From NCBI GenBank assembly GCA_964430395.1, contig CAYSGK010000003.1, positions 1 to 29,496 on the forward strand: a DNA stretch of 29,496 nt, given 5' to 3'. This document shows positions 1 to 29,496 of the stretch, piece by piece. Made by a program: the position numbers and the translations under genes. The notes below the pieces were generated by a model, which had not been told where the DNA came from, ran no database searches, and was given only the letters and a program-made list of their open reading frames with translations. How positions within the stretch are numbered: position 1 is the stretch's first letter; each line of letters opens with the position of its first letter. This DNA is from an uncultured Methylophaga sp. (GTDB lineage: Bacteria; Pseudomonadota; Gammaproteobacteria; Nitrosococcales; Methylophagaceae).

Positions 1-1
1 C

Positions 2-319
2 TTGAAAATCAATGATCACCTCACATTAAGCTGGCAACAGAGAGATGGACAAGGTCTAAAAGAAGAGATTGTCAGCGCAGGACTCACTATTCGTTATCGG
101 CAAGGTGGAGAACAGATTCAGTTAGCAAATCAGTCACATCACAAAAGCCTTAAACACTTATTTCAAGAGTGGGGTATTCCATCGTGGCAGCGTGACCGCA
201 TTCCCTTGCTTTATAAAGGTGACAGACTAGTGGCAATAGTGGGGTATGCTGTTGATAATAAAAGTAGTGTTATTAAAGAAGAACAAGGTTATTTTCCTCG
301 ACTGAGAAGTAATCACTAA
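2..319 (+). CDS. tilS: tRNA(Ile)-lysidine synthetase, C-terminal fragment (gene starts upstream of the window)
   Basis: TilS C-terminal domain motifs IRYRQGGE, KSLKHLFQEWGIPSWQRDRIPLLY; located upstream of pyrG as in many gammaproteobacteria. The listed Met is only the first in-window TTG. Confidence 0.8.
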   Translation: MKINDHLTLSWQQRDGQGLKEEIVSAGLTIRYRQGGEQIQLANQSHHKSLKHLFQEWGIPSWQRDRIPLLYKGDRLVAIVGYAVDNKSSVIKEEQGYFPRLRSNH

Positions 320-331
320 ATTATTTTTTGA

Positions 332-360
332 TTGAGTGAAAACTGTATTTCCGTTAAAAT
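332..360 (+). promoter_or_regulatory. Candidate sigma70 promoter for the pyrG operon
   Basis: TTGAGT (332-337), 17-bp spacer, TAAAAT (355-360), about 60 bp upstream of the pyrG ATG. Motif match only. Confidence 0.35.
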
Positions 361-407
361 GTCTAGCCGACTAGAGTGCAACCATTCCGGATGCACCATA
401 CATTTGA

Positions 408-2047
<1,640 letters not shown>

Positions 2048-2048
<1 letters not shown>

Positions 2049-2893
2049 TGGATCTTTGTGGGAAAGAAGTCGGTGGAAAACAGCCATTATTTTTAATTGC
2101 AGGCACTTGCGTTGTTGAAAGCGAACAAATGACTATGGATGTCGCAGGTAAACTAAAAGAAGTCACTGATCGTTTAGGCATTCATTTCATCTATAAATCT
2201 TCATTTGATAAAGCAAATAGAACATCAGTCAACAGTTACCGTGGCCCGGGTATTGAAAAAGGCTTAGCGATTTTAGAAGCCGTAAAAAAAGAATATGGTG
2301 TTCCCGTTATTACTGATGTACATGAATATTCACCGCTTGAAGAAGTGGCAAGTGTGGTCGATGTATTACAGACACCTGCATTTTTATGTCGTCAAACCAG
2401 TTTTATCGTCAATGTATGTAGCCAAGGTTTACCGGTGAATATCAAAAAAGGTCAGTTCTTAGCACCTTGGGATATGGAGCATGTTGCTGAAAAAGCAAAA
2501 TCAACCGGCAATAATCAAATTATGTTGTGTGATCGTGGCACATCATTTGGTTATAACACCTTAATATCTGATATGCGTGGTTTGCCTCAAATGCGTGCTA
2601 TGGATTGCCCCGTTGTATTTGATGCAACACATTCTGTACAACAACCGGGCGGAATGGGCGGTTCATCAGGTGGTCAACGTGAGTTTGTTCCTGTGTTAGC
2701 ACGTGCAGCTGTAGCTGTTGGTGTGGCAGGTGTCTTTATGGAAACGCATCCAGAACCCGACAAAGCATTAAGTGATGGCGCTAATTCATGGCCGTTACAT
2801 CGCATGGAAGAATTACTTGAAACATTAGTGGCTATTGATAGAACTGTGAAGAGGCAAGATTTTATTGAAGATTCATTAATTCAAAACGGATAA
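2048..2893 (+). CDS. kdsA: 3-deoxy-8-phosphooctulonate (KDO8P) synthase
   Basis: [49 protein letters not shown]; TAATG overlap with the pyrG stop. Confidence 0.98.
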
Positions 2894-2898
2894 TTAAC

Positions 2899-3624
2899 AT
2901 GAATAAACAAAACCAAGGCGGACTTTTTTTCTTAGGCCTATTTGTTGCGGCTGGTTTGGCAATAGCAGGTTATTTTGTTGGCCAAACACTCTATAACGCT
3001 AAAGTTGCGATTAATACCGCCGAGGCAAAAGGCTTAGCAGAGCGACGCGTAATGGCAGATCACGTTGATTGGATGCTGACGTTTTCTTTATCAGGTACTA
3101 GTCGAGAACAGTTACCGAAGCTTTATAAACAAGCGGAACAACAACAAAAAATTATTGTTGAATTATTAAAAGAAAATGGCTTTGATGATTCAGAAGTTGA
3201 TGTCGGTGTTTTGGACTATAATGTCTATCAATATCGTGATGATCAACAACGTGTAGTGGATGAAGAGCATACGCTTAACGGTGTGATTAGTGTAAGCACA
3301 AACCAAGTGGATAAAATCAAACAAGCCCGTACAAATATGAGTACATTGCTTGCACAAGGTATCAATATTGAAAATAATCAACCAAGCTATCGATTCACTA
3401 AATTAAATGAGATTAAGCCAGATATGCTGCGAGAAGCGACTAAAAATGCGCGTCTAGCTGCCAATGAGTTTGCTAGCAATGCAGGTGTAAAAGTCGGCGG
3501 TATACGCAGTGCACGCCAAGGTAGCTTTTATGTGCGTGATGCGGGTGAAGAATATGGTGATACCAATAAAATTGAAAAAGATGTACGGGTGGTAACAACA
3601 ATTACGTTTTACCTAACCGAATAA
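2899..3624 (+). CDS. SIMPL (DUF541) domain protein with N-terminal membrane anchor
   Basis: Hydrophobic N-terminus, KGLAERRVMAD, KPDMLREATKNARLAANEFA, KVGGIRSARQG, KDVRVVTTITFYL. Confidence 0.85.
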   Translation: MNKQNQGGLFFLGLFVAAGLAIAGYFVGQTLYNAKVAINTAEAKGLAERRVMADHVDWMLTFSLSGTSREQLPKLYKQAEQQQKIIVELLKENGFDDSEVDVGVLDYNVYQYRDDQQRVVDEEHTLNGVISVSTNQVDKIKQARTNMSTLLAQGINIENNQPSYRFTKLNEIKPDMLREATKNARLAANEFASNAGVKVGGIRSARQGSFYVRDAGEEYGDTNKIEKDVRVVTTITFYLTE

Positions 3625-3634
3625 AAATTAGCTA

Positions 3635-3775
3635 TATACCCGTGATACTTGAAGATGCAGAACTTACAACCGCGTCATTCCCGCATGCTGTTAGCGGGAA
3701 TCTAAAGTATTAAGTAGATCCCAGCTAAAAGCATACTGGGATGACGGGTGAATAAAAACATGCAGTTTCAATGAA
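3635..3775. mobile_element. Miniature element, copy 1: ERIC-like terminus plus inverted pair of CGTC-type REP hairpins
   Basis: Left end TATACCCGTGATACTTGAAGATGCAG. Hairpins CGTCATTCCCGC-atgctgtta-GCGGGAATC (3673-3702) and its inverted partner GATCCCAG-ctaaaagcata-CTGGGATGACG (3717-3746). Degenerate right end TGCAGTTTCAATG. Homologous to the copies at 12699, 21463 and 24489. Confidence 0.8.
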
Positions 3776-3780
3776 CATAA

Positions 3781-5142
<1,362 letters not shown>

Positions 5143-5151
5143 GCTGATATT

Positions 5152-5439
5152 ATGAAAGCGACAATGATTTTACTTACGGTATTATTGCTATTGCTACAAT
5201 ACCGACTATGGTTTAGTCATGATGGTTTGCCAGCTGTTTTGCACTTGAAACAAGATGTTGAGATTCAGCGTCAAGACAATGAAAAACTAAAAGAACGTAA
5301 TCAAGTATTAACAGCTGAAGTCAAAGATTTAAAAAGTGGCCTTGATGCGGTTGAAGAGCGCGCACGAAGTGAGCTGGGCATGATAAAAGAAGGTGAAACA
5401 TTCTTTCAAATTATAGAAGAAGAAACAGCAGATGAGTAA
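5152..5439 (+). CDS. ftsB: Cell division protein FtsB
   Basis: LQYRLWF, coiled coil, AVEERARSELGMIKEGETFFQI; eno-ftsB-ispD synteny. Confidence 0.95.
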   Translation: MKATMILLTVLLLLLQYRLWFSHDGLPAVLHLKQDVEIQRQDNEKLKERNQVLTAEVKDLKSGLDAVEERARSELGMIKEGETFFQIIEEETADE

Positions 5440-6139
5440 TCCAGCCGTATGGGCGATTGTACCTGCCGCTGGTATAGGTTCTCGCATGCAAGCTGATCGC
5501 CCCAAGCAATATCTTGAGCTTGAGGGGCACACCGTTGTTGAACATACTTTGCAACGCTTAGCTTCACATAGTCGTGTAAAAGGGATCATTGTTGCACTTG
5601 CAGAAAATGATCCTTGGTGGCCTCAAGTATCAGTGAAGAGTGACACTGCTATTCATGTTGTTGTTGGCGGAGCACAACGTGCAGACTCTGTTTATAACGC
5701 ATTAGAAGCGTTGGCAAAAATCTCCAATGATGATCCATGGGTATTAGTGCATGATGCTGCGCGACCATGCTTACGACATCAGGATATTGACCATATGCTA
5801 GAGCAACTTTCCAATCATCCTGTCGGTGGTATTTTAGGGATCCCAGTAACAGATACGGTTAAGCGCGCTAATATCGAGCAAGAGATTACAGAAACAGTGC
5901 AACGACAGGGCTTATGGCGGGCATCGACGCCGCAAATGTTTAGACTCAAAACACTTAGAGATGCTTTACAGTTGGCCAAACAACAAAAATTAACAGTGAC
6001 AGATGAAGCCAGTGCAATTGAATTGACCGGATTAAAAGCAATGATGGTGGAAGGGCATTCAGATAATATTAAAATTACCGTGCCACAAGATTTAGCATTG
6101 GCTAAATTATTTTTACAGCAACAGCGAGAACAAATATGA
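5432..6139 (+). CDS. ispD: 2-C-methyl-D-erythritol 4-phosphate cytidylyltransferase
   Basis: [11 protein letters not shown]...[29 protein letters not shown]. Confidence 0.97.
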
Positions 6140-6609
6140 GAATTGGTCACGGCTATGATGTGCATAAGTTTACCGAAGGAGATTCGATTACACTGGGTGG
6201 TGTCGTCATTCCTTATACATTTGGTTTAGAAGCGCATTCGGATGGTGATGTCTTAATTCACGCTATTTGTGATGCATTATTAGGCGCTGCAGGTTTATGG
6301 GATATTGGTCATCATTTTCCTGATACGGATGCTGAATTTGAAAATATTGATAGCCGTTTTTTATTGCGAAAAGTAATGCAGGATCTTAATAGACTAGGCT
6401 GGAAGGTCAACAATGTGGATAGCACCATCATTGCTCAACAACCAAGACTGACGCCTTTTATGCCGAGTATGCGTAGTATTTTAGCTCAAGACTTAGCAAT
6501 TGAAGTGGATGCTGTGAATGTAAAAGCGACCACGACCGAAAAACTAGGCTTTGCTGGGCGAAAAGAAGGCATAGCCGCACATGCGGTTGTTTTATTGGTA
6601 AAAGTATAA
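6136..6609 (+). CDS. ispF: 2-C-methyl-D-erythritol 2,4-cyclodiphosphate synthase
   Basis: [49 protein letters not shown]; ATGA overlap with ispD. Confidence 0.98.
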
Positions 6610-6612
6610 GTC

Positions 6613-7668
6613 TTGTCGCGGTTTGAGTTTTCATCATTAGCACGCGTTAATGAATCAGCAACGCAATGCTTTGCGGAAATTCGCAAGAAACCAGACTATT
6701 TTCAAGTTGAAGAAGTTTTACCATTTGAACCTGATGGTTCTGGCGGACATGTTTGGCTAAAGATCCAGAAACGGGGCATTAATACAGACTGGCTGGCAAA
6801 TGAACTCGCTAAATTTGCAGGTGTTAAATCTATCGCCATAGGTTATGCAGGGTTAAAAGACCGCCATGCTATAACTAGCCAATGGTTCAGTATTAATTTA
6901 GAAGGTTTTGATGAGCCGAATTGGGCTGAATTTGAAACGGATGATATTCAGATCATTGAACAAACACGTCACGGCAAAAAATTGAAGCGCGGTGTGTTAG
7001 CAGGGAACAAGTTCAAACTACGAATGACGAATGTTCAAGGTGAAAAAGACGACTGGGAAATCAATCTTAAACAAGTACAAAAGTTAGGCGTACCCAATTA
7101 TTTTGGAGAACAGCGTTTTGGTCATCAAATGGGCAATTTAGAACGGGTGGATTATTGGTTTTCTACCGGTAAAGCGCCTCGAAAACGCACTCAAAAAAGT
7201 TTATACCTCTCAGCAGCTCGCTCGTGGTTATTCAATCTTGTATTGGCTGAGCGAATTAAACAAGAAAATTGGAATCAAGCCTTAATGGGTGACATGATGT
7301 TATTGGCAGGCACTAAAGCCAGCTTATTTGGCGTAGATAAACTTGATGATGTACTGGCAACACGATTGACAACAATGGATATTCATCCAACAGGTCCAAT
7401 GTTGGGACGAGGAAACCTACAAGTTAAAGACGACAGTTTACTACTCGAAAAGCAGATGTTATCAGACTGGGACACGTGGAAAACAGGTCTTGAAAAAGCG
7501 GGTTTAAGCCAAGAAAGGCGCGCATTACGCGTATTTCCAAGTGACTTTAGTTGGACTTTCTTAGATAATGCTCAATTAGAAATAAGGTTTTTCTTACCTG
7601 CGGGGTGTTATGCGACAGCCGTGCTGAGAGAATTAGCTATGTGTACTAATGTTCAACAGCGGAACTAA
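6613..7668 (+). CDS. truD: tRNA pseudouridine(13) synthase (TTG start)
   Basis: FQVEEVL, YAGLKDRHAITSQWFS (catalytic Asp), GVPNYFGEQRFG, LSAARSWLFN, FFLPAGCYATAVLRE. Confidence 0.95.
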   Translation: MSRFEFSSLARVNESATQCFAEIRKKPDYFQVEEVLPFEPDGSGGHVWLKIQKRGINTDWLANELAKFAGVKSIAIGYAGLKDRHAITSQWFSINLEGFDEPNWAEFETDDIQIIEQTRHGKKLKRGVLAGNKFKLRMTNVQGEKDDWEINLKQVQKLGVPNYFGEQRFGHQMGNLERVDYWFSTGKAPRKRTQKSLYLSAARSWLFNLVLAERIKQENWNQALMGDMMLLAGTKASLFGVDKLDDVLATRLTTMDIHPTGPMLGRGNLQVKDDSLLLEKQMLSDWDTWKTGLEKAGLSQERRALRVFPSDFSWTFLDNAQLEIRFFLPAGCYATAVLRELAMCTNVQQRN

Positions 7669-7679
7669 AGGTTTATCTA

Positions 7680-7737
7680 TATACTCCTATATATTGAAGA
7701 CTTAGTTGAGAAATTCTAAGCAACTCCGTCATCCCGA
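7680..7737. mobile_element. Truncated copy of the ERIC-ended REP element
   Basis: TATACTCCTATATATTGAAGACTTAG (7680-7705) matches the copy-3 left end at 19/26; followed by a REP foot CGTCATCCCG (7727-7736) that stops without its hairpin partner. Confidence 0.5.
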
Positions 7738-7790
7738 AAAGTAAAATAAAGGCTTTTATTCATAATTCAGCTTAAATTAAGGCAAAAATC

Positions 7791-8579
7791 ATGAAAAATA
7801 CGGTTCAAAGACTTGCATGTCTATTACTTCTTTTGCCAGTAATGGCTTGTTCTCAGTCTTGGCAAGCGGGAAGCGGTGATAAACAAATTGCTGTGTTAGA
7901 ATTATTTTCTGCTGAAGGGTGTGGCAACTGCCCTAGAGCTTATCGATGGATTGAAGATTTGCCAAATCAAGGCATAAGCGATGATGATGTGATTATTTTA
8001 AGTTTTCATATTGATTACTTAAATGATTCTAAAGGTTGGGTTGATCGTTTTTCCAGCCCTGTTTTCTCTGCTAGGCAGAGCCAGCTAGCACAAATAAATC
8101 TATATAAAACAATGTATACACCTGAGTTTTCAATCAGTGGTGAAATTATCCATGCTTGGGAGAAGCATGTAAAAGATGTTATCCAGGCGGTTAATAAATT
8201 TAAACCAGAAGCAGGGATAGAATTAATTGTTTCGCAAGAAAATAATGAATTGATTATTGATAATCACATTGGTGTAAAAGGCATGGAAAACCGCTTGTAT
8301 TCACAACTCTATCTGGCAATTACGGAAGATAATATCACCAGTAAAGTAACTGGGGGTGATAATGCGGGAGCAACATTTCATCATCAGCATTTAGTCAGAA
8401 AATGGTTAGGGCCTTTTGCATTAGATGAGAGTGGAGAAAGCGATGTGTCGACATTGGTAAAGATAGAAGATGATTGGAATTTAGAAAATACGCATATTGT
8501 TGCAATTGTTCAGAATCTGAATGATGGTTTTGTATTACAAGCATTGCAACTGCCTTTAGCAACAAAAAAAGAACAATAA
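7791..8579 (+). CDS. DUF1223-like exported thioredoxin-fold protein
   Basis: Signal peptide-like N-terminus; VLELFSAEGCGNCPRA (family pattern VELFTSQGCSSCPPA), SFHIDY, GW.DRFS, MYTPEF, GDNAGATFHH. Confidence 0.75.
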   Translation: MKNTVQRLACLLLLLPVMACSQSWQAGSGDKQIAVLELFSAEGCGNCPRAYRWIEDLPNQGISDDDVIILSFHIDYLNDSKGWVDRFSSPVFSARQSQLAQINLYKTMYTPEFSISGEIIHAWEKHVKDVIQAVNKFKPEAGIELIVSQENNELIIDNHIGVKGMENRLYSQLYLAITEDNITSKVTGGDNAGATFHHQHLVRKWLGPFALDESGESDVSTLVKIEDDWNLENTHIVAIVQNLNDGFVLQALQLPLATKKEQ

Positions 8580-9971
8580 ATGGATTATTTACCACTTTTT
8601 GTCGATTTAAAAAATCGGCATTGCCTCATTGTGGGTGGAGGAGACATTGCAGCCCGAAAAGCCGGCTTGTTATGCAAAGTACAAGCTGATGTAACCATTG
8701 TAGCTCCCAGCATTTCAGCCAGCACACAAGCCTTGATTGATGCCAAGGATGTAACATGGATAAACGCTGTGTTCTCAGAAAAATTATTGGAAGAATGCAG
8801 TTTAGTGATCGCAGCTACGGATAATGAGCAAGTAAATCGTGATGTCTACCAGCACGCGAAACAACATAAAATTTGGGTGAATGTAGCCGATTGCCCTGAA
8901 TTATGTGATTTTATTTTGCCGTCGATTCTTGACCGATCGCCGATTGTTGTTGCCGTATCCAGTGGCGGAAAATCACCAATTTTAGCAAGACAATTACGGG
9001 CGCGATTAGAAACCTTAATACCCCCTGCTTATGGCAAACTGGCAGAGTTAGTAGGCCGTTATCGTAGTGTCGTTCAGAAGAAACTACCAAAATTATCGAT
9101 GCGCCGTCGTTTTTGGGAATCGGTTTTACAAGGTAAGGTTGCAGATCATGTTTTAGCTGGCAGAGATCAGCAAGGTGAAGATTCATTACAAGCACTTCTT
9201 GAGCAGACACAAACAGCCGATCTGCAAAAAGGTGAAGTCTACTTAGTAGGCGCAGGCCCCGGAGATCCTGAACTATTAACATTTAAAGCGTTACGCTTGA
9301 TGCAACAAGCCGACATTGTGTTTTATGATCGCTTAGTGAGTAAAGAGGTATTAGCATTAGTTCGCCGAGAAGCAGAGCAGGTTTATGTGGGAAAACAGCG
9401 GGCATGGCATGCCGTCCGCCAAGAGGAAATTAATCAGCTTTTATTAACACATGCACAACAGGGCAAACGTGTTTTACGTCTTAAAGGTGGCGATCCTTTT
9501 ATTTTTGGTCGTGGTGGTGAAGAAATTGAAACGCTAGCAGCTGAAAATATTCCTTTTCAAGTTGTACCGGGAATAACAGCCGCATCAGGTTGTGCCAGTT
9601 ATGCAGGTATTCCCCTGACACACCGAGATTATTCACAAAGTTGCACTTTTGTAACCGGCCAATTAAAAGACGGTGCGTTAGATTTAAATTGGCAAGCATT
9701 AGTGCAAGCAAGACAAACTGTTGTCGTATACATGGGGTTGGCAGGCTTGCCTGTTCTAACTAAAAAATTGCAAGAACACGGTTTATCTTCAACTATGCCC
9801 GTCGCATTAGTGCAACAAGGCACTACCGCGCAGCAAAAAGTTTGGATCAGCACGATTGCTGAAATAGCTGATCTGGCGGCGAGAGAACAACCCATTGCCC
9901 CAACCTTGGTGATTATTGGCGAGGTTGTTAACTTACATAACTCTTTGTCATGGTTTGAAATTAGAGAATAA
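8580..9971 (+). CDS. cysG: Siroheme synthase (precorrin-2 dehydrogenase/ferrochelatase plus uroporphyrinogen-III methyltransferase)
   Basis: MDYLPLF, IVGGGDIAARK, SSGGKSPILAR, VYLVGAGPGDPELLT, RLKGGDPFIFGRGGEE, GIPLTHRD. Confidence 0.97.
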   Translation: MDYLPLFVDLKNRHCLIVGGGDIAARKAGLLCKVQADVTIVAPSISASTQALIDAKDVTWINAVFSEKLLEECSLVIAATDNEQVNRDVYQHAKQHKIWVNVADCPELCDFILPSILDRSPIVVAVSSGGKSPILARQLRARLETLIPPAYGKLAELVGRYRSVVQKKLPKLSMRRRFWESVLQGKVADHVLAGRDQQGEDSLQALLEQTQTADLQKGEVYLVGAGPGDPELLTFKALRLMQQADIVFYDRLVSKEVLALVRREAEQVYVGKQRAWHAVRQEEINQLLLTHAQQGKRVLRLKGGDPFIFGRGGEEIETLAAENIPFQVVPGITAASGCASYAGIPLTHRDYSQSCTFVTGQLKDGALDLNWQALVQARQTVVVYMGLAGLPVLTKKLQEHGLSSTMPVALVQQGTTAQQKVWISTIAEIADLAAREQPIAPTLVIIGEVVNLHNSLSWFEIRE

Positions 9972-9999
9972 TAATCAAATTAGGAATACCCCGTGTGGT

Positions 10000-10112
10000 G
10001 TGACAAAGCAAGTGCTTGAGTCACGACTTGTAACAAAAAGGAATTTTTCCTAATTGCAGTTAGCAGTGGTTTTGCTAATATCGCTCTCGATATTTTATTT
10101 AATTGAGAGCGA
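10000..10112 (+). promoter_or_regulatory. Structured leader / operator cluster upstream of the TonB-dependent receptor
   Basis: Three inverted repeats: GTGAC-A-AAGCA-AG-TGCTT-GA-GTCAC (10000-10024), TTAGCA-N7-TGCTAA (10060-10078), TCGCTCTCGAT-N10-ATTGAGAGCGA (10081-10112). Function not established. Confidence 0.4.
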
Positions 10113-10126
10113 GAGAGTTGCAGAAT

Positions 10127-12418
10127 ATGAATTTACCCCATAAACGATCAGTTTTATCACTGGTGCTACTAAGTGCGATGACAGCAACAGCTGTTATGGC
10201 AGAAGATAGTATTGAATTAACAGATATAGAAGTTATCGGCACAACGCCATTACATGGTGTCGGTTTGCCGGCTGACCAAATTGCCAGCAATGTTCAAACG
10301 GCCACATCAGAAGATATCGATAAGGCTCAAGGGCTTGATTTGACTGATTTTATGACGCGTACTTTGGGTAGTGTTAATATTAATTCAGCTCAAAATAACC
10401 CTTATCAACCTGACGTGCAATACCGTGGTTTTAGTGCATCACCATTGCTTGGTTTATCACAAGGTTTAGCCGTTTATATGGATGGTGTTCGGTTGAATAC
10501 GCCATTTGGTGATAATGTGCATTGGGATACCATTCCACAATCAGCGATTGCTAGTATTAATTTAATGCCGGGCTCTAATCCTTTATTCGGATTGAACACA
10601 CTGGGCGGTGCATTATCAATTGAAAGTAAAAATGGTTTTACCAATCCAGGGCATTCAATTCAAGGCTATTGGGGATCGTTTAACCGCCGTGCGGTTGAAA
10701 TTGAAAGTGGTGCCAATGATGGTAAATTGGGTTATTTTGTAACAGGTAACTGGTTTAAAGAAGACGGCTACCGTGATGCATCGCCCTCAGAAGTGAAACA
10801 ATTATTTGCCAATACTAGCTGGCGTAGTGATACCTCAACATTGGATTTAAGCTTAACGGCTACTGATAATGAGTTGATAGGTAATGGCCCGGCACCAGTT
10901 GAATTGATCGATATTAACCGAAGGGCAGCATTTACTATTCCTGATATCACTAAAAATAGAATGCAATTACTTAACTTAACAGGCAGTCATTGGATTAATG
11001 ATAATCTGCAAGTGGCAGGTAATGCCTATTATCGACATAATAAAACGGATAGTTTTAATGGCGATGGTGCAGGTTTTGCAGATGATGGTACATTCTTTAC
11101 CGAAGATGATGGTGTTACGCGTATAAAAGACCAAAATGGTAACGATATTCTAATCTCAGATGCGATTAATAATCGTGGAGCTATTAAGGAAAATAGCGGA
11201 GGTTTACAAGGTCAATTAACCTTCTTAAATGATATTGCCGGTTATGAAAACCAACTGATTACTGGTGCCAGTTATGATAGGGGTAAAAGTGATTATAATG
11301 CGACTGTTGAGGTGGTTGATTTAAATACTGACCGATCAACAACCAAAACAGGCATTTTTGTTCCAAGCGAAGAAGTCGATGTAACCTCTAAGAATCGTAC
11401 ATATAGTCTATTCTTTACCGATACTGTGTCATTGACTGAACAGTTAGCACTGACATTGAGTGGTCGTTATAATAATACTGAAATTAAAGTAAAAGACAAT
11501 CTTGATGCGGCTTCAACGATTAATGCAACACATAAGTTTAATCGCTTTAATCCAGCAGCAGGTCTGACTTTTGCCTTTAATGATATGGCATCGACTTACT
11601 TGAGTTATAGTGAATCATCTCGTGCGCCTACACCTTCTGAATTAGGTTGTTCAGATCCAAATGCACCGTGTACTTTACCCAATGCTTTTTTGTCTGATCC
11701 ACCATTAAATCAGGTTGTAGCAAAAAGTTGGGAAGGTGGCTTAAGAGGTCATTGGGGGCAATCTGTTTCTTGGAATGCAGGCCTGTTCACTACTACCAAT
11801 CATGATGATATCTTATTTATCAGTACTGGTGGAACAACAGGAAACCTAGGTTATTTTGACAATATCGGTAAAACACGCCGCCAGGGTATTGAGTTAGGTG
11901 TATCAGGCGAGCAAGGCGCATTATCATGGGCTGTAAATTATTCCTATGTTGATGCGGAATTCCGTTCACCACTTAAAATAAGTAGTCCTGCCCATCCTAA
12001 TGCCGATGGCAATGGTGATATTTTTGTGAAATCGGGTGATAAAATTCCTAGCATTCCAGCACATAATCTTAAATTAGTAGCAGATTATGCTATTACACCT
12101 AAATTCTCATTTGGCGGTGATGCATTGTTAAATGCAGATCAATATTACCGAGGCGATGAGTCAAACCAACTAGGCAAAATAGCCGGTTACACGGTGGTTA
12201 ATTTACATGCTCACTATAATGTAACTCCTCATGTTAGATTCTTTGCGAAACTTGATAATCTGTTTGATCGAGAATATTCAAACTTTGGATTATTAGGGGA
12301 TCCAAGCGAGATATTTGATGGTAGCGGTCCAGGCCGTGGGCCAGCTATGTCTAACCCACGTTTTGAAGGCGTAGGTGCACCACGTGCCGGTTGGATTGGA
12401 ATTAAAGTTTCGATGTAA
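10127..12418 (+). CDS. TonB-dependent outer membrane receptor (probable ATG start 10127)
   Basis: Signal peptide MNLPHKRSVLSLVLLSAMTATAVMA, TonB-box-like TDIEVIG, plug motifs YRGFSASP / VYMDGVRLN / GSNPLFGLNTLGGALSI, barrel end FAKLDNLFDREY...GWIGIKVSM. Confidence 0.95.
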   Translation: MNLPHKRSVLSLVLLSAMTATAVMAEDSIELTDIEVIGTTPLHGVGLPADQIASNVQTATSEDIDKAQGLDLTDFMTRTLGSVNINSAQNNPYQPDVQYRGFSASPLLGLSQGLAVYMDGVRLNTPFGDNVHWDTIPQSAIASINLMPGSNPLFGLNTLGGALSIESKNGFTNPGHSIQGYWGSFNRRAVEIESGANDGKLGYFVTGNWFKEDGYRDASPSEVKQLFANTSWRSDTSTLDLSLTATDNELIGNGPAPVELIDINRRAAFTIPDITKNRMQLLNLTGSHWINDNLQVAGNAYYRHNKTDSFNGDGAGFADDGTFFTEDDGVTRIKDQNGNDILISDAINNRGAIKENSGGLQGQLTFLNDIAGYENQLITGASYDRGKSDYNATVEVVDLNTDRSTTKTGIFVPSEEVDVTSKNRTYSLFFTDTVSLTEQLALTLSGRYNNTEIKVKDNLDAASTINATHKFNRFNPAAGLTFAFNDMASTYLSYSESSRAPTPSELGCSDPNAPCTLPNAFLSDPPLNQVVAKSWEGGLRGHWGQSVSWNAGLFTTTNHDDILFISTGGTTGNLGYFDNIGKTRRQGIELGVSGEQGALSWAVNYSYVDAEFRSPLKISSPAHPNADGNGDIFVKSGDKIPSIPAHNLKLVADYAITPKFSFGGDALLNADQYYRGDESNQLGKIAGYTVVNLHAHYNVTPHVRFFAKLDNLFDREYSNFGLLGDPSEIFDGSGPGRGPAMSNPRFEGVGAPRAGWIGIKVSM

Positions 12419-12493
12419 TTAGCTGTCCATCATTACTTTACAGAATTCTGCAAAGTGAAGGTGGAGTATAAAAGGTTTCTCCTCAGCCTTGTT

Positions 12494-12528
12494 AACCGCG
12501 GTATTGTGTAGCAATATCGCGGTTTTTT
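12494..12528 (+). terminator. Rho-independent terminator after the receptor
   Basis: AACCGCGGTATTG-tgtag-CAATATCGCGGTT stem followed by a T tract. Confidence 0.85.
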
Positions 12529-12700
12529 ATACCGTGATAAAAAATCTCAAGAATGACAAGCTTAAAAACCTGTATTATGACTCACTGTGGATGCGTTAAT
12601 AAGCGTCGCTAGGTGCTTCAGCCGAGAACAGGCTTGGAATCAAATGAATTTCTTTCACGGTTGAAGCCGTTGTCACGTATTTGTATTGATTACGGGTACA
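12528..12700. mobile_element. Second ERIC-ended element with a different, non-REP interior
   Basis: Begins TATACCGTGATA and ends TATTGATTACGGGTACA (16/26 to the copy-4 right end); abuts copy 2 head to tail; interior contains short hairpins. Confidence 0.5.
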
Positions 12701-12846
12701 TAACCGTGACCATTGAAAGTGCAGATTTTTGCCTACCCGTCACTCCCGCATGTTTTTAGCGGGAGTCTTACTACTGCTCAGATTCCGGCAAAAGCTACCG
12801 GAACGACGGTCGAGTAAAAGCTGCAAATTGATTTCTCTTGGGTATA
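12699..12846. mobile_element. Miniature element, copy 2 (most complete, 148 bp)
   Basis: Left CATAACCGTGACCATTGAAAGTGCAG; REP A CGTCACTCCCGC-atgttttta-GCGGGAGTC (12738-12767); inverted REP B GATTCCGG...CCGGAACGACG (12781-12808); right CTGCAAATTGATTTCTCTTGGGTATA. Confidence 0.85.
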
Positions 12847-12868
12847 GCGGGGATTACGAGAAAATATA

Positions 12869-14188
12869 ATGAGTTTGCGAACATTAATTAACTTACGAAT
12901 TTTATTATCTGTAGTTTTGATTTTGATTCTAGGTGGCATGACGGCAGTATGGCAAGCACGGCAGTCAGTTAAAAAAGAAGTGAAATCATCAATCACATTA
13001 GCATTGCAGATGATTGAACTTGGTTTTGCACAGGCACCCGCTGCGGGCAAAAATAGTAGTGAATGGTTATCACGAATTAGTGCTTTGCAACAGACGAGAC
13101 ATTTGCAGTTTGCAATTATTCAAGACGGGGGTAAACCAATAAAATTTGCCTTTCATCGGGAGGTTGACAACTCAGAATCTAGGCCACCCAACTGGTTTAT
13201 TCAAGCGGTGGGGACAGAATATTTGACAGAACGATATGATGTCAGCATGGCTGATGGCAGTAAACAAACTATTTTAATTACGGCGAACCCGCTGGATGAG
13301 ATCACGGAAGCCTGGGGTGAGTCTAAAGCATTTTTTTGGTCGGTTGTGGTGATGCTTTTAGTTATATTTCTTGCGGTAAATTTAGTATTCAATTCCATGT
13401 TACGAGCAGTACAAGCTATTTTAACGGGGCTTCATCAAGTGGAAGCGGGTAAGTATGACATTACTATTACTAAGTCTAATATTAGCGAATTCGATGCGAT
13501 TGCGACAGAAGTAAATGAAATGTCACGGGCGTTAAAAGTTGCACAGGAAAATAATCAAGCATTGGCACGGCATACTATGCAAATTCAAGAGACAGAACGT
13601 AAAACCCTATCACGCGAATTGCACGATGAAATGGGACAATCACTAACTGCAATTAAAGCGATGGCTGTGACATCACAACAGAAAAATAGTGATGTAGCAT
13701 CAATAGCAGATTCAATTATTGAAATTTGTGACCATTTAGCCAAGGTAGTTCGTTCGATGATGCGAACATTGCATCCACTCAGTCTAACGGAACTGGGTTT
13801 GAATGCGACATTGACCGACTTAGTCAGTGAGTGGCAGCGTCGTCAGCCGGATCTTGATATTACATTTCAGTATGATGAGCCGTTAGATAAGCTAGGTAGT
13901 GAGCTCGCAATTAATGTTTATCGTGTGACGCAAGAATGTTTAACTAATGTGGTCAGGCATGCTAATGCCAGCAAGGTGAATGTAATTATCGCTTATACTG
14001 GCGATCGTGTAGTAATAACCGTGAGGGATAATGGTATAGGTGCGCAAGCGGGTTCACAAGGTTTCGGTGTGTTAGGTATGCGTGAGCGAGTTGAAAATAT
14101 GGGAGGCCAACTTAATTTTAATTCGTCGCAAGGACAAGGGGTAATAGTGACTGCTTGGATGCCATTTGTGGGGAAAAAGAGTGAGTAA
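12869..14188 (+). CDS. Membrane sensor histidine kinase, HisKA_3 (NarX/UhpB) type with HAMP; MoxY/MxcQ-like architecture
   Basis: Two TM helices flanking a periplasmic domain containing PPNWF, HAMP region, H-box LSRELHDEMGQSLTAI, N-box QECLTNVVRHA, DNGIG and GFGVLGMRERV. Confidence 0.9.
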   Translation: MSLRTLINLRILLSVVLILILGGMTAVWQARQSVKKEVKSSITLALQMIELGFAQAPAAGKNSSEWLSRISALQQTRHLQFAIIQDGGKPIKFAFHREVDNSESRPPNWFIQAVGTEYLTERYDVSMADGSKQTILITANPLDEITEAWGESKAFFWSVVVMLLVIFLAVNLVFNSMLRAVQAILTGLHQVEAGKYDITITKSNISEFDAIATEVNEMSRALKVAQENNQALARHTMQIQETERKTLSRELHDEMGQSLTAIKAMAVTSQQKNSDVASIADSIIEICDHLAKVVRSMMRTLHPLSLTELGLNATLTDLVSEWQRRQPDLDITFQYDEPLDKLGSELAINVYRVTQECLTNVVRHANASKVNVIIAYTGDRVVITVRDNGIGAQAGSQGFGVLGMRERVENMGGQLNFNSSQGQGVIVTAWMPFVGKKSE

Positions 14189-14825
14189 GAAATTAAAAGT
14201 ATTATTAGTTGATGATCATACTGTGGTCAGGGCAGGGTTTCGTATGCTGTTGTCATCACAAAACTTTATTGATGAGATTATGGATGTAGATCGGGGTGAA
14301 ATGGCTTGCCAACATTATAATGAATTTCAGCCCAATGTGGTGGTGATGGATTTATCAATGCCGGGTATTGGTGGTTTGGAAGCAATACGCCGTTTGATTC
14401 AATTAGATAGTGATGCGGTAGTATTGGTGTATAGTATTCATGATGAAGCTATTTATGTGGAGCGTGCTTTACAGGCCGGAGCAAAGGGATATGTGACTAA
14501 AAATAGTGCGGCTAGCGTGCTGGCAGAGGCGGTGTCAGTTGTGGCATCAGGCAAAGAATATCTTGAAGACGGATTATTGCCGGAACACTATTATAGTGAT
14601 GAAGAAAATCTTAGAGAAGTGGTTGATATATTATCACCGCGTGAGTTTGATGTTTTCTGTTTGTTAGCTAAAGGAATGACAGTACATGAAGCCGCAGCTG
14701 ATTTATGCTTGGGTTATAAAACAGTTGCGAATTATAGTACGCAGATCAAAAATAAATTAAATGCGAGCACCGCGGCTGATCTAGCGCATATCGCTATGCG
14801 TTTAGGTATTATTAAAAGCCATTGA
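14181..14825 (+). CDS. LuxR/NarL-family response regulator (probable GTG start 14181)
   Basis: KVLLVDDH, VVMDLSMPGIGGLE, GAKGYVTK, C-terminal HTH LSPREFDVFCLLAKG...KTVANYSTQIKNKL; overlaps the kinase stop. Confidence 0.92.
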   Translation: MSKKLKVLLVDDHTVVRAGFRMLLSSQNFIDEIMDVDRGEMACQHYNEFQPNVVVMDLSMPGIGGLEAIRRLIQLDSDAVVLVYSIHDEAIYVERALQAGAKGYVTKNSAASVLAEAVSVVASGKEYLEDGLLPEHYYSDEENLREVVDILSPREFDVFCLLAKGMTVHEAAADLCLGYKTVANYSTQIKNKLNASTAADLAHIAMRLGIIKSH

Positions 14826-14892
14826 TTAGTATCTGATGAACTAATTATAAATTACTACGGTCACAGTTATGTTTAGTGCTATTATAATGATT

Positions 14893-15255
14893 ATGAAAAA
14901 AAGAAATACACTATTTTGGATTTTCTTTAGCTTGTTTTTTATTCAGCAGGCGGGCTTAGTTGTGGCTGATTCATTTTCCGATCACAAGCATGCGATACCA
15001 GCCGAAATGATAGGGCATCATACAATGGATCATGCGATGGCTAGCACCGATGGTTCATCCGATATGTCAATGAATAAGCCTTGTTGTAAGGTTAATTGCC
15101 ACTGTGGTGCACTGGGCTGTGGTAGTGCGCTTATTTTTCATGTTACACCAACGCAGAGCGTGGCAATTCTCCCTGATGTACTAGATTCTCACTATGTGTT
15201 TACTCAAACGCTAATACATTATTCTTCTCTATTTCGTCCCCCCATTTCTATCTAA
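14893..15255 (+). CDS. CopL/CzcI/DUF2946-like Cys/His/Met-rich upstream protein with C-terminal RPP
   Basis: Basic-hydrophobic N-terminus, His/Met-rich middle, CCKVNCHCGALGC, ends LFRPPISI; first gene of the cus cluster. The start could also be 14869 or 14887. Confidence 0.7.
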   Translation: MKKRNTLFWIFFSLFFIQQAGLVVADSFSDHKHAIPAEMIGHHTMDHAMASTDGSSDMSMNKPCCKVNCHCGALGCGSALIFHVTPTQSVAILPDVLDSHYVFTQTLIHYSSLFRPPISI

Positions 15256-15385
15256 CACAGGGTTAGTGTGTCTGTAATTTACAGATAAACATAGTTATTC
15301 CCTAAAAATCTTGTTATCGAGCACGGTTAAAGATGCTCGGCTAATAATGTTATTGCTAAACCTTGTTTAGCCGTTAGAGTAGAGA

Positions 15386-16783
15386 ATGAAAATGAATATT
15401 TCACATCGTTTTACAAAAATAAAAGTCACATTCTGCTGGCCGCTATTTTTTATATTTTTGGCAGTGAGCGCCACCTATGCAGATGAAATAAATCTGCCTT
15501 TATCATTGGAGCAAGCCATTCAGCAGGCGAAGACTAATGATCCGTGGTTGGTCGAGAACCAGTTTATCCAAAATGCACAGCTTTCAAGATCAATAGCTGC
15601 AGGGACATTACCTGATCCTGTGGTATCACTAGGTTTTCTTAATTTACCTACAGATGGATTTGATTTTAATCAAGAAGATATGACTCAGTTGAAAGCAGGG
15701 ATCAGTCAAATGTTTCCACGCGGAGATACATTGCAACTACAGAGCAAAAAACTGCAAATATTAAGTGGGCAGAATCCCTATTTAAGAGCAGATAGAAAAG
15801 AACGGATTAGCGTCATTGTTACTGCCTTGTGGCTTGACGCCTTTAATGCAAAAGAAAGTATTCGCCTAATTGAGCAGGATCGGGATTTATTTGAACAATT
15901 ACTTGATGTTTCGGAGGTGAGCTATTCAACTGCATTTGGAGGCACGCAACAACAGGATGTAGTAAGAGCACAATTAGAACTAACACGTCTCGATGACCGG
16001 CTAACGCAATTGAAACAACAACAGGATGTTGCACAGAAGAAATTATCACAATGGATCAGCGGTCAGTTTACCGAGCAATATTCAGATTCAGCCATATCGA
16101 GTCCAGCAACAATTGAAATTGATAATAAAAAGTTTCCCCAGCTTGTCTTAAAACAAGCGGATCTTATTGAGATAAATGATCAATTATTGCCAGAAAAATT
16201 AGCTAATTATTTTGTCCAACATCCCGCTATGTTGGCATTGGAAAGCCGTATTCAGGCGAGTCAAACAGAGGTCGAATTAACACAGCAAAAATACAAGTCA
16301 CAGTGGGGAGTAAATGCCGCTTATAGCTATCGGGCAGATCGAGCTTCAGGCAGAAGTCGAGCAAATTTTTTATCAATAGGGATTAACTTTGATCTACCAC
16401 TATTTACTGAGAATAAACAAGATAAACAAGTACAAGCCTCTATTTCAGAGGCAGAAGCGATAAAAACCCAGAAGTGGCTATTATTACGAAAAATGATTGC
16501 TGACTTTCAAACATCAAAAGCCAATTTGCAACGCCTAGAGCAACGATCCAGGCTTTACAGTGAACAATTATTACCTAAAATTCATGAACAAGCAGAAGCA
16601 GCACTTACTGCCTATACCAATGACGAGGGCGATTTTGCAGAGGTGGTGCGAGCGCGAATTGATGTTCTTGATACAGAAATAGAAAATTTAAATATTGAAG
16701 TAGATAAGAAAAAAACAATTGCCCAGCTTAATTATTATATGGCAATAAACGGCGATTTAATAAAGCAAGGAAATCAAAAATGA
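15386..16783 (+). CDS. cusC: TolC-family outer membrane factor of the Cu/Ag RND pump (CusC-like, no obvious lipobox)
   Basis: Signal peptide, LSLEQAIQQA, LPDPVVSLG, QQDVVRAQLEL, INFDLPLF, DFAEVVRA; precedes the MFP and RND genes. Confidence 0.85.
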   Translation: MKMNISHRFTKIKVTFCWPLFFIFLAVSATYADEINLPLSLEQAIQQAKTNDPWLVENQFIQNAQLSRSIAAGTLPDPVVSLGFLNLPTDGFDFNQEDMTQLKAGISQMFPRGDTLQLQSKKLQILSGQNPYLRADRKERISVIVTALWLDAFNAKESIRLIEQDRDLFEQLLDVSEVSYSTAFGGTQQQDVVRAQLELTRLDDRLTQLKQQQDVAQKKLSQWISGQFTEQYSDSAISSPATIEIDNKKFPQLVLKQADLIEINDQLLPEKLANYFVQHPAMLALESRIQASQTEVELTQQKYKSQWGVNAAYSYRADRASGRSRANFLSIGINFDLPLFTENKQDKQVQASISEAEAIKTQKWLLLRKMIADFQTSKANLQRLEQRSRLYSEQLLPKIHEQAEAALTAYTNDEGDFAEVVRARIDVLDTEIENLNIEVDKKKTIAQLNYYMAINGDLIKQGNQK

Positions 16784-18297
16784 ATATATTAAAAAGTCTA
16801 TTTTTACTTGTTATCGGTGCTGTATTTGGCGCCGCATTGATTAAATACTCTTTTCCCGAGTTTTTGGATAGCGTGATGGCTCCAGCAACAATGGAAATGG
16901 AAGAAGATAAACCGCTTTATTGGGTTGCACCAATGAATCCCGATTTTAAAAAAGATAAACCGGGAAAATCGCCTATGGGTATGGATCTTGTTCCAGTATA
17001 TGCTGATAAAGTATCAGACAATGATGAAGGTGCTGGTACGATTAGAATTTCAGCTGATGTAGTTAACAATATAGGGGTTCGCGTTACCCAAGTGATGCAA
17101 AAATCACTACAGAATGAAATTAAAACGGTAGGTTATGTCAAATATGATGAGGATCGGCTTATTCACGTTCATCCGCGCGTTGAAGGTTGGGTAGAAAAAT
17201 TATATGTAAAGGCTGAAGGGGATCCCGTAAAACGAGGACAAGCTCTCTATACCTTATATTCGCCCAACTTAGTCAATGCGCAAGAAGAATATTTAATTGC
17301 TTTGCAACGAAAAAATGAACGTTTGATACGAGCAACCCAAGCAAGAATGAAAGCTTTAGATATTTCTGCGTGGTTTATCACAAACTTGAAAAAGACCCGA
17401 AAAGTGAAACAATCAGTCACATTTTATGCACCGCAATCAGGAGTAATGACAAAGCTAAATATACGTGAAGGCTTTTTTGTTAAACCAGAAACATCGATGA
17501 TGTCTATTGGTGTGATTGATAATGTGTGGGTGCAAGCTGAAATATTTGAACGGCAAGCAGATCAAGTAAAAGTTGGCGCGCCTGTCACAATGACCTTATC
17601 TTATTTTCCTGGAAGAGAGTGGCAGGGCAAAGTAGATTATATTTATCCTACGCTAGAATCTTCTACTCGCACATTAAGGGTACGACTCCGTTTTGAAAAT
17701 AAAGATAAAGCGCTTATGCCAAACATGTTTACACAGGTTGCTATTCATACCGGCAATACTACACCTGTTTTAGTATTGCCTAGAGAGGCTGTTATTCGCA
17801 CGGGTGATATGGATAGGGTTGTATTAGCGCTTGGGAATGGAACTTTTAAATCTATTGCAGTAAAAATAGGGCGTTCTGATAATTATAATATTGAGATATT
17901 GCAAGGGCTTAGTAAGGGCGAAAAAGTGGTTGCTTCGGCGCAATTTTTAATTGATTCAGAGTCTAGTAAAACATCTGATTTTAAAAGAATGAATCATCAA
18001 AGAAAATCAATGAATAATACTGATGATGAAATGGATAAGGCAGAAAAGCCATCAGCACAAGTAGCAGGTGTAATCAACGCCATAATGGCTGAACATAGAA
18101 TGATCAATATCAGTCGAGAAGCGATTATTAAATGGAATAGACCGAAAGCCACCCTAGATTTTATGGTTGATAATTCTGTGGATATAACAAAACTAAGCAA
18201 CGGGCAGAAAATTGATTTTCGCTTTGAAATTAATAACGGTACATTTGTGATCACTGATATTAAGCCTCAAATGGGTAAAGAGGAGACGAAACAATGA
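16780..18297 (+). CDS. cusB: CusB-type membrane fusion protein with C-terminal CusF-like domain
   Basis: Met site YWVAPMNP...GKSPMGMDLVP, GWVEKL, LYSPNLVNAQEEY, IYPTL, LMPNMF, GEKVVASAQFLIDSES, followed by an extra OB-fold-like tail. Confidence 0.93.
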   Translation: MNILKSLFLLVIGAVFGAALIKYSFPEFLDSVMAPATMEMEEDKPLYWVAPMNPDFKKDKPGKSPMGMDLVPVYADKVSDNDEGAGTIRISADVVNNIGVRVTQVMQKSLQNEIKTVGYVKYDEDRLIHVHPRVEGWVEKLYVKAEGDPVKRGQALYTLYSPNLVNAQEEYLIALQRKNERLIRATQARMKALDISAWFITNLKKTRKVKQSVTFYAPQSGVMTKLNIREGFFVKPETSMMSIGVIDNVWVQAEIFERQADQVKVGAPVTMTLSYFPGREWQGKVDYIYPTLESSTRTLRVRLRFENKDKALMPNMFTQVAIHTGNTTPVLVLPREAVIRTGDMDRVVLALGNGTFKSIAVKIGRSDNYNIEILQGLSKGEKVVASAQFLIDSESSKTSDFKRMNHQRKSMNNTDDEMDKAEKPSAQVAGVINAIMAEHRMINISREAIIKWNRPKATLDFMVDNSVDITKLSNGQKIDFRFEINNGTFVITDIKPQMGKEETKQ

Positions 18298-21200
18298 TTG
18301 CCGGGATTATTCGTTGGTCAATCAATAACCGCTTCTTTGTAATATTAGCAGCATTTATTATTGTTGGGTTGGGGCTTTATTCGGTGAAAAATACACCGTT
18401 GGATGCGATTCCTGATTTGTCGGATGTTCAAGTGATTATTAAAACTAGCTACCCCGGACAAGCGCCACAAGTAGTAGAAGATCAAGTGACTTATCCGCTT
18501 ACCACTGCCATGTTATCAGTGCCTGGTTCAGTGACAGTGCGAGGTTATTCTTTTTTTGGTGATTCTTATGTTTACATTATCTTTGATGAAAAAACAGATC
18601 TGTATTGGGCTCGAAGTCGGGTTCTTGAATATTTGAGTCAAGTTGCCCCTAACCTTCCGCCTACCGCCAAACCGCAATTAGGTCCCGATGCGACGGGCGT
18701 AGGTTGGGTATATATCTATGCTTTGCAAGATAAAACAGGGCAACATGATATTAGCCAGCTACGTAGTATTCAGGATTGGTTTTTGAAATATGAATTACAA
18801 ACTGTTCCTGGCGTCTCAGAAGTATCTGCAGTAGGTGGAATGGTTAAGCAATATCAAATTCAAGTTGATCCCGATAAATTGCGTGCTTATGGTATTCCAC
18901 TTACTCAAATACAGATAGCTATTCAACATGGGAATCAGGAAATTGGTGCTTCAGTTGTTGAAATGTCTGAGGCTGAATATATGGTTAGAGCTACAGGATA
19001 TATTAAAAGTATTGAAGATTTGAATACGATACCTTTAGGAGTGAACAAAAATGGCACCCCTTTGTTATTAAAAGATCTAGCTGAAATTAGTGCGGGTCCT
19101 CAAATGCGACGAGGTGTCGCTGAGCTGAATGGAGAAGGTGAAACCGTAGGTGGTATTGTTGTAATGCGTTTTGGTGAAAATGCCCAAAAAACAATAGATG
19201 GTGTAAAGTCGAAATTGCAGCAATTAAAACAAAGCCTGCCTAAAGGTGTGGAAATTGTACCTGTTTATGATCGCAGCGCACTGATTGAGCGAGCTGTAGA
19301 TAATTTAGGGCACAAATTATTAGAAGAATTTATTGTTGTGGCATTTGTCTGCATGGTATTTTTATTTCATATTCGTTCGTCACTTGTTGCTATTGTCAGC
19401 TTGCCTGTCGGAATATTAGCTGCATTTATTATTATGCATGCGCAAGGAATCAATGCCAATATCATGTCTTTAGGCGGGATAGCTATAGCCATTGGTGCCA
19501 TGATTGATGGCGCTATTGTGATGATTGAAAATATGCACAAACATATGGAGAGGATCCCCATAAATAAAGAAAACCGCTGGCAGATCGTAATAGATTCTGC
19601 AACAGAAGTGGGTCCTGCATTGTTTTTCAGTCTATTAATTATCACTATCAGTTTTGTGCCTGTATTTACGCTAGAGGCACAAGAGGGACGTATGTTTGCA
19701 CCTTTAGCATTTACTAAAACCTATGCTATGGCGGCTTCTGCACTATTGGCGATTACACTAGTACCCGTATTGATGGGCTATTTTGTGCGAGGCAAGATTT
19801 TACCAGAACATAAAAACCCCATTAATCGATTATTAACAGGGATCTATATGCCCGTATTAAAAGGGGCACTAAAATTGCCATTGGTAACCGTAATTATTGC
19901 AATTGTTATTGCTGTTATTGGATTACTGCCAGCTAAAAATATTGGTAGTGAATTTATCCCACCTTTGGATGAGGGAGATTTGATGTATATGCCTACAACC
20001 TACCCTGGTATTTCAATAGGTAAGGCACGTGAGTTATTACAACAAACAGACAAGTTGATTAGCACTATACCTGAGGTTAAAACTGTTTTTGGTAAGGTAG
20101 GTCGAGCTGAAACGGCCACCGATCCCGCCCCATTAACGATGATTGAAACTTTTATTCAGCTTAAACCTCATTCTGAATGGCGAGTGGGTATGAACACTGA
20201 GAAATTAAAAACAGAATTCAATGATTTAATTCGATTTCCTGGTGTAACAAATGCATGGGTTATGCCAATTAAAACGCGAATTGATATGTTGGCAACGGGT
20301 ATAAAAACACCCGTTGGAATAAAGGTTGCTGGGCCAGACTTGAAGGTCATTCAACAAATTGGGCAGCAATTAGAAACGATTATTAAAGATGTTCCCGGCA
20401 CAGCTTCAGTTTATTCAGAGCGAGTGGCTGGAGGGCGATATATCAAAATCGATATTCAACGTGAAAAAGCAGCACGTTATGGTTTGAATATTTCTGATGT
20501 GCAGCAAGTTATTGCTACGGCTGTTGGTGGCATTAATGTTTCTCAATCAGTTGAAGGTTTAGAACGTTATCCAATTAATATTCGCTACCCACAGGATTAT
20601 CGCAATTCACCCGAGCAAATGGCTTTATTACCCATTGTGACAGCAAAAAATGAGCGTATTGCCTTGGGTGATGTGGCGCATATCTATATTGAAGACGGCC
20701 CCCCTGCAATCAAAAGTGAAAATGCACGCTTAAATGGCTGGACCTATATTGATATTGAAAATGTGGATATTGGCAGCTATGTTGAGCAGGCACAAAGAAT
20801 TGTTAAACAACAAGGTAATTTACCTGCAGGATACTCATTAATTTGGTCTGGTCAATATGAATATATGTTGCGTGCTAAAGAAAAATTGACCTATGTGATT
20901 CCATTAACCTTAGCCATTATAATTATCTTGTTATATATCAATTTTCGTCGTTTTGCAGAAGTGGCCATTATTATGGCAACCTTGCCATTGGCAATGGTAG
21001 GCAGTATCCAGTTAATGGCCTATTTAGGTTTTAATTTTTCTGTTGCAGTGGGGGTTGGCTTTATTGCCTTGGCAGGGGTGGCAGTAGAGATTAGCGTGAT
21101 TATGTTGATATATCTTAACCAAGCCTATGAGCGTATGCGTTCTGATTGTGAACAAAAAGGTATTAAACCGACAGTGCTTATTCTACGTCAAGCTATAATG

Positions 21201-21431
21201 GATGGGGCAGGAATGCGTGTCAGACCGGTTATGATGACCGCCGCTGCTATCATTGTAGGCTTATTGCCCGTTATGTATGGTACGGGAACAGGATCAGAAG
21301 TGATGAGCCGAATTGCAGCACCCATGGTAGGAGGCATGATAACAGCACTTATTATGACTTTATTAGTATTACCTGTGGTCTACTTTATGTGGCGTAAGTT
21401 TTCTATTCGGGCTTATCACAGCCATAATTGA
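18294..21431 (+). CDS. cusA: CusA heavy-metal RND efflux transporter (Cu(I)/Ag(I))
   Basis: LDAIPDLSDVQVII, GAMIDGAIVMIEN, Met triad equivalents YMPT / TMIET / IDMLATG, RVRPVMMT; 1045 aa. Confidence 0.97.
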   Translation: MIAGIIRWSINNRFFVILAAFIIVGLGLYSVKNTPLDAIPDLSDVQVIIKTSYPGQAPQVVEDQVTYPLTTAMLSVPGSVTVRGYSFFGDSYVYIIFDEKTDLYWARSRVLEYLSQVAPNLPPTAKPQLGPDATGVGWVYIYALQDKTGQHDISQLRSIQDWFLKYELQTVPGVSEVSAVGGMVKQYQIQVDPDKLRAYGIPLTQIQIAIQHGNQEIGASVVEMSEAEYMVRATGYIKSIEDLNTIPLGVNKNGTPLLLKDLAEISAGPQMRRGVAELNGEGETVGGIVVMRFGENAQKTIDGVKSKLQQLKQSLPKGVEIVPVYDRSALIERAVDNLGHKLLEEFIVVAFVCMVFLFHIRSSLVAIVSLPVGILAAFIIMHAQGINANIMSLGGIAIAIGAMIDGAIVMIENMHKHMERIPINKENRWQIVIDSATEVGPALFFSLLIITISFVPVFTLEAQEGRMFAPLAFTKTYAMAASALLAITLVPVLMGYFVRGKILPEHKNPINRLLTGIYMPVLKGALKLPLVTVIIAIVIAVIGLLPAKNIGSEFIPPLDEGDLMYMPTTYPGISIGKARELLQQTDKLISTIPEVKTVFGKVGRAETATDPAPLTMIETFIQLKPHSEWRVGMNTEKLKTEFNDLIRFPGVTNAWVMPIKTRIDMLATGIKTPVGIKVAGPDLKVIQQIGQQLETIIKDVPGTASVYSERVAGGRYIKIDIQREKAARYGLNISDVQQVIATAVGGINVSQSVEGLERYPINIRYPQDYRNSPEQMALLPIVTAKNERIALGDVAHIYIEDGPPAIKSENARLNGWTYIDIENVDIGSYVEQAQRIVKQQGNLPAGYSLIWSGQYEYMLRAKEKLTYVIPLTLAIIIILLYINFRRFAEVAIIMATLPLAMVGSIQLMAYLGFNFSVAVGVGFIALAGVAVEISVIMLIYLNQAYERMRSDCEQKGIKPTVLILRQAIMDGAGMRVRPVMMTAAAIIVGLLPVMYGTGTGSEVMSRIAAPMVGGMITALIMTLLVLPVVYFMWRKFSIRAYHSHN

Positions 21432-21462
21432 TTAAGTCATGAGCCTAAACTTTATTGGAATT

Positions 21463-21621
21463 TATACTCGTAATTATTGAAAATGCAGTTTTTTATTCAC
21501 CCGTCACTCCCACATGTTTTTAGCGGGAGTCTTGCTTATGTCCAGATTCCGGCTAAAAGCTACCGAAACGAAGTAACCGCAGGGTAAATGATGAAGGAGT
21601 AGAAGCTACAGATTGGGCATA
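21463..21621. mobile_element. Miniature element, copy 3
   Basis: Left TATACTCGTAATTATTGAAAATGCAG; REP A 21502-21531 and REP B 21544-21572 nearly identical to copy 2; extra internal segment, then a shortened right end GAAGCTACAGATTGGGCATA. Confidence 0.8.
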
Positions 21622-21711
21622 CAAGACTATGTTTGAACGTAGATCTGACGGATTATAGGCTTAACTAAGTCGTTACAATAGTTTAATCATAATTAATTAA
21701 AGGATAAAAAT

Positions 21712-22143
21712 ATGAATATTAAAGCGGGTGTAATTTCAGGCTTCATAGCAACGGTTATTTTATCAATATTAATGATAGTCAAAGCCAAGATGGGCATCAT
21801 GCCTGAACTCAATGCCATAAAAATGCTTGCTGGGATGATGCATGCACCGCTCATTATGGGTTGGGTTGCACATTTTATGATAGGTACTGTTCTTTGGGGT
21901 GTATTATTTGCTTTGCTGGTTAATAAATTACCTGGAAGCATTATGACTAGTGCCATTATTTTTTCTATTGGCGCATGGTTTTTAATGATGATAGGTCCTA
22001 TGCCAATGGCAGGCGCTGGTTTATTTGGTCTACATATGGGAATGATGGCACCCATGGCAACACTGATATTGCATATTATCTGGGGTATTGTGTTAGGCCT
22101 TAGTTTCCAAAAGCTTGCTAATTATAGGATTAAATTGGAATAA
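21712..22143 (+). CDS. Met-rich four-helix membrane protein, DUF6789-like
   Basis: AAGGA Shine-Dalgarno; GFIAT, GWVAHFMIG, PMPMAGAGLFG, LHIIWGIVLG; 18 Met in 143 aa. Confidence 0.7.
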   Translation: MNIKAGVISGFIATVILSILMIVKAKMGIMPELNAIKMLAGMMHAPLIMGWVAHFMIGTVLWGVLFALLVNKLPGSIMTSAIIFSIGAWFLMMIGPMPMAGAGLFGLHMGMMAPMATLILHIIWGIVLGLSFQKLANYRIKLE

Positions 22144-23506
22144 TGATCTGAAACTGTGTTTTTGATTCATCTGAGGTGACGTGAATACTTCCTCCATGGG
22201 CTTCAGCGATAGATTTAGTTATAGCTAAGCCCAGCCCCGTCCCTTCGCTGGTGCGTTGCCGTGATGGATCAATACGGTAGAAGCGATCAAATAATTTTGG
22301 TAGATGCTCTGAAAGAATGGGTTCTCCGGGGTTTTGAACAATAATGCTGACACAGTTGTTGATACGGTCAAGTGTTATGGTGACTGTCTGCCCTTTGGGA
22401 GTGTGTCGTATTGCATTGGAGAGTAGATTGCTGAGCGCCCGCCGTATCATTAAGCGGTTACAATGAAGCTGAAGTTTTCCCTTCACTGTTAGTGAAACCT
22501 TATTGTCTTCAGCCCAGGCTTCATAATAATCAAATAAACTTTGTACTTCTTGATATAAATCGACATCTTTCATTTCAATCGGATTAATTTTATTGTCCGT
22601 TTTAGCCAAAAATAGCATATCTGCAATCATCTGAGATAATCGTTCAAATTCTTCCATATTGGAATAAAGAACTTCTAAATATTCTTTATTACTACGTGTT
22701 CGAGAAAGGGCTACTTGTGTCTGAGTCATTAAATTAGTAACCGGTGTGCGTAATTCGTGGGCAATATCATCAGAAAAATGAGATAGCCGGTCAAATGCTT
22801 TATCTAATCGTTTGAGTAAATCATTAAATGATCGGATTAAATCTGACAATTCACTGGGAACAGTCTCGGGATCAAGTCTTGTGCTGAGTTCGTTACTGCT
22901 AATATGACCGAGTTGATTAATAATTTGGCGTAGTGGACGATGACCATAATGAACAGCCATCCAACTCATGAGACTCATTACCACGATACTGGAAATAACC
23001 ATAAGCCATAGAATAAATCGAAAATTATTTAAGAAGGTATGATGGAAATCGGTAGAAATGGCGATGATGATGGTATACGGTGTTGCATTATTTGTTAGAA
23101 TTTGTTCTGCAAAAATACGGTAATGATTCTTGCCATTTTTCCAGTGTTTTACCAGAGTTTGATTTGGGGATTTAAAATTTGGTAAATCAGGCAAACTTTT
23201 TTTAAACTCAAGGCTACTATAGAGTACGTTACCCCTATCATTAATAACCTTAAGCAAGGGATGGTGATGGCCAATCAAAATATCATCAAAGCGTTGCTGA
23301 AGTAATGGCAAATCCTGTTCTGACTGCAATGTCTGAAGCGGTTTTTTCACAGCCTGTGCGATGAGTTTTAATTCTTTAATATCACCTAATTCAAAGTGAT
23401 TTTCCATTGAATTCTCAATGATCCAACCAAATGACAGTAAAACCAAGGTGGCAACCGTGCTGAATAATAAGGTAAGCCGTAAGGTAAGAGAGGTTGGTTG
23501 CTTCAT
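22130..23506 (-). CDS. cusS: Copper sensor histidine kinase CusS/CopS
   Basis: SLTLRLTLLF, periplasmic NHF and DFHH (equivalent to the E. coli CusS His ligands), H-box FSDDIAHELRTP, LSNAIRH, FDRFYRID, GTGLGLAI. Confidence 0.93.
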   Translation of the reverse strand: MKQPTSLTLRLTLLFSTVATLVLLSFGWIIENSMENHFELGDIKELKLIAQAVKKPLQTLQSEQDLPLLQQRFDDILIGHHHPLLKVINDRGNVLYSSLEFKKSLPDLPNFKSPNQTLVKHWKNGKNHYRIFAEQILTNNATPYTIIIAISTDFHHTFLNNFRFILWLMVISSIVVMSLMSWMAVHYGHRPLRQIINQLGHISSNELSTRLDPETVPSELSDLIRSFNDLLKRLDKAFDRLSHFSDDIAHELRTPVTNLMTQTQVALSRTRSNKEYLEVLYSNMEEFERLSQMIADMLFLAKTDNKINPIEMKDVDLYQEVQSLFDYYEAWAEDNKVSLTVKGKLQLHCNRLMIRRALSNLLSNAIRHTPKGQTVTITLDRINNCVSIIVQNPGEPILSEHLPKLFDRFYRIDPSRQRTSEGTGLGLAITKSIAEAHGGSIHVTSDESKTQFQIIIPI

Positions 23507-23515
23507 TGTACGAAA

Positions 23516-24193
23516 TTATTCAGATATATCAAGCATATAACCCATACCACGAATAGTATGAATAAGTTTAGGGTTAAAATTATCATCAATTTTAGAACGC
23601 AAACGTCGAATAGCGACATCAATGACATTAGTATCGCTATCAAAATTCATATCCCAAATTTGTGAAGCAATGAGCGAGCGAGGCAAGACTTCACCTTTAT
23701 GACGGATAAGTAGTTCCAATAGCAAGAATTCTTTAGCAGTCAATTTTATTCGTTGCTGAGCTCTAATTACGCGATGCCGCGTTAAATCCAATTCTAAATC
23801 TGCAATACTAAGAATATGATCATTTGGTATCTGAATACCACGGCGTATTATGGTTCGTACTCGTGCCAATAATTCAGAAAAAGCAAAGGGTTTAACCAAA
23901 TAATCATCAGCGCCTAATTCAAGGCCTTTAACTTTATCTTCGATGCTATCTCGAGCGGTAAGAAATAATACAGGCATGGTTTTATCAGCTTCCCGTAATG
24001 ATTTTAATATATGCCAGCCATCTAAATCAGGTAACATGACATCTAATATCACTAGATCATAAGGTTCTGTCATAGCATGATGATAACCATCCAGGCCGTT
24101 ATTAACGAGATCAACAACGAAGCCCGCTTCACTGAGGCCTTGTTTAAGATAATTACCGGTTTTAGCCTCATCTTCAACTATGAGTAACTTCAT
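23516..24193 (-). CDS. cusR: Copper response regulator CusR/CopR (OmpR family)
   Basis: [60 protein letters not shown]. Confidence 0.95.
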
Positions 24194-24280
24194 CTATCTT
24201 GTACCTTTATCAAATATTAAGATGCCTCAATGATAGATTAGAGATTACCTGATATTACTTTTAATTAAAAGAATTGTATC

Positions 24281-24398
24281 GAGACCTTTGCACGAGTCGT
24301 CTTTAGATCCTAGCGGTTACATCGTTTCGCCATGCCTGCGTTAAAAATAGTTTCAAAATGCTCATTTACACCAGTAAACTGCGCTTTAAAAACTATTT
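24281..24398. mobile_element. Truncated palindromic MITE-like remnant
   Basis: Starts GAGACCTTTGCA (recalled as an IS5/IS1106-type terminus); nested dyad AAATAGTTT...TTTAC-acca-GTAAA...AAACTATTT; no matching right end. Confidence 0.45.
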
Positions 24399-24445
24399 GG
24401 GGCTGTCCCAGATAACACATAAAATGTATTATCGAGGGCAGCCTC
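24399..24445. mobile_element. Empty 47-bp element made of two inverted termini, IS1016/IS1595-like
   Basis: GGGGCTGTCCCAGATAAC ... ATTATCGAGGGCAGCCTC imperfect inverted repeat; resembles the IS1016-group end GGGGCTGTCCTAGATAAC as recalled. Confidence 0.45.
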
Positions 24446-24488
24446 AAAAAAAATAAACGAAAAGAAAAAGGTCAAATCAGTATGGAAA

Positions 24489-24597
24489 ATTACTGGTGAC
24501 CATTGAAAGTACAGTTTTTACCTACCCGTCACTACCGCTAAAAACATGCGGAAGTGACAAAAAATATAAAGCTGCATCTTCATTGATTATGGATATG
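24489..24597. mobile_element. Miniature element, copy 4 (109 bp, single collapsed REP)
   Basis: Left ...GTGACCATTGAAAGTACAG, hairpin GTCACT-A-CCGC-taaaaacat-GCGG-A-AGTGAC (24528-24558), right CTGCATCTTCATTGATTATGGATATG. Confidence 0.75.
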
Positions 24598-24634
24598 AGT
24601 AGATACAGCAATCCATAAATTCGTTACTTCTTTT

Positions 24635-24660
24635 TTTTCATTACAAAATTGTAATGAAAA
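24635..24660. promoter_or_regulatory. CusR/CopR box upstream of copAB
   Basis: Perfect dyad TTTTCATTACAA-AA-TTGTAATGAAAA; core ATTACAA-N2-TTGTAAT matches the E. coli CusR box ATGACAA-N2-TTGTCAT. Confidence 0.85.
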
Positions 24661-24775
24661 GGTCACAAAGCAGACAGGGAATATTCTTTAATATTTAACC
24701 ACTTCAATTATTTGGCGTAGTTTTGCCAGCAATGGTCAGGTGCAGCAACAAACTTACATAGCTAGAGGTGTAATC

Positions 24776-26617
24776 ATGAAAAATAAATTTCCAACTAAAC
24801 TAACCCGACGGCAGTTTGTTCGAGGAATGGCTGTATCCTCCATCGCTGCTGCAATTGCCAGTTATTTACCAACAACTTTTGCTTCCGAAAATTCGGAGGC
24901 AGCTGTGCAAAATGCAAACCCTCAAGTGCCTATTCTCCAGGGCAATCAATTTGATCTGACTATTTCTGAAAAAACAGTAAACATAACAGGGTCACCTGCC
25001 AGATCTACCGTGGTCAATGACTCCCTTTCGGGACCGACACTGATTTGGCATGAAGGCGATACTGTCACCATACGGGTCACCAATAACCTGTCTGTCTCCA
25101 GTTCAATTCACTGGCACGGAATTATCCTGCCTTTTACCATGGATGGCGTTCCCGGATTTAGTTATGAGGGCATTGCGCCAGGCGAAACTTATACTTATCA
25201 ATTCACTGTCCAGCAACATGGCACCTATTGGTATCATAGTCATTCTGCTTATCAGGAACAAACAGGCCTTTATGGTGCTATCGTTATCTTACCTAAACAG
25301 GCAGAGCCTATTGAGTATGATAAGGATTATATTGTTCAACTTTCAGACTGGTCTGATACCCCGCCAGAAACGATTTATGCCAATTTAAAAAAATCGCCCG
25401 ATTATTATAATTACGTGCAAAGAACCGTTGCTGATTTTACAAATGAAGTAAAAAGAGAAGACCTTTCTACAGCATGGGGTAAACGCAAAATGTGGAATCA
25501 AATGCGGATGTCTAATCGCGATTTGTCCGATGTTTCAGGTGCCACCTATACTTTTTTAATGAATGGCTTATCGCCCAATGCCCATTGGCGCGCCATCGTA
25601 AACAGTGGGCAAAAAGTTCGATTAAGGTTTATTAACAGTTCGGCGATGACCTTTTTTGATATTCGCATACCCGGCTTAAAAATGACCGTTATCGCTGCCG
25701 ACGGTAATCTGATACAAGCTATAGAAGTTGATGAGTTTCGTATCGGGGTTGCCGAAACCTATGATGTTCTGGTCGAACCCGATACAGACAGTCAGCCTTA
25801 CGCCATTTTTGCTCAAGCTATCGATCGAAGTGGTTTTGCATTGGGGTCGTTAACCAACGATGCATCAATACTGGCTGTTCCGCCGAAGATGGATCCAGTG
25901 CCCAATCTCACTATGGTCGATATGGGAATGGCGATGGGAATGGATATGAGTAAGGGAATGGACATGAACAAAGGGATGAACATGAACAAGGGAATGGACA
26001 TGAACATGAACAAAGGGATGGACATGAACAAGGGGATGGATATGAGTATGAAGCATGATACTGATTCAGTAGCCATCAATTTCAACCCTAAACTACCCCA
26101 GATGGAGGTGCCTAGAAAAACAGGATACCAAAGCACTATGCGGGCTTCAAATCCGCAGTATCGTTTAAATGATCCTGGAGCCGGTCTTAGGGACAACGGT
26201 AGAAAAGTGTTGACTTATGCCGACATCAAAAACCTGTACGCGACTCAATCTATGCCTACACCGACAAAGGAGCTGGTATTGCATCTAACCGGAAATATGG
26301 AGCGCTATATGTGGTCTATCGATGGCATTCCATTTGATGAAGCCCCGCCATTACAATTTAAGTACGGAGAGAGAATTCGCATCACTTTTATTAATGACAC
26401 CATGATGAATCACCCTATGCATTTACACGGACTCTGGAGTGATTTAGAGACAGGTGATGAAAATCATATCCCGAGGAAGCATACCGTCGTGGTTCAACCA
26501 GGCGCCAAAATCAGTTTTCGCGTCACCATGAATGCGTTGGGTGATTGGCCTTTCCATTGTCATATGCTCTATCACATGATGGGCATGTTCCGCCGTGTAC
26601 AAATTCGTAATATGTAA
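24776..26617 (+). CDS. copA: Periplasmic multicopper oxidase, CopA/PcoA family (probable ATG start 24776)
   Basis: AGAGG Shine-Dalgarno; Tat motif TRRQFV; HWHG, WYHSH, HPMHLHG, HCHMLYHM; Met-rich insert. This is the oxidase CopA, not the P-type ATPase. Confidence 0.95.
   Translation: MKNKFPTKLTRRQFVRGMAVSSIAAAIASYLPTTFASENSEAAVQNANPQVPILQGNQFDLTISEKTVNITGSPARSTVVNDSLSGPTLIWHEGDTVTIRVTNNLSVSSSIHWHGIILPFTMDGVPGFSYEGIAPGETYTYQFTVQQHGTYWYHSHSAYQEQTGLYGAIVILPKQAEPIEYDKDYIVQLSDWSDTPPETIYANLKKSPDYYNYVQRTVADFTNEVKREDLSTAWGKRKMWNQMRMSNRDLSDVSGATYTFLMNGLSPNAHWRAIVNSGQKVRLRFINSSAMTFFDIRIPGLKMTVIAADGNLIQAIEVDEFRIGVAETYDVLVEPDTDSQPYAIFAQAIDRSGFALGSLTNDASILAVPPKMDPVPNLTMVDMGMAMGMDMSKGMDMNKGMNMNKGMDMNMNKGMDMNKGMDMSMKHDTDSVAINFNPKLPQMEVPRKTGYQSTMRASNPQYRLNDPGAGLRDNGRKVLTYADIKNLYATQSMPTPTKELVLHLTGNMERYMWSIDGIPFDEAPPLQFKYGERIRITFINDTMMNHPMHLHGLWSDLETGDENHIPRKHTVVVQPGAKISFRVTMNALGDWPFHCHMLYHMMGMFRRVQIRNM
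25937..26047 (+). repeat. In-frame 18-bp tandem repeat encoding (K)GM(D/N)M(N/S) six times
   Basis: GMDMSKGMDMNKGMNMNKGMDMNMNKGMDMNKGMDMS inside copA. Confidence 0.95.
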
Positions 26618-26639
26618 TCAAATAATTAGGAGAACCTTT

Positions 26640-27419
26640 ATGCGTAATTTACAAAGCGCCATTTTTCTGGTGAGCATAACGTTGTTGCTTTCTCTTTCTA
26701 CGTCAGTAGAGGCAGCGGAATCCTCAAAAGTATTCTCCCCGACAAAGGAGGCCGCAATGATTGCTATGACCAATCGTGCGGCCAAAAATGAACGGGATCC
26801 TTTTCTGAGCTATTTGTTACTGGACCGATTTGAGATTAGTGATCAATCAAACAATCCTGTAAGTTGGGATGCTACTGCCTGGTTGGGTCGAGACAACCAT
26901 AAGCTTTATTTTAAAAGCGAAGGTGAAACCACCTCGGGCAATACGGACTCGCAGAACAGACTGTTATACAGCCACCCTGTTGCCCCGTTTTGGGATGTCC
27001 AACTTGGGCTGGATTACGATCAAACTGATGAATATAAAAATCAAACATGGGCTACCGTCGGTTTGCAAGGACTGGCGCCGTACTTTTTTGAAACAGATAT
27101 TTATCTATTGGCTAACAATGATAATGTCGGAATCAGATTCGACGGCGACATCGATTTTTTGCTCACACAAAGACTCATCCTGACACCGCGAATGGGATTT
27201 GAAGCTTACACACAGAATCAGTCACGTTATGGCTTAGGTTCAGGTTTGTCCAGCACTGATATCGGGGTACGACTGCGCTATGAGTTCAGTCGAAACTTTG
27301 CACCGTACCTGGGTATAAAATGGCAAAATACTTATGGTTCAACGGAAGATTTTGTTAAACAAAATGGAGGAAAATCTTCTGATACAAGTTTAGTGGCTGG
27401 ATTAAGAGTTTGGTTTTAG
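26640..27419 (+). CDS. copB: Copper resistance outer membrane protein CopB/PcoB (probable ATG start 26640)
   Basis: AGGAGA Shine-Dalgarno; signal peptide; WDATAWLG...KLYFKSEGE, LQGLAPYFFE, LTQRLILTP, RLRYEFSRNFAPYLG, AGLRVWF. Confidence 0.93.
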   Translation: MRNLQSAIFLVSITLLLSLSTSVEAAESSKVFSPTKEAAMIAMTNRAAKNERDPFLSYLLLDRFEISDQSNNPVSWDATAWLGRDNHKLYFKSEGETTSGNTDSQNRLLYSHPVAPFWDVQLGLDYDQTDEYKNQTWATVGLQGLAPYFFETDIYLLANNDNVGIRFDGDIDFLLTQRLILTPRMGFEAYTQNQSRYGLGSGLSSTDIGVRLRYEFSRNFAPYLGIKWQNTYGSTEDFVKQNGGKSSDTSLVAGLRVWF

Positions 27420-27590
27420 ATGAGTCTTATCTTGGTAGAACAGGCTGAATATTGACACCGTATACATCACAAGGAGATTGACAGTGTACATTTTTGTCTT
27501 TCTGCCTTTGTGTCAGTTTGTTTGTATTTCAGGCGCTTTTTATGATTTTCATGTCAACCCAAAGTAGCGATGCCCCCTTTTCTCTATATT

Positions 27591-27616
27591 TTTTCATTAC
27601 AAAATTGTAATGAAAA
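27591..27616. promoter_or_regulatory. Second CusR/CopR box, identical to 24635-24660
   Basis: TTTTCATTACAAAATTGTAATGAAAA, inside a 64-bp direct repeat of the copAB promoter region. Confidence 0.85.
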
Positions 27617-27690
27617 GGTCACAAAATAGACAGGGAATACGCTTTAATATTTGACTTGTAAATTGAAAGTTATAGGGGGAGGAAGGTTTA

Positions 27691-28170
27691 ATGACAACAT
27701 CTGAACTATGTTATGTTTGTGGCATGAAGCCTGATGCAAGCATCCCATCACTTGAATATCACAAAATGTATTTCCACTTTTGCTCTCAGCAATGTCGGGA
27801 TACATTTATCGCTCACCCCAGTTTATATGCTGTTAAGGCAGAAAAACAACAGAAACACATTCTAAAACGCAGAATTATGACCTTGGCTGCACCATTAGAT
27901 GAAGACTCAAAGGAACTACTAAAAGCAAGTTTGGCCGAGATGATGGGAATCAAAGATGTAAGTATTGACGATGACAAAATTTCTATCAGTTATGACTTAC
28001 TACAAGTAACAAGACAGCAGATAGAAAATCGATTGGCTGAGATTGGAATAAAGCTAGGTAGTGATTGGATGGAACGTTTGCGGCGAGCTTGGGTTCAGGA
28101 CAGCGAAGAAAATGAATTAGATAACCTTGCTGCCCCTATACATTATTATCATCGACCTTCACCAAAATAG
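27691..28170 (+). CDS. YHS/TRASH domain fused to an HMA-like domain lacking CxxC
   Basis: GGAGG Shine-Dalgarno; CYVCGM...YFHFCSQQC; second half MMGIKDVSID..KISISYDLLQVTRQQIE resembles a ferredoxin-fold HMA domain. Confidence 0.75.
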   Translation: MTTSELCYVCGMKPDASIPSLEYHKMYFHFCSQQCRDTFIAHPSLYAVKAEKQQKHILKRRIMTLAAPLDEDSKELLKASLAEMMGIKDVSIDDDKISISYDLLQVTRQQIENRLAEIGIKLGSDWMERLRRAWVQDSEENELDNLAAPIHYYHRPSPK

Positions 28171-28207
28171 TAGCAAATAGAAAAATATTTCTAATTTAGG
28201 TTAACAA

Positions 28208-28741
28208 ATGAGTAAACAAGAAAAATTTAAACTATCAAAGCAAATTCAATTATTAATTCTAATTCTGGTTATTGTTGCAAGTGTAATCGGAGTCAGTGCT
28301 TGGAGTAAGGCATCTAAAAATAAGGTTGCTACAGTGCTTTCGGCGACAGAAACAGACCAAATCTTACCTGAGATTGTCGTCTATAAATCAGCTACCTGTA
28401 CCTGTTGTCATAAATGGATAACGCATCTTGAAAATGCAGGATTTATTGTGCAAGCTCATAACCGTGAAGATATGAATAGTGTTAAATCGTCACTCGGTGT
28501 AATACCTGGTTTAGCATCATGTCATACCGCCCTAATTGATGGCTATCTCATAGAAGGGCATGTGCCTGCCAATGATATTAAAAGGTTACTAGCAGAGAAG
28601 CCCAAAAATATTGTAGGTCTTACAGCACCAGGAATGCCACGGTTCTCACCTGGTATGCAAGCTGAAGGTCTCCCTGCCAAAGGTTACGACGTATTAACGT
28701 TTGATGAAAATGGTAATACACAAGTGTTTAGTCAATATTAA
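28208..28741 (+). CDS. copG: DUF411 / CopG-family periplasmic copper protein
   Basis: N-terminal hydrophobic segment, VYKSATCTCCHKWITHL, ASCHTA, IEGHVPA, PGMP..SPGM. Confidence 0.85.
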   Translation: MSKQEKFKLSKQIQLLILILVIVASVIGVSAWSKASKNKVATVLSATETDQILPEIVVYKSATCTCCHKWITHLENAGFIVQAHNREDMNSVKSSLGVIPGLASCHTALIDGYLIEGHVPANDIKRLLAEKPKNIVGLTAPGMPRFSPGMQAEGLPAKGYDVLTFDENGNTQVFSQY

Positions 28742-28771
28742 TTTAACTCATCCAAAAAAGGAATAATAATC

Positions 28772-29496
28772 ATGCCAGAAATCATCCCTAATTTTCACCC
28801 AATACTTGTGCATTTCACCATAGCGCTACTCAGTATATCAGTAGTGTTTTATGTGATCAGATTACTGTTGCCGGTAAATCATCGTTGGCGAGAGCAGTGG
28901 TTAAATATGGCAAATTGGAGTTTATGGACAGGCTGTCTGTTTGCAATTGCTACGGCCACAGCCGGCTGGTTTGCATATAACAGCGTAGCACATGATGGTC
29001 CGTCTCATGCAGCAATGACCTTGCATAGAAACTGGGCTTTACCTACCGCGACTTTATTTTTACTTCTTGGTTTATCCAGTATTAATTTGGCTAGAAAAAG
29101 AAGCTTACCGGGATTTAAGTTTATATCGGTGTCTATTATTGCAGCTATTATGCTAATGGTGACAGGTTGGCTGGGTGCTGAGGCTGTGTATCGCTATGGA
29201 TTGGGGGTAATGTCATTACCTAAAGTTGAAGCGGGGGCGGACGGTCATAATCATAGTCATGGAGCAGAACCTTCAGCAGAAACTAACTCAGACGGTCACA
29301 ATCATAGTCATGGAGCAGAACCTTCAGCAGAAACTAACCCAGATGGACATAGCCATAGTCATGAAGTAACTGCAGCTGAAATGGTAGAAAAAACGATGGG
29401 TGAAACTATGCAGCCTATGGCAGAGGAGCACGGTAACCATGTCCATGATGCTATGGAGGAAGTACCTGTTCAAGCTATGCCATCGGATGGGCATAA
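28772..29496 (+). CDS. DUF2231-like membrane protein with long His/Met/acidic tail; 3' end outside the window
   Basis: Absent from the supplied ORF track because there is no in-frame stop. AAGGA Shine-Dalgarno, ATG 28772: MPEIIPNFHPILVHFTIALL...AMTLHRNWA...TGWLGAEAVYRYGLGV then DGHNHSH repeats; frame open to the last base. Confidence 0.8.
   Translation, partial: MPEIIPNFHPILVHFTIALLSISVVFYVIRLLLPVNHRWREQWLNMANWSLWTGCLFAIATATAGWFAYNSVAHDGPSHAAMTLHRNWALPTATLFLLLGLSSINLARKRSLPGFKFISVSIIAAIMLMVTGWLGAEAVYRYGLGVMSLPKVEAGADGHNHSHGAEPSAETNSDGHNHSHGAEPSAETNPDGHSHSHEVTAAEMVEKTMGETMQPMAEEHGNHVHDAMEEVPVQAMPSDGH
29240..29362 (+). repeat. In-frame 51-bp tandem repeat (2 full copies, 49/51 identical, plus a partial third) encoding DGHNHSHGAEPSAETN(S/P)
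   Basis: Units 29240-29290, 29291-29341 and partial 29342-29362 (DGHSHSH). Confidence 0.95.

Follow-up and report, generated by a model that had tools for sequence, protein, structure and literature searches.

The copper island in the window, by which we mean the whole 29,496-nt stretch of Methylophaga DNA analysed here, raises the question of how its cusCBA efflux pump is controlled. The CusR-type 18-nt palindrome CATTACAAAATTGTAATG occurs as an exact copy at two places only, at 24639-24656, where it precedes the multicopper oxidase gene copA, and at 27595-27612, where it precedes the YHS/DUF411/DUF2231 genes. A search of the whole window with up to three mismatches allowed found none elsewhere, the leader and cusC region (14826-15391) included. 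This confirms what a first-pass annotation, made from the letters alone, had noticed: there is no CusR box before cusCBA, and exact boxes precede two other copper operons. The same annotation held that a short upstream ORF controls the pump “instead of CusR”, which goes beyond the sequence evidence, and the missing box leaves room for other transcriptional inputs.

Genomic setting

The genes that frame the pump are as follows.

1-10 kb of the window: housekeeping genes
10103-12418: TonB-dependent receptor
12869-14188: HisKA_3 kinase with a LapD/MoxY sensor domain
14166-14825: NarL-type regulator, ending 67 nt upstream of the leader
15392-21431, + strand: operon of cusC (OEP), cusB and cusA (Pfam; NCBIfam TIGR00914)

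The product of cusB has an HMBD at its N-terminus and a CusF domain fused at its C-terminus (Pfam), while cusA encodes a CusA/CzcA-family RND protein (TIGR00914, 1234 bits). Downstream of cusCBA lie a DUF6789 gene, convergent cusS-cusR, copA-copB and the YHS operon. The start of cusC had been placed at 15386; the start that aligns with homologs is the ATG at 15392.

The leader ORF

The ORF upstream of cusC contains these elements.

14893-15255, + strand: CopL/CutF-like leader ORF, 120 aa, from ATG 14893 to the TAA stop at 15253-15255
14893-14967, + strand: predicted signal peptide of the leader
about 14980-15075, + strand: His/Met tract of the leader (residues ~30-60)
15082-15120, + strand: Cys cluster CCx3CxCx4C of the leader (Cys 64, 65, 69, 71 and 76)
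15235-15243, + strand: RPP codons CGT CCC CCC of the leader (residues 115-117 of 120)

The leader is a real and conserved feature. The 120-aa ORF, its export-like N-terminus, the His/Met tract, the five clustered Cys and the RPP tail were all found as the first-pass annotation describes them, and the protein ends in SLFRPPISI directly before the stop codon. In its longest form the ORF runs from ATG 14869 (128 aa), with another in-frame ATG at 14887; homologs begin at the MKKRN position, which favors the start at 14893 over the upstream ATGs. By inspection, the N-terminus (MKKRNTLFWIFFSLFFIQQAGLVVA, followed by D) resembles a Sec signal peptide, with a KKR n-region, a 12-residue hydrophobic core and a plausible cleavage site between VVA and D. 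Modeling with AlphaFold2 and the family alignment gave the signal-peptide helix (residues 3-22) as the sole confident part of the leader, while the protein beyond the signal peptide has no predicted secondary structure (pLDDT 46-60, pTM 0.21). A terminator-like hairpin is present inside the leader ORF at 15106-15131; homologs do not have it, and we dismissed it as a chance occurrence.

A family of leaders with fixed C-terminal geometry

A word-indexed homolog search yielded two close relatives, and an exhaustive HMMER profile search of 1.84 billion representatives was needed to collect the rest. The exhaustive search brought the number of leader relatives to 101, all of about 90-165 aa, with the same architecture and aligned to the last residue. 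In a 40-sequence alignment, R-P-P and three cluster Cys, two of which form the CC pair, are invariant; the two remaining Cys, like the Ile that follows PP, are almost so. RPP is found in 98 of 103 family sequences, the remainder having K/H/Y-PP. Of the 98 RPP-bearing sequences, 84 end exactly three residues after RPP and 91 have their last Cys 36-40 residues ahead of the RPP Arg; the residue before this Arg is F or Y in all but one, where it is N. This comparison across 101 relatives speaks for the earlier proposal of a conserved arrest-type leader ahead of cusCBA.

The sole curated family matched by the leader and by all 40 relatives tested is CopL_fam (NCBIfam NF033807). The leader matches it nearly full-length (profile 39-128 of 129) at 19.4-19.7 bits (E about 1e-3), which does not reach the curated cut-off of 40 bits, and the 40 relatives match it at E<=0.01, with a best value of 2.4e-11. 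By profile comparison the leader is thus a weak CopL_fam relative. The HMM comparison with CopL, CzcI and DUF2946 suggested in the first-pass annotation therefore came out in favor of CopL, weakly and below the cut-off, while a match to the CzcI family was limited to a weak one by a single relative and DUF2946 was negative for the leader. A Pfam scan of the leader protein returned no match at E<=10, DUF2946/PF11162 included, and only 3 of 40 relatives match that family, weakly (best E 0.034), so the proposed membership in the DUF2946/CruR family did not hold up. Because the leader falls below the curated CopL_fam and DUF2946 cut-offs, leaders of this type are missed or called hypothetical. The tail is likewise not RAPP-like, as had been supposed: it reads F-R-P-P-I, with no A/G between R and PP, and lies outside the rule (R/Q/H)-(A/G)-(P/G)-(P/G), so that the R-A/G-P-P seen in validated arrest peptides is missing from it. 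Most carriers of RAPP-like motifs do not stall ribosomes (PMC10987492).

A rule-based description of CutF-like genes is available (PMC9973294) and asks for a protein of <150 aa, a PP within the last 15 residues, a suitable downstream gene and an N-terminal signal peptide. Three of these four properties are present outright in the leader, which has 120 aa, RPP at residues 115-117 of 120 and cusC 130-136 nt downstream; the signal peptide is recognized by inspection only, from its sequence features and the AlphaFold helix at residues 3-22. Taken as a whole, the 120-aa ORF very likely serves a regulatory role as a CutF/CopL-like leader.

The composition of the leader also invites another reading, in which it is a mature periplasmic metal-binding protein, such as a CzcI- or CopL-like regulator or chaperone, and the RPP tail and RNA structure are incidental or serve ordinary expression balance. 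The signal peptide with its plausible cleavage site, the metal-binding composition and the weak CzcI match of one relative all suit such a protein. It would, however, be a protein with no predicted fold beyond the signal peptide at the AlphaFold2 scores given above, and what is best conserved in the family, the distance from RPPI to the stop codon and the Cys-RPP spacing, has no obvious need in a mature domain. Furthermore, neither CutF nor CruR can be detected as a protein in vivo, and copL and cutF are inactive in trans (PMC9973294, PMC9426467). We regard a mature-protein function as unlikely. For CruR, which has a fixed spacing of 45 residues and its motif 3 residues before the end, the authors argued for a nascent-chain sensor from just this fixed distance between metal and arrest motifs and the near-terminal position of the motif (PMC9426467).

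The module in related genomes

A leader match is present in 11 of 41 related genomes (G000 included) and in 9 of 24 other genomes of the genus. The gene after the leader is an OEP gene in the window and in seven of the eight relatives' loci tested; in the eighth (L014) it is a multicopper oxidase, and the other distant Methylophaga leaders precede OEP genes. The close relatives (L005, L006 and L008 from Methylophaga genomes; L018-L022 from metagenomes) share a module of leader, 129-144 nt spacer, OEP and then cusB/CusF, with cusB/CusF following in L020 and L021. In a further locus (L004), an IS with an rve transposase is inserted between spacer and pump.

Alignable homology between loci starts about 20 nt before the leader start codon. 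We considered the NarL-type two-component system as a conserved partner of the module and rejected it, since upstream genes differ among relatives and the upstream DNA cannot be aligned between loci. This bears on the idea that cusCBA is controlled chiefly at the level of transcription by an unrecognized regulator, with the leader left to fine-tune. CusR bound to a degenerate site or the neighboring NarL-type system might fill this role, as might transcription running on from the NarL-type genes. The NarL-type gene does end at 14825, only 67 nt upstream, with no terminator before the leader, and cusRS is present in the island. Against this stand the lack of any CusR box within three mismatches and the relatives, whose upstream genes are unrelated and whose homology begins only at the -10 box. 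Control of this sort appears very improbable.

A putative promoter next to the start codon

The only conserved upstream DNA in the 12 loci compared is an extended -10 element.

14873-14885, + strand: conserved TTAGTGcTATTAT element, an extended -10 and putative promoter of a leaderless transcript

The extended -10 itself, TG(c)TATTAT, occupies 14877-14885, with ATG 14893 following 7 nt further on, and no SD-like purine run lies between 14885 and this ATG. Both observations had been made in the first-pass annotation and are confirmed in the sequence. By a crude test, about 6 of 18 other window genes also have no Shine-Dalgarno (SD), so the missing SD is weak evidence alone. In the clade, the element takes the form TTAGTG(c/t)TAnnAT, and in each of the 12 loci 6-9 nt separate the end of its hexamer from the start codon. 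A -10 in the same position recurs in other leader groups: TGgTATAAT 6 nt before the ATG in L010, TGgTAAAAT 6 nt before the ATG in L012, TATTAT 7 nt before the start in L015, and TATAAT 6 nt before the start in L017. As a background, 0.58% of the ATG triplets in the window have an extended -10 that ends 6-9 nt ahead of them, and 7.9% have a plain TAnnnT there.

A -10 box placed directly before the start codon and recurring in several leader groups suggests a leaderless mRNA, and comparison thereby favors the leaderless transcript that had been raised as a possibility. In L021 and L022, the -10 spacing is matched by a GTG start, which counts against this reading, as leaderless mRNAs do not usually begin with GTG. 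Neither the CutF paper nor the CruR paper uses the word “leaderless”.

The first 75 nt of the leader are near-identical in three loci. As an RNA element this stretch was rejected: its synonymous-codon identity of 0.72, compared with 0.56-0.67 elsewhere, indicates that it is mainly the protein sequence of the signal peptide that is conserved.

Predicted RNA structure between leader and pump

A consensus structure for the spacer was obtained with RNAalifold on four and then on seven non-redundant loci, and both sets gave the same architecture.

15232-15256, + strand: P0 5′ strand (anti-RBS), with UUUCGUC (F-R-P codons) at 15232-15238 and the last codons, stop codon and 1 nt at 15245-15256
15259-15303, + strand: P1 hairpin, directly after the stop codon (core TCTGTA/TACAGA, 15271-15285)
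15311-15347, + strand: P2 hairpin (core CGAGCA/TGCTCG, 15318-15339)
15354-15372, + strand: P3 hairpin (CTAAAC/GTTTAG)
15373-15397, + strand: P0 3′ strand, with the cusC SD region GUUAGAGUAGAGA at 15373-15385, ATG 15386 and ATG 15392

In the predicted P0 pairing, UUUCGUC at 15232-15238 pairs with the cusC start region at 15391-15397 and 15245-15256 pairs with the SD region at 15373-15385, so that P0 encloses a 116-nt spacer carrying the three hairpins P1-P3. The 5′ strand of P0 is roughly as long as the stretch that a ribosome covers when its P site holds a Pro codon. Over the seven loci, canonical pairing across the helices is 86-96%, compared with 21-55% after the 3′ partner has been shifted by 1-3 columns, the structure having been derived from the same sequences that were used for scoring. 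Within this range, the 19 pairs of P0 are 90% canonical (39-54% in the slid controls) and four of them have compensatory double changes. P1 has compensatory double changes in 7 of 17 pairs, which are also visible in L003, L004 and L023, P2 has them in 7 of 13 pairs, and P3 is 96% canonical with double changes in two pairs. The P0a pairs (UUUCGUC with GAUGAAA) are invariant and constrained by coding on both sides, so they carry no covariation support. The P1 core, TCTGTAatTTACAGA, was also considered as a CusR-type box and set aside, as the order and spacing of its half-sites are wrong and homologs change in it compensatorily, like an RNA stem. An Rfam scan of 14700-15600 detected no family, the one match being a chance-level SAM-SAH hit inside cusC (16 bits, with a gathering score of 40 bits).

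Folding of individual sequences shows how far the pairing depends on the locus. Single-sequence MFE folds pair 8-15 of 19 RBS nucleotides with the leader tail in all seven loci. In the window, this RBS-tail pairing is higher than in all 60 shuffles and in all 60 versions whose last 12 codons were recoded synonymously; L021, L006, L012 and L013 behave like the window and L018 is marginal, and the pairing is not above the recoding and shuffle controls in L005, L008, L020, L009, L011 and L014. The cusC RBS is the most base-paired of 18 window genes, with an unpaired probability of 0.11-0.16 (median about 0.54). We also modeled occlusion by a ribosome, forcing a 27-nt footprint to be unpaired. In the window, the predicted accessibility of the RBS goes up from 0.19 to 0.49 when the P site holds either Pro codon, and drops again to 0.23 with the ribosome at the last sense codon or stop. 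L006, L018 and L021 respond like the window, and in L005, L008 and L020 the RBS is hardly opened.

These predictions bear on whether the leader needs to sense metal at all. In plain translational coupling, any ribosome finishing the leader would open P0, and the Cys and His residues would serve another purpose. P0 brings the leader stop codon beside the cusC start, as coupling would have it, and the promoter appears to be of a constitutive type. The occlusion model for the window nevertheless opens the RBS at the Pro codons and not at the stop codon, and coupling leaves the Cys cluster, the fixed spacing and RPP unexplained. As there is no CusR box, plain coupling would also leave the pump without any metal control. 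It strikes us as a distinctly improbable account.

The spacer could instead act on transcription in the manner of CruR, where a paused ribosome shields it from Rho or nuclease and unmasking of the RBS is secondary. CruR does so with a 162-nt spacer (PMC9426467), the spacer here is 130-136 nt, and an untranslated 6-kb cusCBA message would be exposed to Rho in any case. The present spacer is, however, AT-rich and tightly folded into three covarying hairpins, not C-rich and unstructured, and the SD and AUG are predicted to pair specifically to the pause site. No intrinsic terminator was found in the spacer, nor between the NarL-type regulator gene and the leader. A primarily transcriptional output is, in our estimation, quite unlikely.

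A proposed mechanism

The reading we prefer, and consider reasonably probable, is that the 120-aa ORF belongs to the CutF/CopL-like leaders, senses metal and governs the translation of cusCBA in cis. The switch we infer from the sequence would combine ribosome stalling, a response to metal with a defined polarity, leaderless transcription and independence from CusRS. Transcription would begin at the module's own extended -10 promoter and give a leaderless mRNA, probably starting at the A of ATG 14893. The very hydrophobic, conserved signal peptide would target the nascent chain to the Sec translocon, and the ribosome would pause at F-R-P-P-I, three codons ahead of the stop. In free mRNA, 15232-15256 is predicted to pair with the cusC SD and start codon at 15373-15397, and because this P0 pairing closes the three-hairpin, 116-nt spacer, cusC could not be initiated. 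A ribosome held on the Pro codons would cover the 5′ strand and free the cusC ribosome-binding site.

Metal would enter through the nascent chain. While this chain is partly exported, its His/Met tract and five-Cys cluster may bind Cu(I) or Ag(I). With 38-51 residues between the Cys cluster and RPP, the cluster may be in or near the translocon during the pause and not free in the periplasm. Binding of metal might lessen the force of pulling or folding by which the pause is normally ended, and the arrest would thus be prolonged and the pump switched on. The most likely polarity, by analogy, is the CutF-like one, opposite to that of CruR, in which metal prolongs arrest and turns cusC translation ON. 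An efflux pump requires such a copper-ON polarity, while the copper-OFF, Rho-dependent mode of CruR suits an uptake receptor.

A stronger version of this reading can be formulated, which we hold tentatively, at somewhat less than an even chance. In this Methylophaga clade, cusCBA would be run by a self-contained, mobile and purely translational metal switch with no dedicated transcription factor, made up of a constitutive extended -10, a leaderless mRNA and a secretion-coupled, Cu/Ag-sensing arrest peptide, in which the footprint of the RPP-stalled ribosome is the 25-nt anti-RBS strand. If true, this would be the first CutF-type switch on an RND efflux pump and the first leaderless one, and it would explain why RPP lies exactly three codons before the stop.

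Comparison with known systems

The closest known system is CutF from the Rhodobacter capsulatus cutFOG operon, which also supplies an experimental precedent for the proposed switch. In its published mechanism, the Sec-targeted chain pauses at a C-terminal proline motif, the stalled ribosome takes the anti-RBS strand and frees the downstream SD, and periplasmic copper lengthens the pause (PMC9973294; bioRxiv 10.1101/2025.02.05.636593). CutF and CutF-like proteins are Sec-exported and <150 aa long, and they combine Cys residues for metal with a proline motif for stalling at the C-terminus; the leader has a length in this range, a predicted signal peptide and counterparts of both motifs. The copper-detoxification gene that follows CutF in cis has its SD concealed by RNA structure, as is predicted here for cusC, and the CutF polarity, with copper leading to stalling and translation ON, is the one needed here. 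The two differ in sequence and layout. The motif is PPP in CutF and F/Y-R-P-P-I in the leader family, and the metal motif is CxxxC in CutF, whereas the leader has the five-Cys CCx3CxCx4C and a His/Met tract. The anti-RBS strand belongs to a local intergenic stem-loop in CutF and to the leader's own last codons here, across a three-hairpin spacer of ~116 nt. The -10 box directly before the start codon, suggestive of a leaderless mRNA, also sets the leader apart from CutF, as does its target, an RND pump, for which CutF-type control has so far been a prediction.

That prediction is already in print. [quoted passage not shown] The first-pass annotation's central idea is therefore a published prediction. 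Its argument that an efflux pump would need a polarity opposite to that of CruR fits the locus, but does not stand as a new idea, as it corresponds to the published CutF mechanism (PMC9973294; bioRxiv 10.1101/2025.02.05.636593). The leader is a new example of a catalogued CutF/CopL-like design and not a new principle. Three features would seem to us particular to this locus, namely its probable leaderless promoter, the apparent placement of an anti-RBS strand inside the arrest and stop codons, where it would clamp a three-hairpin spacer, and the coexistence with CusR-box promoters in one island.

CopL from Xanthomonas and Stenotrophomonas is a cis-acting small ORF required for copper induction of the downstream gene. 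It precedes the multicopper oxidase gene copA, whereas the leader here precedes an RND pump, and copA in the window has a CusR box instead of a CopL-like leader. CruR from Bordetella pertussis (DUF2946, PF11162; PMC9426467) shares with the leader family a fixed spacing and a motif 3 residues from the end, and its 162-nt spacer is similarly long. CruR carries RAPP and CXXC, whereas the leader carries RPP and CCx3CxCx4C. In CruR, copper relieves the arrest, leading to Rho termination and expression OFF, and the gene controlled is an uptake receptor, whereas the leader adjoins an efflux pump. Regulation by CruR is also independent of its signal peptide, and its transcription start site lies 45 nt upstream, giving a 45-nt 5′ UTR that is not leaderless (PMC9426467). 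SecM, MifM, VemP and ApdA/ApdP (PMC10987492) follow the logic proposed for the leader, in that the pulling force of export sets the duration of arrest and arrest exposes a downstream RBS. These peptides monitor the secretion machinery and not metal, and their R-A/G-P-P/G motifs have no sequence relationship to the leader.

CutF-type leaders are predicted to be widespread ahead of heavy-metal RND pumps, and the present locus offers a defined candidate pause site, a predicted 25-nt anti-RBS strand that has compensatory partners, and natural variants. The island would also combine two modes of control, with CusRS-box promoters for copAB and the YHS operon and a leader-only module for the pump. 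Should the leaderless start prove true, an arrest peptide targeted by Sec/SRP would be able to start by leaderless translation.

Among the sequencing runs listed as containing the window there is no RNA run; its DNA is present in hydrothermal-vent metagenome runs from three studies, and the closest genome relative of the window is a Methylophaga MAG.

Sequence features within the leader ORF

The two Pro codons of the leader RPP motif occupy window positions 15238-15243, and a codon comparison of the window with its homologs (L003-L023) separates their behavior. The second codon is CCC in all 10 listed clade loci, which represent eight distinct leaders because L019 duplicates L018 and L022 duplicates L021. 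Over the full set of 18 loci, 14 have CCC there. The first is free to differ among loci (CCC, CCA or CCT), and CCC accounts for only 18% of Pro codon usage in the window. This pattern indicates selection on the second RPP Pro position at the level of the codon or of the RNA.

The signal peptide MK.RNTLFWIFFSLFFIQQ (14893-14967) is conserved within the Methylophaga clade far above the remaining leader protein. Synonymous-codon identity is raised only slightly across this stretch, and thus the constraint acts on the signal peptide as a peptide. Conservation this strong is unusual for a signal peptide, and may reflect SRP targeting or a part in arrest.

A terminator-like hairpin followed by a T-run lies at 15106-15140, within the leader ORF and over the Cys-cluster codons. 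This hairpin is probably a chance occurrence rather than a real terminator, as no conserved counterpart was found in the homologs.

Initiation of the leader and of cusC

More distant RPP-ending leaders lie 5′ of other outer-membrane efflux (OEP) genes in other Methylophaga genomes (L010, L012, L015 and L017). Each has a consensus −10 box 6-7 nt 5′ of the leader ATG and no Shine-Dalgarno (SD) sequence before it. The recurrence of these sequence features suggests that leaderless initiation may be a general habit of RPP-ending leaders in the genus.

On its 5′ side, the leader is adjoined by two genes (12869-14825), one for a HisKA_3 kinase whose periplasmic domain is of the LapD/MoxY type and one for a NarL-type regulator, and no terminator was found between the regulator gene and the leader. 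In read-through transcripts from these genes, the leader ORF would be preceded by a 5′ UTR, still lacking an SD.

Two in-frame ATGs, 6 nt apart, are present at the start of cusC (15386-15394). The starts of homologs align to the second (15392), and the leader-cusC spacer is therefore 136 nt, not 130 nt. In the metagenome relative L004, an IS element with an rve-family transposase (L004:766-1741) is inserted immediately 3′ of P3, the third spacer hairpin, so that the ribosome-binding site of the pump is split off from the leader and its spacer.

Other copper operons and the pump genes

Two exact copies of the 18-nt CusR-type palindrome precede other operons in the window:

24639-24656, CusR-type palindrome, 5′ of copAB
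27595-27612, CusR-type palindrome, 5′ of the YHS/DUF411/DUF2231 operon

Both sit in a longer, near-identical promoter stretch, in agreement with the duplicated promoter cassette described separately in the first-pass annotation.

Within the pump operon, no separate cusF gene accompanies CusB (16780-18297), which carries an N-terminal HMBD and a CusF domain fused at its C-terminus. The same fusion is present in the metagenome loci L020 and L021.

Follow-up and report, generated by a model that had tools for sequence, protein, structure and literature searches.

Three co-oriented genes that lie behind a CusR/CopR-type box of their own, near the end of a contig from an uncultured Methylophaga sp., raise the question of whether they form a dedicated copper redox relay across the cell envelope. 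Such a module was proposed in a sequence-only reading of this DNA, in which a DUF2231 membrane protein carrying heme b or copper exchanges electrons or ions with the periplasmic protein CopG, while a TRASH protein handles cytoplasmic copper. The window that we analysed is one whole contig (C3) of 29,496 nucleotides, in which the following features are relevant.

22130-23506, minus strand: cusS (TIGR01386, 500 bits against a cut-off of 293)
23516-24193, minus strand: cusR (TIGR01387, 355 bits against a cut-off of 279)
24633-24699, plus strand: paralogous promoter cassette of copA-copB, with the box at 24640-24655
24740-26617, plus strand: copA, multicopper oxidase (Pfam Cu-oxidase x3; TIGR01480)
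26595-27419, plus strand: copB, outer-membrane protein (Pfam CopB)
27589-27655, plus strand: promoter cassette of the YHSfd-copG-DUF2231 operon, with an exact box and 93% identity to 24633-24699
27691-28170, plus strand: YHSfd, 159 aa (Pfam YHS, family alignment, AlphaFold2, Foldseek)
28208-28741, plus strand: CopG (DUF411), 177 aa (Pfam DUF411, alignment to 6WIS)
28772-29496, plus strand: DUF2231 membrane protein, 241 aa, open at the contig end (Pfam, AlphaFold2)
29240-29363, plus strand: 51-bp tandem repeat, 2.4 copies, encoding DGHNHSHGAEPSAETN units of the DUF2231 tail

The open reading frames, the box and the tight spacing of the three genes all stood up to closer analysis. The intergenic gaps measure 37 bp (YHSfd-copG) and 30 bp (copG-DUF2231), and a search for a terminator-like site between the three genes found none. 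Compared with the full-length protein P0056 (245 aa), the DUF2231 gene is short of its last four codons only. YHSfd and DUF2231 are the unstudied proteins of the operon, and CopG belongs to a known family.

The exact ATTACAAAATTGTAAT box is present in two copies in the window, one ahead of copA at 24640 and one ahead of the YHS gene at 27596, and the cassette of about 67 bp that surrounds it is nearly the same at both sites. In the cassette of the YHS operon, the box has the form ATTACA-N4-TGTAAT (27596-27611) and a TAATAT -10-like hexamer is found at 27645-27650. No sigma-70 -35/-10 pair was found when this cassette was searched, as expected if the promoter is activator-dependent. In 2.1 Mb of related loci we observed 29 exact boxes against 0.13 expected. 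They adjoin cusR (13), the YHS gene or a CMD gene heading the YHS operon (12), an MCO gene (5) and cusC (3), and the orthologous operon is preceded by an identical box in L004-L010, L013, L014 and L017-L019. These findings are in agreement with a second operon controlled by a CusR/CopR-type box. The genes of the heavy-metal two-component system CusRS, for which both TIGR models score above their cut-offs, are adjacent to the box promoters, and CusRS is presumed to act on both boxes. The first box-controlled operon, copA-copB, lies directly upstream of the YHSfd operon. Compared with L004 and L006, positions 24281-27587 (cassette and copAB) have been inserted after cusR and ahead of the YHS operon, and it is because of this insertion that the box cassette is duplicated in this genome.

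The operon had been predicted to continue past the end of the window, and reading the downstream sequence supports this. In three Methylophaga relatives (L004-L006), the genes directly downstream encode a regulator of the MerR type and a Cu(I) P1B ATPase, and in L004, 30 bp separate the end of DUF2231 from the start of the ATPase. Contig C171 of the window's own genome carries a partial MerR-type regulator and a 780-aa P1B ATPase that shares 84-89% identity with its downstream counterpart in L004. When aligned to L005 and L006, this contig starts about 300 bp past the point that matches the window end. The join between C3 and C171 is inferred from synteny and not from assembled sequence. The downstream ATPase is of the Cu type (TIGR01511, 606 bits against 397), and its N-terminus contains a Pfam YHS domain, a Cys-rich stretch and two HMBD domains but no CxxC-HMA domain. 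With a MerR gene placed between it and DUF2231, the ATPase may be transcribed from a promoter of its own, which makes co-transcription uncertain here. Distant relatives keep a core of YHS protein, DUF2231, MerR and P1B ATPase, usually without CopG.

YHSfd was described as a four-Cys YHS/TRASH domain fused to an HMA-like fold that lacks CxxC, and this description holds. The YHS/TRASH domain spans residues 1-47 and shows the C-x2-C ... C-x3-C pattern of TRASH (Cys7, Cys10, Cys31, Cys35). Its match to Pfam YHS (PF04945; E 8.9e-7) reaches 29.3 bits, just under the cut-off of 30.3, and many homologs have a precomputed PF04945 match. In an alignment of 23 relatives (A2), C10, C31 and C35 are invariant; C7 is kept only in a subgroup and is replaced by D in another. 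The AlphaFold2 model (pLDDT 84.5) contains an HMA-like ferredoxin fold of beta-alpha-beta-beta-alpha-beta topology at residues 58-122, for which the top Foldseek matches are CopZ, CsoZ and ATPase metal-binding domains (TM 0.87, rmsd 1.2-1.5 Å; for CsoZ 6FF1 and CopZ 2QIF, rmsd 1.3-1.5 Å). An acidic helix (126-147) and an HYYH tail follow. The protein is HMA-like in fold only: Pfam HMA (PF00403) gave no match, the GMxCxxC loop is replaced by LAAPLD, and residues 55-159 contain no Cys. We also looked for fusions of the C-terminal domain into longer proteins and found none, a result of little weight.

By inspection, YHSfd has no signal peptide, and a P1B ATPase is encoded within 8 kb of it in 56 of 80 loci (70%) from Gamma-, Beta- and Zetaproteobacteria; its proposed cytoplasmic location and link to copper are thus borne out. 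An N-terminal YHS motif is present in 45 of these 56 ATPases, HMBD in 41 and CxxC-HMA in one, figures to be read with the small control group of this comparison (n=14). Hence, YHSfd is probably, as far as sequence and context can tell, the cytoplasmic copper donor of HMA-less YHS/HMBD ATPases. A precedent is the archaeal TRASH metallochaperone CopM, which is co-transcribed with CopA in the copTMA clusters of Sulfolobus (PMC3595675). It is unlikely, but worth weighing, that YHSfd is not a chaperone and instead regulates, as a copper sensor, or inhibits the ATPase or some other partner, or that it is a zinc-stabilised adaptor that transfers no metal. YHS domains are probable copper-sensor modules in other proteins (PMC4626032), and the TRASH cysteines, of which Cys7 is not invariant, could hold structural zinc. 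With its metal site lost, the HMA-like domain is similar to cryptic HMA domains that serve for interaction only, for instance that of ATP7A (7LU8). Both the CopM precedent and the pairing of YHSfd with HMA-less, YHS-bearing ATPases speak for a donor, although a regulatory role is still compatible with either.

The middle gene product is, judged by its sequence, a true CopG, as had been recognised. It scores 88.6 bits with Pfam DUF411 (PF04214; cut-off 27), a hydrophobic signal or membrane anchor forms its N-terminus, and over residues 56-177 it can be aligned with P. aeruginosa CopG (6WIS) with an E-value of 2.6e-27. The CxCC (C64-T-C66-C67), SCHT and PGMP..SPGM motifs are kept between the two proteins.

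The architecture proposed for the third protein was likewise confirmed by Pfam and AlphaFold2. It matches DUF2231 (PF09990) with 62.2 bits (cut-off 26.4) and has four transmembrane helices (9-32, 40-71, 76-108 and 115-142) whose modelled core has a pLDDT above 90. His9, His14, His74, Asp75, His79, Met82, His85 and Glu137 form a periplasm-facing cluster, and a His/Met-rich tail follows the helices. A His-rich tail is a family-wide trait of the relatives, in which the length of the tail and the number of repeats vary widely (proteins of 170-409 aa). Loops 1 and 3 have a mean K+R content of 1.16 and 1.46, whereas the N-terminus and loop 2 have 0.04, which by the positive-inside rule suggests that the tail and the conserved site face the periplasm. 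Natural fusions of DUF2231, to HMBD and CusB in one relative and to Metal_resist, are both periplasmic. Over 74 representatives, 16 positions conserved at 90% or more lie in the periplasmic halves of the helices and one lies in the cytoplasmic halves. All conserved ligand-type residues (five His, one Met, Asp and Glu) belong to the periplasmic half, and no conserved His was found in the cytoplasmic half of any of the helices in this set. This distribution argues against a trans-membrane (heme) relay.

We also considered whether DUF2231 belongs to CopG at all. Among 400 evenly sampled gammaproteobacterial genomes, 55 contain DUF2231, and we surveyed 60 DUF2231-anchored places with a radius of 8 kb. 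In these counts, which were made with our own ORF calls and HMMs and come from related genomes that are not independent, DUF2231 is accompanied by CusA in 31 places, an MCO in 29, a P1B ATPase in 20 and CopB in 14. CopG is within 8 kb in only three. Within the genus, the full YHSfd-copG-DUF2231 block is found in 4 of 40 Methylophaga species genomes, and other Methylophaga genomes have DUF2231-only and copG-only matches that lie apart. The expected co-occurrence of DUF2231 with CopG is therefore not seen. DUF2231 also adjoins large MCOs on Legionella conjugative plasmids, and these neighbourhoods make it look like a general copper-island gene.

With CopG so rarely near DUF2231, and usually missing from the distant core, a redox or relay pair of the two proteins is not supported. 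A dedicated module in which DUF2231, as a membrane redox component with His-ligated heme b (or copper), passes electrons to or from periplasmic CopG is highly improbable in our estimate. The five conserved His and the Met could ligate heme, and STEAP1, a metalloreductase with heme b, is the best, weak, Foldseek match (E 0.04, TM 0.40), but fold searches otherwise returned generic four-helix bundles only. The Atlas feature search yielded no usable match; the structural neighbours in the Atlas, which we treat as leads only, include CcsB, Ferric_reduct and cytochrome c fusions (TM 0.62-0.74). In 7 of the 60 places, DUF2231 has a co-oriented c-type cytochrome gene no more than 4 kb away, and we found no recurrent DOMON/EB_dh partner among the unlabelled neighbours of the copper-island subfamily. 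No conserved His pair spans the membrane, although a single heme on the periplasmic side would be compatible with the conserved residues. The physiological redox partner of CopG is reportedly unknown, which leaves room for such a role; as the case for DUF2231 is unsupported, this partner is to be sought elsewhere.

DUF2231 directly follows copB in eight adjacencies, the position of copCD in classical cop operons, and one might thus read it as a small CopD-like conduit. As an oligomer, it would import periplasmic copper, gathered by the His-rich tail in a CopC-like way, to a cytoplasmic sensor or the ATPase. The His/Met cluster may resemble the selectivity sites of copper transporters, and one Atlas structural neighbour, again a lead only, is annotated as CopD/UPF0093 (TM 0.67-0.74). 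We nevertheless regard this conduit as very unlikely: in each of the four helices, conservation is poor in the cytoplasmic half, which holds no conserved His, Met or Cys, a profile comparison with UPF0093/HemJ gave a probability of 0.15%, and the fusion with CusB points to hand-off inside the periplasm. Taken together, the evidence favours DUF2231 as a membrane-tethered periplasmic copper-binding or hand-off protein. A literature search for 'DUF2231' returned one unrelated database paper.

On balance, we lean towards a model in which YHSfd-copG-DUF2231 makes up the half nearest the promoter of an accessory operon for copper efflux that is activated by CusRS/CopRS. Gene order, box conservation, folds, the topology signal and the neighbourhood statistics are observations, from which we infer every step of metal binding and transfer. 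The genes would be read in the order YHSfd, copG, DUF2231, MerR and the Cu(I) P1B-1 ATPase, the last two being carried by C171 from about 300 bp beyond the contig end. YHSfd would bind cytoplasmic Cu(I) through its TRASH cysteines, dock on the ATPase with its degenerate HMA fold and acidic C-terminal helix, and hand over the copper, serving HMA-less ATPases as CopZ serves HMA-bearing ones. The ATPase would move Cu(I) into the periplasm. In the inner membrane, DUF2231, with its putative His5/Met/Asp/Glu site in the outer leaflet and its disordered His-rich periplasmic tail, would capture periplasmic copper and hold it or pass it to the system of the island at hand (CopG, CopA oxidase/CopB or CusCBA). 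The role of CopG would be the one it has in Pseudomonas, that of a periplasmic redox protein with a copper cluster. A more far-reaching version is a parallel efflux relay without the textbook parts, in which a TRASH and dead-HMA donor replaces CopZ and DUF2231 is the acceptor at the pump exit that supplies CopG, MCO or CusB; we put it forward as a tentative and rather doubtful proposal.

In many environmental proteobacteria there are ATPases that have YHS/HMBD domains at the N-terminus and lack a domain of the CopZ type. To our knowledge, the route of Cu(I) to and from P1B ATPases has been worked out only for CopZ/HMA systems and CusF. YHSfd and the His-tailed DUF2231 are two candidate donor and acceptor proteins with strong genomic context. 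If the more far-reaching version is true, both families would represent copper-trafficking proteins of new classes, with an occurrence of about 1 in 7 sampled gammaproteobacterial genomes. The host is a marine methylotroph, and the relevance lies in metal-homeostasis biology, not in medicine.

As in the CusRS/CopRS/PcoRS copper regulons, a TIGR01387/TIGR01386 pair diverges here from box-bearing promoters, and in relatives the same box precedes cusR, cusC, copA and the YHS operon. We take this box to match the 'copper box' consensus of the characterised systems. CopG is closest to its known counterpart: its whole domain aligns with P. aeruginosa CopG (6WIS/6WJE) with the CxCC, SCHT and Met motifs shared, and, like that protein, it is exported and encoded in a copper island beside a P1B ATPase. 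It differs in its longer N-terminal anchor.

YHSfd shares with CopZ/CsoZ and CopM that it is a small cytoplasmic protein encoded alongside a Cu P1B ATPase. Its C-terminal half is CopZ-like in fold and its N-terminal half has CopM-like TRASH cysteines; unlike any of these proteins, it fuses both modules, its HMA module is without CxxC, and its family adds an acidic helix and ends in a CC or HYYH tail. This unstudied family is bacterial and is placed under a two-component system. DUF2231, like CusF, CopC, PcoE/SilE and the CusB N-terminus, appears to offer His/Met ligands, along with a disordered stretch rich in His, on the periplasmic side, and, like CusF, CopC and PcoE/SilE, it is encoded beside Cus, CopAB or ATPase genes. 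However, the latter are soluble beta-barrels or helical peptides with no sequence relation to DUF2231, which is built into the membrane by four helices and has its conserved site within the outer leaflet. Other DUF2231 subfamilies (cyanobacterial ARTO-operon pairs and cytochrome c-fused forms) have the same four-helix core and the N-terminal HPxxVHF, but are respiratory or redox by context. The form described here has an H74-D-x3-H-x2-M-x2-H motif and His tails, and its place is in copper islands.

The window is one entire contig (C3, 29,496 bp) from a Methylophaga-like genome in 330 contigs, and from 15.4 kb on it is spanned by a copper island comprising cusCBA, cusS/cusR, copA/copB and a three-gene set encoding YHSfd (a YHS/TRASH protein with an HMA-like fold), CopG and a DUF2231 protein. 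The main features are listed below.

Features of the copper island and its inferred continuation
Minus strand: cusS and cusR (TIGR01386 and TIGR01387, each over cut-off)
Within the copper island: copA (multicopper oxidase) and copB
27691-28170: YHSfd gene, 159 aa; Cys7, Cys10, Cys31, Cys35; Pfam YHS E 8.9e-7, 29.3 bits, just below the cut-off of 30.3
28208-28741: copG, 177-aa DUF411 protein
28772-29494: DUF2231 gene, open at the contig end
29240-29363: tandem repeat of a 51-bp unit (2.4 copies) within the DUF2231 tail; the contig ends 133 bp further on
L090:2029-4371, minus strand: Cu(I) ATPase of C171, another contig of the same genome

The three genes agree with their description in the sequence-only reading. 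They are separated by 37 and 30 bp, and no terminator-like site was found between them. The DUF2231 gene is short of four codons only, as an identical full-length protein (P0056, 245 aa) from another assembly shows. Elsewhere in the island, a 143-aa ORF directly 3' of cusA (21712-22143) has no NCBIfam match and is overlapped by a 120-aa ORF on the opposite strand (21693-22055).

The window contains exactly two copies of the palindrome ATTACAAAATTGTAAT, at 24640 (5' of copA) and 27596 (5' of the YHSfd gene), each inside a cassette of ~67 bp; the two cassettes are 93% identical. The box is followed after 33 bp by a TAATAT hexamer, and no sigma-70 -35/-10 pair was detected at the box promoter, as expected if it depends on an activator. 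Related loci totalling 2.1 Mb contain 29 copies of the box against 0.13 expected, and hence a chance palindrome does not account for it. The copies adjoin cusR (13), the YHSfd gene (8), multicopper oxidase (MCO) genes (5), the CMD gene standing first in this operon in other genomes (4) and cusC (3). This enrichment and adjacency provide good comparative evidence for a candidate CusR/CopR-type operator; the box presumably resembles published copper boxes. Comparison with the Methylophaga relatives L004 and L006 shows 24281-27587 to be an insertion of 3.3 kb that separates cusR from the YHSfd operon. The window has two boxes because this insertion brought in one copy of the promoter cassette together with copA-copB. 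As a result of the insertion, the nearest box is ~447 bp from cusR, compared to 87 bp in L004.

The operon appears to run on beyond the contig end. In the related loci L004-L006, divergent cusSR is followed by the YHSfd gene, copG, DUF2231, a MerR-type gene and a P1B ATPase of ~860 aa; the MerR-type gene is missing from L004, where the ATPase starts 30 bp past DUF2231. Contig C171, when reversed, starts within a MerR gene and continues into an ATPase gene (780 aa; 84-89% identity to the ATPase of L004). Alignment to L005 places its start ~300 bp beyond the window end. We infer the C3-C171 junction from synteny, not from assembled sequence. The ATPase is of the copper type (TIGR01511, 606 bits; cut-off 397) and its N-terminus contains one YHS domain and two HMBD units but no CxxC-HMA domain. 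The N-terminus also has three short runs rich in Cys (GCGCGH, GGCCG and HGCCGG). The MerR protein falls under every equivalog cut-off. The earlier proposal of a copper-regulated operon with a downstream continuation is supported.

In more distant gammaproteobacteria the conserved order is (CMD)-YHSfd-(P-II-like)-DUF2231-MerR-(c18)-ATPase-ICMT-like, with CopG mostly absent. Recurrent, unstudied neighbours are a 108-aa P-II-like gene between YHSfd and DUF2231 (L007:10483-10809), families c18 (~170 aa, L007:12187-12714) and c24 (~155 aa, L008:8438-8899), neither with a Pfam match, and an ICMT/PEMT-like membrane protein gene (L007:15302-15964) 3' of the ATPase, followed by a small YHS protein and DUF5676.

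The sequence-only reading had cast DUF2231 as a His-ligated heme b or copper membrane partner of CopG. Gene neighbourhoods speak against such a pairing. At 60 DUF2231-anchored places in 54 sampled genomes (8-kb reach), we found CusA at 31, an MCO at 29, a P1B ATPase at 20, CopB at 14, YHSfd at 6 and CopG at just 3. The most frequent direct neighbours are CopB, MCO, CusA, the P-II-like gene and c18. The complete three-gene block is present in 4 of 40 Methylophaga species genomes; in others DUF2231 and copG matches occur singly and apart. By the standard of refutation set in the sequence-only reading, absence of co-occurrence, the specific DUF2231-CopG redox module fails, and it is left unsupported. 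On Legionella conjugative plasmids, DUF2231, annotated by its DUF name alone, lies immediately 5' of an unusually large MCO of 960-1030 aa; in L. pneumophila plasmid pH3-D-14 and L. fallonii plasmid II an RND efflux system and an ICMT-like gene are neighbours of this pair. The window CopG is itself a typical member of its family, anchored at the N-terminus. Over residues 56-177 it aligns to the P. aeruginosa CopG structure (6WIS, E 2.6e-27), retaining C64-x-C66-C67, SCHT and the Met motifs. The genome of the window has another copG-like segment, at C184:720-833, which has diverged (69% DNA identity over 114 bp).

The DUF2231 subfamily is common, with 1,199 word-indexed matches, 1,086 cluster representatives at E <=0.001 and presence in 55 of 400 Gammaproteobacteria taken as an even sample. 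Its AlphaFold2 model has four helices (9-32, 40-71, 76-108 and 115-142; pLDDT >90) and a disordered tail. The mean Lys+Arg content is 1.16 and 1.46 for loops 1 and 3 but 0.04 for loop 2 and the N-terminus, which places the N-terminus, loop 2 and tail on the periplasmic side. Natural fusions of the tail to periplasmic domains (HMBD plus CusB in P0296; Metal_resist) independently support this topology. P0296, a 593-aa metagenomic representative, joins the membrane domain through a His-rich linker to HMBD and a CusB-type adaptor (HlyD_D23); in other relatives the tail is followed by SnoaL/DUF4440 or Metal_resist domains. Among 74 representatives H9, H74 and M82 are invariant and H14, D75, H79, H85 and E137 almost so. 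Sixteen positions conserved at >=90% lie in the periplasmic helix halves versus one in the cytoplasmic halves, and all conserved ligand-type residues are periplasm-side. The tail is His-rich (10-25%) family-wide, starts with GxGHxHxH, ends with HxH and is very variable in length; its repeat number differs among close relatives (whole proteins of 212-247 aa).

Neither fold nor profile searches discriminate between heme and copper. The best Foldseek match is STEAP1 (E 0.04), a PDB profile search gave no match, hhalign against HemJ gave a probability of 0.15%, and the Atlas structural neighbours (CopD/UPF0093, CcsB and cytochrome c fusions) are leads only. A search for DOMON/EB_dh or oxidase partners among unlabelled neighbours of this subfamily yielded a c-type cytochrome alone, at 7 of the 60 places. 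DUF2231 may hold a single periplasm-side heme. The invariant Met amid His residues, the His tail, the metal-domain fusions and the one-sided conservation favour a periplasm-facing copper site with a hand-off role, and the same features argue against the trans-membrane electron or ion relay proposed earlier.

For YHSfd, a word-indexed search returned 55 relatives, and scanning species-representative genomes yielded 125 loci. These lie in Gamma-, Beta- and Zetaproteobacteria, with many from methylotrophs or from organisms that oxidise sulfur or iron. C10, C31 and C35 are invariant across the family alignment; C7 is limited to a subgroup, the remainder having the usual DPVC. In the AlphaFold2 model (pLDDT 84.5), a YHS hairpin accompanied by helices precedes a beta-alpha-beta-beta-alpha-beta unit (58-122), which is followed by a long acidic helix (126-147). 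The second unit matches CsoZ, CopZ and ATPase metal-binding domains (Foldseek TM 0.87, rmsd 1.2-1.5 A), its metal loop reads LAAPLD and no Cys follows residue 35, confirming an HMA-like fold without CxxC. The C-terminus has a CC pair in many relatives and HYYH in the window protein (x-C-C-N-R-P-P-P versus I-H-Y-Y-H-R-P-S-P in Methylophaga); this end might serve as an additional, variable tail for metal binding or hand-off. A search for longer proteins with the C-terminal part of YHSfd fused into them found none. The strongest clue to the role of YHSfd is genomic context: within 8 kb, a P1B ATPase occurs at 56 of 80 loci, CopG at 26 and DUF2231 at 24, and the 56 ATPases carry an N-terminal YHS motif in 45 cases, HMBD in 41 and CxxC-HMA in one. 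The closest precedent is CopM, a TRASH metallochaperone of archaea whose gene is co-transcribed with that of CopA (PMC3595675). Context and precedent suggest that YHSfd is probably a cytoplasmic copper donor of HMA-less ATPases, or possibly their regulator.

In summary, the three-gene set is best read as an accessory CusR-driven copper-efflux operon, in which two unstudied proteins are candidates for roles around an HMA-less Cu(I) ATPase: YHSfd as its cytoplasmic donor and DUF2231 as a membrane-tethered periplasmic acceptor or buffer.
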